In this document: positions 1 through 64,000 of the stretch, piece by piece
Numbering within the stretch: the first letter of the stretch is position 1
Layout of the letters: every line of letters begins with the position of its first letter
Source of the DNA: Bacillota bacterium
GTDB taxonomy: Bacteria; Bacillota; UBA994; UBA5500
Assembly (NCBI GenBank): GCA_029781045.1
Contig: JAKOXL010000024.1
Coordinates: 23,210-87,209 of the forward strand
Direction: 5' to 3'
Length of the DNA: 64,000 nt
Made by a program: the position numbers and the translations under genes
The notes under the pieces: generated by a model
What the model saw: the letters and a program-made list of their open reading frames with translations, nothing else
Databases searched by the model: none
Told to the model about the DNA's origin: nothing

Positions 1-861
1 GTCATGCCCAGAATAGCCACTAGTTTACATGTTTTCCCGGCCTGCTTTTGTAACCACGCTCCGCTCAAGTAGGAGGTGAGGGCCATTCCCAATACGGGTA
101 TGGCGATAACGAGTCCCTTTCTGAGGCCTTCTATACTATAGTTGTCCTCTAGAATATCAGAGAGGTAACTCAACAGACCAAAGAGCAGAAACAGAACTAG
201 GGAACCTGCCAAATAGGCAGCCCCAAGGGAAAGGGCATTTCTCTTCAGTATTCTCCCTATCTCGCTGAAATAGGTACCGGCTCCTACCGGTTCCTTTTGT
301 CTTTCTGGCTCTTTCACTGTAACCCAAACTCCGATAGCTACGGGGACTGCTAACAGAGGATAAACAAAAAAGGGTGCAAACCAGATGATGAGGCCGGCAA
401 GAGAGCCTAGAATAGGGCTAACAACTTTACCCAGGCCGTTAGCCGATTCCAAAAGCCCCAGAGCTTTCGCTCTTTCACTGGATTGAAAGATGTCTCCGGT
501 CAAAGCCATGGCCATTTGATAAGTTCCCCCTCCTCCTAGCCCCTGTAACACACGGGCAGCTAGGAGAAAAGGGAAAGGGTAGGGTATAAGCATAGCTGCT
601 ACACCTGCCAGCAATCCACCTATGCCAAAAACGAAAAGGGCTGGCACAATCACTACCTTTCGCCCATAGCGATCCGATAAGAAACCGGCAAGCGGAATAC
701 TAAGTCCGGCGGGCACAGAAAAGGCGGTCACTATTAGCCCAACCTGAAAGGGTGTCAGCTGCATCTGGCCCTGCATCATGGGTAAAACTGGTATCAGTAG
801 GCTGTTGCTAAGTACCATGACAAAGGGTACTCCACAAAGGAAGGCGAAGGGGATGCGCATG
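1..861 (-). CDS. MFS transporter; the 3' end runs past the window start. Begins with ATG (reverse complement) at 859-861 after GAAGGAGG
   Basis: Manual minus-strand translation gives MKASMRIPFAFLCGV...GFLSDRYGRKVVIVPALFVFGIGG..., carrying the MFS loop motif G-x-L-a-D-R-x-G-R-K and many TM segments. Not in the ORF track because it is truncated. Confidence 0.6.
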
Positions 862-893
862 CTGGCTTTCATCAAGCTGCCTCCTTCAGGATA

Positions 894-2103
894 TCAGTCT
901 ACGTTAGCTTCACCCTTGACCTCATTGGGTATGCGGCTTGGTAGCTTCTCGTTAACAGATAGAAGCAATGCCCATGCCATAGCTTGTAATAGGGCAGCCA
1001 GTAGAAAGCCGCTGTCAAAGCTGCCAGTCAGATCAACAATCAGTCCCGTAATAGTTGGTGCCAGTACCATGCTTATCGTACCGGCGAAGTTAAGGAGAGC
1101 AAAAGCTTTGCCATGGGAGTTGGCAGCGGTTTGCTCGGCAACTGAAGCAATTAGTAGGGGGTCAATTACCAGTTTTCCGCTGAGCCCATACAACAAGAGG
1201 GCCGCATATAGTCCTATCACCGACGGTGATAAGACCACCAAGGCTAAAGCCAACGCTTCCAGCGGCAGCAGCCAAAGCATTATTCGGCGCCGCTCACCGC
1301 TACGGTCGGCCAAAATACCGATGAGTATGGCGCTAGGAATGGTGGCCAGCGGCATAATTGTGCTTACTACCCCAGAGATACCACCTTCCATGTTGCGCAC
1401 TGTCTGCAGATAATAAGGCAGCCAGGTGACTATCACATAAAAACCATACATGGAGAGGGCGCCTACTAGAAAGAGTTTTACCAGATTAGCGCTGGGGTAA
1501 AAGGGGGCGGGTGGCTCCAGCAACTCGTCAGCCTTCTCCGAGCGGGCATCTGGTTTCACCAACTTTGCCATGACGGTAGTGAGAATAAAGGCTAGCCCCC
1601 CACCCAGTAGCAGTGGGTAGCGCCAGTTGAGACCTAGGCGCCACACCATGATGCTGGCAATTAAGGTGCCTAGGCCGATGCCCAGGGCACTGCCGCTCAT
1701 AGTTAGAGCACTGGCAAGAGCACGGTATCTGGATGGGACTGCAGCCGTACTTATCGCATATTGCGGGGCAAAATAGGTGCCTTGACTCAATCCCGTAAGA
1801 GCACGGGCCCCGACCAACCAATAGAAAGTGGTGGCCATTCCGGAAGCCAGAGCGCCCAGCGCATGAAACAAGAAGCCGGGAACGAGGACTTGCTTGCGCC
1901 CCCAACGATCAGCCAGCATGCCAGCTGGCACTTGCGCGGCGGCATAAAAGAAGAAGAAGTCCCAATTGGGTACGACTGAGGCCCCAAAGCCCTTCTAGAG
2001 CGGACATTATTGCTGTTAGTGATGTGCGGTTGGCATACATTAGTAGCCAACCGAGGAAAAAGACGAAGACTAGACTTTTCCAATACTTTTCCTCTCGTGA
2101 CAA
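894..2103 (-). pseudogene. MFS transporter interrupted by an apparent frameshift. The N-terminal segment is ORF 1909-2103 and the body is ORF 894-1931
   Basis: ORF 1909-2103(-) gives TM1 (MSREEKYWKSLVFVFFLGWLL...LSRTQLG). ORF 894-1931(-) continues in another frame with FFFFYAAAQVPAGMLADRWGRKQ, the MFS D-R-x-G-R-K motif. The frames switch inside a CTTCTTCTTCTTTT tract around 1945-1965. Confidence 0.5.
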
Positions 2104-2184
2104 GCCTCTGACCTCCTTCTTATATTAGGTTTGTGTAGCGAAATATGGTATGATGAAACTTAAACAAGCCGGACATTAGGGGAG

Positions 2185-2934
2185 GTGTCCCTTTTGGATC
2201 CAGTCGCCTTTACTATTGCTGGTATAGAGATACGTTGGTATGGGATTATAATCTCACTAGCCATTTTCTTGGGTTTACATCTGTCACTGCGGGAAATCCG
2301 TCGTCTAGGTGAAGACGAAGATAAGTTCATCTCTCTGTTCTTATACGTAATCCCGGCTGCTATTGTGGGCGCGCGCCTCTATTATGTGGCCTTTTCCGGA
2401 ATGCTCGACTGGTACATGCGCCATCCCTTGGAGCTTATCAACACCCGTCGAGGTGGTATGGCTATTCATGGCGCTTTGATTGGCGGCTTCTTAGTCGGCT
2501 GGCTATTCACCCGTCGACACAACATCAACTTTCGCAAGTGGGCCGATGTGGTAGCCCCCAGTGTGATTTTAGGGCAAGCCATTGGCCGCTGGGGAAACTA
2601 TTTTAACCAAGAAGCCTATGGTCGGGAAACCAATCTGCCTTGGGCCATGTATATTGATGGTGCTTACCGGCACCCTACTTTTCTGTATGAATTCTTGTGG
2701 AACCTGCTGGTCTTTGCTTGGCTTCTGCAACGTAGAAAGCGAAAGAAGTTTGAAGGGGAGCTGGTGCTGTGGTATCTCTTGCTGTATTCAGTGGGGCGCT
2801 TCTTTATCGAAGGTCTGCGCACCGACAGTTTAATGCTAGGTCCCATTAGAGTGGCTCAACTGTTGAGCTTGTCCTTAATAGCTGTCTGTTCCTATTTGCT
2901 ATGGCGAGGGAACAAGCAATCCCAATCAATATAG
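2185..2934 (+). CDS. lgt: Prolipoprotein diacylglyceryl transferase. The start may be TTG at 2194 rather than GTG at 2185
   Basis: LDPVAFTIAGIEIRWYGIIISLAIF and HPTFLYEFLWNLL are Lgt signature regions. GGGGAGGTG RBS at 2179-2187. Confidence 0.85.
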   Translation: MSLLDPVAFTIAGIEIRWYGIIISLAIFLGLHLSLREIRRLGEDEDKFISLFLYVIPAAIVGARLYYVAFSGMLDWYMRHPLELINTRRGGMAIHGALIGGFLVGWLFTRRHNINFRKWADVVAPSVILGQAIGRWGNYFNQEAYGRETNLPWAMYIDGAYRHPTFLYEFLWNLLVFAWLLQRRKRKKFEGELVLWYLLLYSVGRFFIEGLRTDSLMLGPIRVAQLLSLSLIAVCSYLLWRGNKQSQSI

Positions 2935-2974
2935 GTCATAGGGAGGCTGTGCAAGTCAAAGCTTGCGACAGCCT

Positions 2975-3424
2975 CTAAGTTATTCTGCGAGCCCTTAACC
3001 AAACAAGCAGGGGGTGCCCCAATCCCACCACCACAACGGCTTCACTGATTCCCAGGGTGATGACACATAGCCAGTAAGGAATTCCTAAAGCTGGGGCCAA
3101 GTAGATACTGACGAGGACTCCGTTGAGCACAACAGGCCAGAGATAGGCTAGCCAGCTGTCTCTTGTACGATAGGTTAGGTAGGCAGCGATCAAGGTCACC
3201 AGGCTACCGCCGAAAATATCTAAAGGCCCGAAGCCTCCCATAATATTGGCTAAAAGTACACCCACATATAAGGCGATGACCGATTCGGGGTATATGATCG
3301 GCAATACGGTCAGGGCTTCGCTGGCCCGAAACTGAATGTGGCCAAAACCCACGGGTGCGACTATGAAGGTGATAGTAACATATAGACTTGCGATTATTGC
3401 TCCTCTTATTAGCTTCCTCGCCAT
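2975..3424 (-). CDS. Small polytopic membrane protein, possibly a QueT-family or ECF S-component-like transporter
   Basis: 149 aa and highly hydrophobic (GFGHIQFRASEALTVLPIIYPESVIALYVGVLLANIMGGFGPLDIFGG). Assignment to QueT rests on recall only and no preQ1 riboswitch is recognisable in its leader. Confidence 0.4.
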   Translation of the reverse strand: MARKLIRGAIIASLYVTITFIVAPVGFGHIQFRASEALTVLPIIYPESVIALYVGVLLANIMGGFGPLDIFGGSLVTLIAAYLTYRTRDSWLAYLWPVVLNGVLVSIYLAPALGIPYWLCVITLGISEAVVVVGLGHPLLVWLRARRIT

Positions 3425-3640
3425 GCTCCCTTTCCTCCTTCTCGTTATTTCCGATGCAAAGATAGTCTAGTAGAACACTGCCTGAATAGCAACTCTTGCA
3501 CCATGGAGACAAAAATAACATATTATGCAGCATCGAGGGGAGCAAGAAGTGGTATGGAACACTATTTTCTTGCTGTTCATAAGATGGTTTGAAAGGGCTG
3601 CACGGTGGTGCAGAATGAGCAAAGGAGGGAAGAAGGAAGC

Positions 3641-4240
3641 ATGTGGAACAGCACCAAGCTATCAGGCGGTCTACGCGAGATAACGACCAAAGCGACCTGC
3701 GCCAAAGGCCAGAAGCGTTTCCGCCAGATACATAGTATCGTTACCGCCAATCCCGCAGAGCTTGTGCTGGGGAGCAGGATTACCAGCCATAATTACTCGG
3801 CCTGCCCTTTAGCCAACTCCGTTGAGATTAAAGGGTCCTACGATCTGCATATCTGGTACACATACGCAGACGGAACTCTAACTGCTGTGGAAAAGAAGAC
3901 GGTTCGCTATACCGAGCATCTCCCAGTAATCGATTTGGAAGGAGAGCGTCTGCGGAAGGATGAGACTGTAGAGATTACTGTGACGCGGGAGCCGGAAGTA
4001 GCAAACATGCACGTCCGTCGGGGCGCAGTCCAGGTCGAAGTGGATTTGGAGTTCTATGTCGAGATCGTCGGTGAGACTAAGCTTTGGGTAAGGGTCTATG
4101 AACCTCCCTTTGCTGATGATGACAAAAAGGCCAAAGCACTAGAGCTTGATGCTAGTGGCGACTATTTTGATGAAGACGATTTCGACGACGAGGAATACGA
4201 AGATGAATGGGAGGATGAAGACGAGGACTTCGTTCTGTAA
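3641..4240 (+). CDS. cotE: Spore coat morphogenetic protein CotE. True start is the ATG at 3641, not the ORF-track 3605
   Basis: REITTKATCAKGQKRFRQ...VEIKGSYDLHIWYTYADGTLTAVEKKTVRY...EFYVEIVGETKLWVRV followed by an acidic D/E-rich tail closely parallels B. subtilis CotE (EIITKAVVAKGRKF...[24 protein letters not shown]...). AAAGGAGGG RBS 11 nt upstream. Confidence 0.85.
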   Translation: MWNSTKLSGGLREITTKATCAKGQKRFRQIHSIVTANPAELVLGSRITSHNYSACPLANSVEIKGSYDLHIWYTYADGTLTAVEKKTVRYTEHLPVIDLEGERLRKDETVEITVTREPEVANMHVRRGAVQVEVDLEFYVEIVGETKLWVRVYEPPFADDDKKAKALELDASGDYFDEDDFDDEEYEDEWEDEDEDFVL

Positions 4241-4271
4241 TCCCTCCAGCTAGAATAGCGGTTAGTTAATG

Positions 4272-4302
4272 CTCCAGAGGTATCTCTGGAGTATTTTTTT
4301 TG
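4272..4302 (+). terminator. Rho-independent terminator after cotE
   Basis: CTCCAGAG-gtat-CTCTGGAG perfect 8-bp stem followed by a T9 run. Confidence 0.7.
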
Positions 4303-4325
4303 CCTGTCCACAAAAGGCACCGCAA

Positions 4326-5738
4326 ATGCTGACTCATCATATCTTGAAGCAGAACTCCACAGAAACTGGGGGTGCAACAGCGTTGGTCAGGGTCCAACTA
4401 TTTGCGTTGCAGAATCCAGGGGAGGTACATCTCCCTGCCAGTCTTAGTAAGGATTTGCCTAGGGCTACAACTGTTGGCAGTGTTTCCTTTGGTCAAAGAC
4501 AAGCAGAAGCAGTTTTCAAATCCCCCGATAATCATCGCCGTGACAATAGATTGGGGATGGGCGCCGATATAATGCAGGCTTTAGGTCTGCGCCCAGGAAG
4601 CAGGCTGCGGGCAGCATGGGATAGTACCCGCAACCGGCTACGTTTGGGGCCAGTGGTGGCTATTATGGCTTGGCGCTGCCGTTCGTTTCCATCGTTTCAC
4701 CTTTTTGGGCCCGCTACCGACATGGTTCGTACTTTCGTGCGCTTGGTACGAGCCCGTGGCGCAGTAGGTTATGCCTTCTCCCCCAAGGAAATCCATTGGG
4801 AGAGCAATAGTGTGATCGGCTATATTCCGGCTGGGCGAGGATGGCGGAAAGCTCTGATGCCTTTGCCCGACGTTGTCTATGATCGCATTCAAAGCCGGGC
4901 CATTGATGCCAGTAAGCGGGTGCAAACTGCCAAGCAACGACTGATGGCCATGGAGAGCATCCACTATTTTAACCCCTTTTTTCTTGATAAATGGGAAACA
5001 TACGAGGCCCTAGTTCAGGACCCGCAGGCTAAACACTACTTGCCGAGGACAGAGCGACTAACCTCTCTGGACCAACTTGGTCCATGGTTACGAGCATACC
5101 CCACAGTGTTCATCAAACCTGCCAGCGGCTCCTTAGGAATGGGCATCGTTAAGATTAGCCGCATGGCTCGCGGTTACCGTTATCACCGGATTCGCATGGG
5201 TGGTGGCAGCCGTGCCGGGGTCTGTAGTTCTCTACGGAAACTACAAGCTCGACTGCGCGCCATTCTGCCGCGGCGCTCTATGATTATTCAACAGGGGTTG
5301 AACCTAGCGCGTTATGGAGGTCGTCCCTACGATATCCGAGTAATGGTGCAAAAAACGCCGCGGGGTAACTGGGTGTGCACCAACATGATTGCTAGGGTGG
5401 CATCTCCCGGAAGTGCGGTTTCCAACGTGGCTGAGGGAGGCACTATGATTTCGGTACGACGGGCGATAAAAGGGTCCCTAAGGATTAACCCGCGGGTTGC
5501 AACACGACGGATAAGGCGCGGAGCCCGGATAATTGCCCGTGCGGTGGAAACCCAGTTAGGTCAGGAGTTTGGTGAGTTTGGAGTTGATATGGCTCTAGAT
5601 CGGAGAGGAAGGTTATGGTTAATCGAAGTCAATGCCAAACCCGGTCGCCAAAACGACAATCTACCAGGTATTCCTCCTTCCATGCGCCGGATCGCCCGCT
5701 ACGCGGTGGCGCGGGCCAGGTTTAGCGAAAGGGGGTGA
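4326..5738 (+). CDS. YheC/YheD-family ATP-grasp protein, long YheD-like form with an N-terminal extension
   Basis: C-terminal half reads RPYDIRVMVQKTPRGNWVCTNMIARVASPGSAVSNVAEGGT...LWLIEVNAKPGRQ, matching the YheC/D ATP-grasp core (FD[IV]R..QKNG.G.W...IT..NGG...E.N.KPG). The N-terminal ~110 aa (LPASL...LGPVVAIM) is shared with the 8373 paralog. Start moved to the ATG at 4326 because the ORF-track start lies inside the cotE terminator. Confidence 0.7.
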   Translation: MLTHHILKQNSTETGGATALVRVQLFALQNPGEVHLPASLSKDLPRATTVGSVSFGQRQAEAVFKSPDNHRRDNRLGMGADIMQALGLRPGSRLRAAWDSTRNRLRLGPVVAIMAWRCRSFPSFHLFGPATDMVRTFVRLVRARGAVGYAFSPKEIHWESNSVIGYIPAGRGWRKALMPLPDVVYDRIQSRAIDASKRVQTAKQRLMAMESIHYFNPFFLDKWETYEALVQDPQAKHYLPRTERLTSLDQLGPWLRAYPTVFIKPASGSLGMGIVKISRMARGYRYHRIRMGGGSRAGVCSSLRKLQARLRAILPRRSMIIQQGLNLARYGGRPYDIRVMVQKTPRGNWVCTNMIARVASPGSAVSNVAEGGTMISVRRAIKGSLRINPRVATRRIRRGARIIARAVETQLGQEFGEFGVDMALDRRGRLWLIEVNAKPGRQNDNLPGIPPSMRRIARYAVARARFSERG

Positions 5739-7144
5739 GTCGGTTGGCACAGGGTCTAGTCATAATGCCTAATGAGGTAGCAAGTGGCCTGCTATCTGAG
5801 TTATTGCCGGACGTAACAGTTAGCACCACCTATCAGCCTGGAAACTGGAGGTTCATTATACGGTTTGGTGAAGCAAAAGGTAGCGATGATAGTTCCTTTG
5901 TCCTCAATAGAGCAGCAGTGCTGGATACTCCCGACCTGCTCAGTGAATCCCAGGCCCATTGGCGAGCCAGTTCCTTGCGTTTCTTAGCTCCGGGGAGACG
6001 TATAACCTTCTATAAACGCTATCGGGTGCACGTGTTTGATCTGGAGCCCATCTATATGCAGAGGATAGAGATTGGTCGGCGCCGTACCATTGCGATAAAA
6101 CCCAACAGTTCCCAAGAAGCACGGAGGGTAGGAGAGCTGGCAGTGCGGGCCTTCTACACCGCGGGTCTAGACGTGGGGGCAGTAGATATTGGCATCAGCA
6201 GTAGAGGTAGACTGTATCTTATCAATATCTCAGCCTGCCCTCGCATGGGGAGGGCAATCGCCTTAGCCTACGCCAAGCATATACAGGCGTGGATAAAACG
6301 TATGGAGGTCTATTGGACCAGGAGTCTTCTATCGGGACCAAAATGCCCCCAGTATCTGATCGGCGCTGATCCAGAATTTGCACTGCGCGACGCCCGCACG
6401 GGGCGTATGATTTTTGCTTCCGACTATTTCCCTATACAGGGTCTGGTTGGTTGCGATGCGCGCCGTGTTAAACTCGGGCGCTCCGGATACCCGCTAGCTG
6501 AGATTCGCCCTACTCCTACTCAATGTCCCCTAGAACTCTATGAGGGGATCATCCGAGCCTTACGTAGAGCCAACCGTCTGATGCCGAGCCGCTATGTGCA
6601 GTGGCGAGCCGGAACTCTACCTTTTAGTCAGTTGCCAGTTGGTGGGCATATCCACTTCAGTATGTTACCCACAGGTCCCTTGCTCCGGGCCCTAGATAAT
6701 TATCTGGCCGTTATATTCCTGCTGCTCGAGAACCCAGCTGCCGCCCGCAGCCGCCGGAAAAAGTATGGTTGGCTTGGGGATTACCGTTTGAAAACCCATG
6801 GTGGCTTTGAGTATCGAGTGGTCCCCAGTTGGTTGGTAAGCCCAGTCTTTGCTCGAGGCGCCCTTTGTTTGGCTAAGGTAATAGGTTGTGACTGGCCTTA
6901 TTTACGTTTTGATTTATTCATCCGACCGGAGGCCAAAATGGCCTTCCGACAAGCGGATCAAGACTATTTTCGTGCTCAGCTACCAACCCTCTTGGCGGCC
7001 ATCCGCTCGCTACCCACTTATGAAACCTATGCCACAGAGATAGAAGCACTTCTGAGTTTTATTGAGCAGAACAAGCGCTGGAAAACATCCGATGATATTC
7101 GGCGTAGTTGGCGCCTGGTTAAAAACCGCAGGCGTCGTGCTTGA
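5735..7144 (+). CDS. Fusion protein: a truncated ATP-grasp-like N-terminal module joined to a C-terminal glutamine-synthetase-like (GCS2/amidoligase-type) domain
   Basis: N-terminal part RYRVHVFDLEP...AIKPNSS...AGLDVGAVDIGISSRGRLYLINISACP resembles the C-terminal subdomain of the neighbouring ATP-grasp proteins. The C-terminal part carries GADPEF...(~70 aa)...VGGHIHFS...GGFEYRV, reminiscent of the G-x-E-x-E ... G-x-H-x-H pattern of YbdK/GCS2-type carboxylate-amine ligases. GTGA start/stop overlap with the upstream gene. Confidence 0.55.
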   Translation: MSRLAQGLVIMPNEVASGLLSELLPDVTVSTTYQPGNWRFIIRFGEAKGSDDSSFVLNRAAVLDTPDLLSESQAHWRASSLRFLAPGRRITFYKRYRVHVFDLEPIYMQRIEIGRRRTIAIKPNSSQEARRVGELAVRAFYTAGLDVGAVDIGISSRGRLYLINISACPRMGRAIALAYAKHIQAWIKRMEVYWTRSLLSGPKCPQYLIGADPEFALRDARTGRMIFASDYFPIQGLVGCDARRVKLGRSGYPLAEIRPTPTQCPLELYEGIIRALRRANRLMPSRYVQWRAGTLPFSQLPVGGHIHFSMLPTGPLLRALDNYLAVIFLLLENPAAARSRRKKYGWLGDYRLKTHGGFEYRVVPSWLVSPVFARGALCLAKVIGCDWPYLRFDLFIRPEAKMAFRQADQDYFRAQLPTLLAAIRSLPTYETYATEIEALLSFIEQNKRWKTSDDIRRSWRLVKNRRRRA

Positions 7145-7261
7145 GCACAGGCTATTTATGAAAGCCATATATTGTACTACAGCAGGCTACTAGCCTAGGC
7201 CAACGAGAGGCTCTGCAATATTTGTTGACAATCCCTTGAAAGAGAAAGAGATGAATAAGGG

Positions 7262-8365
7262 GTGGATAATGTGGCATCAAGCCGCGTATTGGTGGGAGTA
7301 ATGACTGCCCGCAGGCCGGGCGCGCGCCCTTTTGTGGAGGGTAGGTTCCTACGTGAACTGTCGTATGCGGCACGTCAAGTCGGAATGCGGTTGATTGTGT
7401 TTAGTCCTCTAGATATTAACTGGGGACAACGTCGAGTCCTTGGTTTCACCTATCGTAGGGGGGTTGGTTGGCAAGGCCGTTACTATCCGGTGCCTCGGAT
7501 AGTATATGATCGCATATTCCCTAGCCGAGGAATGTGGGGACTGTACTTTGGGCAGGTAGCCCGAATGCGTCGTGCTTTCCGCGTTACCATGATGGGGCGT
7601 GGCTTGCACGGCAAGTGGCAAATGTATAGGATTGTACGTCGTTACGAAGACCTACGCCCCCACCTGCCCGAGACCAGATTGGGGAGTGTTCGAAACCTAG
7701 CAATAATGCTGAACCGCTTCGACCTGGTCTATGTTAAACCCGTCTTTGGCAGTGGAGGCAAGGGAATAGCCCGCATTCGACGCTGGCGTGGTGGCTATAT
7801 AGTGGACCGTGTTGGCCGTCCACGTCTCCACGCCAGCTCTCTGGCGTCTGTGGTTGCGGCTCTTGGTGGGATGAGTCGTCGTTATGTGGTTCAGCAAGGC
7901 CTAAGGCTCAACTACTTACGAGGAAGTACTTTTGATATCAGGGCCATAGTTCAGAAGAACGGGGAAGGTCAGTGGCAGGTTTCCGGCAAGGCAGTACGGA
8001 TGAGCCGCCCGGGACGGATTACATCCAATTTGCACACCGGGGGGCGAGCCTATTCTGTGCCTGCCCTTCTACAACGCTGCTTTCCCGACAGGGCAGAGGA
8101 ACTGGAGCAAGAACTGGATAAACTTGCCATTCGTGTAGCGGAAGTCATGAATAGGCATGCTGGTCCTCTTTGCGATCTCGGCCTAGACCTAGGCATAGAT
8201 GCAAATGGCAAGATATGGATAATAGAAGTCAACTCAAAGCCTGGTCGAAAGGTCTTTCTGCAAATGGGTGACCGGGAGGGGCGTCAACGGGTGGTACGTA
8301 CATTGATGGAGTATGCCAAGTACCTGAGTGAGCAACGCAATGAGCAACGGAGCCGGGGGAGGTGA
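7262..8365 (+). CDS. YheC/YheD-family ATP-grasp protein, short YheC-like form. Start may be the GTG at 7271
   Basis: TFDIRAIVQKNGEGQWQVSGKAVRMSRPGRITSNLHTGGRA...IWIIEVNSKPGRK. 367 aa, no N-terminal extension. Confidence 0.75.
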   Translation: MDNVASSRVLVGVMTARRPGARPFVEGRFLRELSYAARQVGMRLIVFSPLDINWGQRRVLGFTYRRGVGWQGRYYPVPRIVYDRIFPSRGMWGLYFGQVARMRRAFRVTMMGRGLHGKWQMYRIVRRYEDLRPHLPETRLGSVRNLAIMLNRFDLVYVKPVFGSGGKGIARIRRWRGGYIVDRVGRPRLHASSLASVVAALGGMSRRYVVQQGLRLNYLRGSTFDIRAIVQKNGEGQWQVSGKAVRMSRPGRITSNLHTGGRAYSVPALLQRCFPDRAEELEQELDKLAIRVAEVMNRHAGPLCDLGLDLGIDANGKIWIIEVNSKPGRKVFLQMGDREGRQRVVRTLMEYAKYLSEQRNEQRSRGR

Positions 8366-8372
8366 ACAGTTG

Positions 8373-9704
8373 ATGGGCGAGACAAATCTGGCTAGGGTTG
8401 TCAGTCGTAGAGCATCATCTACCTGTACCTTACCCCGCAGCCTCCTAGAAAGAACCGGATGGCGGACAGGGGAGATCGTCACTTTTTCCTTCGGCAGTGC
8501 TAGTCGTCGCATGCGGGTACAGGGTGGTGAGGAGGATGTTTGGCAGCTGCCAGCGTCCCTTTTGCGGTCCTTGGGGATGGTGCCTCGGCGGTGGTCTTAC
8601 CACCTGGATACAGAAAGAAGATGGGTAAGGTTCGGTCCCCTCATCGGTATTTTGACCACATGGCAGACTACTCCCTATTTCCGCTCAGTAATGCGGGCTG
8701 CCGCCAGTCGTGGGATGATGGCGGTGGTTTTCCGTCCCCAAAACCTGCATCCGGGAGGACGTCAACTGGAGGGATGGGGCCTAGTAAACGGGATAGTCAG
8801 GCCGGTAAGAGTGCCTTGGCCCGATGTTGTATACAACCGCATTCCTAATCGAGGAGACGAGCTTCTACGGAGCACCAGAGTATGTAAACGCAGGTTAGAA
8901 CAGGCGAGAGTACCCGTATTCAACCGACGGTTCTTTCATAAATGGCGCATTCATCGTCTTTTAAGGCGAGATGAAACAGCCTTACGCTATTTACCGGAGA
9001 CGCAGCCGATGCTTAACTTGCAACAAGTTAGGCATTTCCTTAACCGCTATCCCGCGGCTTACCTGAAACCCAATGGCGGTAGTAAAGGGCACGGCATTGT
9101 GCGGGTTTTGCGGCTCCGAGGCCAGGGCTACCAGATTTCTTTCCGGAAGGGAAACCGCAATTATCAACACACTGTGGGAAGTTGGCCGCAGGCGGCGTCA
9201 ATAATCAGACGGGCTATGGCGCCTCGCAGTTATTTGATACAAGAAGGAATCGCCTTAGCCAATTATCGAGGTCGTCCCTTCGATGTAAGAGTAACGTTAT
9301 ACAAGAACGGTCAAGGGGAATGGGTGCCTTGTGGTCCAGCTGCCAAGATCGCTGGTTATGGAAGTATAACGACCCACGTGGCTAACGGAGGTCGTGTGAT
9401 TCCGCTTTCTCGCGCTCTGCGCTATGCTTTTGGCAATCAGGCGGAGGAGATTAGGACGCGAATTGAAGCAGCAGCAGTGGATCTAGCCCTAGCTGTAGAA
9501 CGCGTGACATCTCTCCAACTGGGTGAGATTGGCCTTGATATCGGGTTAACCGCGCAGGGACGTGTGGCCATGTTTGAAGCCAATAGTAAGCCCGGGCGGG
9601 CAGTCTTCGCAGCGGCTTGGAATCGGCAGGATCGTTGGAAGTCGTTATTACATCTCTGCGACTATGCGGCCAGTTTGGCTGGTTTTGATAGGGGTGTGAG
9701 TTGA
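8373..9704 (+). CDS. YheC/YheD-family ATP-grasp protein, long YheD-like form. Start re-set to the ATG at 8373 after GGGGGAGGTGA
   Basis: RPFDVRVTLYKNGQGEWVPCGPAAKIAGYGSITTHVANGGRV...AMFEANSKPGR. N-terminal LPRSLLERTGW...LPASLLRSLG...GPLIGIL matches the extension on the 4326 protein. Confidence 0.7.
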   Translation: MGETNLARVVSRRASSTCTLPRSLLERTGWRTGEIVTFSFGSASRRMRVQGGEEDVWQLPASLLRSLGMVPRRWSYHLDTERRWVRFGPLIGILTTWQTTPYFRSVMRAAASRGMMAVVFRPQNLHPGGRQLEGWGLVNGIVRPVRVPWPDVVYNRIPNRGDELLRSTRVCKRRLEQARVPVFNRRFFHKWRIHRLLRRDETALRYLPETQPMLNLQQVRHFLNRYPAAYLKPNGGSKGHGIVRVLRLRGQGYQISFRKGNRNYQHTVGSWPQAASIIRRAMAPRSYLIQEGIALANYRGRPFDVRVTLYKNGQGEWVPCGPAAKIAGYGSITTHVANGGRVIPLSRALRYAFGNQAEEIRTRIEAAAVDLALAVERVTSLQLGEIGLDIGLTAQGRVAMFEANSKPGRAVFAAAWNRQDRWKSLLHLCDYAASLAGFDRGVS

Positions 9705-10777
9705 TGCAGAGACCGATTCTCGGAATTCTAACGGCAGGAAAGGGATCAGTTCCGGGGAACCGCGAAATGTTCCGCTTTGTGCAGCAGGCCTGTCGGGAGG
9801 CAGGTCTGACTGCCTACGTTTTTACACCGGCCCAAGTGAACTGGTCACAGCGGATTGTATATGGCTATCGGTATGTCGGTGGTCGCTGGCGACCTGGCCG
9901 ATTTCCGCTTCCGCAGGTAGTCTACAACCGGGTGCCAAATCGGCAATTGGAAGAGAGTGCTGAAGTAAGACAACTGAAACGGCGGCTGCAGGCTAGGGGC
10001 ATTCCCTATTACAATGCCACATACTTGAACAAATACGATCTTTATCGACTGTTGGTAACTGAATCTGCTATTAAGCCTCACTTGCCGTGGACGAAGTTGG
10101 TGCGGAGTCGAGCCGACATTTACGATGCTTTGCAGCGATTTGGCCGTATCTACCTGAAGCCGAGGCACGCTTTTGCCGGCAAAGGTATCATGATGGTCAG
10201 CCTCAAGGGCAATGCTTGGGCCTTGCGTTACCGCCAAAATAATAGCAATAGGGTGATACAAGGCAGCAAACTATCCGAGCTCTGGCCGCGATTGGATCAG
10301 CGCATGGGGCGCCAAAGTTATATCGTGCAGCAAGCTATTTCCCTAGCCCAGTATCGCGGCCGCAACTTTGATGTTAGGTTACTGGCGCAGAAAAATGGTC
10401 AAGGCAGGTGGCAGGTCACCGGCATGGGGATGAGGGTGGCTAGTAAAGGTGGGATCACCACCCACGTGCCCAACGGAGGATTTATCGCCCCCGCCGAAGA
10501 GGTACTGGCCGATGTATTTGGTGCCGAAGCGCCGCAAGTACGCCAGAAGGTGGAGCAGCTGGCACTACAGATTGCACCCATCATTGAAAGGGGCTATAGA
10601 GGCCTTTTTGGCGAGATGTCAATGGATATTGGCCTAGATACAACCGGTCATCCATGGTTCTTTGAGGCCAATGCTAAACCCATGCGCTTTGACGAACAGG
10701 GCATTAGGCGCAAGGGTTTACAAACACTGACAGCTTATGTGCAGTACCTTGCTAAAAGGGCTGGCACCGGGGGGTAA
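9701..10777 (+). CDS. YheC/YheD-family ATP-grasp protein, short YheC-like form
   Basis: RNFDVRLLAQKNGQGRWQVTGMGMRVASKGGITTHVPNGGFI...WFFEANAKPMR. ATGA start/stop overlap with the upstream gene. Confidence 0.75.
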   Translation: MMQRPILGILTAGKGSVPGNREMFRFVQQACREAGLTAYVFTPAQVNWSQRIVYGYRYVGGRWRPGRFPLPQVVYNRVPNRQLEESAEVRQLKRRLQARGIPYYNATYLNKYDLYRLLVTESAIKPHLPWTKLVRSRADIYDALQRFGRIYLKPRHAFAGKGIMMVSLKGNAWALRYRQNNSNRVIQGSKLSELWPRLDQRMGRQSYIVQQAISLAQYRGRNFDVRLLAQKNGQGRWQVTGMGMRVASKGGITTHVPNGGFIAPAEEVLADVFGAEAPQVRQKVEQLALQIAPIIERGYRGLFGEMSMDIGLDTTGHPWFFEANAKPMRFDEQGIRRKGLQTLTAYVQYLAKRAGTGG

Positions 10778-10781
10778 ACCG

Positions 10782-11234
10782 ATGATAACTTACCGCCAAA
10801 TAACGGAAAAGGACTTCTCTGAACACAGGGCCAACATATTACGCCTCGTCAGGCTTCATGCCGATAATCACATTACTCGTAAGGCTCTCAACCACCTTCG
10901 CCGTTTCCGTTCAGAAAAGCTTTCTAGAGAAGGCAATGTTATCTGGACCGCTTGGGATGGTCAACTTCTTGTGGGCGTGATCTTCTGCGAACGTTTTGGT
11001 AACCGCACATCCCTGGCGGTAGTGCGGAGAAGCCACCGCTCTCAGGGCATAGCTAAAGAGCTATTGCGCTTAGCAGTAAACACTATGGGTAGATTCTATG
11101 CGGAAGTGGCCGCCGATAATCCCGCCAGTCTAAAGGTTTTGTTCGGTATGGGCATGGTCGCCTATGATGTTTTCCCTCGTAGAGGCAAATGGATACTCCG
11201 AGTACGCAATGGTTTCAAAGTTGACAAAGAATAG
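10782..11234 (+). CDS. Small GNAT-family N-acetyltransferase-like protein. Start at the ATG at 10782
   Basis: ~150 aa with an acetyl-CoA-binding-like segment VVRRSHRSQGIAKELLRLAV (R-x-x-G-x-A pattern). Begins 5 nt after the preceding ATP-grasp gene. Confidence 0.5.
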   Translation: MITYRQITEKDFSEHRANILRLVRLHADNHITRKALNHLRRFRSEKLSREGNVIWTAWDGQLLVGVIFCERFGNRTSLAVVRRSHRSQGIAKELLRLAVNTMGRFYAEVAADNPASLKVLFGMGMVAYDVFPRRGKWILRVRNGFKVDKE

Positions 11235-11237
11235 GCA

Positions 11238-11278
11238 CCAGCCAGGTTCCCGTAGTACAGGGGCCTGGCTTTGTTGTT
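11238..11278 (+). terminator. Probable rho-independent terminator after the GNAT gene
   Basis: AGCCAGG...CCTGGCT stem with an internal CCC/GGG pair, followed by TTGTTGTT. Confidence 0.4.
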
Positions 11279-11350
11279 ACAAGCATATTCCTGCCTGTTT
11301 ATCAATAGGTATGAAACGATAGAGAGTCTTGGGCGGAAGGAGTAATCCAC

Positions 11351-12601
11351 ATGAGCACTTGGCGTGGTAGGGACATTGCGAACGCTTTTGGCATCAGCGA
11401 TGAGGGCATGGTGCTGAACGGGGTCTTTTGCCTAAACACTCCCTTCGGGTTAGCTACTCCGTCAGTGTATCGGGGAGATCTGGACTTCTTGCAGTGGCTA
11501 GGAACTCAAGTTCCCCAAATTAACACGCGGCTGGGGCGGTTAAGCCTGAGTCGGTTACTAACAGCACCCTCGGGTCGGTTTTATGCGGAAGTGGGTGGAG
11601 AAACGGTCTTATTATCCGTATTAGAAACGGGGCCCAGTTGCGATCCTCGCAACGCCTTTGAGTTGTTCACGGTGGCTGCTGGCCTAGCCCATGTGCATCA
11701 ACAGGAGGTGGGGGTAGCGGGGGCAGCACCCGACTGGCTGAAGTATTATCAAATGCAAAGGGACAAGTTGGCACAGCTAACGCCTACCAATTTGCCGAAA
11801 CGTGCTTTGATTGCGTGGGCCAACTTGGAAGAAACGTGGCGCTTATGTGCAGAAGAGGCCATTAACCTGCTGAGCCAACTGAGAGACATGGCTCGGGAGC
11901 TTTGCCTGGTTTTAGGCTTGCAGTCCTTTTCTGATTTTGTCTATCTGGCTGATAGGCACCAAGTTCATTATAACCTGGTGGTCAGGTGCCATCTGGACTC
12001 ACCTGCAGTAGATCTAGCTCGCTTGGTGGCGTCTGCGGGGAGTGAGGGCAGAATCGCGCATAACATGCTTTTATCTTACCAGCGGGTAAGAAGGCTGACT
12101 AAAGGCGAATGCCAAGAGCTCTTTGCCCATCTGTGGTTCCCACACGAGGTTGATTTGGCCATCTTTTCTGATCCTACGGTTACTCCGTTACGCTTGCAAC
12201 GGGCTTGCCATCTATTGCAGGAGAAAATAGGCATGATCTCAGAGTTGGAAGATATTTTGCTGCCTACGGCCGAGGAGCCCAGTGGGCAGAGGGAAATAAG
12301 GGAGGTATTAACTGTGAACGAAAAGAAAGTGGAACCGGCACAGATTGATGCTGTGGAACTCCAATTGGAGCCAGTTCTCGATGAACCTCTGGCCGCGGCG
12401 GAAACGGCAGAGGAAGCCATGCCCGCCGTCCCAGCTGAGCAAGAGGCAAAGCGGGAAGAAGTGCAGATTAACATGATTGCGGCTACGACTAGGCGGGCCA
12501 GTGTGTGGGGACCTTTCCCAGCGCCTTTGAAAAAGGTAGAAACCAAAATTGAATCCAAAACTGAAGACCCACAGGAAGGAGAGAAAACGAGTCAGGAGTA
12601 A
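11351..12601 (+). CDS. CotS-family (bacterial spore kinase / pseudokinase-like) spore coat protein with an E/P/A-rich C-terminal tail
   Basis: FSDFVYLADRHQVHYNLVVRCHLDSPAVDLARLV and AHLWFPHEVDLAIF parallel B. subtilis CotS FCFQDFTLARL...HSITYDLPSRDLRILL and WIDLAFPHLFCAI. The last ~100 aa are low-complexity acidic and proline-rich. Confidence 0.5.
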   Translation: MSTWRGRDIANAFGISDEGMVLNGVFCLNTPFGLATPSVYRGDLDFLQWLGTQVPQINTRLGRLSLSRLLTAPSGRFYAEVGGETVLLSVLETGPSCDPRNAFELFTVAAGLAHVHQQEVGVAGAAPDWLKYYQMQRDKLAQLTPTNLPKRALIAWANLEETWRLCAEEAINLLSQLRDMARELCLVLGLQSFSDFVYLADRHQVHYNLVVRCHLDSPAVDLARLVASAGSEGRIAHNMLLSYQRVRRLTKGECQELFAHLWFPHEVDLAIFSDPTVTPLRLQRACHLLQEKIGMISELEDILLPTAEEPSGQREIREVLTVNEKKVEPAQIDAVELQLEPVLDEPLAAAETAEEAMPAVPAEQEAKREEVQINMIAATTRRASVWGPFPAPLKKVETKIESKTEDPQEGEKTSQE

Positions 12602-12682
12602 ACCCACTGCTTTGTAGTGATAAGAATATCGGTGGGGCATACTAACTCTGTCATTATAGCTGCACTTCTAGCAGAAAGGGTG

Positions 12683-12865
12683 ATGGTCGTGGCTCGAGGG
12701 CGAGGCATAATGTCTGACGAACTCAAGTACCGACTAGCCGACGAACTGGGTTTCGGGGATATGGTACGTCAACATGGTTGGGGTGCCATCACAACCCGAG
12801 ATGCTGGCAATCTGGTAAAGCTGGCTATTGCCAAGGCGCAACAGATGATGCAAGAGCAGCTATAA
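12683..12865 (+). CDS. Divergent alpha/beta-type small acid-soluble spore protein (SASP)-like protein; start uncertain between 12683 and 12710
   Basis: ELKYRLADELGFGDMVRQHGWGAITTRDAGNLVKLAIAKAQQ resembles SASP QMKYEIAQEFGV...GGEITKRLVQMAEQQ but matches the two PROSITE SASP signatures only partly. A CATACTA sigma-G-like -10 lies upstream. Confidence 0.45.
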   Translation: MVVARGRGIMSDELKYRLADELGFGDMVRQHGWGAITTRDAGNLVKLAIAKAQQMMQEQL

Positions 12866-12871
12866 TGGCTT

Positions 12872-12913
12872 GGGGGGCTATCCGCTTTAGCGGATAGCCC
12901 CCGCTTTTGTTTC
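12872..12913 (+). terminator. Rho-independent terminator
   Basis: GGGGGCTATCCGC-ttta-GCGGATAGCCCCC perfect 13-bp stem, then GCTTTTGTTT. Confidence 0.8.
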
Positions 12914-12963
12914 AGCAGGAGAATGGAGGGAAGAGGCGAAACAGCTAGGTGAGGTGAGGAGAG

Positions 12964-13803
12964 ATGCGACAGATCCATGCTCAGGACATTGCCGCTATTG
13001 TGAAGGAACTCTGTGTCAAGGCGAACTTCGAGCTGCCCGCAGATGTTCGCGCTGCACTTCAAGCTGCCTACCATCGGGAAGAACAGGCCAGTAGACAAGT
13101 ACTGGATGACTTGCTACAGAATGCCACCATTGCCGCCGAGCGAGAAGCGGCTCTTTGTCAAGATACCGGAATGGTAGTGGCCTTTGTTGAGCTGGGCCAA
13201 GCAGTGCAAATAGTGGGTGGATTATTAACGGATGCCATCAATGAAGGCGTACGTCAAGCCTACCGGGAGCAGCCTTTCCGCCATTCGATAGTGCAAGACC
13301 CCCTTTTCCGTACCAATACGGGCGATAACACTCCAGCAGTGGTGCATTTGCGATTGGTAGAGGGAGAGAAATGTAAGATAACGGTGGCGCCCAAGGGCTT
13401 TGGTAGTGAAAACATGAGTCGCGTCTACATGCTTAATCCCGCACAGGGATGGGAAGGGGTGGAAGAGCGAGTATTGGCTACAGTTCAAGAGGCGGGGCCG
13501 AATCCCTGTCCCCCACTCATAGTGGGTATAGGTTTGGGCGGCACGATGGAAAAAGCGGTCCTTTTGGCCAAGGAAGCTCTGTTTCGCCCTCTAGGAGAAA
13601 GTAATCCAGATCCGCGCTATGCGGCTTTGGAAGCATCCTTGTTGCAAGCTATCAACGCCAGTGGTATTGGACCCGGTGGAATCGGCGGCCGCACGACTGC
13701 CCTTGCAGTCCACATCAACTCCTATCCTACCCATATCGCTGGGTTGCCGCTGGCTATCAATCTGCAGTGCCATTCCTGCCGGCATCAAACGGCAGTCCTA
13801 TAG
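12964..13803 (+). CDS. fumA: Class I (Fe-S) fumarate hydratase / L(+)-tartrate dehydratase, alpha subunit
   Basis: AALCQDTGMVVAFVELGQ holds the conserved CQDTG motif. ~280 aa, as in split alpha subunits. Confidence 0.8.
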   Translation: MRQIHAQDIAAIVKELCVKANFELPADVRAALQAAYHREEQASRQVLDDLLQNATIAAEREAALCQDTGMVVAFVELGQAVQIVGGLLTDAINEGVRQAYREQPFRHSIVQDPLFRTNTGDNTPAVVHLRLVEGEKCKITVAPKGFGSENMSRVYMLNPAQGWEGVEERVLATVQEAGPNPCPPLIVGIGLGGTMEKAVLLAKEALFRPLGESNPDPRYAALEASLLQAINASGIGPGGIGGRTTALAVHINSYPTHIAGLPLAINLQCHSCRHQTAVL

Positions 13804-13814
13804 GGGGGAGAGTT

Positions 13815-14366
13815 ATGCAACATCGATTAACCACACCGTTGTTGCCGACTATTCGGAAGGAATTGACTGCCGGCGATACTTGCTTACTAAGTGGCGAGAT
13901 CTATACAGCTCGCGATGCGGCCCATGCCCGTTTGGTAGCCGCCATTGAGCGGGGAGAAGAGTTGCCACTGAGTTTGCAGGATGCGTTAGTTTATTATGTG
14001 GGTCCTTGCCGTCCCGCTCCGGGGCGGGTCATAGGGGCGGCCGGGCCGACAACTTCGGGGAGAGTGGATGTTTATACGCCCACCCTGTTGCGCTTAGGTT
14101 TGGCAGGAACCATTGGTAAAGGGAAGCGGAGTCCCGAGGTTAAGGCTGCTATGCTTGCCCATGGAGCCGTCTACTTCGCCGCCACAGGAGGTGCTGGGGC
14201 TTTGCTGGCCCGCTCGGTAGTTGCCAGCGAACTACTACTATATCCCGATCTGGGTACGGAAGCGGTTTACCGTTTGCTGGTGAAGGACTTGCCGCTCCTG
14301 GTAGCCATAGATTGTCAGGGAAATGACATCTATGAACTTGGCCCTCAAAGGTATCGAGACAAGTAG
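13815..14366 (+). CDS. fumB: Class I fumarate hydratase / tartrate dehydratase, beta subunit. Start at the ATG at 13815
   Basis: GDTCLLSGEIYTARDAAHARLV...VYYVGPCRPAPG...AATGGAG is the beta-subunit pattern. It follows the alpha subunit directly. Confidence 0.8.
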   Translation: MQHRLTTPLLPTIRKELTAGDTCLLSGEIYTARDAAHARLVAAIERGEELPLSLQDALVYYVGPCRPAPGRVIGAAGPTTSGRVDVYTPTLLRLGLAGTIGKGKRSPEVKAAMLAHGAVYFAATGGAGALLARSVVASELLLYPDLGTEAVYRLLVKDLPLLVAIDCQGNDIYELGPQRYRDK

Positions 14367-14370
14367 AGTT

Positions 14371-14410
14371 AGAAGAGGGGCTGTCGCAAGACAGCCTCTC
14401 TTCTTTGTGC
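14371..14410 (+). terminator. Rho-independent terminator after fumB
   Basis: AGAAGAGGGGCTGTC-gcaa-GACAGCCTCTCTTCT 15-bp stem with one mismatch, followed by TTTGTG. Confidence 0.6.
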
Positions 14411-14625
14411 CGACAGACAGTGGGCTTAGTGTAGAGCCCAAGCAAGGGTGGCGATGAACAACGGATGCGAATGGCCTTAGTGCGATAACGGCTCTTCTAT
14501 TTTATGGAAACAAACCGGTCCATTCTCCGAGCCATTTGAGCAGAAAACGACACATATCTGCAAGTTTAGAAGCCCTTTGTCACTCAAAAACCAAAAATGG
14601 GCAAAAAAATTCCGGGTAAATTCTT

Positions 14626-14700
14626 TTGACAAGAAGGAGTTGCTATTTGTAACGCGAATAATAGTGGTGAAAAGTGGAGTGAAGTGGGTCAAAGTGGGTG
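14626..14700 (+). promoter_or_regulatory. mraZ promoter region carrying four 10-bp-phased GTGG[G/A/T] direct repeats, a candidate MraZ operator
   Basis: TTGACA at 14626-14631. Repeats GTGGTgaaaa / GTGGAgtgaa / GTGGGtcaaa / GTGGGtgaaa start at 14664, 14674, 14684 and 14694, just upstream of the mraZ RBS. Confidence 0.6.
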
Positions 14701-14724
14701 AAACGCAGGCAGAGGAGGGGGAAA

Positions 14725-15156
14725 ATGCTACTTGGTGAATACCAACACAGTTTAGATACCAAGGGCCGTATAACGATCCCTTCCCGTTTGCGCGAAGGTT
14801 TGGGCGAACGGTTTGTAGTTACCAAGGGGCTTGATACCTGCCTTTTCGTCTATCCTCTGGCCGAGTGGGCCGCTTTGGAAGAAAAGCTACGTAGTCTGCC
14901 CCTAACCCGTGCTGATGCCCGTGCCTTTGTTCGTCTACTTTTTTCTGGTGCAGTTGAATGTGAGCCGGACAAACAAGGACGTGTTTTGCTTCCGCCTAAT
15001 CTACGGGCTCATGCTCGCCTGGAGAAGGATGTCTATTTGCTAGGGGTATCCAATCGGGTAGAAATCTGGGATAAGGAGATCTGGGAACAATATAGCATGC
15101 AGGCTGCTGCTTCCTTTGAGCAAGCGGCTGAGCAACTAGAAGGCCTAGGGATCTAG
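14725..15156 (+). CDS. mraZ: Transcriptional regulator MraZ
   Basis: MLLGEYQHSLDTKGRITIPSRLRE... is the canonical MraZ N-terminus. GAGGGGG RBS. Confidence 0.9.
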   Translation: MLLGEYQHSLDTKGRITIPSRLREGLGERFVVTKGLDTCLFVYPLAEWAALEEKLRSLPLTRADARAFVRLLFSGAVECEPDKQGRVLLPPNLRAHARLEKDVYLLGVSNRVEIWDKEIWEQYSMQAAASFEQAAEQLEGLGI

Positions 15157-15176
15157 CCGAGAAAGGTGGATAATCT

Positions 15177-16106
15177 GTGTCCTTTGAACATGAGCCTGTT
15201 TTACTGGCAGAGACCATTGAGTTGTTAGCCCCTCGCCCTGGGGAAATCGTGGTAGATTGCACTCTGGGTGGGGGTGGACATACTAGAGCGATCTGGCGCG
15301 CAATGCAGGGTAAAGGGCGCCTAATTGCCATTGATCAGGACATAGCCGCCATCAGTCATGCCCAGGCTAGTCTACCAAGAGAAATAACGGTGGTACATGA
15401 CAATTTCCGCAATCTCCGTTCCATACTAATGGCCTTGGAAATTAAAGAGGTGCACCGCATTCTTTTTGATCTGGGTGTCTCTTCCCCTCAGTTGGACGAG
15501 GCTGAACGGGGTTTCAGCTATCAGCAGGACGCCCCTCTAGACATGCGGATGAATACCCATACGGAAATTACTGCTGCCCACCTAGTAAATGTGCTTCCTC
15601 AAGAGGAATTGTCTCGTATTCTCTGGGAGTTTGGTGAGGAGCGTTGGGCTAAGCGAATCGCGGAGTTTATAGTTATGCACCGTACCGAACAGGGGCCTAT
15701 TTCCACTACAGGTCAGCTGGTGGATATTGTTAAGCGAGCGATTCCTGCCGGGGCTCGTCGGGAGGGTCCCCACCCTGCCAAGAGAACCTTTCAAGCTCTA
15801 CGTATAGCGGTTAACAATGAGTTGGACCACCTTGCTTCTGCTCTGGAGCAAGCAATAGATCTGTTAGCCCCTGGTGGGCGAGTTGCTGTGATCACTTTTC
15901 ATTCCCTAGAGGATCGAATTGTAAAGCAGGTTTTTCGTCAGCGGGAGAAGGGCTGTGTTTGTCCTCCGCAGCTTCCCATTTGTGTATGCGGGCAGCAGCC
16001 CACCTTAGAGATAATTACCAAGAAGCCGGTAGTTCCGAGCAACCAAGAAAGAGACCGCAATCCTCGCTCTCGTAGCGCGAAGTTGCGGGTAGCTGAGCGT
16101 CGCTAA
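15177..16106 (+). CDS. rsmH: 16S rRNA (cytosine1402-N4)-methyltransferase RsmH (MraW)
   Basis: HEPVLLAETIELL...DCTLGGGGHT...FDLGVSSPQLD motifs. Confidence 0.9.
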   Translation: MSFEHEPVLLAETIELLAPRPGEIVVDCTLGGGGHTRAIWRAMQGKGRLIAIDQDIAAISHAQASLPREITVVHDNFRNLRSILMALEIKEVHRILFDLGVSSPQLDEAERGFSYQQDAPLDMRMNTHTEITAAHLVNVLPQEELSRILWEFGEERWAKRIAEFIVMHRTEQGPISTTGQLVDIVKRAIPAGARREGPHPAKRTFQALRIAVNNELDHLASALEQAIDLLAPGGRVAVITFHSLEDRIVKQVFRQREKGCVCPPQLPICVCGQQPTLEIITKKPVVPSNQERDRNPRSRSAKLRVAERR

Positions 16107-16135
16107 GTTCTAGCCCATAAGTGAGGTGAATAAGT

Positions 16136-16513
16136 TTGTTAGTAGCGAAACAGCCATTGTATCAACCCCAACCACCCCTTAGGCAACCAGTTAGGGTGCC
16201 GAAAAGGGAGGCCAAACCTGCTCTTCTTACTGATTCGGAGAAACGATTAATCATTGCTGCTATCATACTGACAGCGGTCATGAGTTTTGGCATGATTTGG
16301 CGTTTTGCTGCGGTGAATGACCTCCAAACCCGCGTGAATCAGCTAGAACGAAGTATAGCCGCCCTAGAGGATGAAAATGCGGCGTTGATCATTCAGGTGA
16401 AACAACTAAGTGCGCCCCGCAGAATAGAAGACCGGGCCAACTTAGAACTGGGAATGCGCTGGCCCGAACAAACGCAGATCGTCAATGTTCTTGAAACCGG
16501 GCCGGAGCATTAG
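16136..16513 (+). CDS. ftsL: Cell division protein FtsL-like (septum formation initiator)
   Basis: Position between rsmH and the PBP. Single TM plus coiled-coil (LQTRVNQLERSIAALEDENAALIIQVKQL). Confidence 0.6.
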   Translation: MLVAKQPLYQPQPPLRQPVRVPKREAKPALLTDSEKRLIIAAIILTAVMSFGMIWRFAAVNDLQTRVNQLERSIAALEDENAALIIQVKQLSAPRRIEDRANLELGMRWPEQTQIVNVLETGPEH

Positions 16514-16573
16514 CATCTTACAGCTCGTCGCAGTTAAAGCGACGGGCTGTGTTTAGAGAGGAGCAAATGTAGA

Positions 16574-18661
16574 ATGCAAACTCGGCGCCGAATAGGATTT
16601 GCTATGATGGTGTTCATGCTGACCATTGGTGCGCTTGTTTGTCGGTTAGCTTGGATACAGCTGATAAAAGGTCCAGAACTCACTCGCCGAGCTGTAGCTC
16701 AATGGATGCGTGAAATCCCTGTGGAGCCAAAAAGAGGAATCATCTATGACAGTAAAGGCAATGAGTTGGCGATAAGCGCTAGTGCTGATACTGTAGTAGC
16801 GTTGCCTGCTCAAATTCCTAAGGAAAAGGCTCCCGAGATAGCAGCCGAGTTGGCGCGTATATTAAACAAGAATGCGGAAGATGTTCTAAAGACAATAACC
16901 CAGAAAAAGGCCGCAGTCTACGTAGCACGGAAGGTAGACCCGGAAGTGGCCCGTGAGATCAGGGAGCTGGCACTACCCGGTATTACATTTACAGAGGAAA
17001 GTCGTCGTTATTATCCATATGGCAATTTGGCATCCCAGGTCCTAGGTTTTGCTGGGGTAGATAGTCAAGGGCTCTACGGGCTCGAACTTCAATATGATGA
17101 GTATTTGCGGGGCAAGCGGGGCTATCTGCAGTATCCCACCGATAATCAGGGGCAGGAAATCCCTAATGCTACACCCACCTACGTTCCACCCCAACCTGGA
17201 TATAACATTCATCTAACCATAGACCAGGTCATACAACATATAGTAGAGCGAGAACTGGACAACTTAATGGTAATGCATAATGCAGAGAGCGTGACGGCTA
17301 TTGTCATGGACCCTAACACAGGGAAGATCCTGGCGATGGCTAATAGACCTGATTTTGATCCCAATAATTATATGGCAGCCGTGGAGGAATACGGTTCCCA
17401 ATCGGTCTGGCAAAACCAAGCCATATCAGGTGGTTTTGAGCCAGGAAGTACCTTCAAAGTTGTTACTGCCACCGCCGGACTAGAAAAGGGAGTTGTGCGA
17501 GAGGATAGTGTCTACTACGACAAAGGTTATGAAGTGGTGGCTGGTCATCGCATTCATTGCTGGAGAAGGACGGGGCATGGTCAAGAGACTTTTTTACAGG
17601 TGATGCAGAATTCCTGTAACCCGGGGTTTATCGATGTGGGAATGAAGCTGGGTGCCGACACCATGCTGGAATACCTACAAAAGTTCGGCTTCGGCCAGAA
17701 AACCGGGATTGACTTGCCGGGTGAAGCCGTAGGGGTTATGTTTAATAAAGTGGGGCCGGTCGAGCTGGCCACATTGTCCTTCGGCCAAGGGCCGTCGGTA
17801 ACCCCCATTCAACAGGCAGCAGCAATGGCTGCCATTGCCAATGGCGGGAAACTCATGCAGCCTTACGTGGTTGAACGCATTACCGATCAGGACGGTAACA
17901 TAATTGAGCAACGGGAACCAAGAGTAGTACAACAGGTCACCAGCCCAGAGATTGCACAACGGGTGGCCCTCATGCTGGAAAGTGTTGTGGCTGAGGGCGG
18001 TGGGCGTAATGCCTATATCCCAGGATTCCGTGTTGCCGGCAAGACCGGTACGGCACAAGTGCCTAAGCCGGGTGGCGGATACTATCCGGATAAATACATT
18101 GCCTCTTTCAGTGGTTTTGCGCCAGTCGATGATCCCAAGATTGTAGTTTTTATCGCGGTGCATAATCCAAGAGGCAAGTATGGCTATTACGGCTCTCAGG
18201 TGGCCGGTCCCGCATTTAAGAGTATGGCAGAGGATATCTTATACTACCTAGATGTGCGTCCCCAGAGTGAGGCCACCAGTGGAAAGGTGCAGGCCATTGA
18301 AGTGCCCGACTTGGTAGGCATGACATCTACGGAGGCATTGGAAAGGCTGCGCGATACGGGATTGAATATTAGGATCGATGGCCAGGGAGCCAAGATTCTG
18401 GACCAGACCCCGAGGGCTGGTGTTAAAGTTCCGCCCGGCTCGACGGTCATAGTTCATATGGGAGAAAAACCTCCCAGCGCAGGCGAACCGGTACAAGTGC
18501 CTAATGTGATCGGTCTTTCTCTGCGTGATGCCAGTGTGAAGCTGTCAGCAGTAGGGTTGCAGGTGCAGGCGGTAGGTTCGGGGATAGCCATTTCCCAATC
18601 ACCAGCTCCAGGCACCGTAATCCCGGCTGGCAGTATGGTAAGAGTGGAGTTCAAACCTTAG
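16574..18661 (+). CDS. Class B penicillin-binding protein (FtsI/SpoVD family transpeptidase) with two C-terminal PASTA domains
   Basis: SGGFEPGSTFK (SxxK), SCN, KTGTAQ motifs. Two PASTA-like repeats (VPDLVGMTSTEAL..., VPNVIGLSLRDAS...). Confidence 0.85.
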   Translation: MQTRRRIGFAMMVFMLTIGALVCRLAWIQLIKGPELTRRAVAQWMREIPVEPKRGIIYDSKGNELAISASADTVVALPAQIPKEKAPEIAAELARILNKNAEDVLKTITQKKAAVYVARKVDPEVAREIRELALPGITFTEESRRYYPYGNLASQVLGFAGVDSQGLYGLELQYDEYLRGKRGYLQYPTDNQGQEIPNATPTYVPPQPGYNIHLTIDQVIQHIVERELDNLMVMHNAESVTAIVMDPNTGKILAMANRPDFDPNNYMAAVEEYGSQSVWQNQAISGGFEPGSTFKVVTATAGLEKGVVREDSVYYDKGYEVVAGHRIHCWRRTGHGQETFLQVMQNSCNPGFIDVGMKLGADTMLEYLQKFGFGQKTGIDLPGEAVGVMFNKVGPVELATLSFGQGPSVTPIQQAAAMAAIANGGKLMQPYVVERITDQDGNIIEQREPRVVQQVTSPEIAQRVALMLESVVAEGGGRNAYIPGFRVAGKTGTAQVPKPGGGYYPDKYIASFSGFAPVDDPKIVVFIAVHNPRGKYGYYGSQVAGPAFKSMAEDILYYLDVRPQSEATSGKVQAIEVPDLVGMTSTEALERLRDTGLNIRIDGQGAKILDQTPRAGVKVPPGSTVIVHMGEKPPSAGEPVQVPNVIGLSLRDASVKLSAVGLQVQAVGSGIAISQSPAPGTVIPAGSMVRVEFKP

Positions 18662-18707
18662 GCTAATGGAGTTGGCGCAAGAATAGAACAGAAGGGGGCA
18701 GCCGAAG

Positions 18708-20207
18708 ATGCGTTTAGCAAATTTGGTTTCTGCCCTTGCGCCGTTACGCACGTCAGGTTCACTGGAACGGGAAATATCGGGCATCCAATACGACTCCCGT
18801 TTGGTTAGGCCTGGCGACCTTTTCATCGCCATACCCGGGTTTGTTTATGACGGTCATGACTATCTGGAAGAGGCTGCTAATAGAGGGGCAGCAGCCGCCG
18901 TTATCGCAAAGGAAATAGCTGTTCCGCCCCAATTAACGAGCATCCAAGTAACGGATTCGCGAAGGGCATTGGCTTTAGCAGCAGCCATGTTTTTTGGACA
19001 TCCGTCGCGAAAACTGCGCGTTATAGGTGTGACAGGTACGAATGGAAAGACAACAACTACCTTCCTCAGTGAGAGCTTGTTGAGAGCAGCAGGAATGCGG
19101 ACAGGACTTATAGGTACCGTCTGCACACGTATTGGAGACAGGGAACTGGACTCGGTGCGCACGACCCCGGAGTCCCTCGATCTGCAACAATTGCTGGCAC
19201 AGATGGTTGAGGCCCAAGTCTCCCATGCTATTCTCGAAGTTTCTTCCCATGCCTTGGTTCTGGAGCGTTTGACGGGTTGCGAGTTCGACATAGCAGTCTT
19301 TACCAACCTGACTCAGGATCATTTGGATTTTCATGGGACTAGGGAAAACTACTTAGCAGCAAAGGCGCGGTTGTTTACCAGCTTAGATATGGGGGAGAAA
19401 AGGGATAAGTGGGCCATCATTAATGTAGATGATCCCGCTTGTCTCTACTTGCAAAGCGTAAGTAAGGCTTCTGTCTTTACCTACGGGATCAAGCGTTCAG
19501 CTGATCTGCAAGCGGTGGAAATACTGGTTACCAGTGAGGGTACCGAATTCGGTGTCTTAAGGGACGGCAAGTATTCGGGGCGTACCCGTGTGCCCACTCC
19601 AGGTTACTTCAGTGTATACAACGGTTTAGCAGCTATTGCGGTGGCACTAGTGGAAGGCATCCCCTGGCCGCTGATAAGGGAAAAACTGCCAGAGAGTCGC
19701 CCAGTGCCTGGACGCTTTCAACCGGTGCGAGCCGGGCAACCTTTTGATGTTATAGTTGACTATGCCCATACCCCGGACGGTCTGGAGAACATACTCAATA
19801 CAGCACGCAGCTTTACTAAGGGTCGTATCATCATTGTTTTTGGTTGTGGCGGCGATCGAGATCGAAGCAAGCGGCCAGAAATGGGTCGAATTGCTAGCCA
19901 GTTGGCTGATATAGTAATTATCACCAGCGACAACCCGCGCTCCGAGTTGCCGGAGAAGATTGCTCGTGATATTATGCAGGGCGTGACAGGACCGGCTGCT
20001 GTGCATGTTGAGCTGGATCGAGCTCAAGCTATCCGCAAAGCCATTGGTCTGGCAAGGCCGGGTGACACGGTGTTGATCGCGGGTAAGGGGCATGAGACAT
20101 ATCAGATTTTCGCCGATAGAGTTATCCATTTTGATGATCGGGAAGTGGCCGAACAGGCAGTGGAGGTAAGCAAACATGAAAGTTTGGAGTTTAGGCGAGA
20201 TAGTTAA
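18708..20207 (+). CDS. murE: UDP-N-acetylmuramoyl-L-alanyl-D-glutamate--2,6-diaminopimelate ligase
   Basis: GVTGTNGKTTT P-loop and the DNPR motif (TSDNPRSE) that indicates meso-DAP specificity. Confidence 0.9.
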   Translation: MRLANLVSALAPLRTSGSLEREISGIQYDSRLVRPGDLFIAIPGFVYDGHDYLEEAANRGAAAAVIAKEIAVPPQLTSIQVTDSRRALALAAAMFFGHPSRKLRVIGVTGTNGKTTTTFLSESLLRAAGMRTGLIGTVCTRIGDRELDSVRTTPESLDLQQLLAQMVEAQVSHAILEVSSHALVLERLTGCEFDIAVFTNLTQDHLDFHGTRENYLAAKARLFTSLDMGEKRDKWAIINVDDPACLYLQSVSKASVFTYGIKRSADLQAVEILVTSEGTEFGVLRDGKYSGRTRVPTPGYFSVYNGLAAIAVALVEGIPWPLIREKLPESRPVPGRFQPVRAGQPFDVIVDYAHTPDGLENILNTARSFTKGRIIIVFGCGGDRDRSKRPEMGRIASQLADIVIITSDNPRSELPEKIARDIMQGVTGPAAVHVELDRAQAIRKAIGLARPGDTVLIAGKGHETYQIFADRVIHFDDREVAEQAVEVSKHESLEFRRDS

Positions 20208-21585
20208 ACTTACCGATGGTGTACTATTACAAGGCAAGGAATCGACCCAAGTACAGAGGGTTGTCTTTGATAGCCGGGCAGCCACTCCGGGTTGTCTGTT
20301 TGTGCCGATAATTGGAGAGCGTGTAGATGGGCATAAGTTTATCACAGATGCGGCCGGCAGGGGGGCCGTGGCTACCCTAGCCGGCCACACTTGGTTGCAG
20401 AACAATCCTTTACCTAGTATCGATACCATTGAGGTTGACTTGCCTGTCACAGCCCTACAGAGGTGGGCTTATCGTTATCTGCAGACATTGCGCGCTCGTG
20501 TAGTTGGGGTGACTGGTAGCAGCGGAAAGACAACAACTAAGGAAATGATAGCCGCGGTAATGCAAGCCAAGTATAACGTACTGAGGAACGAAGGGAATCT
20601 GAACACGGAGATTGGCTTGCCCTTAACTGTGGTTGGTGCCTTACCAGAACACGAGTGGCTGGTATTGGAAATGGGTATGAGCAGTCTGGGCGAAATCCAA
20701 CTGCTAACTCAGATTGCCCCTCCGCATATTGCGGTTATTACTAATGTAGGAGAGGCCCATATAGAGCTTCTGGGCAGCAAGGAGAACATAGCTATTGCTA
20801 AAGCGGAGGTTCTTGAAGGTATGGTTCCAGATGGAATCGCTGTCCTTAATGGGGATGATCCCTATGTGCTGGCCCAAGCGCACAAGGCACCGGGCTCGGT
20901 CATATACTTCGGTGTGGGGCCCCGAGCGGAGCAATCTCAGCGGCTCTATATTTCTGACCTAAAGAACCTAGGCGAGAGTTTGGAGTTTATTGTTAATTGG
21001 CAGGATGAAAAGATAACCGTGGTTTTTCCCTGGCCTGGACAGCACAATGTCTATAACATAGCAGCTGCTTTGGCCGTTGGGGTCGCTGCCGGCATACCGT
21101 TGAGAGAGGCTGTCTCCGGGCTGGATAAGTACCGCCCGGCTCATAACCGTCTATTCCTTAAGCAGTTGGCGGGCTACACGGTAATTGATGACACTTACAA
21201 CGCCAATCCCACTTCCATGCGAGCTGCTCTGCAAGTTTTGCTTGATTACCCAGGAGCAGCAAAACGCATAGCCGTACTAGGCGATATGCTGGAACTAGGG
21301 GAGTTGGCGCAGTCGGCCCATCGAGAATTGGGTGCCTTAGTGGCCAGCAGCGGTGTGGATGAGTTGATAACAGTAGGCTCTTTGGCGCGAGGCATAGCCC
21401 AGGGCGCAGTTGATGCAGGCTTTGCTCCAGCAAAGGTACATTCCTTTGCCTGCAACCAGGAAGCGGCCACCTTCTTGCGGCACAGCCTGCAACCAGGGCA
21501 ACTGGTCTTAATCAAAGGATCGCGGGGTATGCGCATGGAAGAGATCGTTGCAGCCCTTGAGGCAGGTATGGACAATGAGAATTGA
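20176..21585 (+). CDS. murF: UDP-N-acetylmuramoyl-tripeptide--D-alanyl-D-alanine ligase
   Basis: GVTGSSGKTTTKE Mur ligase P-loop; position after murE. Confidence 0.85.
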   Translation: MKVWSLGEIVKLTDGVLLQGKESTQVQRVVFDSRAATPGCLFVPIIGERVDGHKFITDAAGRGAVATLAGHTWLQNNPLPSIDTIEVDLPVTALQRWAYRYLQTLRARVVGVTGSSGKTTTKEMIAAVMQAKYNVLRNEGNLNTEIGLPLTVVGALPEHEWLVLEMGMSSLGEIQLLTQIAPPHIAVITNVGEAHIELLGSKENIAIAKAEVLEGMVPDGIAVLNGDDPYVLAQAHKAPGSVIYFGVGPRAEQSQRLYISDLKNLGESLEFIVNWQDEKITVVFPWPGQHNVYNIAAALAVGVAAGIPLREAVSGLDKYRPAHNRLFLKQLAGYTVIDDTYNANPTSMRAALQVLLDYPGAAKRIAVLGDMLELGELAQSAHRELGALVASSGVDELITVGSLARGIAQGAVDAGFAPAKVHSFACNQEAATFLRHSLQPGQLVLIKGSRGMRMEEIVAALEAGMDNEN

Positions 21586-22555
21586 AGTTCGCTTATTATT
21601 GGCCACAGTTTCTGCTCTGTTGTTAGGTTTGCTCATAGGGCCGATAATCCTGCCTGCCCTGAGGCGTCTAAAAATACGCCAAACCGTGCGGGAGGACGGC
21701 CCGGCCACCCATTTAGCAAAAAGCGGAATCCCTACCATGGGCGGCCTGATTTTTCTGGCGACGACGGTGGCAGTGGCAATTGTCTTTGTGCCGGCAGATC
21801 ATCGCGCTTTGGCCGCCACCTGGTTTTGGGTGGTATTGGGTCTGGGCCTCATAGGTTTTCTGGATGACTATATCAAGGTGGTGCGCAGGCAATCCTTAGG
21901 GCTAAGGGCCCGGGAAAAACTGCTTGGCCAGTTAATTGTTGCTGTTGTCTTCTTTGGCATGCTTAAGTATCTGAATCACTCACTGGACTTGATTGTCCCT
22001 GTTTGGGGATGGCGTCTGCCCCTAGATTGGTTGTATTTGCCCTTTGTGATTATCGTTATTATGGCGGCTGGCAACGGGGCCAACCTAACCGATGGTGTAG
22101 ATGGGTTACTAGCCAGCTGCGCTATTGTCTCTAGCCTTGCCTATGTTTTCATTGGCATGGTCACAGGGCAAGAAGTAATCGCCCTACTGCTGGCCATTCT
22201 CGTGGGTGCTCTTCTGGCCTATCTGCGTTTCAACTGGCATCCTGCCGCTGTTTTTATGGGCGACGTGGGTTCATTGGCCATCGGGGGAGCGCTGGCGGGT
22301 GCAGCCATTCTGACCAAGACTGAACTGCTTCTGATACCGATAGGTGTTGTGTATGTGATTGAGACGCTTTCTTTGATCATTCAAGTAGTCTATTTTCGTA
22401 GAACCGGTGGGAAACGCTTTTTTCGCATGGCACCGATTCATCACCACTTTGAGCTGGGCGGCTGGTCGGAGGTAAAAGTCGTAGCCGTTTGGTGTTTGAT
22501 GAGTATCATTGGGGGGATTGTCGGGCTTTTGCTATTACCCAGCATGGGATTGTGA
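21575..22555 (+). CDS. mraY: Phospho-N-acetylmuramoyl-pentapeptide transferase
   Basis: NGANLTDGVDGL, HHHFE motifs; polytopic membrane protein. Confidence 0.9.
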   Translation: MRIEVRLLLATVSALLLGLLIGPIILPALRRLKIRQTVREDGPATHLAKSGIPTMGGLIFLATTVAVAIVFVPADHRALAATWFWVVLGLGLIGFLDDYIKVVRRQSLGLRAREKLLGQLIVAVVFFGMLKYLNHSLDLIVPVWGWRLPLDWLYLPFVIIVIMAAGNGANLTDGVDGLLASCAIVSSLAYVFIGMVTGQEVIALLLAILVGALLAYLRFNWHPAAVFMGDVGSLAIGGALAGAAILTKTELLLIPIGVVYVIETLSLIIQVVYFRRTGGKRFFRMAPIHHHFELGGWSEVKVVAVWCLMSIIGGIVGLLLLPSMGL

Positions 22556-22587
22556 GGATGTAATAGGCTGGCAGGGAGGGTGTCAAT

Positions 22588-23709
22588 ATGAAGCGACGGA
22601 AACATGCTCCTGATTTCGTATTAATAGTTACTACCCTATTATTGCTGGCGATAGGCATTGTTATGGTCTACAGCGCTAGCGAATATGTTTCGCGCAATAC
22701 TACCCGTTCTGCCGAGAATCCGGAAGGATATAACTATTACGTTGTGCGCCGACAGCTGATCTGGGTTGCCCTCGGGTTAGTGGTGATGTGGGTTGGCTCT
22801 AAACTCAACTATTGGCGCTTGGCCGTTCTGGCGAAGTTTGGGTATATCGTAACCGTAATTATGTTAATCATGGTAAAGATACCCGGTATAGGTATAACTC
22901 GTTATGGAGCTACTCGTTGGCTAGGTGTTGAGCCCTTTGTTTTCCAGCCTTCGGAGATTGCTAAGCTAACGCTCGCCCTCTTTCTAGCCCGTTGGTTATC
23001 GAATCGTATGGACAAAATCAAGACCTTTACCCAGGGGCTTTTGCCACCTTTAGTGTATACCGGGATTATCTGCGGTCTAGTAATGCTCCAACCCGATTTA
23101 GGAACGACTATTGTTATCTTTTCCATTGCTGCCGTTCTCATCTTTGTAGCTGGTGCCCGCTGGAAGCATATTCTCGTACTGGGGGTTGCCTCGGTAGCTG
23201 CTATTTTAGTTCTAATCTATATTGAACCCTATCGTTTGGAGAGGCTCCTTAGTTTTCGTAACCCTTGGGCGGATCCGCTGGACACGGGTCATCAGCTGAT
23301 TCAGTCCTACTACGCCCTTGGCCCAGGTGGTTTGTTTGGTCGAGGATTAGCGCAAAGCATTCAGAAGCGCTTCTACTTGCCTTTCCCGCATACCGACTTT
23401 ATCTTAGCCATAATAGGCGAAGAACTGGGATTCGTTGGTACATCACTGGTCACCTTGCTTTTTGGTGTTTTTATCTGGCGGGGACTTCGCATAGCTCTCA
23501 ACGCACCCGATAACTTCGGTGTTCTTCTGGCCAGTGCTTTAACGGCAACGGTAGGTCTGCAGGCGATTATCAACATTGCTGTAGTTACCGGTAGCATTCC
23601 TACAACGGGAATACCTTTACCTCTAATAAGTGCGGGCGGTTCATCTTTGATATTTACCCTGGGGGCCATCGGTGTCTTGCTCAACATCTCAAAATACTCG
23701 CGTGAATGA
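22588..23709 (+). CDS. ftsW: SEDS-family peptidoglycan glycosyltransferase FtsW/SpoVE
   Basis: SEDS pattern (ILAIIGEELGFVG, PLISAGGSSL); dcw position. Confidence 0.85.
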   Translation: MKRRKHAPDFVLIVTTLLLLAIGIVMVYSASEYVSRNTTRSAENPEGYNYYVVRRQLIWVALGLVVMWVGSKLNYWRLAVLAKFGYIVTVIMLIMVKIPGIGITRYGATRWLGVEPFVFQPSEIAKLTLALFLARWLSNRMDKIKTFTQGLLPPLVYTGIICGLVMLQPDLGTTIVIFSIAAVLIFVAGARWKHILVLGVASVAAILVLIYIEPYRLERLLSFRNPWADPLDTGHQLIQSYYALGPGGLFGRGLAQSIQKRFYLPFPHTDFILAIIGEELGFVGTSLVTLLFGVFIWRGLRIALNAPDNFGVLLASALTATVGLQAIINIAVVTGSIPTTGIPLPLISAGGSSLIFTLGAIGVLLNISKYSRE

Positions 23710-23719
23710 CGGTGATAGA

Positions 23720-24841
23720 ATGAGAGTGCTGTTGACGTGTGGAGGAACTGGCGGACATATCTACCCAGCAGTAGCTGTTGCTAAAGCCCTGCAAGCTCAG
23801 GACCCGAGTGTGGAGATTTTGTTTGTGGGCGCCGAGTATGGTATGGAAAAAGAACTGATCCCGCGAGAAGGATTCCGCCTAGAAACCATAACTGTCACTG
23901 GGTTGTCGCGCAGAAACCCACTGGCTGCTGCTCGCAGCTTGTGGCAGGCCGGCGCGGGTGTCTTAAAGGCGGCTGGCATAGTAAAGAGATTTCGGCCCCA
24001 TGTGGTAGTAGGTACGGGAGGGTATGTAAGTGGGCCCACTGTCTTGGCTGCGGCCCTGCGGGGTATCCCTACTCTTATTCATGAGCAAAATGCTTACCCT
24101 GGTCTAACTACCCGTACGCTAGCCCGCTTCGCCAACATTGTGGCCGTCAGCCATCAAGCGGCAGTAGCTCGCCTTCCTCAAGCTAAGAAGATCGTGGTAA
24201 CTGGACTTCCTATTAGACCTGCCTTTTATCAGACCGAGCGGGGGGAGGCTAGAGCAAGATTGGGCCTTCCGTCAGACACGATTGTCATCCTTTCCGTGGG
24301 AGGCAGTGGTGGAGCCTTAAACATTAATCGCAGTGTATGCCAAGCTGCCCCCCAATTGTTAGCAAATGAGAGGATTGTCTTGCTCCAAGTTACTGGCGAC
24401 AGGTACTATGATAGTGTGGTTGAGCAAGCCAAAGCTTTAGGGTGGCCCGATGCCTGGAAGGGACGCTGGCAGTTGATTCGCTTTATGCAGGACATGCCTG
24501 CTGCTTTGTCCGCTGCCGATCTGGTTATATCGCGAGCGGGAGCCAGTACTTTAGCGGAGATCACCGCCGTTGGTGTTCCAGCGCTGGTTGTCCCTTCTCC
24601 TAACGTAACTGACAACCATCAGGAGCATAACGCACGGGCCTTAGCCCAGCAGGGCGCGGCTGTTATGATATTGGACAACCTTTTGACCCCGACGAGCCTG
24701 CTCGCTAGCATCAACAGTCTACTGGAGAATCCTAATGAACTTGGCGCAATGGCTAGAGCATCCAAGCAAGCAAGTTACCCACAAGCGACGGAGGATTTGG
24801 TTGCTTTGGTGAGGTCTCTCTCTGAGACGAGCTTGCAGTAA
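23720..24841 (+). CDS. murG: Undecaprenyldiphospho-muramoylpentapeptide beta-N-acetylglucosaminyltransferase
   Basis: MRVLLTCGGTGGHIYPAVAVA N-terminal G-loop. Start re-set to the ATG at 23720. Confidence 0.9.
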   Translation: MRVLLTCGGTGGHIYPAVAVAKALQAQDPSVEILFVGAEYGMEKELIPREGFRLETITVTGLSRRNPLAAARSLWQAGAGVLKAAGIVKRFRPHVVVGTGGYVSGPTVLAAALRGIPTLIHEQNAYPGLTTRTLARFANIVAVSHQAAVARLPQAKKIVVTGLPIRPAFYQTERGEARARLGLPSDTIVILSVGGSGGALNINRSVCQAAPQLLANERIVLLQVTGDRYYDSVVEQAKALGWPDAWKGRWQLIRFMQDMPAALSAADLVISRAGASTLAEITAVGVPALVVPSPNVTDNHQEHNARALAQQGAAVMILDNLLTPTSLLASINSLLENPNELGAMARASKQASYPQATEDLVALVRSLSETSLQ

Positions 24842-24917
24842 CACAACCTGGCCTTAGGCCATACTATGAAGATGTAGGGTCGACGCTAGGGCAACATGAA
24901 GAGAGTGGGGTGACCAC

Positions 24918-26183
24918 ATGGCAATGGAAAGAATAGTGATTGCAGGGGGGAGACCGCTGTCTGGCAAGGTGCGGATTGGAGGCGCCAAAAATGCAGCCTT
25001 GCCAATTCTGGGGGCCACATTACTTACCGAAGCACCTTGCGTACTGAGAGAAATTCCCAATCTCACTGATGTAGCAGTTATGCTCAGCATTTTGGAACAT
25101 TTAGGGGCAAAGGTTGAGGTAAAGGGCGATACAGTCACCGTTGAGGCAGCCACATTGACCTCACTGACGGTGCCCGAACATCTAATGCGAGAAATGCGTT
25201 CGTCGATCATAGTGATGGGGGCACTCTTGACGCGTTTTGGCAAAGTGAAAGTATCGCAACCAGGTGGATGTGATATTGGTTCCCGGCCCATTGATCTACA
25301 TATCAAGGGCCTAAGAGAATTAGGCGCCGATATAGAGGAAAAACATGGCTATATCACGGCCACTTGCAAACGTTTGCGTGGAACATCTATTCATCTGGAT
25401 TTCCCCAGTGTGGGTGCAACTCAGAACTTGATGATGGCAGCAACTCTGGCCGAAGGTACGACTGTGATCACCAACGCTGCTAAGGAACCGGAGATCGTTG
25501 ATTTACAGAACTTCATCAACTCTTTGGGTGCCAATATTAAAGGGGCAGGAACCGATACCATTCGTATTGAGGGTGTGGAGAAGCTGCATGGCACGGACCA
25601 CACGATAATTCCCGACCGTATTGTGGCGGGCACTTACCTTATTGCCGGTGCAATAACCGGCGGTCAAGTTACGGTGGAGAACGTTATTCCTGAGCATCTA
25701 GAATCTTTGTTAGCAAAGTTAAGAGAGATGGGAGTTCAGGTCGAGACTACTGGTGATAGCGTAACAGCAAGAGTGACGCAACAACCGCTACGAGCCATAG
25801 ACTCTTTACGTACCCTGCCTTATCCTGGATTTCCCACTGACCTGCAGGCACCTATGATGGCTCTGCTATGTGTAGCTAATGGAACCAGCATTGTAACTGA
25901 GACTGTTTTTGAAAGTCGTTTTAAGCATGTTAACGAGTTAAGACGAATGGGTGCCGACATCAAAGTTAATGAACGAACCGCTATTATTAGAGGAGTACCG
26001 GCATTGTCCAGTGCAAATGTGGCCGCCACCGACTTGCGTGCAGGGGCAGCCCTTGTGCTAGCTGGTCTGGCCGCCGATGGTATTACTGTTGTAAGCGACA
26101 TTCACCACATAGACCGTGGTTATGTGGACTTAGATGAAAACCTGCGTGCCTTAAATGCGCGTATCGAGAGAATTGGTTGTTAA
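24918..26183 (+). CDS. murA: UDP-N-acetylglucosamine 1-carboxyvinyltransferase
   Basis: GGAKNAALPIL and the active-site Cys in GGCDIGSRPIDLH. Confidence 0.9.
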   Translation: MAMERIVIAGGRPLSGKVRIGGAKNAALPILGATLLTEAPCVLREIPNLTDVAVMLSILEHLGAKVEVKGDTVTVEAATLTSLTVPEHLMREMRSSIIVMGALLTRFGKVKVSQPGGCDIGSRPIDLHIKGLRELGADIEEKHGYITATCKRLRGTSIHLDFPSVGATQNLMMAATLAEGTTVITNAAKEPEIVDLQNFINSLGANIKGAGTDTIRIEGVEKLHGTDHTIIPDRIVAGTYLIAGAITGGQVTVENVIPEHLESLLAKLREMGVQVETTGDSVTARVTQQPLRAIDSLRTLPYPGFPTDLQAPMMALLCVANGTSIVTETVFESRFKHVNELRRMGADIKVNERTAIIRGVPALSSANVAATDLRAGAALVLAGLAADGITVVSDIHHIDRGYVDLDENLRALNARIERIGC

Positions 26184-26192
26184 GTCGCCATA

Positions 26193-26936
26193 TTGGGGAG
26201 GCAACGTGTTATGCTAGCTAAGAAAAAGGTTAGAATAGCCTTCTTGTTGCTTCTCCTCCTTCTTTTTTGCTGGCAGTTGGTACAAGCTCCTTGGTTTCTA
26301 GCTGTACGGGAAGTTGAAGTAATGAATACCTCCACACTTAGTCCGTGGGAGGTAGAGCAGATTGCTGGGGTCTATCGAGGGACAAGCCTTTTGAAAGCCG
26401 ATATTCGAGAGATGAAAAGGCGCTTGGAAGCCGATGAGCGAATTTTGCACGCCGAGGTTAAGAGGCGTCTTCCTCAAACTCTCGTCATTATCATTCAGGA
26501 GAATGTGGGATTTGCTGCTGTCCCCTATTTTAGTAGCTGGTTGGAAGTCAACCACGAAGGTCGAGTTCTCTCGGTGACAAACCACTTTTCAGCCCTTAAT
26601 CTGCCCATAGTAACTGGCCTTAACCGGTCAGTGGTAAAGGTAGGTGATTTTCTGGGCGATCAAGCTAGGTGGCAAGTTGCCAGTAAATGTCTGAGCCAGC
26701 TCCCCGCTTCGCTGCTAAACCAGATTTCGGAGATCAATGTGAGTGATCCCACCAGCATTGTTTTGTATTCCCGCGACCCTTTGCGGATTCTGATTGGTGA
26801 TAGTAATAATTTGGAAAAGAAGTACCGGGCCCTGGCTGGGATGCTAGACCGAGTGCGGGAAGATCAGAAGGAGGAGTTAGCCAACGGGCAACTGGATGTT
26901 AGTAGTGGTAAAGCAGTATTTATTAAAGGGCCTTAA
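26193..26936 (+). CDS. divIB: Cell division protein DivIB/FtsQ (POTRA domain)
   Basis: N-terminal TM, POTRA-like region, dcw position. Confidence 0.7.
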   Translation: MGRQRVMLAKKKVRIAFLLLLLLLFCWQLVQAPWFLAVREVEVMNTSTLSPWEVEQIAGVYRGTSLLKADIREMKRRLEADERILHAEVKRRLPQTLVIIIQENVGFAAVPYFSSWLEVNHEGRVLSVTNHFSALNLPIVTGLNRSVVKVGDFLGDQARWQVASKCLSQLPASLLNQISEINVSDPTSIVLYSRDPLRILIGDSNNLEKKYRALAGMLDRVREDQKEELANGQLDVSSGKAVFIKGP

Positions 26937-26954
26937 AGAAAGGGTTCGATAGAC

Positions 26955-27674
26955 ATGAAGAATAGAACGCAAATCACCTTATCTATTGTTGCATTGTTGC
27001 TTGGACTTCTTATTGCTATGCAATTGCGTTCAACCAACGATGTCTACAATGCTATGCCTGATTTAAGGGTAACGGAAATGAGAGCTGTCCTTATGGAAAC
27101 GATCAGGCAAAACCAGCTATTGACTCGCGAGCTGGAGGAAGCAAGGGACAAGCTGCGCCAGTATGAGGAGACCGCTATGCGGGGCGAAGGCATACTGGAG
27201 TTGATTCAAAATGAGTTGCAGAATGCCCGCATGCTGGCTGGCTTGGTGGATGTTCAGGGAGAGGGGTTGGTCATTACCTTAACTGACAGCCAGGCTCCTA
27301 GCTTGCCAGGTGACAATCCCAACGTGTATCTAGTCCATGACGAAGACCTTTTGAAACTGGTAAATGTGCTCTCAGCGGCCGGAGCCGAAGCCATTTCAGT
27401 CAATGAACAGCGTCTTCTGGCCACCTCGGAGATCCATTGCGCCGGGCCCACGATTTCTATCAATAATGTGCGAGTGGGCGCTCCCTTCGTGATAAAGGCC
27501 ATAGGCAATGCCGAAACGTTGGAAAGCGCATTGCGCATGCGGGATGGAATAATAGATACCTTGAAATTCTATGGCATCGGTGTGCAGGTCAAACGAGAAG
27601 CCAATTTGGTGGTTCCGGCCTATAAACGGCCAGTTCGTTTCGACTATGCCCAGCCAGTAACAGGGGGTAAGTAG
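26955..27674 (+). CDS. DUF881 (YlxW/YlxX-like) division-cluster membrane protein
   Basis: N-terminal TM, coiled-coil and C-terminal beta-rich domain. Same position as B. subtilis ylxW/ylxX. Confidence 0.55.
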   Translation: MKNRTQITLSIVALLLGLLIAMQLRSTNDVYNAMPDLRVTEMRAVLMETIRQNQLLTRELEEARDKLRQYEETAMRGEGILELIQNELQNARMLAGLVDVQGEGLVITLTDSQAPSLPGDNPNVYLVHDEDLLKLVNVLSAAGAEAISVNEQRLLATSEIHCAGPTISINNVRVGAPFVIKAIGNAETLESALRMRDGIIDTLKFYGIGVQVKREANLVVPAYKRPVRFDYAQPVTGGK

Positions 27675-27676
27675 AC

Positions 27677-28015
27677 ATGTTACCTATCATTGCTCTGTTG
27701 CTTGGTATTGCTTTAGGGCACCTGACAAAAATCCACATCCCAGCGGCTTTAGCTCCCTACATGTCGGTAGCCCTCTTAGCCGCCTTAGACTCGGTACTGG
27801 GTGGGGTGCGGGCCAACTTGGAGGGCAAGTTCGATGATCTCATCTTCTTTTCCGGTTTCTTTAGTAATGCCCTGCTAGCTGGCGCTCTAGCCTTCCTTGG
27901 TGACCAGTTGGGAGTAAACCTCTATATGGCGGCCATCTTTGCTTTTGGTGTTCGCCTTTTTCAAAACCTAGCCTTGATAAGAAGGCTGATTGTTGACAAG
28001 TGGTTTAGACAATAA
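27677..28015 (+). CDS. sbp: Small basic membrane protein Sbp-like (DUF1290)
   Basis: 112 aa, two TM helices, sits immediately upstream of ftsA as in Bacillus. Confidence 0.5.
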   Translation: MLPIIALLLGIALGHLTKIHIPAALAPYMSVALLAALDSVLGGVRANLEGKFDDLIFFSGFFSNALLAGALAFLGDQLGVNLYMAAIFAFGVRLFQNLALIRRLIVDKWFRQ

Positions 28016-28168
28016 CAGTTCACCACCTTTTTACAAGAATTCTGCAAGGTAGCAACAGGAACATTGCAAATCATGTGGAATTACATAGTTAGGTGTTAGC
28101 TTTAAACCGGGTAATGAATCGCCTAACCTTGGGTGAGCAATTTTACAGCCCGGATGGGAGGTGGGACG

Positions 28169-29389
28169 GTGGCTAGAAGGGACATAATTGCGGGGCTTGA
28201 CATTGGGACCTCTGCTGTGAGATGTGCTATTGCTGAAGTGGATCAGCGAGGTAATTGGAATATAATTGGGCTTGGTAGTTGTCGCTCCGAGGGCATTAAG
28301 AAGGGAGCGGTTGTAGATATCGAAAGTACCGTTGGCTGTATTTTGCAGGCGGTGGAAACGGCACAACGGATGGCTGGAGTAACTATTGAGTCGGTCTATG
28401 TGGGTGTGCCCAACACCCATGCCTCTCTGATGGTGACTCGGGGAATAGTGGCCGTGTCCAGCGAAGATAAGGAGATCACCGATGAAGATGTGGAGAGGGT
28501 GTTACAGGCTGCACGCGTGATCAACTTGCCCCCCAATCGGCAGATCATTGATATTATTCCGCGTCAATATATAATCGATGGCTACGAAGGTATCAGGTCG
28601 CCATCGGGTATGGCAGGGATTCGACTGGAAGTTGAAGCTCTCTTGGTAACGGGAGCGATTACTTCTATCCAGAATATGGTCCGCTGTGTGGAGCGGGCTG
28701 GTCTGGAAATTGAGGCATTGGTACTAAACTCCATAGCCCTGGGCGAACTCCTGTTATCTAACGATGAAAAGGAATTAGGTGTAGTGTTGGCCGATCTCGG
28801 AGGCGGGATCAGTGAAATAGCCTATTTCAGTAATGGGGTTTTGCAGGCGATTGGAGCTATCCCCTTGGGGGGCGACCATATCACCAGTGATATTGCTTAC
28901 GGGCTACGTACCAGTTTGGCGGTTGCGGAAAAGGCCAAGATTGAGCACGGGACCTTGCTGCGTGTACCCGAGGACAAGACGTTCGCCATTCCCGATGTGG
29001 GTGGTGAGAGTTCACGGGATGTGTCGGTACGCCAACTGAGTACAATCATTGAGGCTCGGGTGCATGAGATCTTGAGCTTTATTGCTGAGGAGTTGCCCAG
29101 GTTAAAAGTGCCGGAAACAATTCCGTCGGGTGTAGTTCTTACTGGCGGTGTGGCTTCCACGGAGGGACTGGTACCTTATCTGCGTGCCATGCTGGAGAGT
29201 AATGTGAGATTAGCACAGGACGGAACCGTCGGTGAAGATACATCCTATGCGACAGCTATTGGTCTTATAATGCATGCTTTAAAGCGGCCGGTCAGTGCCA
29301 ATGACTCGGGTCGTCACGCTCGTCGTGAACGGAAGTCTAACGGTCTCTTTGCCCGGGTAGTCGATTGGCTACGGGATATGTGGGAGTAG
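28169..29389 (+). CDS. ftsA: Cell division protein FtsA. Start at the GTG at 28169 after GGGAGGTGG
   Basis: [16 protein letters not shown] and [12 protein letters not shown] actin-like motifs. Confidence 0.85.
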
Positions 29390-29412
29390 GTCAAGCAGAG
29401 GGAGGCAGGAAT

Positions 29413-30465
29413 ATGCTGGAACTAGATTTGGAGATTGAACAATATGCACGCATAAAAGTCGTTGGTGTTGGGGGCGGCGGCAGTAATGCTGTTAACTGCA
29501 TGATAGAGTCGGGCTTAAAGGGAGTCGAGTTTATTGCAATTAACACTGACGCACAGGCCTTGTCTCGTTCTCTGGCCCCCCACAAGATTCAGATAGGAGA
29601 GAAGCTAACCCGCGGTCTGGGGGCGGGAGCTAATCCGGAAATTGGTATGAAAGCGGCGGAAGAGAGTCGTGAGCAGATTCAGCAGGCCTTGCAGGGTGCT
29701 GACATGGTATTCGTGACAGCAGGTATGGGTGGCGGTACGGGGACTGGTGCTGCCCCAATAGTAGCTGCTTGTGCGCGAGAACAGGGTGCTCTAACAGTAG
29801 CAGTGGTTACCAAACCCTTCAGTTTTGAGCAACGTCGCCGCATGTTGAAGGCGGAGAAGGGTATTGAAGTGTTGAGGGAATCGGTGGACACCATCATTAC
29901 TATCCCTAATGACCGCCTCTTACAGGTGGTTGATAAGAACACCTCCATTCTACAAGCCTTCAGGATCGCCGATGATGTGCTTCGGCAAGGAGTTCAGGGC
30001 ATATCAGATCTGATTGCTGTTCCCGGTCTCATCAATCTGGACTTTGCTGACGTGAAGGCGGTTATGCAACAGACCGGGTCGGCTCTTATGGGAATTGGTC
30101 AAGCCAGTGGAGAGAACAGGGCTGTTGAAGCTGCCAAACAGGCCATTTCCAGTCCGTTGTTGGAGACCTCTATCGATGGGGCTAAGGGATTGCTGTTGAG
30201 TGTCACTGGGGGCATAAACCTGAGCCTACACGAAGTAAATAAGGCTGCTGAGATGATCTCGCAGGCCGTGGATGATGACGCCAACTTCATCTTCGGTGCA
30301 GTAATTGATGAGAACATGCAGGATGAAATCCGTATAACTGTTATTGCCACTGGTTTTGACTCCCCTAGTCGCGATAGAGTATTTGATGACTTAGAAATAA
30401 AACCACTGCATAGTCATACCGATGATTTAGATATACCTGCTTTCATGCGCCGTAAACGATCTTAG
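29413..30465 (+). CDS. ftsZ: Cell division GTPase FtsZ. Start at the ATG at 29413
   Basis: [10 protein letters not shown] and [10 protein letters not shown] tubulin signature. AGGGAGG RBS. Confidence 0.9.
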
Positions 30466-30490
30466 TTTAATAAGTTGACCTAATCGTAGA

Positions 30491-30540
30491 AAACCTGTTT
30501 ACCAAGGCTGAGAGAGTCTTCGTAAACGGGTTTTTTTGTT
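30491..30540 (+). terminator. Rho-independent terminator after ftsZ
   Basis: AAACCTGTTTAC...GTAAACGGGTTT stem followed by TTTTTTTGTTTG. Confidence 0.65.
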
Positions 30541-30554
30541 TGCCTAATACCAAT

Positions 30555-30601
30555 TTCGACGCCATACACTGACATTTTATGCGAACAGGCCTTCCTATAA
30601 T
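30555..30601 (+). promoter_or_regulatory. Candidate spoIIG-type promoter with a long spacer and a Spo0A-box-like element
   Basis: TTCGACG (0A-box-like) at 30555-30561. CTGACA at 30569-30574, a 21-nt spacer, then TATAAT at 30596-30601. The unusually long spacer is characteristic of Spo0A~P-dependent spoIIG promoters. Confidence 0.35.
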
Positions 30602-30627
30602 AGTAACAAAGGAGGCCTGTTCCCGGC

Positions 30628-31536
30628 ATGGCAGTTTACGTGGATCTCTTATTCCTCGTCAATTTCACTCTTAACGCCTGGGCCTTGTGGGTTACTGCTC
30701 TCTTAACCGGGGCTCTACGCCGCAGGGCATCGCTGGTGCTAGCCAGTGTCTGTGGTGCCATTTATGCCTTTGGGGCTCTAACCCCTTGGGCTCCCCTCTT
30801 TCTGCACCCTCTGAGTAAACTGGCACTAGCTTTAGTCATGATCTATGTGGCCTTTAGGCCCCGGGTGATAGGAAAAACGCTTCACCTTCTAGCCTGGTTC
30901 CTTTTGGTCTGCTTTGCTACAGCCGGCGTTATCCTGGGACTCTATAACCTGTTGCTGGACAAGGAGGTACAAAGGAACATGCTGGCGTGGGGCGACCTGC
31001 CACTCTGGGTGATGGGTTTGGCTCTGACCATCTTGTATGGCAGCGGAAGCCGATTCTTAGGAGCTCTGGAAAACCGATTGGTCCATGTAGCCAACAGCGC
31101 CCAAGTGCGCGCTCGCTTCGGGGAGATGGAGATCGAGCTGGAGGCCCTAGTGGATTCGGGCAATCATCTGGTGGAACCTCTTACCGGCCGTTCAGTGGTG
31201 GTGGTGGCTCTGAGTGCAGTGAGTCAGCTACTGCCATCGGAAATAGCTGCCCTTAGCCAGGCCGGTACGAACTGGGAGGCTCAATTAGACCAGTTGGCGG
31301 CTAACGAGTGGGCGCAGCGCCTCCATTTTGTGCCCTTTCACGCAGTGGGGAGCGACCAGGGAGTGCTATTGGGAGTACGAGCTGATTACGTGGACGTCGT
31401 GTGCAACGGAAGGACTCGTCGCGTGAAAGGAGCCATCTTGGCTATCAGCCCGGTAGATTTGAGCAAGAGTAATGACTATCAGGCTCTAGTCCCTTTACGA
31501 CTTTTACCAACAAAAGCAGCTGCTAGAGTTGCGTAA
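30628..31536 (+). CDS. spoIIGA: Sporulation sigma-E factor processing peptidase SpoIIGA
   Basis: Polytopic N-terminus and the aspartic protease motif LVDSGNHLVEP. Confidence 0.85.
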   Translation: MAVYVDLLFLVNFTLNAWALWVTALLTGALRRRASLVLASVCGAIYAFGALTPWAPLFLHPLSKLALALVMIYVAFRPRVIGKTLHLLAWFLLVCFATAGVILGLYNLLLDKEVQRNMLAWGDLPLWVMGLALTILYGSGSRFLGALENRLVHVANSAQVRARFGEMEIELEALVDSGNHLVEPLTGRSVVVVALSAVSQLLPSEIAALSQAGTNWEAQLDQLAANEWAQRLHFVPFHAVGSDQGVLLGVRADYVDVVCNGRTRRVKGAILAISPVDLSKSNDYQALVPLRLLPTKAAARVA

Positions 31537-31548
31537 GTCCCTGAGGAG

Positions 31549-32298
31549 GTGAAGGAAATTAAAAGCTTGTTTCTTCATTTTAGGTTAAGACTGCGGATAT
31601 GGTTCTATCATCTTTTGCTGCTATTGGGAAAGGATGTGGAACGGCGAGCTATCCATTTTATTGGCAGCTCAGAAGCTTTGCCACCACCCCTCAGTGCCGA
31701 TGAAGAAAGGTACCTATTGCAGCAGCTAAAAACGGGTGATGCGGCGGCAAAAAGCATATTGATTGAGCGCAATCTGCGGTTGGTGGTTTATATAGCCCGC
31801 AAATTTGAAAATACGGGTATTCCCATAGAGGATTTGTCGTCCATAGGTTCAATAGGTCTGATCAAAGCCGTCAACACCTTCAATCCAGAGCGGAACATCA
31901 AGTTGGCCACATATGCCTCCCGTTGCATTGAGAATGAGATATTGATGTTCTTAAGACGAAATCAGCGGCATCGGGCCGAAGTATCCCTCGACGAGCCGCT
32001 CAACATTGACTGGGACGGTAATGAGCTTTTGTTGTCCGATGTTATCGCCCATGAAGGCTGCGAGGTACATAAGGAGATCGAGTCGGAGGTAGACAGACAT
32101 CTGTTGCGCTGTGCCCTCGATCAGCTAGGCGAGCGAGAAAGAACCATCATGGAGCTGAGGTTTGGCCTGCGAGACGGGAAGGAATCTACACAAAAAGAAG
32201 TAGCCGACTTGTTGGGCATATCTCAGTCCTACATTTCCCGCCTAGAGAAACGCATCATAAAGCGTTTGCGCAGGGAGTTTAAGAAGATGGAGTCGTGA
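31549..32298 (+). CDS. sigE: RNA polymerase sporulation sigma factor pro-sigma-E; start may be the TTG at 31567
   Basis: Near-identity of [42 protein letters not shown] and LLLSDV...[29 protein letters not shown] with B. subtilis SigE, plus an N-terminal pro-sequence. Confidence 0.9.
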
Positions 32299-32340
32299 AA
32301 CATGCCCCTATCCAACCCCGCCTCACGCTTTAGTCTTCAG

Positions 32341-32370
32341 GTATATTCGTCTTACCGCCCGGTCATAATG
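32341..32370 (+). promoter_or_regulatory. Forespore-type (sigma-F/sigma-G) promoter candidate upstream of sigG
   Basis: GTATA -35-like element, an 18-nt spacer, then CATAATG. Confidence 0.35.
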
Positions 32371-32404
32371 CAGAATAGCAGAAGACAGCGGGGAGGCTAG
32401 AGCC

Positions 32405-33196
32405 ATGAATCGCGTAGAGATCTGTGGCGTAAACACCTCGAAGTTGCAGGTACTAAGTAACGCCAAGATGCGAGAGCTGTTTGCACAGTTGCAGAATGGA
32501 GAGGAAGGGGCAAGAGAACTACTGGTAATGGGTAACCTGCGTCTCGTACTGAGCGTCATTCAACGCTTCAGTAATCGAGGTGAGTATGTGGATGACTTGT
32601 TTCAAGTTGGTTGTATTGGTCTCATGAAGGCCATAGACAACTTCGATCTGTCACAGAACGTAAAGTTCTCCACCTATGCGGTGCCGATGATTATTGGAGA
32701 GATTCGCCGCTATTTACGGGATAATAACCCAATTCGCGTCAGCCGCTCTTTACGCGATATTGCTTACAAAGCGCTGCAGGCAAGAGACAGTTTAGTAAAT
32801 CTTCATTCAAGAGAACCAACCGTTTCGGAGATCGCTGCCGAGCTAAATGTGGCTAGGGAAGATGTGGTTCTGGCTCTGGACGCTATTCAAGAGCCGGTAT
32901 CCTTGTTTGACCCTATCTACCAGGAGGGTGGCGATCCCATTTACATAATGGATCAGATCAAAGACGAAAAGAATCTTGATAGCACATGGATTGAGTCTAT
33001 TGCTCTCCGGGAAGCCTTGGACAAGCTGAGTGAGCGGGAACGGCTGATTCTATCGTTGCGCTTCTTCGCTAGTAAGACGCAAATGGAAGTGGCTGAAGAA
33101 ATCGGGATTTCCCAAGCACAGGTTTCCCGCTTGGAAAAAGCGGCGTTGCAGCATATGCGTAAACTAATTGCCGAGCGCGACAGCAGCAAAGCTTAA
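32405..33196 (+). CDS. sigG: RNA polymerase sporulation sigma factor sigma-G
   Basis: VEICGVNTSKL...GNLRLVLSVIQRF.NRGEYVDDLFQVGCIGLMKAIDNFDLSQNVKFSTYAVPMIIGEIRRYLRDNNPIRVSRSLRDIAYKA is almost identical to B. subtilis SigG. Confidence 0.9.
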   Translation: MNRVEICGVNTSKLQVLSNAKMRELFAQLQNGEEGARELLVMGNLRLVLSVIQRFSNRGEYVDDLFQVGCIGLMKAIDNFDLSQNVKFSTYAVPMIIGEIRRYLRDNNPIRVSRSLRDIAYKALQARDSLVNLHSREPTVSEIAAELNVAREDVVLALDAIQEPVSLFDPIYQEGGDPIYIMDQIKDEKNLDSTWIESIALREALDKLSERERLILSLRFFASKTQMEVAEEIGISQAQVSRLEKAALQHMRKLIAERDSSKA

Positions 33197-33218
33197 AGGA
33201 TTAATTGGGGGTTGGGGA

Positions 33219-33797
33219 ATGAGTAATCAAGTAACCAAGATTTTTGTAGTTATCCTTTTATTGAGTTTTGCAATCGGCGTGTTTGGGGGAAATCTGGTCC
33301 ACGCCCAGTCACCACAGGTACCGCAGTTGATCCGGCTTCATATCCTTGCTAACAGTGAATCCTTGGTTGATCAGCGAGTTAAATTAACGGTGCGAGATGA
33401 GCTCCTAGCAGTTCTGAACTCTTTACTAATTCGTGTTGGCTCAATGGCTGAGGCGGAAGAACTGATACGGGCCAACTTGTCCCTTCTGACGCAGACAGTG
33501 AATGAGGCTTTGAAGAATGCGGGTGTTGATTATGATGCCCATTTGCAGTTTGGCCTTTTCAACTTCCCCGCCAAGTACTATGGGGTTAGAACGCTACCAG
33601 CTGGACGCTATACAGCCCTTAATGTAACCTTGGGCGCCGGCGAGGGGCGTAATTGGTGGTGTATCGTGTTTCCCGCCATGTGTTTTACCGCGGGCGTGTG
33701 TGAAGAGGTGAAAGAGCCGGAGGAACGACCGGCCCTGGAGTTGCGGTGCAAACTGGTAGAGTGGATAGCCAGTTTTCTGGCCTGGTGTAGAAGTTGA
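33219..33797 (+). CDS. spoIIR: Stage II sporulation protein R (SpoIIR), the forespore signal that activates SpoIIGA
   Basis: LIRLHILANSESLVDQRVKLTVRDELL ... PAGRYTALNVTLGAGEGRNWWCIVFPAMCF is the SpoIIR family signature. Signal peptide present. Confidence 0.75.
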   Translation: MSNQVTKIFVVILLLSFAIGVFGGNLVHAQSPQVPQLIRLHILANSESLVDQRVKLTVRDELLAVLNSLLIRVGSMAEAEELIRANLSLLTQTVNEALKNAGVDYDAHLQFGLFNFPAKYYGVRTLPAGRYTALNVTLGAGEGRNWWCIVFPAMCFTAGVCEEVKEPEERPALELRCKLVEWIASFLAWCRS

Positions 33798-33861
33798 GTT
33801 GCAGAAATGTTATGGTTGCCTTCCGGCCTGCATACATATAGTCAGGATGGGAGGGGAAACC

Positions 33862-34113
33862 ATGCTAAGAGTATCGGACTTGCGTCTTAGAGAGATTGTC
33901 AATGTCTTAGATGGAAGGCGCCTGGGCTTTGTACAGGATTTAGACATTGATCTGGATGTGGGGCGAGTCAAAGGCCTCCTGGCCCAAGGCGGATCCAGTA
34001 AGTTCCTAGGACTGTTGGGTCGAGATGACCTGTACATCGCCTGGGAGCAGATAATACGGATAGGCACTGATGTCATTTTGGTCGAAATAGATCTTCCCAG
34101 GACCGATTATTAG
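33862..34113 (+). CDS. ylmC: YlmC/YmxH-family (PRC-barrel) sporulation protein
   Basis: MLRVSDLRLREIVNVLDGRRLGFVQDLDIDLDVGRVKGL; ~83 aa; GGGAGGGG RBS. Confidence 0.7.
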   Translation: MLRVSDLRLREIVNVLDGRRLGFVQDLDIDLDVGRVKGLLAQGGSSKFLGLLGRDDLYIAWEQIIRIGTDVILVEIDLPRTDY

Positions 34114-34227
34114 GGGGCCGCCAGCGGCCTCCTTTTTGGTTCTGAAAATCTGTTCTAGTTGGCTGGCAGACAAGGCACCTATCAATTAGACTATAAGTAG
34201 AGGTACTAGAGCGAGAGGTGATAGTGT

Positions 34228-34686
34228 TTGAAGTGCCCATACTGTGGAGCAGTTGATAGTCGGGTTATAGACAGCAGACCGACGGAAGAATATACGGCGA
34301 TTCGGCGGCGTCGAGAGTGTACCGGTTGTGGCCGTCGTTTTACCACATATGAGAAGATTGAAGAGTTGCCATTGATGGTGATAAAGAAGGATGGCAGCCG
34401 AGAAACGTTTGATAGGGGGAAGATACTAACTGGGTTATTCAAAGCTTGTGAAAAGCGTCCGGTGAGCGCTGCCACCTTGGAACAGGCGGTAGATGCTATT
34501 GAGCTTGCTCTGCGCAATCAACTGCGACCTGAGGTCAGCTCGCAAGAAATCGGTGAAATGGTGATGGATCAATTGAGTACTATTGATGAAGTAGCCTATG
34601 TGCGTTTTGCCTCTGTTTATCGGCAGTTCACAGATATAAACCGCTTTAGACAAGAACTGGACAAGCTACTGGAGAGACCGCGATGA
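34228..34686 (+). CDS. nrdR: Transcriptional repressor NrdR (zinc ribbon plus ATP-cone)
   Basis: MKCPYCG...DSRVIDSRP...[15 protein letters not shown]...ACEKRPV is canonical NrdR. TTG start after GAGAGGTG. Confidence 0.9.
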
Positions 34687-36491
34687 TTAAATGGGTGCAG
34701 AAACGGGACGGGCGTATTGTCCCGTTCCAAGCAGAAAAAATCGCTGATGCTATCTTTGCGGCAGCTAAAGCCGTAGGCGGCGAGGACCGTAGACAAGCAG
34801 AGGTGCTGGCGGGACAGGTCATTCACCTCTTGCAGCAAAAGGTTTTGGCCCAAGAAGTGCCACAAGTGGAAGAGATTCAGGACTTGGTAGAGAAGGTCCT
34901 GATTGAGCAAGGCCATGCACGGACTGCTAAGGCCTATATTCTTTATCGCAATCACCGTACTCGCATTCGGGAAGCCAAGAGTGAGCTGATGGATGCGGTG
35001 AGTGAGATCTTTCAGGAAGCCGGTAGTGATACGCAGGTGTGCTCAACTCCGCTGGGAAAATTGCAGCGTATCGCTATTGCTGCCAGCGAACGCTATTGTC
35101 TCCACAACTTGCTACCAAGAGACTTTTCCCTAGCCCATCAGCGCTGTCGCATCCATATTGATCGTTTGGCCCATTATACAACAGCGGTTACCGCAGCAGT
35201 AATAGATCTAAGACAGCTATTGGATCAAGGGCAGCAAGTCGGCCGTATTCGGGTACCACAACTATTACAACCTCATGATCTGGCACAGGCTATTCAAGCC
35301 CTTATTGCTGCAGCCCAGAGTGAAACCTTGGAAGAGATTCTCTTCGCCAATTTGGATCAAGCATTTGCTACCATGTGTAGACGCCAGCGACTTGTGATGG
35401 ACTCGCGCCAGTTGCGGTCCTTTGCTCAACGTCTGTTGTCTCATGTGGGTTTAACGCTCATGACCGGTTCGGCGCAGCCCCTCAAAGTCTGTTTTAGTGT
35501 AGGTTTGGAAAGCTCGGAGCTGGGTCAGCAGCTGATACGAGCCCTTTTGGGAGTTCTCGCTCAGGGGAGATCAGGGGCTGCCATTCAGTTCATCTATCAG
35601 CTAGAGGATGGAGTGAACTGGGCTCCCGGAGATAAAGGGTATCCGAATACCTGTTTAGCGCGGCAAGTAGCCCAGCAATGCGGCAACCCTTCATTTGTCT
35701 ACTTTTCTACACTGGGCCCCGATGATGTACAGTTCCTAGCAAGTGGGACTCGCCTGGAAATGACTTCTCCGATCCTCATTTCCCGTACCTATGTAAACCT
35801 GCCTCGCCTGGCATTAGAAGCGGAGAACGGGCGAGACTTCTTGGCCGGCATAGATGCCATTTTTAGCTTAGTGGCGAAACAAGTGGTTCACCGGTCAGAA
35901 ATTCTAACTGCTCTACAACCCTCCGATTTGCCTTTGACAGCCCTGCAAGGATCGGCTACCCGTCAACTGCCGCCACTGGCTATGGCTTTGCTCTTATTGG
36001 TTCCCATCGGCATTGCGGAAGCGTTGCAGGTTGCCCGTCACCGCTTTGCAGATACCTTAGCTATCAACGAAAATGACTTCATTAGTCTACTCAACGAGAT
36101 TTGCGAGCACTGGCGGAACTATTATTCATTAAACCTGCAGATTGGTTTGGTACCTGCTGTCCGCGTTGCTCAGCGTTTCTTTGCCCACGATGTCAATTCC
36201 TTTCCGTTGCTGAGGAACCTTTGGCCGCAAAAATCTAGTTATAGCTACCTTTATGACAATGCTTTATGTGGGGTTTTCCCCAGCGGTCAGGTTGCCCCCT
36301 GGCCGGAATCAAACCAGTTGCAGGAAGGCATCGTCTATGTCGTTCCTATAAGACGTACCATCTGTCTAGCCTGCGGCCAGATTCTCGGACAGGAGGAAAT
36401 CAGGTGTTCAGTTTGTGGCGGAGAACAACTGGGAGAACTGACACAAGATGGAGGCTACATAACTGTCAGTGAGCAACTTGTGACCAATTAA
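34683..36491 (+). CDS. Uncharacterised ATP-cone domain protein with a C-terminal C4 zinc ribbon, translationally coupled to nrdR. Possibly a very divergent NrdD-like protein
   Basis: The N-terminal ~110 aa form a clear ATP-cone ([24 protein letters not shown]...[30 protein letters not shown]). The C-terminus reads CLACGQ-x10-CSVCGG followed by DGGYITV. The ~450-aa middle is A/L/Q-rich without motifs I recognise. ATGA overlap with nrdR. Confidence 0.45.
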
Positions 36492-36599
36492 TAGCAGGTA
36501 ATTGCAGGATTTTAGCACAGTGCAGAGAATAATGGAACAAACAGGGCATGGCCGCAGTCGTATTGCTGGAACGTGCGGGCAGCGGGGGTGAATGGAGCT

Positions 36600-37877
36600 G
36601 TGAAAAAGAAAGGACACAAACGTAGGAGATTTAGGCCCCGCAAATTGCTGAAGCGGCTTATAGTATTGGCTATTTTCCTAGGAATTGGCCTAGGTTTTTT
36701 CTGGCTCGGGCGTGGCGCTTACCGACTGATTGCTAGCTGGCGTGGTCGTCCGGCCTATTTATCAATAGTTGAGGCTCAGCAAGTCAAAGATATGCAGGGT
36801 ATTGCGACTGAAGCCGTTCTGTTGCGGCAGGAGGTAGTGGCTCTGGCCGACAAACCGGGCAGGGCTAATATCATTATTGAGCCAGGGGGGCAAGTAGAAT
36901 CGGGTCGTTTGGTACTGGAAGTGGTGGACAAGGACCTTCTGGCCAAGATTGATGCCGAAATACAGAAACTAGAGAAAGGTCAGCAGCAAGAGACCCCTAA
37001 TGATCAGGGGCTAGCTGACATAGAAAGAAAACTGGAATCTGCCAACAGTGAACTGTTTGCGGCCCTGGACAGGTATAAGCAGGCCCTAAGGCTGCAGGAC
37101 GTGGAGAACTACAAGCCCTTGTATAATACCTTGTCTCAGATTGCTAAAGGAGTAGTGCAGCTGCAGCAAGATCACCTTGTGTTGGCTAAGAGCCAAGTGG
37201 CTTTAGCTGAGCAGCGGCAAGAGCTGGAAGCTCGGCGACAACAGGCTATCGTCCCTGTCCATTCGCCGGTAGCTGGCGCAGTCTATTACTGGGTTGATGG
37301 GCTAGAGGATGAAGCCAGTCCAACCAAGATTACTCCTAATCTGTGGGAGCAGTTGCAGGCTGGCAAGTCGGCCCCGGTTTACACGACCACCGGCGATATA
37401 GAAGTGGCGTCCGGCCAACCGGTGTTTAAGGTGGCTGTAGATGATAAATCATACTTGTTGGTGCAAGTAGATGTGGCCAAGTCGGAGGTCCTGCGCACTT
37501 GGCAGACGATCAGTGTCTGCTGGCAGGATAATGTGGTTTCTGCGCGAGTAGTGGAGCATGAGGGCCTAGACTCGGGGCAAGTATTACTGCTAGTGGAAGA
37601 TCCCGCCGTAGACCTCCCTCGTTTCTTGCAGGTCAGTTTGCATAAAGAGGGAGAGGTCTACTGTTCAATTCCAGCACGGGCTGTGACTACAGTGGAAGGG
37701 CGGAGTGTGGTGTTTGTATTGGATGGTAGCACAGTCAAAGCCCAGCCCGTTGAAGTTGTGCAACAAGCCAACAAGAAGGCGGTAATAGTGGTGGGCTTAC
37801 AACCTGGTATGTCGGTAGTATCCACACCAGAGGGGCTAGTTGATGGTCAGGACGTAACAGAGAGGCTAAGGAAGTGA
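36600..37877 (+). CDS. HlyD-family / membrane-fusion-protein-like secretion adaptor (N-terminal TM, coiled-coil, beta-barrel)
   Basis: Basic N-terminus plus TM (KRLIVLAIFLGIGLGFFWLG), a long coiled-coil (ELEARRQQA...) and a C-terminal beta-rich region. Family assignment by architecture only. Confidence 0.45.
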   Translation: MKKKGHKRRRFRPRKLLKRLIVLAIFLGIGLGFFWLGRGAYRLIASWRGRPAYLSIVEAQQVKDMQGIATEAVLLRQEVVALADKPGRANIIIEPGGQVESGRLVLEVVDKDLLAKIDAEIQKLEKGQQQETPNDQGLADIERKLESANSELFAALDRYKQALRLQDVENYKPLYNTLSQIAKGVVQLQQDHLVLAKSQVALAEQRQELEARRQQAIVPVHSPVAGAVYYWVDGLEDEASPTKITPNLWEQLQAGKSAPVYTTTGDIEVASGQPVFKVAVDDKSYLLVQVDVAKSEVLRTWQTISVCWQDNVVSARVVEHEGLDSGQVLLLVEDPAVDLPRFLQVSLHKEGEVYCSIPARAVTTVEGRSVVFVLDGSTVKAQPVEVVQQANKKAVIVVGLQPGMSVVSTPEGLVDGQDVTERLRK

Positions 37878-37883
37878 AACCTA

Positions 37884-38582
37884 ATGAATAGGCGGCTGCG
37901 AGACAACTTGGATGCCATCAAGGCAGCTATCGGCCAGGCTGCAGCTAAGTCTTTACGTAGCTCAGAAGAGATTACTCTTATTGCAGTGAGCAAGACACGA
38001 ACAGCTGAGGAGATTCGTGCTCTACATGAGTTGGGTGTTAGAGATTTTGGGGAAAACAGGGTACAGGAGGCAGTGCCTAAGATTGATTCTTTGGAGGATC
38101 TCCACCTGAATTGGCATTTTATCGGTAGTTTGCAGACCAACAAAGCGCGTCATATCCTGCCCAGAGTAGGGCTTATCCACTCTTTAGATCGCTGGTCATT
38201 GGTCAAGGAGCTGGAGCGTTGTGCACAGAATTTGAGCAGACCAGCAAGGTGCCTAGTACAAGTCAACATCGCTGGTGAGACCAGCAAATCCGGCCTGGCG
38301 CCCCAGGAAGTGACGGAGTTTGTGCAGACGGTGGCAGCTGACTACCAGCAAATACAGATATGCGGCCTTATGACCATTGCCCCGCAGGTTAGCAATCCGG
38401 AGGAAGTAAGGGGCTACTTTCGCCAAATGAAACTGCTATTTGATAAGTTGGCGGTTCAGGCCAAGGGCTATGAAATGAAACACCTTTCTATGGGTATGTC
38501 AGGAGACTTTCAGGTGGCCATCGAGGAAGGTGCAACTATGGTACGCATCGGGACAGCGATTTTCGGTAGGAGGGATGGTTAA
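37884..38582 (+). CDS. ylmE: PLP-homeostasis protein YggS/YlmE family
   Basis: ITLIAVSKTRTAEEIRALHELGVRDFGENRVQE...WHFIGSLQTNK (the PLP-binding lysine region). Confidence 0.85.
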   Translation: MNRRLRDNLDAIKAAIGQAAAKSLRSSEEITLIAVSKTRTAEEIRALHELGVRDFGENRVQEAVPKIDSLEDLHLNWHFIGSLQTNKARHILPRVGLIHSLDRWSLVKELERCAQNLSRPARCLVQVNIAGETSKSGLAPQEVTEFVQTVAADYQQIQICGLMTIAPQVSNPEEVRGYFRQMKLLFDKLAVQAKGYEMKHLSMGMSGDFQVAIEEGATMVRIGTAIFGRRDG

Positions 38583-39028
38583 TGAGTATCTGGTCTAAGA
38601 TTCTGGATTTTATTGGCTTTGAAGATGAGGACGAAGAAGAAGATACGGAAGAACTGATGGAGGACGAGGAAGAGCAGCAGCCAATTGAGATTCCAAATCG
38701 CTATCGGCCCAATGTGGTTGAGCTGCAGTCAGCTAAGAGTATGAAGCTGGTTGTTCTAGGCCCTAAGTCTTACGAAGATGTTCAGCCAATAGTAGATCAT
38801 TTGCGGGCACGGCGTCCGGTGGTGGTCAACTTGGAAGGGGCCGAACAGCGGGTGCGCATACGAATATTGGATTTTCTCAGTGGGGCCGTCTACGCTTTAG
38901 GAGGTCGCAATCAAAGGGTCAGTGACCTGATATTCTTACTAGCACCTCCGAATGTGGACGTCAGTAATCTGCTGGAAGAAGACATGTTGAATCGGCTTGA
39001 GAAACCCAGCAAGGCTGGAGGACATTAA
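38582..39028 (+). CDS. sepF: Cell division protein SepF
   Basis: Acidic N-terminus, then KLVVLGPKSYEDVQPIVDHLRARRPVVVNLEG...LDFLSGAVYALGG. Confidence 0.85.
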   Translation: MSIWSKILDFIGFEDEDEEEDTEELMEDEEEQQPIEIPNRYRPNVVELQSAKSMKLVVLGPKSYEDVQPIVDHLRARRPVVVNLEGAEQRVRIRILDFLSGAVYALGGRNQRVSDLIFLLAPPNVDVSNLLEEDMLNRLEKPSKAGGH

Positions 39029-39030
39029 GG

Positions 39031-39273
39031 GTGGGTTTTCTGCGGTTCGGCCTGGAAGTTTTACTGTCCATTCTAGTTGTCCGCGTCATAATGGACTTCA
39101 TCCCATCATTGGCAGAGACAGGTTTTGGTCGAACGCTTATCAGATTGACTAATCCCATTTTGGCTCCGGTGCAACGCTATTTGCCACGTGTTAGCCTCGG
39201 CGATATGGAGATAGACGTATCAGCTCTAATCGTCGCATTGCTCCTCAACTTGTTGGTGAACTTCGTTTACTAA
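39031..39273 (+). CDS. ylmG: YggT/YlmG-family membrane protein
   Basis: 80 aa, two TMs, position between sepF and divIVA. Confidence 0.7.
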   Translation: MGFLRFGLEVLLSILVVRVIMDFIPSLAETGFGRTLIRLTNPILAPVQRYLPRVSLGDMEIDVSALIVALLLNLLVNFVY

Positions 39274-39285
39274 GGGGGTGTCTTT

Positions 39286-39768
39286 ATGTCATTAACGCCA
39301 CTCGATATTCACAACAAAGAGTTTAAGACGGTTCTGCGCGGCTACGACCGTAATGAGGTTGATGAATTTCTTGACCTGATCATTAAAGACCTGGAGCAAG
39401 TGTATAAAGAGAGTGCGGAGCTAAAAGACGCAAACCACGCACTAAAAGAGAAACTAGAGCATTACCATAATTTAGAGCAGACCCTGCACAACGCGTTGGT
39501 GGTGGCCCAGGAGACGGCAGAAGAGGTAAAGGCCAGTGCTAAGCGGGAAGCCCAACTGATCATACGCGAGGCGGAAATGAAGGCAGAACGCATAGTCGAC
39601 GATGCTATTGCTAAGGTCCGCCGTATGACGGCTGAGCTAGATGAAATGCGTAAACAAGCAGGCGTGTTCAGGGCAAGATTGATCAATTTACTTAAGGCCC
39701 AACTAGAGATGTTAGATAGCGATGATTGGGATCAATTAGAAAGTGCTGCCACCAGTTCGGTCAATTAA
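39286..39768 (+). CDS. divIVA: Cell division protein DivIVA
   Basis: MSLTPLDIHNKEFKTVLRGYDRNEVDEFLDLIIKDLE is the canonical DivIVA N-terminal domain. Confidence 0.85.
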   Translation: MSLTPLDIHNKEFKTVLRGYDRNEVDEFLDLIIKDLEQVYKESAELKDANHALKEKLEHYHNLEQTLHNALVVAQETAEEVKASAKREAQLIIREAEMKAERIVDDAIAKVRRMTAELDEMRKQAGVFRARLINLLKAQLEMLDSDDWDQLESAATSSVN

Positions 39769-39838
39769 CCCAGAATCCCTAGATGTCTAGACTAGTATTG
39801 CTGCTAGTCGCATATTACTAGGGACGAGAGGTGATTGC

Positions 39839-40135
39839 ATGCCGGGCGAAAACAAGGGTAGGGAAAAGCTGATAGATAAGGCAGAAGAACTGGTATATTA
39901 TTTGGAGCGCATGCGTCTGGTCGACTATATAGCCCTCCTCAACCGTCCTTGGCGCCTGATGTGGGTCAATTTCTTAGCGGGACTGGCTAGAGGAGTGGGA
40001 ATTGCAATTGGGGGGACACTATTAGCGGCCCTGGTTATTTTCCTGCTGAATGAGCTGGCCATTTTGAACTTGCCAGTGATAGGCGATTTCATAGCGGAGA
40101 TAGTAAAGATCGTACAGGGCCAACTCTCAAAGTAG
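39839..40135 (+). CDS. Small two-TM membrane protein of unknown function
   Basis: 98 aa, hydrophobic core (WVNFLAGLARGVGIAIGGTLLAALVIFLL). Confidence 0.4.
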   Translation: MPGENKGREKLIDKAEELVYYLERMRLVDYIALLNRPWRLMWVNFLAGLARGVGIAIGGTLLAALVIFLLNELAILNLPVIGDFIAEIVKIVQGQLSK

Positions 40136-40146
40136 GAGGTCCAACC

Positions 40147-40809
40147 ATGCAATATGTCTATCGCGAGGAGTTGAGAGATCGGCTACAGAGGCTGCGCACT
40201 TTGACAGAAGCCACCTTAGCGGGTCTACGAAACGACTTAGACCAGTCTCTTTCCGCGAGTATTAGTGAGTTTTCTACCTACGATAATCATCCGGCCGATG
40301 TGGCAACTGAGACCTATGAACGTAGCAAGGATCTGGGGTTACAGAAGGACCAAGAGCGTCTCTTGGAGCAGATCGATTTGGCGTTGCAGAGAATGGAGCA
40401 AGGGACCTATGGCTGGTGCCAGAAATGCGGACGCCCTATACCTGAGGAGCGTCTACTGGCTTTGCCCTATGTTTCCGAATGTCTCCCTTGTGCGGAGGCG
40501 GAGCAAAAGCGAATTGCTTCTCGCTGCAAAGAGGAACTGGATGCTAATCGGTTGTTGCGGCAAAGCTTTGACGAAAGGGTCGGCTTTGATGGGGAGGATG
40601 CTTGGCAGGCCGTGGCCCGTTACGGGTCGTCGAATACTCCAGGCGATTTTCGCCAAGTTGAAGATTACAATGATACATACCTAGACCATGATGAACCCAT
40701 CGGAATAGTAGCAGAAGAAGAAGCCTTACCCGCCTCCTTCGATCGCAGCACGGATCAGTACATTAAAGGGGGGCGGCACGGGCGAGAGAAGAACCCCCTT
40801 GAGCCGTGA
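40147..40809 (+). CDS. DksA/TraR-family C4 zinc-finger protein (YteA/YocK-like)
   Basis: CQKCGRPIPEERLLALPYVSECLPC is the C4 zinc finger typical of DksA/TraR. Confidence 0.6.
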   Translation: MQYVYREELRDRLQRLRTLTEATLAGLRNDLDQSLSASISEFSTYDNHPADVATETYERSKDLGLQKDQERLLEQIDLALQRMEQGTYGWCQKCGRPIPEERLLALPYVSECLPCAEAEQKRIASRCKEELDANRLLRQSFDERVGFDGEDAWQAVARYGSSNTPGDFRQVEDYNDTYLDHDEPIGIVAEEEALPASFDRSTDQYIKGGRHGREKNPLEP

Positions 40810-40916
40810 TACTTTGCGTGTTAACATTATCTAAGGCTGTCCATTATCAGGACAGCCTTTTCCCATCCACGATGGATGATATCCCTGCTGGCGAAAGTGA
40901 GGAGGTTAGAGCAGCA

Positions 40917-41357
40917 ATGACATATGTTCTATTAGCATTGGCGATTTGTGCCCTTGATCGTCTACTGAAAGCTTGGGTCGTTAGGGCTCTCCCCTTGTGG
41001 GCTAGCCGCCCCCTATTGGGCAACTGGTTGTATCTAACCCACGTTAGGAATACAGGGGCTGCCTTTGGTCTCTTTGGGGGTAATGCATTGCTGTTGGCAA
41101 TTATAAGTATGGCATTGTTTGTTGCCTTGTTTTTCTGGCGGGAACATCTACGCTCCTTGGGTACTTGGGGATATTTGGCATTAGCCCTTATTTTAGGCGG
41201 GGCCCTCGGGAACATGTATGATCGTCTAGCTTACGGTTATGTGATTGACTTTATAGACCTCCGCATCTGGCCCGTTTTTAACTTGGCGGATAGCGCTGTA
41301 GTGGTTGGAGCATTGTTGTTGGTAGTCATTTTGTGGCGACAGGAGTTTGCAGGCTAG
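40917..41357 (+). CDS. lspA: Lipoprotein signal peptidase II
   Basis: VRNTGAAFGLF and FNLADSAVVVGA motifs. Start at the ATG at 40917 after GAGGAGG. Confidence 0.85.
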   Translation: MTYVLLALAICALDRLLKAWVVRALPLWASRPLLGNWLYLTHVRNTGAAFGLFGGNALLLAIISMALFVALFFWREHLRSLGTWGYLALALILGGALGNMYDRLAYGYVIDFIDLRIWPVFNLADSAVVVGALLLVVILWRQEFAG

Positions 41358-41359
41358 CT

Positions 41360-42283
41360 ATGCAGGAGTTCCGTTTGCAAGTAGACAGTGGAGACAACGG
41401 TAAGCGCCTTGATGCTTGGCTTGCGGCACAAGACTTGGGTTTAACGCGCTCTCAAGTGCAGAAGCTAATTGCAGAAGGCAAAGTACGTGTAGAGGGTGTT
41501 GCAACCAGCAAGAACAACTATCGCTTGCGGGCAGGCCAGTGGGTTTTCGTTGTAGTCCCCGATCCTAAACCGTTAGAAATTTTGCCAGAGAACATACCTC
41601 TGCCCATTGTTTACGAGGACGCTTGCCTTGCCGTGGTTAACAAACCACAGGGAATGGTCACCCATCCGGCCCAAGGCAACTATACTGGTACTTTGGTTAA
41701 TGCCTTGCTTTATCATATTAAGGATCTGTCGGGGATCAATGGTGTTTTGCGGCCAGGTATTGTGCATCGGCTAGATAAAGATACATCTGGCCTTTTGGTG
41801 GTGGCCAAAAACGATCTGGCCCACCGCAGTCTAGCACAGCAGTTAAAGACTCGGCAGATGAAGCGCAGATATGTAGCCTTGTTACATGGCAACTTGAAAC
41901 AGGACGTGGGAACCGTGAATGCTCCTATAGCACGCCATCCGGTGTTGCGCAAACAGATGGCAGTAGTGGCCGGGGGGCGAGAGGCGATTACCCATTTTCA
42001 AGTGCGGGAACGGTTTGGCAATTTCACGTTGGTCGAGTTGCAGTTGGAAACGGGCCGTACCCATCAAATTCGGGTACATATGGCCCACTCAGGACATCCG
42101 GTAGTGGGAGATAATATCTATGGCCCCAAGAAGCCAGCCTTTGGCCTTAATGGCCAACTCCTGCATGCCTGGCACCTCAGCTTCTTGCATCCTATTACCC
42201 AGGAAATAGCGCAATTTTCCGTCGACATTCCACCTCATTTTCAGCGGGTTCTAGACAAATTGCGTCAATCTCAAAAACAATAG
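41360..42283 (+). CDS. rluD: 23S rRNA pseudouridine synthase, RluD family
   Basis: S4-like N-terminus and the catalytic motif HRLDKDTSGLLVVAKN. Confidence 0.85.
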   Translation: MQEFRLQVDSGDNGKRLDAWLAAQDLGLTRSQVQKLIAEGKVRVEGVATSKNNYRLRAGQWVFVVVPDPKPLEILPENIPLPIVYEDACLAVVNKPQGMVTHPAQGNYTGTLVNALLYHIKDLSGINGVLRPGIVHRLDKDTSGLLVVAKNDLAHRSLAQQLKTRQMKRRYVALLHGNLKQDVGTVNAPIARHPVLRKQMAVVAGGREAITHFQVRERFGNFTLVELQLETGRTHQIRVHMAHSGHPVVGDNIYGPKKPAFGLNGQLLHAWHLSFLHPITQEIAQFSVDIPPHFQRVLDKLRQSQKQ

Positions 42284-42416
42284 TTGACAAGAGTAGGTGT
42301 AACTGCTAATCTTAGCAAAGAACCCTTTAAGTTAGTCCTGCGAGACTAGCAAGGAGTATGCCCATTAGCTTATCAGGGCCTTCCTGTATCTATCTTGCAG
42401 GAAGGCCCTTAGTTTT
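42284..42416 (+). promoter_or_regulatory. pyr operon sigma-A promoter plus PyrR-binding attenuator (anti-antiterminator loop and terminator)
   Basis: TTGACA (42284-89), 17-nt spacer, TAATCT. PyrR box AGTCCTGCGAGACTAGCAAGGAG (42334-42356). Terminator AGGGCCTTCCTG...CAGGAAGGCCCT then TTTTT (42375-42416). Confidence 0.75.
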
Positions 42417-42435
42417 TGCCCGCAGAGGGTAGTAA

Positions 42436-43002
<567 letters not shown>

Positions 43003-43030
43003 CTACAAAGAGCGAAAGGGGAAAGAGAAC

Positions 43031-44323
43031 ATGCAGAAGCCATATGAACCAGTTCCAATGTCTCGGCTGTTGCCCTTAGGCCTGCAACACGTATTCGCCA
43101 TGTTTGGGGCCACCGTTTTGGTGCCTATGTTGACCGGTCTTGATGCCTCGACAGCTTTGTTCACTTCCGCTGTTGGTACACTACTCTTTCAGCTGATAAC
43201 CGGTGGTCAGGTACCTGCCTATCTTGGTTCGTCTTTTGCCTTTATTGCTCCCATCATAGCTGCCAGCGAAGAATATGGGGTCGCCGGCGCTCTGGGTGGA
43301 TGTTTCGTAGCCGGGTTAGTTTATGTGGTCTTGGCCCTGATCATTGCTCGCGTCGGTGTCGGTTTCATTGACCGCCTTTTCCCGCCAGTTGTTGTGGGCC
43401 CCGTGATAATGACCATTGGGCTAGGGCTAGCTGGTACGGCGAGAGATATGGCAATAGCCCATCTGCCTACAGCTCTGTTTACACTCCTGGCTGTGGTTTT
43501 GATCAGTTATTACGGCAAGGGAATGGCCAAAATCGTACCTATTCTGCTCGGAGTTATTTCCGGATATGCTTTTGCTCTTGTAGTTAACTGGCGTTACCCT
43601 GAACTGGGGCTGTTCCTTAACAGCCAAGGTGAAAGTCTCCTCCAAATGCTGAAAGAGACCCCCTGGACGCCAGCCTTACCTGCCTATTTGACCAACTTCT
43701 TCAAGAACCCTTCTGAGACACTGCTGAATCCGGCCAACTGGCATTGGGGAGCCATCATGATGGTTGCCCCGGTAGCCCTAGTGACCATGATTGAGCACTT
43801 AGGTGACGTATTGACCATAGGTCGTACGACTGGTAGAGACTTCTTGGCTAGCCCTGGTTTGCACCGCACCCTGATCGGAGATGGCCTTGCCTCTTCCCTA
43901 GCTGCCTTCTTGGGTGGCCCACCGAACACGACCTACGGAGAGAATGTGGGTGTCCTGGCTCTAACTGGAGTTCACAATCCTATAGTTGTGCAAGTAGCGG
44001 CAGTTCTTGTACTCATCTTCAGTTTGTTCCCTAAAGTTGGGGCCCTCATTGCCACAGTGCCTACTCCAGTAATGGGTGGAATTACAGTGCTGCTCTTCGG
44101 TATGATAGCGGCCGTGGGAATTCGCACTCTGGTGGAGAAGAGAGTGGATTTAAGTGATACTCGTAACCTGATTATTGTTAGTACCGTACTCATCTTTGGT
44201 ATCAGCGGTCTGCAGATCTTCAAACTCAGTGGTATGGGCTTAGGCGCGATCGCTGGAGTGCTGCTCAACCAAATCTTGCCGTCCCGTGCTCCTCAAGAGG
44301 AGCTGCAGGCTGATGAGCAGTAA
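43031..44323 (+). CDS. pyrP: Uracil permease (NCS2 family)
   Basis: LGLQHVFAMFGATVLVP NCS2 motif, 12+ TM, position after pyrR. Confidence 0.85.
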   Translation: MQKPYEPVPMSRLLPLGLQHVFAMFGATVLVPMLTGLDASTALFTSAVGTLLFQLITGGQVPAYLGSSFAFIAPIIAASEEYGVAGALGGCFVAGLVYVVLALIIARVGVGFIDRLFPPVVVGPVIMTIGLGLAGTARDMAIAHLPTALFTLLAVVLISYYGKGMAKIVPILLGVISGYAFALVVNWRYPELGLFLNSQGESLLQMLKETPWTPALPAYLTNFFKNPSETLLNPANWHWGAIMMVAPVALVTMIEHLGDVLTIGRTTGRDFLASPGLHRTLIGDGLASSLAAFLGGPPNTTYGENVGVLALTGVHNPIVVQVAAVLVLIFSLFPKVGALIATVPTPVMGGITVLLFGMIAAVGIRTLVEKRVDLSDTRNLIIVSTVLIFGISGLQIFKLSGMGLGAIAGVLLNQILPSRAPQEELQADEQ

Positions 44324-45608
44324 TCAGAATACAATTCTGTTCCGTAACGGTTGGTTAGCCGACGTGGAGCGCGGCCAACTAATACGGGGGGAGCTGTTGG
44401 TGGCAGGGGAGCGGATCGCCGCCATAGCTCCCTGCCTTCCCTGCTCCGATGCTCTGGTTATAGACTTAGCCGATGCTATTCTGTCCCCTGGTTTCATTGA
44501 TGTGCACACCCATCTACGGGAGCCGGGATTTGAGTACAAAGAGACTATTGCCAGTGGCGCCCGTGCTGCCGCTGCCGGTGGCTTTACCACTATTGCCTGC
44601 ATGCCGAATACCAAGCCTCCATTGGATACAGCCGAGCGGGTGGCTTGGGTAAAGGAACAAGCTAAAGCTACTAGTGTGGTAAAGGTGCTGCCCATCGGTG
44701 CCATATCGCTGGAACAAGCGGGTCACCGGGCCACCAACTTTTGGCAACTACGGGATAGCGGAGCAGTAGCCTTTTCCGATGATGGGCGAGGGGTCAAGAG
44801 TAGTCGACTGATGCTTGAGGCTCTAGAGGCTTCACGTTGCCTGGGCGTTCCCATAATGGCGCATGAAGAAGATGCGGAACTGGCTGGCAAGGGCAGTATT
44901 AACCACGGGCCCATCAGCGCCCAACTGGGTGACCAAGGGATTCCGTCCGCCGCCGAGTATATAATGTTGGCCCGTGATATCTATCTGGCGGAGATGACCG
45001 GTGGCCATTTGCATGTTTGTCATGTGAGCGCGGCTGAGTCAGTGAATCTGATCCGCAATGCCAAGGCGCGGGGGGTGAAAGTTACGGCCGAAGTCACACC
45101 CCATCATCTACATTTGACCGAGAGTATAGTGCCTACTCTACTGGGGCAGGCCAAGGTTAACCCGCCTTTGCGTAGTGAGGCGGACCAGCAAGCTCTACTA
45201 GCCGGACTGCTAGATGGCACTATCGATGTTATTGCTACCGATCATGCTCCCCATTCCATGTGGGAAAAGGAAGTGTCTCTAAGCCAGGCGGCCTTCGGTT
45301 TCAGCGGCTTGGAGGTAGCTTTTCCTGTGGTCATGGAGGCTTTAGTACATTCAGGTTTGCTGCCCTTGGAAAAGGTTCTGCCGGCACTCACCTGTCGTCC
45401 GGCCGACCTGCTGGGATTGCCACAAGGGCGTTTGGCCGTAGGTGCTCCCGCTGATTTGGTTGTATTAGACCCCCGCAAACGCTGGCGTGTCACAGCCGAG
45501 GGGCTACTATCACAAGGTAAGAATACACCCTACCTCGGTCAAGAGTTGGTGGGGCAGGTATTGCTTACCGTGGTGGACGGCCGGGTGGTCTTTGATATCA
45601 GAGAGTAG
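44313..45608 (+). CDS. pyrC: Dihydroorotase
   Basis: GFIDVHTHLREPG and DHAPH metal-ligand motifs. Confidence 0.85.
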   Translation: MSSNQNTILFRNGWLADVERGQLIRGELLVAGERIAAIAPCLPCSDALVIDLADAILSPGFIDVHTHLREPGFEYKETIASGARAAAAGGFTTIACMPNTKPPLDTAERVAWVKEQAKATSVVKVLPIGAISLEQAGHRATNFWQLRDSGAVAFSDDGRGVKSSRLMLEALEASRCLGVPIMAHEEDAELAGKGSINHGPISAQLGDQGIPSAAEYIMLARDIYLAEMTGGHLHVCHVSAAESVNLIRNAKARGVKVTAEVTPHHLHLTESIVPTLLGQAKVNPPLRSEADQQALLAGLLDGTIDVIATDHAPHSMWEKEVSLSQAAFGFSGLEVAFPVVMEALVHSGLLPLEKVLPALTCRPADLLGLPQGRLAVGAPADLVVLDPRKRWRVTAEGLLSQGKNTPYLGQELVGQVLLTVVDGRVVFDIRE

Positions 45609-45618
45609 GAGGGATAAG

Positions 45619-46401
45619 GTGATCTCCCCTTGCACTGGTACTATAGTCAGCAATGAACAGCTTAGTCGCACAATCTGGCTGTTGCGGGTGGAGGCGCCCG
45701 TGATTGCCCAGCAGGTAGAACCGGGTCAGTTCGTGCAAGTACGTGTTACCAGTACCTACGACCCCCTACTGCGCACCCCTTTAAGTGTTCATGATTCTGA
45801 TCCCGATCGGGGTACCATAGATTTGCTATACCAGACTGTTGGTACATCGACTCAGCTGTTGAGCAATTACAGAGAGCAGATGCGATTGGATATTCTAGGG
45901 CCGTTGGGTAAGGGGTTCACTTTGCCCACCGGACCTAAGTCTAGCTTCGCCCTTTTGGTGGCAGGAGGCATTGGTATTGCTCCCATGCTTCTGTTGGCTC
46001 GTTTCCTAATGGCCAATCAGGTAAGTACCCGCTTATTGTATGGAGCTCGCACCGCTTCCGATATGGTGCGTATCGATGCTTTTGAGAAATTAGGAGTTAC
46101 CGTTGCCTGCAGCACCGATGATGGTAGTTACGGAGTCAGAGGAAATGTAGTCGACTTGTTGGCCGATTTCTTGCAGTCGGGTGCGGGAGGAGAAATCTTT
46201 GCCTGCGGTCCCACCCCCATGCTGAAAGCGTTGCAATCCTTGGCGAGAGAAAGGGAGCTAGCGGCCCAGCTTTCACTCGAGGCTTATATGGCCTGTGGTT
46301 TGGGTGCCTGCTTAGGCTGTGCTGTGGCAGTGCCCGGCGGTGGTTACAAGCATGTGTGCACCGATGGACCCGTGTTTGCGGCGTGGGAGGTGGAGCTATA
46401 G
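45619..46401 (+). CDS. pyrK: Dihydroorotate dehydrogenase electron-transfer subunit
   Basis: FAD/NAD-binding fold and C-terminal 2Fe-2S ligands CGLGACLGCAV. GTG start after GGAGGG. Confidence 0.8.
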   Translation: MISPCTGTIVSNEQLSRTIWLLRVEAPVIAQQVEPGQFVQVRVTSTYDPLLRTPLSVHDSDPDRGTIDLLYQTVGTSTQLLSNYREQMRLDILGPLGKGFTLPTGPKSSFALLVAGGIGIAPMLLLARFLMANQVSTRLLYGARTASDMVRIDAFEKLGVTVACSTDDGSYGVRGNVVDLLADFLQSGAGGEIFACGPTPMLKALQSLARERELAAQLSLEAYMACGLGACLGCAVAVPGGGYKHVCTDGPVFAAWEVEL

Positions 46402-47312
46402 TGGTAGTTGATTTGAGCGTCAGCATAGGCAGTCTGCAGCTGAAGAATCCCGTTTTAACCGCTTCCGGCACCTTCGGTTACGGGTTGGAGTTTCGCCGCT
46501 TTGGTAATCTAGGTGCTCTAGGCGGAGTAGTGGTGAAAGGTACTACTCTGCAGCCACGGGCAGGCAACAAACCCCAGCGGATAGTGGAAACGGCCGCCGG
46601 TATGTTAAATTCCATCGGCCTAGAGAATCCGGGTGTCGATTTCTTCCTCACCCATTATCTTCCTCAGCTGCGAGACTTGGGTGTGACCACTATTGTCAAC
46701 TTAGCTGGCAATACAATCGATGAGTATTGCCAGCTGGCCGAGCGATTGCAGCAACCAGGTATTGCTGCCTTAGAACTAAACATATCATGTCCCAATGTGA
46801 AGGCCGGTGGTATGGCCTTCGGCACCAGTGAAGAAGTGGTATACCAAGTGGTACAGGCGGTTCGCAGACACACCAAGCTCCCTCTCATCGTGAAGTTGTC
46901 CCCAAACGTAACTGACATCGCTGCAATTGCCCGGGCTGCTGAGGCAGCAGGTGCCGACGCCATTTCTTTGATCAACACTTTACTGGGCATGGCCGTTGAC
47001 ATCCGCACACGCCGACCCATACTAGGGAATGTCGTGGGCGGGTTATCAGGCCCGGCGATAAAGCCGGTTGCGCTACGCATGGTCTGGCAAGTGGCTCAGG
47101 CGGTTAAGGTGCCGATTATTGGCATGGGCGGCATCATGACTGCCAGTGACGCCATCGAGTTCCTGTTGTGCGGTGCCAGTGCTGTGCAAATAGGGGCCGC
47201 CAACTTCGTTGAACCGACCACCGCTTGGCGAGTGATCGATGGTATAGCCGAATATCTGGAACAACAGGGCATAGCTTCCGTGCGTGAATTGATAGGCAGT
47301 TTGCAGATTTAG
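46401..47312 (+). CDS. pyrD: Dihydroorotate dehydrogenase (class 1B) catalytic subunit
   Basis: NPVLTASGTFGYG...LELNISCPN motifs. GTG start overlaps the pyrK stop (TAGTG). Confidence 0.85.
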   Translation: MVVDLSVSIGSLQLKNPVLTASGTFGYGLEFRRFGNLGALGGVVVKGTTLQPRAGNKPQRIVETAAGMLNSIGLENPGVDFFLTHYLPQLRDLGVTTIVNLAGNTIDEYCQLAERLQQPGIAALELNISCPNVKAGGMAFGTSEEVVYQVVQAVRRHTKLPLIVKLSPNVTDIAAIARAAEAAGADAISLINTLLGMAVDIRTRRPILGNVVGGLSGPAIKPVALRMVWQVAQAVKVPIIGMGGIMTASDAIEFLLCGASAVQIGAANFVEPTTAWRVIDGIAEYLEQQGIASVRELIGSLQI

Positions 47313-47399
47313 TAGATTTCGCTTTGCCCTTGCTCGTACAGCTCAGTTGGTGTATATTTATTAAAACGTCGGCACAGGTAAAATGCTAGGACGAGGGCT

Positions 47400-47620
47400 A
47401 GTAGACCCACACCTCTGGGTTGCAGAGAGAGGCATTCATAGGCTGCAAGATGCCTCCCTAAGTGGGGTTGAACCTACCCTAAGAGCTACCTAGGCGCCAA
47501 ACTTAGGTCGGCCAGCCACCGTTAGAAGGCCCGAGTGGGACATCTATGTCCAATCAAGGTGGTACCGCGGAAGATCAGGCTCTTTCGCCCTTCATATGGG
47601 GTGAAAGAGCTTTTGCTTTT
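47400..47620 (+). promoter_or_regulatory. T-box riboswitch leader preceding proB, with a candidate proline specifier
   Basis: Conserved T-box sequence AAGGTGGTACCGCGG (47556-47570). AGAGAGAG stem-I element at 47424. Candidate specifier GAA-CCU-A at 47470-47476. Terminator GGCTCTTTCGCCC...GGGGTGAAAGAGC then TTTTGCTTTT (47578-47620). Confidence 0.6.
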
Positions 47621-47659
47621 ACTTGTGCCTTTTTTGCTGAGAGGGAAGGTTGGAGTGAG

Positions 47660-48466
47660 ATGCGATATGTAGTCAAAATCGGTAGTAGTTCCTTGACCCA
47701 TCCTGATGGCTCCCTGGCTACCGAAAGGATGCTGCCCTATGTGTCGGGGTTGGCCCAGTTACGTCTGGATGGTCAACAGGTGGTATTAGTCACCTCTGGT
47801 GCTGTGGCAGCTGGCTATCGACTGGCGGGTTTTTCTCAGCGTCCTCAAGCTTTGGTAGAGAAACAGGCGGCAGCAGCTGTTGGCCAGAGCCAACTGATAC
47901 AAGCCTATCATCAATTCTTGGCCCCATACGGGCTAAAGGTGGCCCAGTTACTGCTAACTGCCGGCGACCTCCAAGATAGGGAGCGGCGGCAGAACGCGGT
48001 GAACGTGCTGAACTACCTATTAGAGCAACCTATCATACCCATCATCAATGAAAACGATACGGTGGCGGTGGAAGAGTTGACCTTCGGCGATAACGATCAG
48101 CTCTCGGCCCTGGTGGCAGAGGTCATCGGAGCGCAAGCGCTGGTCATTATTACGGATACCGACGGTCTATATGATCAGAACCCAAACCAGTGTGTTACTG
48201 CTAAGCGCATCAAGCGGGTGCCAATCTGGGACGATAACCTTCTTACTCTGGCCAGTGGAAGCAGTGCAGTTGGAACTGGTGGTATGTACAGTAAGCTGCT
48301 GGCCGTATCCAAGGTGATGGACTGGGGAGGGGCTTGTTTTATTGGAAGGGCACGGACCGCCAGCGAGTTTCTAGCCATTTATTCTGGCCATGGCCAGGGC
48401 ACCTATTTTGGTACCGTAGAACAGGTGGAGCAGTTCTTTAACAATGCAGGTTTCGGGGCCTACTGA
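47660..48466 (+). CDS. proB: Glutamate 5-kinase, short form without a PUA domain
   Basis: MRYVVKIGSSSLT...VLVTSGAVAAG...INENDTV motifs. Start re-set downstream of the T-box terminator. Confidence 0.85.
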   Translation: MRYVVKIGSSSLTHPDGSLATERMLPYVSGLAQLRLDGQQVVLVTSGAVAAGYRLAGFSQRPQALVEKQAAAAVGQSQLIQAYHQFLAPYGLKVAQLLLTAGDLQDRERRQNAVNVLNYLLEQPIIPIINENDTVAVEELTFGDNDQLSALVAEVIGAQALVIITDTDGLYDQNPNQCVTAKRIKRVPIWDDNLLTLASGSSAVGTGGMYSKLLAVSKVMDWGGACFIGRARTASEFLAIYSGHGQGTYFGTVEQVEQFFNNAGFGAY

Positions 48467-48493
48467 CCCCTTGGTGTAAAGGAGGAGCAAAGG

Positions 48494-49741
48494 ATGGACT
48501 TGACAGTGAGAGAGCAGGCCCGACGGGCTCAGGCAGCTGCTCCTAGTTTACAACAGACCAGTGCTGAGAGTCGCAAGCAGCTCTTGCTGGCCTTAGGGTT
48601 TGCTCTGCGTCAACAACAAGCAGAGATTCTAGCAGTTAATGAGGAGGAAGTGAAAGAGCAGGCCGGACAGGGCCTGTCACCCGCCTTGCTCGATAGGCTG
48701 AAGCTTAATCCAGAGCGCATGGCCAGTATGGTTGACGGTATAGAACAGATTGCCAATGCACCTGATGTCCTCGGCGAGACGATCACCAGCTGGCAGCAGC
48801 CCAATGGACTCCACATACGCCAAGTGCGGGTGCCCTTGGGGGTCATTGGCATCATTTACGAGGCTCGCCCCAATGTCACCGTAGATGCGGCAGCCCTAGC
48901 TCTAAAAAGTGGTAACGCTGTGCTGTTGCGGGGTAGCCGTATGGCAGCAAAGACCAACGCACGGCTCGTAGCAACCATAACCGAAACCCTACAGGAACAT
49001 GGTTTGCCTAGTGATTTGGTGCAGATGGTGCAAGATACCAGTCGACAGTCGGTAAAGGAAATGGCCCAAGCTCGGGGCCTGATTGACCTGATTGTGCCCC
49101 GAGGCGGTGCCGACCTGATTAGAACAGTGATAGAGATAGCTACGGTACCCGTTTTGGAAACGGGAGTAGGCAATTGTCATCTCTTTATTGATGCCTCAGC
49201 TCCCCTAGATATGGCGGTGGCTTTGGCTCTTAATGCCAAATGCAGTCGGCCTGCAGTCTGCAATGCCATAGAGACCATTCTGCTGCACCAAAATTGGGCA
49301 GAACAGCATTTTGCTCAACTGGCTCGGGCACTGGAGGAAGCAGGGGTTGAATTAAGGCTCTGTCCCCGATTGGCCCAGTACGCCCCTAATCACAAGCTGG
49401 CGAGCGAAGAGGATTGGGCCACCGAGTATCTGGATCTCATCGTGGCTATCAAGCAGGTGGCCGATGTGGAGGAAGCAATCGAGCATATTCAACGTTATGG
49501 TACTCGTCATTCGGAGGGTATTGTCTCACTGGATGAGAAGAATGTGGCTCGCTTCTTTGCCGCTGTGGATGCGGCTTGCTTGTATCACAATGCTTCTACC
49601 CGTTTCAGTGATGGCTACGCCCTGGGGTTAGGAGCCGAAATCGGTATCAGCACGCAAAAGCTACATGCCCGTGGGCCTACGGGCGTGATCGGGCTTACCA
49701 CTTACAAGTACCTAGTCGATGGCGCCGGCCATATCCGCTAG
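48494..49741 (+). CDS. proA: Gamma-glutamyl phosphate reductase
   Basis: Aldehyde dehydrogenase fold, with catalytic Cys in ...GNCHLFIDASA... hmm context (VGNCHL), and its position after proB. Confidence 0.9.
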   Translation: MDLTVREQARRAQAAAPSLQQTSAESRKQLLLALGFALRQQQAEILAVNEEEVKEQAGQGLSPALLDRLKLNPERMASMVDGIEQIANAPDVLGETITSWQQPNGLHIRQVRVPLGVIGIIYEARPNVTVDAAALALKSGNAVLLRGSRMAAKTNARLVATITETLQEHGLPSDLVQMVQDTSRQSVKEMAQARGLIDLIVPRGGADLIRTVIEIATVPVLETGVGNCHLFIDASAPLDMAVALALNAKCSRPAVCNAIETILLHQNWAEQHFAQLARALEEAGVELRLCPRLAQYAPNHKLASEEDWATEYLDLIVAIKQVADVEEAIEHIQRYGTRHSEGIVSLDEKNVARFFAAVDAACLYHNASTRFSDGYALGLGAEIGISTQKLHARGPTGVIGLTTYKYLVDGAGHIR

Positions 49742-49770
49742 TTGTGCTTGGGAAGGAGGAAGAATGCAGC

Positions 49771-50607
49771 ATGAACAAGGACAGTCTGATCTACTTCCTT
49801 GGTGGAGGGGCTATGGCGGAAGCGCTAATAAAAGGATTACTAGAGAAGAAGGTGATGTCTCCTGAGCAAATCGGGGTTACCGACATCCGTCCCGATCGTT
49901 GCCATGAGCTGAGGGAGAAGTACGCCATTATAACCGAGTATCCTCAAAAGGCAGAGCATCTTATGAAGGCAGATATAGTGGTTTTAGCCTTTAAGCCGAA
50001 GGATTTGGATTCAGCCATGGACGCTTATGGTAGAGACTTGCGTAGCAAGCAGTTGGTGATTTCCGTATTGGCCGGAGTAACTACGCAACGTCTGGAAGAG
50101 CTCTTGCCAGCAGGAACGCCTTTGGTGCGAGCCATGCCCAACACGGCAGCTGCCGTGGGCCTAAGTGCCACCGCTATCTGTGGTGGCAAACAGGCGCAAG
50201 AAGCACACTTGGCAGCGGCGGAGGCTCTCTTTGCGGCTACGGGAATAGTGCAACGGGTGGCGGAGCCGCTTATGGATGCGGTTACAGGCCTTTCGGGTAG
50301 CGGCCCAGCTTACGTCTATCTGTTGGCCGAAGCTATGCTGGCAGGCGGAGTTGCGGCAGGTTTGGACCTTAACACGGCACGCGCGTTGACGGAGCAAACC
50401 TTACTCGGGGCAGCTCACATGCTACAGGCTAGTAGGCGTCCGCCAGAGGAACTAAGAAAGCAGGTGAGCAGTCCGGGCGGTACCACTCTAGCAGGGCTGG
50501 AAGCGTTGGCAGAATACCACTTTGCGGAAGCAGTACAAGAAGCGATTCTGCGGGCGACCAGGCGCTCACAGACCCTTTCGAAAATAGTTACCACTGGAAC
50601 TAATTAG
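49771..50607 (+). CDS. proC: Pyrroline-5-carboxylate reductase
   Basis: IYFLGGGAMAEALIKGL Rossmann motif; P5CR family C-terminus. Confidence 0.85.
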   Translation: MNKDSLIYFLGGGAMAEALIKGLLEKKVMSPEQIGVTDIRPDRCHELREKYAIITEYPQKAEHLMKADIVVLAFKPKDLDSAMDAYGRDLRSKQLVISVLAGVTTQRLEELLPAGTPLVRAMPNTAAAVGLSATAICGGKQAQEAHLAAAEALFAATGIVQRVAEPLMDAVTGLSGSGPAYVYLLAEAMLAGGVAAGLDLNTARALTEQTLLGAAHMLQASRRPPEELRKQVSSPGGTTLAGLEALAEYHFAEAVQEAILRATRRSQTLSKIVTTGTN

Positions 50608-50697
50608 TTGGCAGGTTTCTGTGGACTCAATCTAGAAGTGTTACATGGTTGGACCGAATTGAGTCCGCCAGCTAATCATCAAATGGAGGGATTGCCG

Positions 50698-51903
50698 ATG
50701 AGATTTTCCCTTTATGAGGTAATTGCCGGTTTGCATGCCAATAATCAGGATAGGGAGACGGCTAGTTTCATAAGGGAGCTGGAAGCCCTATTAGGACAGT
50801 CGCTCCCCATTACGAAACTGGAGGACTTAGAGCAGGAGGAGCTACCTCTAGTTTTCATCCGCTCAGGTGGTACGGAGGGCCTCTTTCAACAGGTTTATGA
50901 GCAGTTGCCTGAGCCCTATCTCCTGTTGACAACGGGGCGGCAAAACTCGTTAGCCGCTTCCTTGGAGATTCTGACCTTCTTACAGCAGCAAGGCAAACGG
51001 GCAGAGGTACTCCACGGCTCCCCCTCTGCCATTGCCGAGAGATTACAGCAGATTGCCCGTATAGAGAAGGCCTGGAAGAAGCTGAAGGGCCTACGAGTAG
51101 GCTTGATCGGTCGCCCGTCCGACTGGTTGATTGCTAGTGATGTGGCCCCAGAGGTTGCCTATGAACGCCTGGGTGTTCACCTCATCCCCATTGACATGAC
51201 GGAACTGGAGCAAGCTATTGACGGGGTAGCAGGAGTTCCTCAGGAACTGTTGGATTCTTTTGCCCACCCGGATCCGGCAGTGATGGCGGGCGCTCTGCGT
51301 ATCTATCTGGCTTTGCAATCGTTGGTAGAGAAACATCAGCTGGGTGCCTTAACGGTACGCTGTTTTGACCTACTCCAGCCCTATCAGAATACGGGCTGCA
51401 TCGGTGTGGCATTGCTTAACGATGCCGGTATTACGGCCGGTTGTGAAGGCGATGTACCTTCGCTGCTTTCCATGGTGATTCTGCAAGCTCTGACGGAGGA
51501 GCCGGTGTTCATGGCTAACCCTTCGGAGTTGGATGTGGAGAAGAACCAGCTCATTGTGGCTCATTGCACCGTGCCGCTGAGCATTACGGAAGACTATACT
51601 CTGCACACCCATTTTGAGTCGGATCTGGGTGTGGGGGTGCGGGGCAAGATTCGTCCCGGACGCTGCACCGTGTTCAAATTGAGTAGCGACTGCAGCAAGT
51701 TTTTTGTTTCCGCAGGAGAAATCCTCGAGAATTTGGAGCGTCCAAACCTCTGCCGCACCCAGTTGCGCATAACCCTAGATGAAGATGTCAACTATTTCTT
51801 GACCCGTCCGCTGGGGAACCATCATCTGATCAGCCGCGGCGACCATTCTGCCTTGATACAACAGTTCCTTCAAACTCTGGGACTACGTAATGTTCTGCAA
51901 TAA
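50698..51903 (+). CDS. Protein of unknown function, possibly of the L-fucose/L-arabinose isomerase superfamily (weak call)
   Basis: ~400 aa. GCEGDVPSLLSMVILQAL resembles the CEGD metal-site segment of FucI-like isomerases. No other support. Confidence 0.3.
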   Translation: MRFSLYEVIAGLHANNQDRETASFIRELEALLGQSLPITKLEDLEQEELPLVFIRSGGTEGLFQQVYEQLPEPYLLLTTGRQNSLAASLEILTFLQQQGKRAEVLHGSPSAIAERLQQIARIEKAWKKLKGLRVGLIGRPSDWLIASDVAPEVAYERLGVHLIPIDMTELEQAIDGVAGVPQELLDSFAHPDPAVMAGALRIYLALQSLVEKHQLGALTVRCFDLLQPYQNTGCIGVALLNDAGITAGCEGDVPSLLSMVILQALTEEPVFMANPSELDVEKNQLIVAHCTVPLSITEDYTLHTHFESDLGVGVRGKIRPGRCTVFKLSSDCSKFFVSAGEILENLERPNLCRTQLRITLDEDVNYFLTRPLGNHHLISRGDHSALIQQFLQTLGLRNVLQ

Positions 51904-51912
51904 AGACATTGA

Positions 51913-51950
51913 AAGGCTGCACCTTGATTAGGAAGGTGCAGCCTTCTTAT
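51913..51950. terminator. Bidirectional rho-independent terminator between the proBAC-associated gene and rocA
   Basis: AAGGCTGCACCTT-gattagg-AAGGTGCAGCCTT perfect 13-bp stem. Confidence 0.75.
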
Positions 51951-51961
51951 TCCGCGACCAA

Positions 51962-53503
51962 TTAGAGTTTCTCGCTAATACTCTTAGCTTGCATAAACAG
52001 TTGCACATAGTCGGGTCCGCCGGCCTTGCTGTCAGTGCCGCTCATATTGAACCCGCCGAAGGGGTGGACTCCCACTAAAGCACCGGTGCAGTGCCGATTC
52101 AGATACAGGTTACCCACATGGAACTCAGCCTTGGCCTTCTCTAAATGCTTCCTATTCAGGCTATAAACCGAACCGGTAAGGCCATAAATGGTGTTGTTGG
52201 CGATGGCTAGAGCTTCGTCGAAGTTGGCAGCTCGGATGAAGGCCAAAACGGGGCCAAAAATCTCTTCCTGAGCCAGCCGTGCATCAGGCCTGACATCGGC
52301 GAAAATGGTGGGCTTGATATAGTAACCCTGTCGGTCGTCATACTCGCCGCCCAGGACTAATCGGCCTTCATGGCCGCACTCCCTAATATAGGAAGTGATT
52401 TTGGCAAAGGCCGCTGCATCAATCACTGCTCCCACCGCATAGTTTTCAGCAGCAGGACCAATAGCCAATTGCTTGGTTAGCTCAACTACCCTTGCCAGCA
52501 CCTGATCATAGATGGAATCAACGACGATGGCTCGAGAACAAGCCGAGCATTTTTGTCCCTGGAAGCCGAAGGCTGATTTAACAATGCCTTGGGCCGCCGC
52601 TTCCAGGTCGGCGCTTTCATCGACGATAATGGCGTCTTTGCCACCCATCTCAGCCACGACGCGTTTGATCCAGATCTGCCCCGGCTGGGTGACGGCCGCC
52701 TGCTGGTTGATACGTAAGCCAACAGCCATGGAGCCGGTGAAGTTGACGAAACGGGTACGGGGATGGCTGACCAAATACTCCCCTATTTCGCTACCACTGC
52801 CCGGCAAGTAGGTTACTACGCCTGCTGGCAAGTAGATTTCCCTTAGCAACTCATGGAACTTGGCTCCGATGACGGCAGCCGTATTGGCTGGCTTGATGAT
52901 CACCGTATTACCAGCTACAATGGCCGCTGTTGTCATACCCACCAGAATGGCGAAGGGGAAGTTCCAAGGGGAGATGGCTAGCCCGACGCCAAGTGGAATG
53001 TAGGTGAAGCTGTTGCGCTCTCCGGGTAGTGGCGTGGGCGTTCTGCCGGCACTCAGTTCCAGAGCTTGCCGAGCATAGTATTCACAGAAATCGATGGCTT
53101 CCGCCACGTCCGCATCGGCTTCAACCCAGTTCTTGCCCACTTCTAGAATTAGCCAAGCCGTCAGTTCCGCTTTCCGGCGGCGGATGGTGGCGGCCAGCTT
53201 GAACAGGTAATCGGCTCTCACTTGCATGGGTAGACTGCTCCAGCTAGCGAAAGCTTTCCAAGCCGTCTCCATTGCCAGTTCGGCATGTTCGGCGGCTCCT
53301 TGCGATACGAAGCCGATTACTTCTTGGTGGTTACAGGGATTAAGGGAAGCGAAGGTGCGCTCTGTGGTGATTGCTTGCTCACCGATCATTAAAGGGTAAG
53401 TCTGCCCCAGCTGGCACTTTACTTGGGCAATGGCTGTTTCCAGAACTTTACGGTTCTCCGCCAAGGAGAAGTCGGTTAACGGTTCGTTGCGAAAGGGAAT
53501 CAA
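51962..53503 (-). CDS. rocA: 1-pyrroline-5-carboxylate (L-glutamate gamma-semialdehyde) dehydrogenase
   Basis: [12 protein letters not shown]... N-terminus and ALDH-family catalytic region ([11 protein letters not shown]) closely match RocA/PutC. Confidence 0.85.
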
Positions 53504-53684
53504 TTGCTCAACCTCCTTCAGGAAAAGTTTAATTTATCTCATTATCTTCTACACCCATCTTCCTATTCCTACTTACCACAAGAATAAGTTATTTATGAAA
53601 TAGCTACTTTCAGAACTGACTTGTAGTGATCAGTAGGGTCTAGTACTATCGTATGTACAAAAACAGTGAGCAGGAGGGAGATTT

Positions 53685-54254
53685 TTGCAGAGGATTAAAA
53701 GGCAAGCCGTGGTTTTGCTCTGCGCGTTACTTTTCATAATGGCTTTCGGGTGCCAAGACAGGGGTCCAGAAGAAGAGCAGCCCCAGTTCTTGCTGGTGCC
53801 GGAAGGTCGCTTTCTGCCTATTGCTGAAAGACCTAAGATCATACCCTTTGATGGAATCGATCTCTCTACTGGTGAGCAAGTTGCCCTTACAGTGGCTGGG
53901 GAAGGGCGAGTCCGTATGCTCTCCTTCTTTTCTTCTGGCTGACAAGCCTGCATTATAGAGTTGCTGCAGTTGCAGCCGGAACTAGCTGCTTTGAAAGAAC
54001 AAGGCGTTGATCTATATGTAATAGCAATTGGTAGCGAGAAAGACTTGTCCTGGTTCTTTAACGAAGTTCAGCTGGAAGCGACTATTATCCATGACACCGA
54101 TTTTTCCATCTTCCAGAAGTACTCCGTTGTTGCTTTGCCTTCCCTGTTGTTGATCGACAAGGAGGGGAGAGTGGCCTTCAACTTGGTGGGCTGGGGTTTA
54201 GAGGCTTTCACTGAGCAGATACAGCCTCTACTTACGGATTTGCTGGCTGAGTAG
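53685..54254 (+). CDS. TlpA/ResA-family thioredoxin-like lipoprotein with an in-frame UGA at 53940-53942 in the redox motif (G-U-Q-A-C); a candidate selenoprotein
   Basis: ORFs 53685-53942 and 53961-54254 are in the same frame, separated only by TGA. Read through, they give lipoprotein signal (LLCALLFIMAFGC)...IPFDGIDLSTGEQVALTVAGEGRVRMLSFFSSG-U-QACIIELLQLQPELAALKEQGVDLYVIAIG...VVALPSLLLIDKEGRV, a complete TlpA-like thioredoxin fold with TGA exactly at the first Cys of CxxC. Confidence 0.6.
53959..53983 (+). promoter_or_regulatory. Candidate bacterial SECIS hairpin 17 nt downstream of the UGA
   Basis: AGUU-GCUGC-[AGUU]-GCAGC-(CGG bulge)-AACU interrupted stem-loop with G and U in the apical tetraloop. 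Confidence 0.4.
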
Positions 54255-54269
54255 AGAAGGGGGATTGTT

Positions 54270-54404
54270 ATGAGGGAGAGGGCGGGGAAGGCCCTGTTGT
54301 TAGTTGGCTTGGCCACAATGATCTTGGGACTGTGGCGAGAGGAGGCGCTTTTGGTGCTAGAGAAAGCCATTATTATCTGTTTACAGTGTATTGGTATTGG
54401 CTAG
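54270..54404 (+). CDS. Unannotated 44-aa ORF: a single-TM peptide with a C-terminal CxxC
   Basis: MRERAGKALLLVGLATMILGLWREEALLVLEKAIIICLQCIGIG. AAGGGGGA RBS 6 nt upstream. Its stop abuts the GTG start of the next gene. Confidence 0.3.
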   Translation: MRERAGKALLLVGLATMILGLWREEALLVLEKAIIICLQCIGIG

Positions 54405-55277
54405 GTGTGGGATGCCATGTACAGACGTAGATTAAGTCAAATTCTGGCAACGGTTGCTAGTAATAGTTATCTGCCTGGATGGTTAAAAGGTAGGATATAT
54501 CAGGGAAAACTGAAGATGATATGCGTTCCTTTCCTCAACTGCTATTCCTGTCCTGGCGCTATTGGTTCCTGCCCGGTTGGGGCCTTTCAGTCACTGGCGG
54601 CCGGGTATGGCCGTACTATTTCGCTCTACATCAGTGGCTTTCTGCTAGCCGTGGGCGCACTCGGAGGGCGTTTTGTCTGTGGCTGGCTCTGTCCTTTTGG
54701 TCTGGTACAAGAGCTGTGCTACGGCGGGAAGGGTAGGCTGCGTCAGCTGCCACCTCTCGTGGAGAAACTGAAGTTTTTGGTGTTGGGGCTGACTGTGGCT
54801 TTACCCTTTGTCTGGCGTGATCCGACCGGGCTGGCGGAACCCTACTTTTGTAAATTTGCTTGCCCTGCTGGCACTTTCCAAGCCGGCCTACCGCTGGTGT
54901 CTCTAAGCCCCGCACTACAGGGTCTAGTGGGCTGGCTGTTCAGTTGGAAGCTGGCGGTGTTGCTCTTGGTGCTAATGGCGGCCCATTACTACTGGCGCCC
55001 CTTTTGTCGCGTTCTGTGCCCTCTGGGGGCCTTCTATGGACTGCTTAATCGCTGGAGCATCTGGCAGCTTCGCTTAAATCGCCATCGCTGCACCGACTGT
55101 GGAGCCTGTGCCCGTCAGTGCCAAGCTTGTTTAAACCCCAGGCTTGAATCTAATAGTAGCGCTTGTATCCGTTGTCTAGAGTGTGTCAGTGTCTGCCCCA
55201 CGCGGGCTCTGAGCTTCGCTAATCACACAGTGAACAGTCAAAGATTTACTTCTAAAGGAAACACAGTAGGGAAATAG
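54405..55277 (+). CDS. NapH/MauN/FixG-like membrane polyferredoxin (two CxxxCP[FL]G membrane motifs plus two 4Fe-4S CxxCxxCxxxC motifs)
   Basis: CGWLCPFG and CRVLCPLG in TM regions; CTDCGACARQC and CIRCLECVSVCP ferredoxin motifs near the C-terminus; a CYSCPGAIGSCP N-terminal motif. Confidence 0.55.
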   Translation: MWDAMYRRRLSQILATVASNSYLPGWLKGRIYQGKLKMICVPFLNCYSCPGAIGSCPVGAFQSLAAGYGRTISLYISGFLLAVGALGGRFVCGWLCPFGLVQELCYGGKGRLRQLPPLVEKLKFLVLGLTVALPFVWRDPTGLAEPYFCKFACPAGTFQAGLPLVSLSPALQGLVGWLFSWKLAVLLLVLMAAHYYWRPFCRVLCPLGAFYGLLNRWSIWQLRLNRHRCTDCGACARQCQACLNPRLESNSSACIRCLECVSVCPTRALSFANHTVNSQRFTSKGNTVGK

Positions 55278-55376
55278 TATATAATAATTATGAATTAGCA
55301 TAGCATAATTGAATAGTAACCCAGCGGGTGTGTAAAGGAGGGGAAGCCCATAGGAGGCGAAGATACTCGCACAAAA

Positions 55377-56180
55377 GTGTACGTAGTTTCCGACGCCCTA
55401 GGTGAGACGGCCGAATTTGTGGTACGAGCGGCCGCCAGTCAGTTCTCCAGTACACAAATGGAAATTGTGCGCATGCCCTATGTGAACAATAGGCAATATG
55501 TGAGGGAAATTGTGACTAAGGCTGCACAAGACCGTAGTATTCTGGCCTACACATTGGTGGTTGATGAGCTACGAGAAGAAATGATTGCTGCCACCAATGA
55601 GCTGGGGGTGCCTACCATAGACATTTTGGGACCAGTGCTCAAGACCATGTCGGCGGTGACCCGGGAGAAGCCCCTCATGCGGGCTGGTTTACTGCGCCGC
55701 ATGGACGAAGAATACTTCCGTAAAGTGGAAGCGGTCGAGTTCGCCGTGAAGTATGACGACGGGAAAGACCCTCATGGCCTAATGGCAGCCGACATGGTGC
55801 TGATTGGTGTCTCCCGCACCTCAAAGACGCCAGTCTGTATGTACTTAGCTCACAAGGGTGTCAAGGCGGCTAACGTACCCTTGGTACCCGAGGTAAAACT
55901 GCCCGAGGAGCTTTTTGCTCTTCCTCCCGGTCGTATTGTGGGGCTGACCATCAATCCCAGCTTCCTCAATGAAATCCGCTTGGAGAGGTTAAAAACCTTG
56001 GGGCTTACGGCCAATGCGGAGTATGCCAGTCTAGCACGTATCCTCGCCGAGTTGGACTATGCGGAAGGGGTAATGAGAAAACTGGGCTGCCCAGTGATCG
56101 ATGTGACCAATCGGGCAGTGGAGGAAACGGCCACCAAAGTATTAGAGATTTATTACAGGAGGGAAAGGCATGCCAAGTAG
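55377..56180 (+). CDS. Pyruvate, phosphate dikinase regulatory protein (PDRP, DUF299 kinase/phosphotransferase)
   Basis: YVVSDALGETAEF N-terminus and the GVSRTSKTP P-loop. Confidence 0.85.
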   Translation: MYVVSDALGETAEFVVRAAASQFSSTQMEIVRMPYVNNRQYVREIVTKAAQDRSILAYTLVVDELREEMIAATNELGVPTIDILGPVLKTMSAVTREKPLMRAGLLRRMDEEYFRKVEAVEFAVKYDDGKDPHGLMAADMVLIGVSRTSKTPVCMYLAHKGVKAANVPLVPEVKLPEELFALPPGRIVGLTINPSFLNEIRLERLKTLGLTANAEYASLARILAELDYAEGVMRKLGCPVIDVTNRAVEETATKVLEIYYRRERHAK

Positions 56181-58815
56181 GACCTATGTCTACTCATTCG
56201 CCGAAGGAGCTACGAAAGATAAGATGCTGCTGGGAGGCAAAGGAGCTAATTTAGCGGTGATGACCAGTATCGGGCTTCCAGTTCCCCCTGGCCTTACGAT
56301 AACTACCGAAGCCTGCAGTGAATATCTGACAAGTGGAGGCCAGTTGCCTCCCGGCTTAGAGGACCAGTTACGGGAGAAGTTGCGGTGGCTGGAGAAAGAG
56401 ACTGGCAAAGCCTTTGGTGACGAGAGCAACCCTCTGTTGGTTTCTGTACGTTCAGGAGCACCCATTTCCATGCCGGGTATGATGGACACCATCCTGAACT
56501 TGGGGCTCAATGATCGTACGGTAGAAGGTCTAGCGAATGCCACTGGTGACGAGAGGTTCGCCTTTGACTGCTACCGGCGCTTCATTCAGATGTACGGTGA
56601 AGTGGTGTTGGGAGTTGAGCAATTTGAATTTGAAGGTATTCTGGCTGAGCTAAAGCACCAGCGGCAGGTGCAGTTTGACTATGAGCTGTCGCCCGCAGAT
56701 TTGCGTCAGCTGGTGGTGGACTATAAACAGGTGGTGGCTCGGAAAGGGAAAGTTTTCCCGCAAGATCCCTTGGAGCAGTTGTTGATGGCGGTGCGGGCTG
56801 TGTTTGGTTCCTGGAACAATCACCGAGCCATCGTCTATCGTAAGTTGAACAACATACCTGATCATTTAGGTACGGCCGTAAACGTGCAGGCCATGGTTTT
56901 TGGTAATATGGGTGACGATAGCGGAACGGGTGTGGCCTTTACCCGCAACCCGGCCACGGGTGAGAAGAAGATCTATGGTGAGTACTTGATAAACGCCCAA
57001 GGTGAAGATGTGGTTGCCGGTATTCGCACTCCCCAGCCCATAGCCAGCCTAGCCCAAGATATGCCGGAGATCTATGAACAGTTTACCCGCATTTGTGAGC
57101 TGCTCGAGCGACACTATCGCGATATGCAAGACATTGAGTTTACCGTGGAAAAGGGCAAGCTCTATATCCTGCAAACCAGATCGGGTAAGCGTACCGCCGC
57201 TGCTGCCATCCGTATTGCGGTGGAAATGGTGCAGGAGGGAATGTTGACCAAAGAAGAAGCCCTGCTACGCATTCAACCATCCCAGTTGGATCAGTTGCTA
57301 CATAGACGTATTGACCCCTCTGCCAACTTAGATGTGTTAGCCAAGGGACTGCCGGCTTCACCGGGAGCCGCCTGTGGACGTATCGTCTTTAGTGCAGATG
57401 AGGCTGACGCCTTAGCCCAGAAGGGAGAAAAGGTGCTGCTTGTACGCACAGAGACCACGCCCGATGACATCCACGGCATGATCGCTGCCCAAGGAATTCT
57501 CACTTCCCGCGGCGGTATGACCAGCCACGCGGCTGTGGTGGCCCGCGGTATGGGTAAGCCCTGTGTCTGCGGCTGCGAGGCTTTGCGCATTGACTATGAT
57601 GCCCAGCAGTTACTGGTTAATGGCCGTGTTTTTAGGCGCGGCGACATCTTATCCATCGATGGCACTACTGGTCGCGTGATTGCCGGCGAAATCAAGATGA
57701 TTGAGCCGGAGCTCAGTGAGGAGTTCAATACGCTGCTGCAGTGGGCCGACGAGGTGCCCGGCTTGGGCGTGCGCGCCAACGCCGACAATCCGGTTGATGC
57801 CAAGAAAGCTCTGGATTTTGGGGCCAAAGGTATCGGTCTCGTCCGTACAGAGCACATGTTCATGGCTACCGATCGGCTGCCCCTTGCCCAGCGGATGATT
57901 TTGGCCATGGACAAGGAAGAACGGGCTGCAGCCTTGGAAGCATTGCAGACGCTGCAAGAGAATGACTTCTATGAGATCCTCAAGGTCATGTCGGGCTATC
58001 CCGTCTGCATTCGTCTGTTGGATCCGCCATTGCATGAGTTCCTGCCGGCAGCAGAACAGCTGTTGGTAGATATAACCACGCTCAGGCTCACGGGCGGCAA
58101 CGTGGAAGAGTTGGCCCGTAAAGAAGCTCTCTTAAGCAAGGTGCGTAGCCTTTCCGAGTTTAACCCCATGTTGGGACATCGCGGTTGCCGTTTAGGAGTG
58201 ACTTTTCCCGAGATCTATCGTATGCAGGCCAAGGCCATCTTCAATGCCATGGCTCGCCTCTTGCAGGAAGGATATGAGCCCCATGTGGAGGTGGAAATAC
58301 CTCTAGTGGGTAACATTAAGGAGCTGACCATCCTGAAAGAAGAGGTCAACCGCATCGCTGCTGAGGTGCAGGCAGAAAGTCGTTTGACTCTCAACTACCA
58401 TGTGGGTGCAATGATTGAGCTACCGCGGGCGTGCCTCATCGCCGACCAAATTGCGGCCGAGTCGGGCTTTTTCACCTTTGGTACCAACGACCTGACTCAA
58501 ACCACCTTTGGTTTCAGCCGCGACGACGCAGAGGGCAAGTTCCTGCCCCAGTATCTGGAGGCTGGCATTCTGACTGAGAATCCCTTTGCTGTCATCGACC
58601 GTGAGGGTGTGGGTGAGTTGATGCGCATAGCGGTGGAAAGGGGCCGCAAAGCCAAACCCCGCATTTCTATCGGCATCTGCGGCGAGCATGGCGGCAATCC
58701 CGATTCCATCGAGTTCTGCTACCAAATCGGTCTTGACTACGTCAGCTGCTCCCCCTACCGTGTGCCCATCGCCCGCCTAGCCGCAGCCCAGGCGGCCATC
58801 AAAAGAGCAACATAA
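56170..58815 (+). CDS. ppdK: Pyruvate, phosphate dikinase
   Basis: 881 aa. ATP-grasp N-terminus, the phospho-His domain (GGMTSHAAVVARGMGKPCV) and a PEP-utilising C-terminus (ICGEHGGNP). Confidence 0.9.
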   Translation: MPSRTYVYSFAEGATKDKMLLGGKGANLAVMTSIGLPVPPGLTITTEACSEYLTSGGQLPPGLEDQLREKLRWLEKETGKAFGDESNPLLVSVRSGAPISMPGMMDTILNLGLNDRTVEGLANATGDERFAFDCYRRFIQMYGEVVLGVEQFEFEGILAELKHQRQVQFDYELSPADLRQLVVDYKQVVARKGKVFPQDPLEQLLMAVRAVFGSWNNHRAIVYRKLNNIPDHLGTAVNVQAMVFGNMGDDSGTGVAFTRNPATGEKKIYGEYLINAQGEDVVAGIRTPQPIASLAQDMPEIYEQFTRICELLERHYRDMQDIEFTVEKGKLYILQTRSGKRTAAAAIRIAVEMVQEGMLTKEEALLRIQPSQLDQLLHRRIDPSANLDVLAKGLPASPGAACGRIVFSADEADALAQKGEKVLLVRTETTPDDIHGMIAAQGILTSRGGMTSHAAVVARGMGKPCVCGCEALRIDYDAQQLLVNGRVFRRGDILSIDGTTGRVIAGEIKMIEPELSEEFNTLLQWADEVPGLGVRANADNPVDAKKALDFGAKGIGLVRTEHMFMATDRLPLAQRMILAMDKEERAAALEALQTLQENDFYEILKVMSGYPVCIRLLDPPLHEFLPAAEQLLVDITTLRLTGGNVEELARKEALLSKVRSLSEFNPMLGHRGCRLGVTFPEIYRMQAKAIFNAMARLLQEGYEPHVEVEIPLVGNIKELTILKEEVNRIAAEVQAESRLTLNYHVGAMIELPRACLIADQIAAESGFFTFGTNDLTQTTFGFSRDDAEGKFLPQYLEAGILTENPFAVIDREGVGELMRIAVERGRKAKPRISIGICGEHGGNPDSIEFCYQIGLDYVSCSPYRVPIARLAAAQAAIKRAT

Positions 58816-58838
58816 GCCGATAACTAGGAATGAACAAA

Positions 58839-58885
58839 GGAGTGTCGCGCCACGTCTTAGCGTCTCGCGACACTCCCGTTTTATG
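58839..58885. terminator. Bidirectional terminator between ppdK and rqcH
   Basis: GGAGTGTCGCG...CGCGACACTCC 11-bp stem followed by CGTTTTATG. Confidence 0.65.
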
Positions 58886-60596
58886 TCGGTTCATACTTCT
58901 TCGGCTCCACCAACACTGTTTTCTGCTCCGTGTAGATCACAAAGCCTGGCGGGGAACCGCTGGGCTTTTTCACATGTCTGCGGCGGGTATAGTCGACGGG
59001 CACTTTGCTGCCCTGACTGGCTTGGCTGTAATAGGCCGCCAGTTGGGCCGCCATTTCCAGGGTTGGAGCATCAGGTTCTTCGCTGCCCTTGATCAACACA
59101 TGGGAGCCGGGAATGTTTTTCGTGTGCAGCCACCAGTCATCGGGGTGGGCGGAGCGCAGTAGGCTCTCATTTTGCAGGTTGCTACGGCCCACTAGAATTT
59201 CGCGCCCACTGGGAGAACGGAAACGTAAAGGTGAGCTAGGTTGTTGCTTCTCCTTCTTCTTACCCTGCACTTCCTGCCGCAGCAGGCCACTCTGCTGCAT
59301 CTCCGCTTCCATTTCTAATATCAGTTCCAGAGAATCAGCTCTCTGCAGCAAGTCTTGCAATGACTGCAGGTACTGGATGGTCTGTTTAGTATTAGCGATG
59401 TTTTTCTCTACTATGGGAATACCCTTACGGGCCCGTTCGTACCGTTTGAAATAGCGCTGGGCATTTTGGGTGGCGTCGAGGCTGGGGTCTAGCTCGATGG
59501 TGACGGTTGTTAGGTCTGCGTCGTAGTAGTTAACCACCTGGGCGGTTTTGGCCTTGGGCTTAATCAGGTGCTTGTTGGCCAAGATGAGCTCACCGCGAAG
59601 TCGCAAGTCCAAGTCCTGCTTCATGGCGTTCAGTTCCTGTTCCTGATTGGCCAGCTTCCGTTCCTCTCTTTGCAGGTGTTGCTTAACCGCACTGTCTAAA
59701 CGGCGCCTGGCTTGCAGCAGAGCCGCCTCCTGAGAACTCTCCTGCGCCATGTGATCCACCAGCTGGTTAACACTGTCGGGCCAAGGTGTGGCGTTTAAGT
59801 GGGTTAACATTAGGGCTCCGCATTTTCCCTCAATCGCCGAGGGAGCAAACTGCCCCAGTTGCACCATAGACTGTAGATCAGCTATTTCGCGCCACAACTG
59901 TTCCCAGTCTTGAGGTGTCAGGTCAAGTGCTGATGAATCAAGTGGTATGTGGGCCCTGCTTAACAGCTCCGTGGCCAGCAAGGGGCTGATCCCTGTCAGA
60001 TGACGCACCAGGGCCTGGCTAAGGCAACTATCGCTGGACCCTAGTGCACTTTGCAGACTCTGGACATTGGTTATGCTCAGTGTGTCCATGCGCTGCTGGT
60101 GGGTCGGGTACTCATAGCTGATGCCCGGCAGCATGATGCGTACACTGCTCATGGCCGGAGGCACTCGCACTATGGCATCGATAACTTTATCATTGGGGCC
60201 GACTAAGACGATATTGCTATGGCGCCCCATGATCTCAGCTATCAGACGATAGATAACCCGGTTTCCCAGATCGTCCTTGCCACTGAAGTAGAAGGTCAGC
60301 ACCCGTTCTAGACCCAGCTGTTCCACTTGTAGCAGTTTTGCTCCCTCCAGGTGTTTGCGCAGTAGCATGCAGAACATAGGGGGAGTAGGGGGATTATCTT
60401 GTCTGTATGCGGTTAGATGCACCCGCGGCGAATGGGGACCAGCAGAGATCACCAAGCGTCCCTTTCCCAGTTGTCCATGGTGTAAGAGGAGATTAAGGGT
60501 GGCAGTCTCCGGCTGAAATACCCGTTCCACACGGGCATCACACCAGGCTTTAAGCTCAGAGGTTATGGCTGCCATTATTAAGCCGTCGTAGGTCAT
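58881..60596 (-). CDS. rqcH: Ribosome quality control protein RqcH (NFACT family; YloA / FbpA-like)
   Basis: MTYDGLIMAAITSEL... NFACT-N domain, central coiled-coil, NFACT-R C-terminus. Adjacent to the yloB/yloC homologs, as in B. subtilis. Confidence 0.8.
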   Translation of the reverse strand: MTYDGLIMAAITSELKAWCDARVERVFQPETATLNLLLHHGQLGKGRLVISAGPHSPRVHLTAYRQDNPPTPPMFCMLLRKHLEGAKLLQVEQLGLERVLTFYFSGKDDLGNRVIYRLIAEIMGRHSNIVLVGPNDKVIDAIVRVPPAMSSVRIMLPGISYEYPTHQQRMDTLSITNVQSLQSALGSSDSCLSQALVRHLTGISPLLATELLSRAHIPLDSSALDLTPQDWEQLWREIADLQSMVQLGQFAPSAIEGKCGALMLTHLNATPWPDSVNQLVDHMAQESSQEAALLQARRRLDSAVKQHLQREERKLANQEQELNAMKQDLDLRLRGELILANKHLIKPKAKTAQVVNYYDADLTTVTIELDPSLDATQNAQRYFKRYERARKGIPIVEKNIANTKQTIQYLQSLQDLLQRADSLELILEMEAEMQQSGLLRQEVQGKKKEKQQPSSPLRFRSPSGREILVGRSNLQNESLLRSAHPDDWWLHTKNIPGSHVLIKGSEEPDAPTLEMAAQLAAYYSQASQGSKVPVDYTRRRHVKKPSGSPPGFVIYTEQKTVLVEPKKYEPT

Positions 60597-60741
60597 TGCT
60601 ATCCCCCCTTGGTAGCCTGAACTCGTGATTAAGTATACCGCGGTGGGGGCGGGGGGGTCAATTGAAGTCCCCTGATGCGCCGGTCAGGTATGTTGTCCAC
60701 TCCCCTCGCATATTCTGTTTTGAGGTTAGTTGGAGAGGTGA

Positions 60742-63444
60742 GTGAAGTTGCTATGGCATAGTACCGATTGGGTAGAATGTATGGCACTATTGGAGAGCAG
60801 CGAGCAGGGGCTAAGCACCAAGTTAGCAGAACAGCGCAGGCAGCGCTTTGGGCCCAACCGGTTGCAGCAAACACCGCCTCCGTCGGCTTGGCAGTTGTTC
60901 TTGGGACAGTTCAAAGACTTCATGACTTTGGTACTCTTGGTGGCTACGCTCATTTCCGGGCTCTTGGGCGAGTATGCTGACGCTTTGAGCATCATCGCCA
61001 TCGTTCTCCTCAACGCCTTATTGGGTTTTGTTCAGGAGTATCGAGCGGAAAAAGCCATAGCAGCCTTGGCCAAGCTCAACTCACCCCAAGTAGATATTCG
61101 TCGTGACGGCCGGGATCTGACGGTGGACGTGGAGGAGTTGGTACCTGGCGATTATGTCTTTATACATCCGGGGATGCGCGTGCCGGCAGATCTTCGACTT
61201 GTCCATGCAGTTGCCCTTGAAGTGGATGAGGCGCCATTGACTGGTGAATCTTTGCCGGTGCGCAAATCCGTGGAGCCCGTACCTGCTGATACTCCCCTGC
61301 ATGAGCGGGCTTGCATGCTCTATTCGGGTACTTTGGTAACTCGCGGTCATGGCAGCGGACTGGTGGTGGCTACAGGTATGGAGACAGAAGTGGGGCGCAT
61401 TGCCCAGATGTTGCAAGGGGTAGGGCGCGAACCCACTCCTCTGCAAGCTCGCCTGGAGCAGCTGGGTCAATACATAGTCTGGGGATGCTTACTAATCTGT
61501 GCCGCTGTGGTATTGATGGGGCTTTACCGGGGAGAAAACCCAACCACCATGTTCCTTGCCGGTGTTAGCTTGGCGGTAGCTGCCATTCCTGAGGGCTTAC
61601 CGGCCATTGTTACCATTGCTCTGGCTATTGGGGTGCAACGCATGCTCCGGGCCCAGGCCATTGTGCGCAAACTGCCGGCGGTGGAAACTCTAGGGTGTGC
61701 CAGTGTAATTTGCTCAGACAAAACCGGCACCCTAACCAAGAATGAGATGACGGTACGACGCATCTGGTTGGCTAGTGGTGGCATCGAGGTGAGTGGTGAA
61801 GGATATGCTCCCGAAGGCCAGTTGTCACGGGCGGGAAGGCCACTGGCTCTGCAGCAGGCTACTGATCTCAAACAGCTACTGACCATTGTGGCTTTATGCA
61901 ATAATGCGGCCATTGTTGCTGTAAAGGAAGGAAATGGTCGTTTTGGTCTGAGGCGCCGTACCGCCTACCAAATCAAAGGCGACCCCACTGAAGCTGCCTT
62001 GCTGTCTGTGGCCAGTAAAGCTGGGCTTACACGGGAAAAGCTGTTGTCTGAGTACGAGATGCTAGATGAAATACCCTTTGATTCGGAACGCAAGCGTATG
62101 AGCGTGCTGGTGGCCGACAAGCGGGGGAACAGATGGCTGTATAGCAAGGGTGCCCCCGACGTGCTATTGGCCCGGTGTACCCACTATCTAGAGGGCAAGA
62201 CCGTCAAGCCCCTAAGACCAGAGCAAGTTGAGCTAGTGCAAGCGGTAATGGCTGAAATGGGCGATGCGGCACTAAGGGTGCTGGCAGCGGCCTATCGACC
62301 GGTCGAGCATGTGCCAAGCCAGATTGAGACCTTAGAAGGCCACTTAGTATTCGTCGGCCTGCTGGGACTTATTGATCCGCCGCGTCCCGAGGTCAAAGAA
62401 GCCCTTAAGGTGTGTCGACGAGCCGGGATACGCACAGTGATGATCACTGGCGACCATGCCCGTACCGCTAGGGCTATCGGGGTGGAGTTGGGGCTGATCG
62501 GTACTCATGATGCGGTGTACTCGGGAGTGGATTTGGATCGACTACAAGGTGCCGAGCTGGAGCGTGCAATTAACCAAGGGCGTATTTTTGCCCGCGTTTC
62601 GCCCCATCACAAGTTGAAAATTGTGCAGACCCTAAAGCGGGCTGGCCAAGTGGTGGCCATGACCGGTGATGGTATTAACGACGCACCAGCCCTTATGGAG
62701 GCTGACATTGGGGTGGCCATGGGGCGGACTGGAACCGACGTGGCCAAAGAGGCCGCCGACCTGGTTCTCCGCGATGACAACTTTGCTACCATTGTAGCCG
62801 CAGTTCGGGAGGGCCGAGGTATATACGACAACATACGCAAGTTTATTCGTTATCTTCTCTCTTGCAATGTGGGCGAGCTTCTGACCGTGTTCCTGACCAT
62901 GTTGCTGCGCCTGCCCCTGCCGCTCAGGCCTCTGCAAATACTATGGGTTAATCTCGTGACCGACGGTTTGCCGGCGATGGCTCTAGGTGTAGATCCGCCC
63001 GATCCGGATTTGATGGAGCGTAGCCCGCGGTCTAAGAATGAAAATATCTTTGCCCGCGGTCTGGCGCGGCGCATATTGACCAGGGGAGTCCTAATAGGCA
63101 TTACCACGACTCTCGTATTTGCAGGAACCATGCTTCACGCTGACGATCTAAAACTGGCACGTACCATGGCTTTTGCCACCCTCGTATTCTGTCAGCTGTT
63201 CCACGTGTTTGATTGCCGTTCCGAGACCATGGGCATAATGGAAAAGGGTCTCTTCTCTAACCCCTATCTTATCGTAGCCGTGCTTCTTTCCAGTCTGATG
63301 TTCTGGGCTGCCCTGTATGTGCCTCCTTTACGTACCCTGTTCGATACGGTGGCTTTGGATACTTCCCAATGGCTAGTAGTTCTGGCCGCCGCTGGTATGC
63401 CTACGGTAGTGATTGGCCTGCGCCGGCTCTTACGGCGCCGATAG
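60742..63444 (+). CDS. yloB: Calcium-transporting P-type ATPase (SERCA-like, YloB/PacL family); start could be GTG at 60742 or TTG at 60748
   Basis: CSDKTGTLT phosphorylation motif, TGDHARTA, VAMTGDGINDAPAL, and a TM4 PEGLP motif. Confidence 0.9.
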   Translation: MKLLWHSTDWVECMALLESSEQGLSTKLAEQRRQRFGPNRLQQTPPPSAWQLFLGQFKDFMTLVLLVATLISGLLGEYADALSIIAIVLLNALLGFVQEYRAEKAIAALAKLNSPQVDIRRDGRDLTVDVEELVPGDYVFIHPGMRVPADLRLVHAVALEVDEAPLTGESLPVRKSVEPVPADTPLHERACMLYSGTLVTRGHGSGLVVATGMETEVGRIAQMLQGVGREPTPLQARLEQLGQYIVWGCLLICAAVVLMGLYRGENPTTMFLAGVSLAVAAIPEGLPAIVTIALAIGVQRMLRAQAIVRKLPAVETLGCASVICSDKTGTLTKNEMTVRRIWLASGGIEVSGEGYAPEGQLSRAGRPLALQQATDLKQLLTIVALCNNAAIVAVKEGNGRFGLRRRTAYQIKGDPTEAALLSVASKAGLTREKLLSEYEMLDEIPFDSERKRMSVLVADKRGNRWLYSKGAPDVLLARCTHYLEGKTVKPLRPEQVELVQAVMAEMGDAALRVLAAAYRPVEHVPSQIETLEGHLVFVGLLGLIDPPRPEVKEALKVCRRAGIRTVMITGDHARTARAIGVELGLIGTHDAVYSGVDLDRLQGAELERAINQGRIFARVSPHHKLKIVQTLKRAGQVVAMTGDGINDAPALMEADIGVAMGRTGTDVAKEAADLVLRDDNFATIVAAVREGRGIYDNIRKFIRYLLSCNVGELLTVFLTMLLRLPLPLRPLQILWVNLVTDGLPAMALGVDPPDPDLMERSPRSKNENIFARGLARRILTRGVLIGITTTLVFAGTMLHADDLKLARTMAFATLVFCQLFHVFDCRSETMGIMEKGLFSNPYLIVAVLLSSLMFWAALYVPPLRTLFDTVALDTSQWLVVLAAAGMPTVVIGLRRLLRRR

Positions 63445-63600
63445 TCGCACCTTGGCTACGCAAGCAGGAATTAGAGTCGGCTAAGCAGAAAACAATAAGG
63501 GCGCGGTTGCGTCCTTTTTCTTTGCTCTAAGTTGGTGGAGCCGGCGTTGTTCCAGCTAGTGATGTTTAGTACAATATACAAAAGGGAGGATTAGGGATAA

Positions 63601-64000
63601 TGGCTTTAAGTATGACCGGTTTTGGCCGCGGAGAGGTGACTACAGAGATTGGCACCATCGTTGTCGAGGTAAAGACAGTCAACCACCGCTATTTGGATAT
63701 TGCCATCCGTGCTCCCAAGGAGTTTAATTCTTTGGAAGAGGGCTTGCGGGGTGTTATCCGACAGGCTTTGGCTAGAGGCCGAGTCGATGTTTATGTCCGC
63801 TTCACGCCGTCTTTGGATCAGGTGCCAACAGTGACAGTAAATGTGCCTCTGGCGAAAGCCTATATGGCCCAGGTAAAGGCCTTGCAGGAGGAAACCGGGC
63901 TGGATGGTTCCCTGTCTCCCCGTGATTTGTTGACGCTGCCGCAGGTGGTGCAGTTGGACGAGCCCGAGTTGGATCCCGAACTGCTACGTTCACCTTTGCT
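63601..64000 (+). CDS. yloC: YicC/YloC-family protein, N-terminal part (continues beyond the window)
   Basis: MALSMTGFGRGEVTTEIGTIVVEVKTVNHRYLDIAIRAPKEF matches the YicC N-terminal domain. Synteny yloA-yloB-yloC. Confidence 0.7.

What the first reader, a model, noticed from the sequence alone, without database searches (positions are those of the whole stretch)
53685..54254. Candidate UxxC selenoprotein: TlpA/ResA-like lipoprotein with UGA at the first redox cysteine
The ORF track splits this gene at a TGA (53940-53942), but both halves are in the same frame and together give a complete thioredoxin-fold thiol-disulfide oxidoreductase. The N-terminal half has a lipoprotein signal and the F.l.d..G..v.L....G..v.l.FF.s pre-motif strand. 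The C-terminal half carries the IAIG and VALPSLLLIDKEGRV (cis-Pro loop region) elements. The TGA falls precisely where the first Cys of the CxxC motif should be, giving G-U-Q-A-C. An interrupted hairpin with a G/U-containing apical loop starts 17 nt downstream (53959-53983), as expected for a bacterial SECIS. A selenocysteine-containing extracytoplasmic TlpA-type redox lipoprotein would be a notable addition to this organism's selenoproteome.
Basis: seen in the sequence. Interest (0 to 1): 0.85.

Follow-up and report, generated by a model that had tools for sequence, protein, structure and literature searches.

The report
Selenocysteine TlpA-like redox lipoprotein gene
The apparent stop codon inside this gene is almost certainly read as selenocysteine, giving a cell-surface thiol-disulfide reductase of an already known type that public annotation wrongly splits into two short genes.

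Summary
Window 53685-54254 (+) is one 189-codon gene with an in-frame TGA (53940-53942). The TGA aligns with the first Cys of the ResA/TlpA CxxC motif, giving U-Q-A-C. Eleven further homologs, down to about 28% identity, all carry TGA at this codon, and the frame stays open and under purifying selection on both sides. Full-length Cys forms also exist. An invariant hairpin, GCUGC-AGUU-GCAGC (53963-53976), starts 21 nt after the TGA. It meets every published bacterial SECIS criterion, suppresses synonymous change, shows two compensatory pair changes and is absent from the Cys forms. TGA is an ordinary stop elsewhere in the window. The window holds no selA/B/C/D, so the Sec machinery of this organism could not be tested, but one distant family member has SelB on the same contig. 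The gene is linked, in varying order, to a small CD1871A-family CXXC protein and a NapH-like membrane ferredoxin. This suggests, but does not prove, a dedicated electron supply. UxxC thioredoxin-fold selenoproteins, including TlpA-like ones, are already catalogued, so this is a new member of a known kind. Public annotation splits it into 67-aa and 94-aa fragments.

The parts
53672..53677 (+). Shine-Dalgarno AGGAGG, 7 nt upstream of the TTG start
   Evidence: Read directly from the sequence.
53685..54254 (+). Complete selenoprotein CDS: 189 codons plus TAG stop, a TlpA/ResA-like thioredoxin-fold thiol-disulfide oxidoreductase
   Evidence: Single frame; Pfam AhpC-TSA and Redoxin above gathering score; ResA, DsbE and Etrx structures are the best PDB matches.
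53685..53753 (+). Signal peptide with lipobox-like A-F-G-C. Cys23 (53751-53753) is the predicted lipidated residue
   Evidence: Basic n-region, hydrophobic stretch, then G/A/S-C. This is conserved in all Sec and Cys forms seen. Lgt (2185-2931) and signal peptidase II (40806-41354) are encoded in the window. No dedicated predictor was run.
53940..53942 (+). Sec codon UGA (residue 86)
   Evidence: TGA at the homologous codon in 12 distinct sequences; aligns with the first Cys of ResA CEPC and of the Cys-form homologs.
53940..53951 (+). Redox motif U-Q-A-C (resolving Cys89 at 53949-53951)
   Evidence: UxxC is kept in all Sec forms.
53959..53983 (+). SECIS element: lower stem 53959-53962 with 53980-53983, CGG bulge, upper stem 53963-53967 with 53972-53976, apical loop AGUU 53968-53971
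   Evidence: Local MFE fold. The upper stem and loop are invariant or wobble/compensatory in 12 sequences, 100% paired, with 2 compensatory pairs. Synonymous change is suppressed. The element is absent from Cys forms and unique in the window. It meets the bSECIS criteria of PMC13188914. The lower stem is only partly conserved (72% of cells paired).
54138..54140 (+). cis-Pro loop proline (P152)
   Evidence: Invariant in the family alignment; aligned to the ResA loop proline.
54270..54404 (+). CD1871A-family small membrane protein with a C-terminal CxxC-IGIG; linked gene
   Evidence: NCBIfam NF040920 1.3e-13, above cutoff. Present directly before the NapH-like gene in every locus where that stretch was read: L001-L004 and L008-L013.
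54405..55277 (+). NapH/MauN-like membrane polyferredoxin; linked gene. The public protein starts at ATG 54417
   Evidence: NCBIfam napH_ 5.4e-18, below the curated cutoff. Pfam Fer4_5 in homologs. Adjacent to the TlpA-like gene in the window and in L001-L004, L006, L007, L009-L013 and L015, in either order.

Best explanation
This is a genuine selenoprotein gene. The mRNA is translated through UGA 53940-53942 by Sec-tRNA(Sec) and SelB, recruited by a small hairpin inside the coding sequence: GCUGC-AGUU-GCAGC, with its loop 25 nt after the UGA. The hairpin also forces the peptide motif L-Q-L-Q-P. The product is a 189-residue, probably lipid-anchored, extracytoplasmic thioredoxin-fold protein of the TlpA/ResA type with a U86-x-x-C89 active site. 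By inference, the selenolate attacks a substrate disulfide or other oxidised sulfur species, Cys89 resolves the mixed selenenylsulfide, and the oxidised Se-S form is then re-reduced. The reductant probably comes from the two genes that always travel with it, a CD1871A-family CXXC mini-protein and a NapH-like 4Fe-4S membrane protein. That pair would play the role CcdA/DsbD plays for ResA/TlpA. Shown here: the conserved TGA, the coding constraint, the SECIS-like element, the Sec/Cys pairing, the fold family and the gene linkage. Inferred: actual Sec insertion, lipidation, substrate and electron route.
For: TGA at the same codon in 12 distinct homologs, from 69% down to about 28% identity. After the TGA, 103 to 106 codons remain open in each of the five closest orthologs. 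Window versus L001 gives 29 identical, 37 synonymous-only and 37 non-synonymous codons. Codons +6 to +11 are nucleotide-identical in five orthologs: 5 of 6 invariant degenerate residues at +6 to +12 use a single codon, against 6 of 49 elsewhere (Fisher p = 7e-4). Hairpin: 72 of 72 cells paired, two compensatory double changes, 5/500 shuffles reach the score, and slid registers give 10-68% paired. All bSECIS model criteria are met. Cys-form genes lack the hairpin. Cys homologs align Cys to U. TGA terminates 13 of 47 long ORFs in the window, so there is no code reassignment. A distant Sec-type member has SelB on the same contig. The triad is conserved with both Sec and Cys forms and in different gene orders.
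Against: No selA, selB, selC or selD was found in the 64-kb window, and the rest of the genome could not be searched. The hairpin alone is not thermodynamically exceptional, and most of its pairs never vary, so covariation rests on two pairs. An alternative hairpin (53948-53952 with 53965-53969) is also 98% paired. There is no Rfam SECIS match. The electron-supply role of the NapH-like/CD1871A pair rests only on gene linkage, and nothing on CD1871A was found in the paper library.
Confidence: 0.9

Rival explanations
1. The gene is a pseudogene, or two independent short genes, and the TGA is a true stop.
For: Gene callers and the deposited annotation treat it this way: 67-aa P0002 plus 94-aa P0214 on the 284-kb contig. 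A TTG or ATG lies just after the TGA in many members.
Against: The split would cut a thioredoxin fold between strand 1 and the active-site helix and remove the nucleophile. The same TGA is kept in 12 diverged lineages with purifying selection on both halves. Cys-containing full-length homologs exist.
Confidence: 0.02
2. The UGA is read through, but not as selenocysteine. Near-cognate Trp, Cys or Arg is inserted, or the lineage uses an alternative code.
For: Sec machinery was not demonstrated for this genome. One database homolog (P0147) shows W at this position.
Against: TGA ends 13 of 47 long ORFs in the window, and no other conserved gene there carries an in-frame TGA. The conserved SECIS-like hairpin at the canonical distance has no purpose under simple read-through. 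SelB lies beside a family member. The position is the catalytic nucleophile, where Sec/Cys exchange is the rule (PMC1794560). P0147's W is most simply explained by a gene caller using a TGA=Trp table, though this was not verified.
Confidence: 0.05
3. It is a selenoprotein, but a peroxidase (peroxiredoxin-like) rather than a thiol-disulfide reductase.
For: The best Pfam hit is AhpC-TSA. NCBI names the Cys forms 'peroxiredoxin family protein'. A weak NCBIfam hit to thiol peroxidase BCP (6e-4).
Against: The motif is UxxC/CxxC at the helix N-terminus, as in ResA/TlpA, not the PxxxT/SxxC(U) context: residue -7 is Leu, not Pro. Catalogued Sec-peroxiredoxins are TxxU (PMC13188914 Table 1). The best solved relatives are ResA, DsbE/CcmG, Etrx and StoA.
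Confidence: 0.12
4. Sequencing or assembly error: the true codon is TGC or TGT.
For: None beyond the prior possibility. The window comes from an uncultured Bacillota assembly.
Against: Independent assemblies from different samples and sources (NCBI, ENA, JGI, Logan) all read TGA.
Confidence: 0.01

Closest known systems
Prx-like thiol:disulfide oxidoreductase selenoproteins (PF00578, UxxC/UxxU; Kryukov & Gladyshev family, listed in PMC13188914 Table 1 and PMC1794560, including a 'distant' form in the Clostridial Syntrophomonas wolfei)
   Same: PF00578 domain, Sec as the first residue of UxxC, Cys-containing homologs, occurrence in anaerobes including Clostridia.
   Different: Orthology to the reference sequence (WP_010940744.1) could not be tested. 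No dedicated NCBIfam selenoprotein model matches this protein. No search of the literature for the linkage to NapH-like and CD1871A genes was made. The only related search, for the term 'CD1871A', found no paper.
[quoted passage not shown]
   Same: TlpA-type thioredoxin fold with Sec in the redox motif.
   Different: Those were described from marine and other metagenomes. Membership of the same subfamily was not tested. The motif here is U-x-x-C (UQAC, URPC, UGPC), not UGC.
Bacillus subtilis ResA and StoA; Bradyrhizobium TlpA; DsbE/CcmG
   Same: Best solved-structure matches. Membrane-anchored extracytoplasmic thioredoxin fold, with the CxxC position and cis-Pro loop aligned.
   Different: Sec replaces the nucleophilic Cys. 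Scores are far below the ResA and StoA curated cutoffs (45.8 vs 170; 34.1 vs 210). No CcdA/DsbD or cytochrome c maturation genes lie nearby.
Streptococcus pneumoniae Etrx1/Etrx2 surface thioredoxin lipoproteins (PDB 2yp6, 4hqz)
   Same: Lipoprotein-type surface thioredoxin-family proteins recovered as PDB matches. By my own knowledge they reduce surface MsrAB2. In L008 an MsrB-domain gene sits next to the CD1871A/NapH-like pair.
   Different: They are Cys proteins fed by CcdA. No functional link to Msr was shown here.
NapH/MauN family membrane ferredoxins (partner gene)
   Same: Fer4_5 domain, CX3CP motifs and two C-terminal 4Fe-4S motifs.
   Different: Below the NapH curated cutoffs (65 vs 213 bits). 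No nap genes nearby. Always preceded by a CD1871A mini-protein.

Membership tests
Bacterial selenoprotein (SelB/SECIS-decoded UGA) | In-frame UGA with conserved coding sequence on both sides | tested here: met
Bacterial selenoprotein (SelB/SECIS-decoded UGA) | UGA aligns with a conserved (catalytic) Cys in homologs (Sec/Cys pair) | tested here: met
   ResA CEPC; P0135, P0172, P0184; L012 and L013.
Bacterial selenoprotein (SelB/SECIS-decoded UGA) | [quoted passage not shown] | tested here: met
   12 distinct sequences. 27 of 78 representative hits are fragments that start just after the UGA.
Bacterial selenoprotein (SelB/SECIS-decoded UGA) | bSECIS model: loop 3-9 nt, upper stem 4-16 bp, G in the first two loop positions, 16-37 nt from UGA to loop, MFE <= -7.5 kcal/mol (PMC13188914 Fig. 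2A) | tested here: met
   Loop AGUU (4 nt), 5-bp upper stem, G at loop position 2 followed by U, 25 nt spacing, -9.0 kcal/mol. Conserved, with 2 compensatory pairs.
Bacterial selenoprotein (SelB/SECIS-decoded UGA) | selA, selB, selC and selD in the same genome | not testable with these tools
   None in the 64-kb window. SelB is on the same contig as the distant member in L014.
Bacterial selenoprotein (SelB/SECIS-decoded UGA) | Selenium demonstrated in the protein | not testable with these tools
   Needs an experiment.
TlpA/ResA-like thioredoxin-fold thiol-disulfide oxidoreductase | Thioredoxin-fold domain (AhpC-TSA/Redoxin) above the curated threshold | tested here: met
   49.2 bits vs 26; 29.8 bits vs 26.6.
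TlpA/ResA-like thioredoxin-fold thiol-disulfide oxidoreductase | C/U-x-x-C motif and cis-Pro loop in register with solved members | tested here: met
   Alignment to 1st9 ResA; P152 invariant.
TlpA/ResA-like thioredoxin-fold thiol-disulfide oxidoreductase | Extracytoplasmic location (signal anchor or lipoprotein) | tested here: inconclusive
   A signal-peptide-like N-terminus with a conserved G/A/S-C lipobox in all members, read by eye. Lgt and LspA are in the window. No predictor was run.
ResA / StoA sensu stricto (NCBIfam NF002854, NF041202) | Score above the curated family cutoff | tested here: not met
   45.8 vs 170 and 34.1 vs 210 bits. It is therefore ResA-like in fold, not a ResA or StoA ortholog.
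Prx-like thiol:disulfide oxidoreductase selenoprotein family | PF00578 domain with a UxxC motif | tested here: met
   family definition from PMC13188914 Table 1.
Prx-like thiol:disulfide oxidoreductase selenoprotein family | Orthology with the reference members (e.g. WP_010940744.1) | not tested
   The reference sequence could not be retrieved with these tools.
Sec-peroxiredoxin (PF00578, PxxxTxxU) | Peroxidatic residue in a PxxxT/SxxU context | tested here: not met
   The sequence is L-S-F-F-S-S-G-U-Q-A-C, with no Pro at -7, and Sec is the first residue of UxxC.

The most novel reading that the evidence does not exclude
The conserved triad (Sec- or Cys-TlpA-like lipoprotein, CD1871A CXXC mini-protein, NapH-like 4Fe-4S membrane protein) is an undescribed transmembrane reductant pathway of anaerobic Bacillota. 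It would deliver electrons from cytoplasmic iron-sulfur clusters to an extracytoplasmic selenol/thiol reductase, functionally replacing CcdA/DsbD.
Probability: 0.3. Interest if true: 0.6.

Novelty: new member of a known kind. Interest (0 to 1): 0.4.

Why it matters
The finding corrects a systematic annotation error. This gene and dozens of related clusters are deposited as two short ORFs or as 90-100 aa 'redoxin' fragments. It adds an extracytoplasmic selenoprotein to an uncultured spore-forming Bacillota lineage, which implies that the lineage uses selenium. It also gives a compact, highly conserved SECIS (GCUGC-AGUU-GCAGC, which imposes the peptide LQLQP) that can serve as a search handle for the family. 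The constant linkage to a NapH-like ferredoxin and a CD1871A mini-protein offers a testable hypothesis for how surface thiol/selenol reductases are recharged in anaerobes where no CcdA/DsbD is nearby.

Tried and rejected
- A word-indexed homolog search with the U-to-C full-length protein found nothing. The exhaustive representative search and profile search were needed instead.
- The MFE fold of the 61 nt after the UGA did not single out the hairpin and was no better than shuffles.
- RNAalifold on five sequences suggested extra outer pairs (7-12 with 60-66 and 17-19 with 52-54). These disappeared with nine sequences and were dropped.
- The lower stem 53959-53962 with 53980-53983 is only 72% paired across homologs, so only its innermost pair is claimed as conserved.
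- The alternative hairpin 53948-53952 with 53965-53969 stays paired but shows no compensatory change, and it does not explain the invariance of 53970-53977. It is kept as a minor alternative.
- Rfam has no matching SECIS family, even at E <= 10.
- The other in-frame TGA sites in the window are adjacent same-frame genes or non-coding frames, not selenoprotein candidates.
- The same-frame junction between the CD1871A and NapH-like ORFs is a TAG stop, so it is unrelated to Sec.
- The promoter and terminator scan gave nothing above chance.
- The look-up of the Ammonifex Cys form (P0172) found no contig on record.

Full report
**What is in the sequence.** On the + strand, the ORFs 53685..53942 and 53961..54254 are in one frame, separated by a single TGA at 53940-53942. 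An AGGAGG lies 7 nt before the TTG start. Read-through gives 189 residues. These comprise a basic, then hydrophobic N-terminus ending in A-F-G-C23, the strand RVRMLSFFSSG, then U86-Q-A-C89, and the remainder of a thioredoxin fold including VVALP152SLLLIDKEGRV. With U written as C, Pfam gives AhpC-TSA (6.3e-13, 49.2 bits against a cutoff of 26) and Redoxin (29.8 against 26.6). NCBIfam gives ResA, StoA and DsbE-type hits, all well below their curated cutoffs. The best solved relatives are B. subtilis ResA structures (3.7e-8), followed by DsbE/CcmG, pneumococcal Etrx proteins and StoA. In the ResA alignment the TGA position falls on the first Cys of C-E-P-C and P152 on the cis-Pro loop.

**Orthologs keep the TGA.** A scan of species-representative genomes found one relative (L001, a Bacillota MAG, 57% identity) with TGA at the same codon and a gapless 190-codon alignment. 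A metagenome scan added L002, L003 and L004 (67, 54 and 48% identity), all with TGA. These five loci are fully syntenic, and the neighbouring genes are 71-91% identical, so they are true orthologs within one clade. Following the neighbouring NapH-like gene and the hits of an exhaustive protein search brought in more distant members: L007, L009, L010 (a Desulforudis MAG), L011, L014, L015 and L016. Every one has TGA followed by x-x-C. In total there are 12 distinct sequences, the most distant about 28-29% identical to the window protein over the C-terminal part.

**The sequence after the TGA is translated.** Between the window and L001, the 103 codons after the TGA comprise 29 identical, 37 synonymous-only and 37 non-synonymous codons. 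Upstream of the TGA the figures are 23, 20 and 42. In each of the five closest orthologs the frame runs 103-106 codons further, to a TAG or TAA. That is not how a pseudogene or an untranslated tail evolves.

**A conserved SECIS-like element.** Nucleotide identity peaks at 87% in the 45 nt after the TGA. Across the five close orthologs, codons +6 to +11 are nucleotide-identical. Among invariant degenerate residues, 5 of 6 at +6 to +12 use a single codon, against 6 of 49 elsewhere (Fisher p = 7e-4). The conserved stretch is GCUGC-AGUU-GCAGC (53963-53976).

- RNAalifold on nine sequences keeps exactly this 5-bp hairpin.
- On twelve sequences all 72 cells are paired. Pair 25-36 is C-G in ten, U-G in L009 and U-A in L014. 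The closing pair 23-41 is U-A in eleven and C-G in L010. Only 5 of 500 column shuffles reach the observed values, and slid registers give 10-68% paired.
- Against the published bacterial SECIS model (loop 3-9 nt, upper stem 4-16 bp, G in the first two loop positions followed by G or U, 16-37 nt from UGA to loop, MFE <= -7.5 kcal/mol; PMC13188914 Fig. 2A), the element has a 4-nt loop A-G-U-U, a 5-bp stem, 25 nt spacing and -9.0 kcal/mol.
- The two Cys-form genes whose DNA I hold (L012, L013) have no such hairpin at the equivalent place (-1.5 and -4.6 kcal/mol, different structures).
- The motif occurs once in the window.

The hairpin also explains why the peptide LQLQP is kept in Sec forms and drifts in Cys forms to LRLQP, LIALRD or VMDLGQ.

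Several caveats apply. The fold of a single sequence is not exceptional. Most stem pairs never vary. The lower stem is only partly conserved. A mutually exclusive hairpin, 53948-53952 with 53965-53969, is also nearly always paired, though without compensatory change. Rfam has no matching family.

**Sec/Cys pairs and family size.** Full-length homologs with Cys at the U position exist:

- P0135 (46% identity, RVRMLSFFSTG-C-PSC).
- P0172 (Ammonifex thiophilus).
- P0212, which is L013 (Desulfothermobacter acidiphilus).
- P0184.
- The Oceanirhabdus seepicola gene in L012.

In the exhaustive search, 27 of 78 representative hits (clusters at 50% identity) are 90-107 aa proteins whose first residues align to positions 2-11 after the U. 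These are C-terminal fragments called from the TTG or ATG inside the hairpin. Four of them were checked at the DNA level and are TGA genes. The Sec form is therefore widespread in Clostridia-type Bacillota and systematically mis-called. The window gene itself is deposited as a 67-aa ORF and a 94-aa ORF on a 284,363-nt contig.

**Rival readings.**

- TGA ends 13 of 47 long ORFs in the window, and no other conserved gene has an internal TGA. This rules out a reassigned code.
- Independent assemblies from NCBI, ENA, JGI and Logan agree on TGA, which rules out sequencing error.
- A true stop would delete the nucleophile and split the fold.
- Non-Sec read-through would not need a conserved hairpin at the SECIS position.

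**Sec machinery.** The window contains no tRNA, and none of its ORFs matches SelA, SelB or SelD. It holds the dcw cell-wall cluster, sporulation genes (CotE, SpoIIGA, two sigma-factor genes next to SpoIIGA, SpoIIR), proline, pyrimidine and pyruvate metabolism genes, and Lgt and LspA. The caps on genome and metagenome scans prevented a search of the rest of the genome, so this criterion is untested for this organism. In L014, a distant Sec-type member lies about 2.5 kb from the end of a SelB gene (PF25461, PF09106, PF09107) on the same contig. This shows that at least one carrier of the family has the dedicated elongation factor.

**Context and likely mechanism.** The gene is followed after 15 nt by a 44-residue CD1871A-family protein (NF040920, 1.3e-13). 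That protein has an N-terminal basic segment, one hydrophobic helix and a C-terminal C-L-Q-C-I-G-I-G. Directly after it comes a NapH/MauN-like membrane protein with CX3CP motifs and two C-terminal 4Fe-4S motifs. A CD1871A-type ORF directly precedes the NapH-like gene in every locus where I read that stretch: L001-L004 and L008-L013. The TlpA-like gene is next to the NapH-like gene in the window and in L001-L004, L006, L007, L009-L013 and L015. It lies upstream in some and downstream in others, and occurs there as either the Sec or the Cys form. In L007 the wider neighbourhood is rearranged but the cassette is kept. L008 lacks the TlpA-like gene and has an MsrB-domain gene beside the pair. Linkage that survives rearrangement argues for a functional unit.

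I infer the following. The protein is exported and lipidated at Cys23. Sec86 attacks an oxidised substrate outside the membrane, and Cys89 resolves the intermediate. The Se-S form is then re-reduced with electrons passed by the NapH-like/CD1871A pair, by analogy with CcdA/DsbD feeding ResA/TlpA. No CcdA/DsbD gene is in the window. The substrate is unknown, and none of this step is shown. Nothing on CD1871A was found in the paper library.

**Comparison with what is known.** Thioredoxin-fold UxxC proteins are the commonest type of bacterial selenoprotein. [quoted passage not shown] This gene fits that kind. I could not test whether it belongs to one of those exact subfamilies, because the reference sequences are not retrievable here. 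No dedicated NCBIfam selenoprotein model matches it. It is not a ResA or StoA ortholog (cutoffs not met) and not a TxxU peroxiredoxin.

**Verdict.** The gene is a real, correctly interpreted selenoprotein gene (confidence about 0.9, limited mainly by the untested Sec machinery). It is a new member of a known kind. Its added value lies in the annotation fix, the compact family-wide SECIS and the conserved three-gene neighbourhood. Interest is 0.4.

Noticed in passing
window 54270-55277; L001-L004, L008-L013: A roughly 45-aa CD1871A-family protein ending in C-[LE]-[QE]-C-[IM]-G-[IL]-G directly precedes a NapH-like 4Fe-4S membrane protein in every locus where that stretch was read. The pair has more than 7,700 homologs of the NapH-like member, and no paper in the library mentions CD1871A.
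   Followed up: partly
L008 1661-3870: One NapH-like/CD1871A pair has no TlpA-like gene, but has a divergently transcribed 346-aa protein with a C-terminal MsrB (SelR) domain. This hints that methionine-sulfoxide repair could be a target of the system.
   Followed up: no
L014 1-237 and 2752-3291: A SelB gene ends about 2.5 kb upstream of a distant Sec-type member of the family on the same contig.
   Followed up: partly
protein P0147: A database homolog reads FFSVG-W-PSC, with Trp exactly at the Sec position. This is probably a TGA translated with a TGA=Trp table by the source's gene caller. The DNA was not examined.
   Followed up: no
window 53739-53942 and 53970-54254 (public proteins P0002, P0214): The deposited annotation of this very gene on a 284,363-nt contig is two ORFs, of 67 aa and 94 aa. 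A related fragment is named 'redoxin domain-containing protein' (P0218).
   Followed up: yes
window 47379-47595: A T-box leader (94.9 bits, just above gathering) lies immediately upstream of an amino-acid-kinase (proB-like) gene, followed by proA and proC. It is presumably a proline-responsive T-box controlling the proline biosynthesis operon.
   Followed up: no
window 3605-10777: CotE is followed by four YheC/D-type ATP-grasp genes and a phiEco32-like COOH-NH2 ligase gene in a row, an unusually dense block of amide-bond-forming enzymes next to a spore-coat gene.
   Followed up: no
L005 4001-4459: A distant (29%) TlpA-like homolog has Ser in place of the first redox Cys (WSAD-S-RDC), so it would be a single-Cys variant.
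   Followed up: no
window 11351-12601: A 416-aa ORF with no Pfam match at E <= 1e-6.
   Followed up: no
window 54402-54417: The CD1871A ORF and the NapH-like ORF are in the same frame, separated only by a TAG. The NapH-like start is ambiguous: GTG at 54405 or ATG at 54417, and the public protein uses 54417.
   Followed up: yes

Follow-up and report, generated by a model that had tools for sequence, protein, structure and literature searches.

Three neighbouring genes code for a TlpA-like thioredoxin-fold lipoprotein, a 44-aa membrane peptide with a C-terminal CxxC motif and a NapH-type membrane polyferredoxin. They lie in the window, i.e., the whole 64-kb stretch of DNA analysed here. The trio moves as a cassette across otherwise unrelated neighbourhoods in several phyla and in many anaerobic bacteria. 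On balance it is probable, as judged from the sequences, that this cassette carries reducing power from the cytoplasm to the thioredoxin-fold lipoprotein at the cell surface. An earlier note on this DNA had suggested the NapH-type protein as an alternative electron conduit to the (seleno)thiol oxidoreductase; co-occurrence of the genes and the anatomy of their products argue for this suggestion.

The textbook route for such a task, from cytoplasmic thioredoxin to DsbD/CcdA, was derived from aerobes and facultative organisms. Little is understood about the way in which strict anaerobes such as Clostridia, gut Lachnospiraceae and Oscillospiraceae, or oral treponemes maintain their surface thiol-disulfide oxidoreductases in the reduced state. 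The three-gene cassette is present in at least several hundred species. The features of the locus are as follows:

53685..54254, + strand: TlpA/redoxin-like thiol-disulfide oxidoreductase lipoprotein (Pfam, lipobox, in-frame UGA)
53960..53977, + strand: bacterial SECIS-like hairpin GCUGC-AGUU-GCAGC, beginning 18 nt past the UGA
54270..54404, + strand: 44-aa single-pass membrane peptide, CD1871A family NF040920 (NCBIfam match, homologous ORFs)
54417..55277, + strand: NapH-type integral membrane polyferredoxin with four TM helices and a C-terminal 2x[4Fe-4S] domain (Pfam, NapH alignment, AF2)
54522..54572, + strand: family-specific 4-Cys cluster C40-x5-C46-x2-C49-x6-C56 in the TM1-TM2 loop, predicted extracytoplasmic (invariance, NapH alignment)
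54678..54695, + strand: CxxxCP motif 1 (C92, C96, P97), common to NapH, predicted at the cytoplasmic face after TM2
54849..54866, + strand: extra CxxxCP motif (C149, C153, P154) in the TM3-TM4 loop, predicted extracytoplasmic (invariant)
55005..55022, + strand: CxxxCP motif 2 of the NapH type (C201, C205, P206), predicted at the cytoplasmic face after TM4
55089..55196, + strand: two CxxCxxCxxxC(P) [4Fe-4S] motifs, C229/232/235/239 and C254/257/260/264 (Pfam Fer4, Fer4_10)

Conservation of the Cassette

Homologues of the polyferredoxin are abundant, with at least 574 matches in the species collection, and 80 genome loci carrying one were inspected. A homologous small ORF ending in KA-x-x-IC[LM]ECIGIG-stop accompanies the polyferredoxin in 80/80 loci. 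In 76 of them it has the strict motif and is positioned directly 5' of the polyferredoxin gene. At one locus (L038) the ORF is present with a 3-residue C-terminal extension, at two (L041, L046) a copy is located about 2 kb away, and at another (L049) TGA replaces the first Cys of the CxxC motif; TGA in that position is seen in Clostridium tepidiprofundi. A TlpA-like lipoprotein gene is encoded on the same strand as the polyferredoxin in 62/80 loci; when 78 loci with rankable neighbours were clustered, it was the immediate upstream gene in 43 and the immediate downstream gene in 5, and all remaining neighbours were heterogeneous. Public gene calls combined with Pfam independently return the order Redoxin - 54 aa - Fer4_5. 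Almost all TlpA-like partners possess a lipobox or a signal sequence, and their active sites are of the reductase type, WC[GSTP]PC or UxxC.

The reverse comparison yields the same picture. Querying metagenomes with this one TlpA-like protein gave no matches; an alignment-based scan retrieved 16 Sec-type loci. In 12 of these the polyferredoxin adjoins the Sec-type TlpA-like gene, and two of the other four lie on contigs of insufficient length for a decision. A metagenome-assembled genome of an Acidobacteriota likewise encodes this trio with Sec. Because co-occurrence is high in both directions, the pairing of TlpA-like protein and polyferredoxin is the rule. The earlier note had called it uncommon; it is instead the normal context of this polyferredoxin family. 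The 18/80 loci at which peptide and polyferredoxin are paired without an adjacent TlpA-like gene indicate that TlpA may not be the sole or an obligatory acceptor.

Gene fusions were also considered and discarded. Three long homologues (P0043, P0072, P0080) are internal polyferredoxin duplications or assembly chimeras, and long open frames 5' of some small ORFs are merely unstopped frames; no fusion was found.

The Small CxxC Peptide

The small ORF runs from ATG at 54270 to the stop codon TAG at 54402-54404 and is preceded, at a distance of 5 nt, by a Shine-Dalgarno-like sequence, GAAGGGGGA. The peptide has a basic N-terminus, one hydrophobic segment predicted to span the membrane, an acidic, amphipathic tail and the end ICLQCIGIG-stop, with CLQC encoded at 54378-54389. 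The ribosome-binding site, the single TM segment and the C-terminal CLQC were described in the earlier note and are borne out. The peptide scores 50.6 bits (cut-off 32, E 1.3e-13) against NCBIfam NF040920 ("CD1871A family CXXC motif-containing protein"), residues 9-44 covering positions 3-38 of the 38-position model. It shares the traits of this family, i.e., about 40-70 aa, one TM segment and, right before the stop codon, an invariant CxxC-[IV]-G-[IL]-G. The description as unannotated does not hold, since the ORF is called by gene callers in public assemblies and belongs to a curated family.

A consensus was built on 77 ORFs, comprising the 76 strict-motif related loci and the window's own copy. 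The amino-acid sequence of the last 24 residues is conserved in 80/80 loci, the N-termini diverge, and the polyferredoxin partners are 40-67% identical. A word-indexed homology search with the 44-aa peptide as a query returned only the peptide itself; an exhaustive phmmer search retrieved 91 cluster representatives among 1.84 billion proteins, in nearly every case through a match at the C-terminus. By this comparative record the small ORF is a genuine protein-coding gene, not a chance ORF. The net charge is +3.4 for the N-terminal part and -1.1 for the tail, and the CxxC tail is predicted on the non-positive side of the membrane. A literature search for CD1871A found no paper; matches on CD1871 concern an ABC permease or a region of a conjugative transposon in C. 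difficile and contain no functional information.

The Membrane Polyferredoxin

The polyferredoxin has 286 aa when read from ATG 54417 and 290 aa when read from GTG 54405. The earlier note had placed its start at a GTG 0 nt behind the small ORF. Indeed GTG 54405 abuts the stop codon, yet homologues align from ATG 54417 (MYRRR...) and public gene calls give 286 aa. The spacer then is 12 nt and a Shine-Dalgarno sequence, AGGTG, overlaps the stop codon of the small ORF; thus, coupled translation is still compatible with this arrangement. Cys residues are numbered according to the 290-aa GTG model.

Pfam Fer4_5 (PF12801) is matched with 52.8 bits in three stretches (gathering threshold 22 bits), and Fer4 and Fer4_10 are matched as well. 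The AF2 model has a pLDDT of 90.2; solved structures match it exclusively in the 2x[4Fe-4S] ferredoxin domain. An alignment with E. coli NapH, together with hydropathy and AF2 secondary structure, displays the NapH/MauN architecture: four TM helices, an RRxxQ first helix, CxxxCP after TM2 and TM4 and a C-terminal 2x[4Fe-4S] domain. The two 4Fe-4S motifs and the NapH-type architecture proposed previously are thus confirmed by Pfam and by alignment. The count of CxxxCP motifs had to be revised. Three are present instead of two (C92/C96, C149/C153 and C201/C205), in addition to an invariant 4-Cys cluster. This cluster, C40/C46/C49/C56 in CVPFLNCYSCPGAIGSCP, is invariant in 81/81 loci and 85/85 proteins and is part of an 11-residue insertion without counterpart in E. 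coli NapH. The extra CxxxCP, C149/C153, is part of a second, 24-residue insertion, again absent from E. coli NapH. All 18 conserved Cys of the polyferredoxin are invariant in 81/81 loci. Sec in place of a Cys was considered and discarded: the in-frame stops in four tblastn alignments are all beyond the true C-terminus, and every Cys is encoded as Cys.

The density of K+R per residue is 0.43 in the N-terminus, 0.18 in the TM2-TM3 loop and 0.14 in the segment following TM4, compared with 0.08 and 0.06, the lowest value, in the two Cys-bearing loops TM1-TM2 and TM3-TM4. TM1 is weakly hydrophobic and the first Cys loop has a net charge of +3.2; therefore, the topology is assigned mainly by homology to NapH. 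Under a four-helix NapH topology the six family-specific, invariant Cys in the two loops would be periplasmic. As to which side the ferredoxin domain faces, the K/R-rich side and the NapH topology both predict a cytoplasmic location, shared with the two NapH-type CxxxCP motifs.

The Upstream Lipoprotein

The TlpA-like gene starts with TTG behind the Shine-Dalgarno sequence AGGAGGGAG. Its product (53685-54254) matches Pfam AhpC-TSA with 49.2 bits and Redoxin with 29.8 bits, and a lipobox, AFGC, with its Cys codon at 53751, predicts a lipoprotein. The in-frame UGA at 53940-53942 is interpreted as Sec in the active site SSG-U-QAC. In alignments this codon falls on the first Cys of WCxPC where homologues are of the Cys type, and another 13 distinct loci have UGA at the same place. 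Fold domain, C/UxxC site and extracytoplasmic anchoring are those of a TlpA/ResA-like protein. The cut-offs of the curated subfamilies are missed, i.e., ResA NF002854 (45.8 bits vs 170), StoA NF041202 (34.1 bits vs 210) and DsbE TIGR00385 (20.2 bits vs 123).

The hairpin downstream of the UGA, GTGCTGCAGTTGCAGCC, is nearly nucleotide-invariant across 13 distinct Sec-type loci with protein identities of only 27-51%; a single A>G change keeps a U.G pair and alters the amino acid. An Rfam scan of 53400-55500 matched no family, the hairpin included, therefore no curated SECIS model fits; the single-sequence fold z-score is only -1.33. The assignment as a SECIS element is based on comparative conservation. 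Thus the gene combines the two hallmarks of a bacterial selenoprotein gene, a UGA opposite Cys in homologues and a conserved downstream stem-loop. No tRNA genes were found in the 64-kb window. TlpA-like, or thiol-disulfide isomerase-like, UxxC selenoproteins (cd02966) are a class already catalogued, of which the upstream gene of the trio is a member; the searched text of the catalogue mentions no linkage to a polyferredoxin or a small peptide (PMC13188914).

Proposed Function

From these observations we propose the following path. The cytoplasmic 2x[4Fe-4S] domain would accept electrons, with reduced ferredoxin or some other donor of low potential as the probable source. Electrons would then cross the four-helix CxxxCP membrane module to the six invariant Cys in the two outward loops. 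The 44-aa peptide would be an obligatory subunit with its C-terminal CxxC at the outer face, where it might either complete the outer redox centre or shuttle between that centre and the lipoprotein. The final acceptor would be the thioredoxin-fold lipoprotein, UxxC in this locus and WCxPC elsewhere, which may in turn act on extracytoplasmic targets and reduce their disulfides or further oxidised groups. The conversion of one-electron to two-electron chemistry would resemble that of ferredoxin:thioredoxin reductase. Strict anaerobes make up most of the host taxa, and the potentials of Fe-S clusters are sufficiently low for reducing both thioredoxin-type disulfides and selenenylsulfides. No route is known by which a membrane protein inserted via Sec could acquire Fe-S clusters at its outer face; therefore, the outer Cys would act as thiol/disulfide pairs or bind a metal.

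More tentatively, and with somewhat less than even confidence, we suggest that the cassette represents a third, previously undescribed class of transmembrane disulfide reductases. It would consist of a NapH-type Fe-S protein, an obligatory CxxC (occasionally UxxC) subunit of about 45 aa and a thioredoxin-fold lipoprotein, in which electrons at the ferredoxin level drive extracytoplasmic thiol and selenol chemistry in strict anaerobes. A literature search on combinations of NapH, TlpA, polyferredoxin, CcdA and DsbD found no paper describing the cassette; the SAO selenoprotein system of Haft (bioRxiv 10.1101/2022.07.06.499078) is unrelated to it.

Alternative Explanations

Four other readings were weighed. 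An adjacency without functional meaning, or a small ORF which is not translated, is effectively refuted. Promoter and terminator scans of the locus gave nothing above expectation and are uninformative in this respect, yet the C-terminal residues of the peptide are preserved at every locus next to divergent N-termini and considerably diverged partners, and the cassette recurs in unrelated contexts in several phyla. A general extracytoplasmic reductase or a metal-handling unit is the most serious competitor, though an unlikely one. Peptide and polyferredoxin would act on Cu, As, Hg or Se ions or on small-molecule disulfides; a site for metal binding or reduction would be made up of the outer Cys and the peptide CxxC, with the TlpA-like protein as a mere accessory that keeps these thiols reduced. 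In keeping with this, the pair of peptide and polyferredoxin is universal whereas adjacency of a TlpA-like gene is not (80/80 vs 62/80), and a cluster of eight Cys is a usual feature of metal sites. Further, CcoG, a relative in the NapH family, is reportedly a cupric reductase, arsD-arsA-ACR3 follows the cassette at one locus, and Rrf2-type regulators or pyridine-nucleotide disulfide oxidoreductases are encoded near a few loci. However, no metal-related neighbour is recurrent, each being present in 1-5 of 80 loci, and the sole consistently linked gene codes for a thioredoxin-fold lipoprotein with a classical reductase motif. The match to the CcoG/FixG model TIGR02745 is 17.1 bits against a cut-off of 316.7.

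Conservation of a cassette by itself gives no direction of electron flow. In the manner of DsbB/VKOR the TlpA-like protein might make disulfides in exported proteins and be re-oxidised via peptide and polyferredoxin by a cytoplasmic acceptor; Clostridia sporulate, and disulfides in spore or exported proteins may have to be managed. We regard this as quite improbable. The active sites are of the thioredoxin/TlpA type, WCGPC, WCSPC or WCPPC, and not of the DsbA type, CPHC; a Sec as the nucleophile is a usual mark of reductases; the hosts are strict anaerobes, and by established redox chemistry low-potential [4Fe-4S] ferredoxin domains are poor sinks for thiol electrons. Marginally less probable still is a NapH-like (mena)quinol dehydrogenase which, like NapGH, would deliver electrons from quinol to an acceptor outside the cytoplasm. 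It would agree with the four-helix architecture with two CX3CP motifs and 2x[4Fe-4S], with some sequence similarity to NapH and with the proposal that the membrane part of NapH is a quinol-oxidising domain (PMC5928378). Yet the polyferredoxin misses the NapH cut-offs by far (TIGR02163, 65.4 bits vs 213.05; NF007013, 64.6 bits vs 234), its extra outer Cys are missing from NapH, and napG, napA, napB or mau genes are absent from the window and not recurrent near the 78 clustered related loci. In addition, menaquinol is too weak a reductant for thioredoxin-type disulfides, and many host clades such as Lachnospiraceae and Oscillospiraceae are generally quinone-poor. Export of reducing power to the lipoprotein thus remains the reading we prefer.

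Relation to Known Systems

DsbD/CcdA (ScsB), which serves TlpA, ResA, CcmG, StoA or Etrx, does the same job as proposed for the cassette, i.e., supply cytoplasmic reductant to an anchored extracytoplasmic CxxC reductase. Like the cassette, it is often encoded adjacent to its partner, an example being the Etrx-CcdA-MsrAB system of Streptococcus pneumoniae (PMC3914529). The two systems share no homology. DsbD/CcdA is not among the 12 Pfam families listed for the 290-aa protein, nor among the best 25 of its 39 NCBIfam families, and by inspection no CcdA-like multi-pass protein is evident among the ORFs of the 64-kb window, in agreement with the earlier note, which had seen no ccdA. DsbD/CcdA has one membrane-embedded Cys pair and is fed by cytoplasmic thioredoxin via thiol-disulfide exchange. 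In contrast, the cassette has a 2x[4Fe-4S] domain as its presumed input, a NapH-type scaffold with ten conserved Cys outside the ferredoxin motifs, and the 44-aa CxxC peptide as an additional subunit.

With NapH the polyferredoxin shares 26% identity and differs by the two Cys-bearing insertions in the outward loops. The partners differ, too: NapG, NapA and NapB for NapH, the small CxxC peptide and a thioredoxin-fold protein for the cassette. NosR is matched with 23.2 bits (NF046105, cut-off 1000). NosR/NirI and RdhC (PceC) have a membrane module with two CX3CP motifs for which electron carriage to an extracytoplasmic enzyme has been proposed (PMC5928378). The polyferredoxin shares this module. 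The outer centre of NosR/NirI/RdhC is an extracytoplasmic FMN-binding domain; that of the cassette would be formed by Cys and the CxxC peptide. Ferredoxin:thioredoxin reductase and heterodisulfide reductase reduce a disulfide by one-electron Fe-S chemistry at the ferredoxin level. They may be viewed as mechanistic precedents, yet they are soluble or otherwise organised, have no sequence relationship to the cassette and do not act across a membrane.

If true, our proposal would establish a new route of reductant export, from low-potential Fe-S electrons to an extracytoplasmic (seleno)thioredoxin. It would give a biochemical role to a catalogued, uncharacterised micro-protein family, CD1871A/NF040920, and also explain what the puzzling CX3CP motifs in the NapH/NosR/RdhC superfamily are for, with the cassette as a tractable experimental handle on them. 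The alternation of Sec and Cys in the TlpA-like partner, and possibly also in the peptide, points to catalytic residues for mutagenesis.

A widespread three-gene cassette

Three close-packed plus-strand genes lie between an aldehyde dehydrogenase gene and a PDRP-PPDK pair. The host is a spore-forming Bacillota; a dcw cluster and spoIIGA-sigE-sigG are within the window, and uncultured 'Bacillota bacterium' MAGs are its nearest named kin.

Features of the region (window positions)
51962-53503, minus: aldehyde dehydrogenase gene, divergent from the trio
53685-54254, plus: TlpA-like thioredoxin-fold gene; Pfam AhpC-TSA 49.2 bits, Redoxin 29.8 bits
53960-53977: SECIS-like hairpin GCUGC-AGUU-GCAGC, formed by GTGCTGCAGTTGCAGCC
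54270-54404, plus: small 44-codon ORF, MRERAGKALLLVGLATMILGLWREEALLVLEKAIIICLQCIGIG; NF040920, 50.6 bits
54405/54417-55277, plus: polyferredoxin gene; Pfam, three Fer4_5 stretches and two classical 4Fe-4S motifs
55377 onward: PDRP-PPDK pair, the 3' boundary

Related loci were collected from genomes by polyferredoxin homology (80 loci). Neighbors were rankable in 78 of these, and genes up to three positions from the peptide-polyferredoxin pair were clustered. One family dominates, the TlpA-like gene, present in 52 loci: immediately upstream on the same strand in 43, immediately downstream in 5. A profile search permitting TGA read-through raised this to 62 of 80, with Sec-type proteins in L005, L006, L028, L033 and L037 and Cys forms carrying WC[GSTP]PC. 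All remaining neighbor families (ABC ATPases, response regulators, Rrf2 regulators and so on) occur in at most 8 loci each; thus the trio travels as a self-contained cassette across unrelated contexts. Public gene calls made independently and carrying precomputed Pfam domains give this order too: Redoxin, 54 aa, Fer4_5. Most hosts are Clostridia (Lachnospiraceae, Oscillospiraceae, Christensenellales, Peptostreptococcaceae, Syntrophomonadaceae, Pelotomaculum); others belong to Negativicutes, Treponema, Aminicenantes and Acidobacteriota.

In reverse, searching metagenomes with aligned Sec-type TlpA-like proteins gave 16 loci, with the active site FSxx-U-xxC in all 15 where it is visible. The polyferredoxin gene adjoins in 12 of the 16, and the small ORF is detectable in 8 of these 12. 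Two of the other four contigs are too short; L092 and L093 have a fused MsrA-MsrB gene upstream. The co-occurrence that the earlier note proposed to check is therefore found in both directions, and the pairing, which it had called uncommon, is common. In 18 of 80 genome loci the peptide-polyferredoxin pair stands alone, with no adjacent TlpA-like gene. The pair is thus the core and the lipoprotein a frequent partner.

The small CxxC peptide

The small ORF was first described as unannotated. It belongs to a catalogued family, NCBIfam NF040920, "CD1871A family CXXC motif-containing protein" (50.6 bits, cut-off 32), and is the sole clean member of a curated family among the trio. Searched exhaustively with phmmer, 1.84 billion cluster representatives yielded 91 small proteins (E <= 1e-3), nearly all aligned at the extreme C-terminus. 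Directly upstream of the polyferredoxin gene, 76 of 80 genome loci have an ORF ending in R-G-E-x3-V-L-x-K-A-[IV]-x-I-C-[LM]-E-C-I-G-I-G-stop, with a modal length of 48 aa and a gap mostly of -8 to +60 nt. The exceptions are resolved: L038 has a 3-residue extension, in L049 a TGA replaces the first Cys, and in L041 and L046 the ORF lies elsewhere in the locus. Co-occurrence is thus 80/80 in this sample, collected by polyferredoxin homology. The final 24 residues are conserved and the N-termini vary freely, as is characteristic of a translated peptide; by this pattern the ORF is real, as had been claimed, with its C-terminal CxxC and a Shine-Dalgarno-like sequence (GAAGGGGGA) 5 nt 5' of the ATG. 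Net charges of +3.4 (N-terminal) and -1.1 (tail) predict an N-in/C-out topology, which would place the CxxC on the outer face.

In the two Lachnoanaerobaculum loci, L041 and L046, the small ORF is about 2 kb downstream of the polyferredoxin gene (ends 7135 and 7142), nearer to the TlpA-like gene (7918-8604). The peptide gene is thus separable from the polyferredoxin gene yet retained in the locus. In Clostridium tepidiprofundi DSM 19306 (L049:4918-4959, NZ_LTBA01000017.1) the TGA occupies precisely the first Cys position of the invariant CxxC (…KAVRV-U-LECIGIG-TAA); a hairpin, GGAUU-GGGU-AAUCC, follows. The micro-protein may here take a selenocysteine form; this is one case in about 100 loci, and mutation or sequencing error is the alternative. 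Selenocysteine here would mark the first Cys as redox-active.

The polyferredoxin had been reported to begin 0 nt after the small ORF. GTG 54405 does abut the stop. ATG 54417 is the start in homologues and in public gene calls (286 aa), and an AGGTG Shine-Dalgarno sequence overlaps the TAG stop; hence the junction is probably 12 nt, still compatible with coupled translation. Both ORFs share one frame in the window (54270-55277), TAG 54402-54404 alone separating them. Elsewhere spacing (-8 to +216 nt) and frame vary, which rules out a read-through fusion as a conserved feature.

The selenoprotein partner

The TlpA-like protein has a lipoprotein signal (…FIMAFGC) and an in-frame TGA (53940-53942), giving the active site SSG-U-QAC. 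In Cys-type homologues the residue aligned to this TGA is the first Cys of the CxxC. Placed 18 nt 3' of the TGA, GTGCTGCAGTTGCAGCC is nearly invariant in nucleotides, synonymous sites included, across 13 distinct Sec-type loci with protein identities of only 27-51% (equivalents in L005/L086, L006, L028, L087-L099). In L006 an A>G change keeps a U.G pair while replacing Gln by Arg. Invariance and the preserved pair argue that the hairpin behaves as a bacterial SECIS and that the 'LQLQP' motif of Sec-type proteins is an RNA constraint. Rfam has no model matching the hairpin, so the type is uncatalogued. Judged by this conservation and the Cys alignment, the putative selenoprotein is genuine. The class of UxxC thiol-disulfide-isomerase-like (TlpA-like) selenoproteins has already been catalogued (described in PMC13188914).

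Two minus-strand ORFs, 53630-53953 (107 aa) and 54068-54370 (100 aa), run antisense over the TlpA-like gene and the small ORF; their translations are low-complexity and rich in Arg, Ser and Pro, and they are best read as shadow ORFs.

Anatomy of the polyferredoxin

Eighteen cysteines are invariant across 85 homologues and 81 loci (the 80 plus the window copy).

Invariant cysteines (numbering of the 290-aa GTG model)
C40, C46, C49, C56: four-Cys cluster, TM1-TM2 loop
C92, C96: CxxxCP after TM2
C149, C153: third CxxxCP, TM3-TM4 loop
C201, C205: CxxxCP after TM4
Two CxxCxxCxxxC ferredoxin motifs

The two ferredoxin motifs of the earlier note are confirmed; its two CxxxCP motifs are three. Aligned with E. 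coli K-12 NapH, the protein shares RRxxQ in the first helix, CxxxCP after TM2 and TM4 and the ferredoxin domain, whereas the four-Cys cluster (in an 11-residue TM1-TM2 insertion) and the third CxxxCP (in a 24-residue TM3-TM4 insertion) are absent from NapH. Hydropathy and an AF2 model (pLDDT 90.2, pTM 0.86) agree on four helical membrane segments. PDB holds no solved structure for the membrane module; the ferredoxin domain alone has matches. A ferredoxin domain without a signal requires a cytoplasmic location. K+R densities per residue are 0.43 (N-terminus), 0.18 (TM2-TM3 loop) and 0.14 (post-TM4 segment), and 0.08 and 0.06 in the two Cys-bearing loops. Together with the four-TM module common to NapH, NosR and RdhC (described in PMC5928378), this predicts the six family-specific cysteines outside and twelve inside (four plus the eight of the ferredoxin domain).

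Proposed electron route and alternatives

We consider it somewhat probable, from sequence evidence, that Fe-S electrons pass through polyferredoxin and peptide to the surface TlpA-like lipoprotein. A low-potential donor would feed the cytoplasmic 2x[4Fe-4S] domain, the CxxxCP module would carry electrons across the membrane to the outer Cys set, and this set would work together with the peptide CxxC. The U/CxxC lipoprotein would be reduced next and then act on surface targets; selenenylsulfide reduction would suit a ferredoxin-level reductant. We know of no route for Fe-S cluster assembly on the outer face, and the outer cysteines are therefore probably dithiol/disulfide pairs or metal ligands.

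Co-occurrence (62/80; reverse 12/16) supports such a conduit, first suggested in the earlier note; that the adjacency is meaningless has practically negligible probability. Against the lipoprotein conduit count the one fifth of loci without an adjacent lipoprotein gene. The poorly hydrophobic TM1 and the net-positive loop 1, the first Cys loop, are its weak points. A general extracytoplasmic reductase or a metal site is an unlikely alternative reading of the same pair. An oxidising, DsbB-like role appears quite improbable; Sec and Cys alternate at the nucleophilic position of the partner lipoprotein, and its active site is of the reductase type. A NapH-like quinol dehydrogenase is very improbable. 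The protein is built like NapH, but scores 65 bits against NapH/MauN cut-offs of 213 and 234, 17 against 317 for CcoG and 23 against 1000 for NosR, and the partners of NapH/MauN, CcoG and NosR are absent beside it. NosR and RdhC have the CX3CP module in common with it; in place of their outer FMN domain it would use cysteines and a CxxC peptide.

The conduit through polyferredoxin and peptide would work like DsbD/CcdA with TlpA, ResA or Etrx, although the polyferredoxin is non-homologous; no DsbD-type family is among the Pfam or NCBIfam matches listed for it. The cassette seems to be a new version, unrelated by homology, of a known kind of system, the transmembrane supply of reductant to thioredoxins outside the cytoplasm. 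Neither CD1871A nor the cassette is described, and no paper on NF040920 was found, in the full-text literature searched, subscription journals lying outside it. Public records use generic names ('4Fe-4S binding protein', 'ferredoxin-type protein NapH'). The copy in the window is an ordinary example of a cassette that is widespread but uncharacterised.

Further loci

In L092 (2734-4387), and likewise L093, the Sec-type lipoprotein gene is directly 3' of the fused MsrA-MsrB methionine-sulfoxide-reductase gene, with no NapH-like gene within 4 kb. By analogy with the known pneumococcal Etrx-CcdA-MsrAB system (described in PMC3914529), this hints at oxidative-damage repair, with methionine-sulfoxide repair a possible downstream use of this thioredoxin subfamily. 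In Clostridium sp. GCA_002341865.1 (L102:5592-8906) the trio is directly followed by arsD, arsA and an ACR3/SBF-type transporter gene; this single occurrence may be coincidence or a metalloid-stress link. A Christensenellaceae chromosome (L053:6052-6735) has a second, divergent NapH-like paralogue directly 3' of the first, 24% identical to the window protein. Three public clusters of polyferredoxin homologues (P0043, P0072, P0080; 350-418 aa) internally repeat the TM3-TM4/CxxxCP segment in tandem and probably reflect chimeric assembly, not natural variation. In the window, between proC and the aldehyde dehydrogenase gene, a plus-strand ORF of 431 aa (50608-51903; 401 aa in public gene calls) has no Pfam match on record and is kept in 4/4 identical public contigs.
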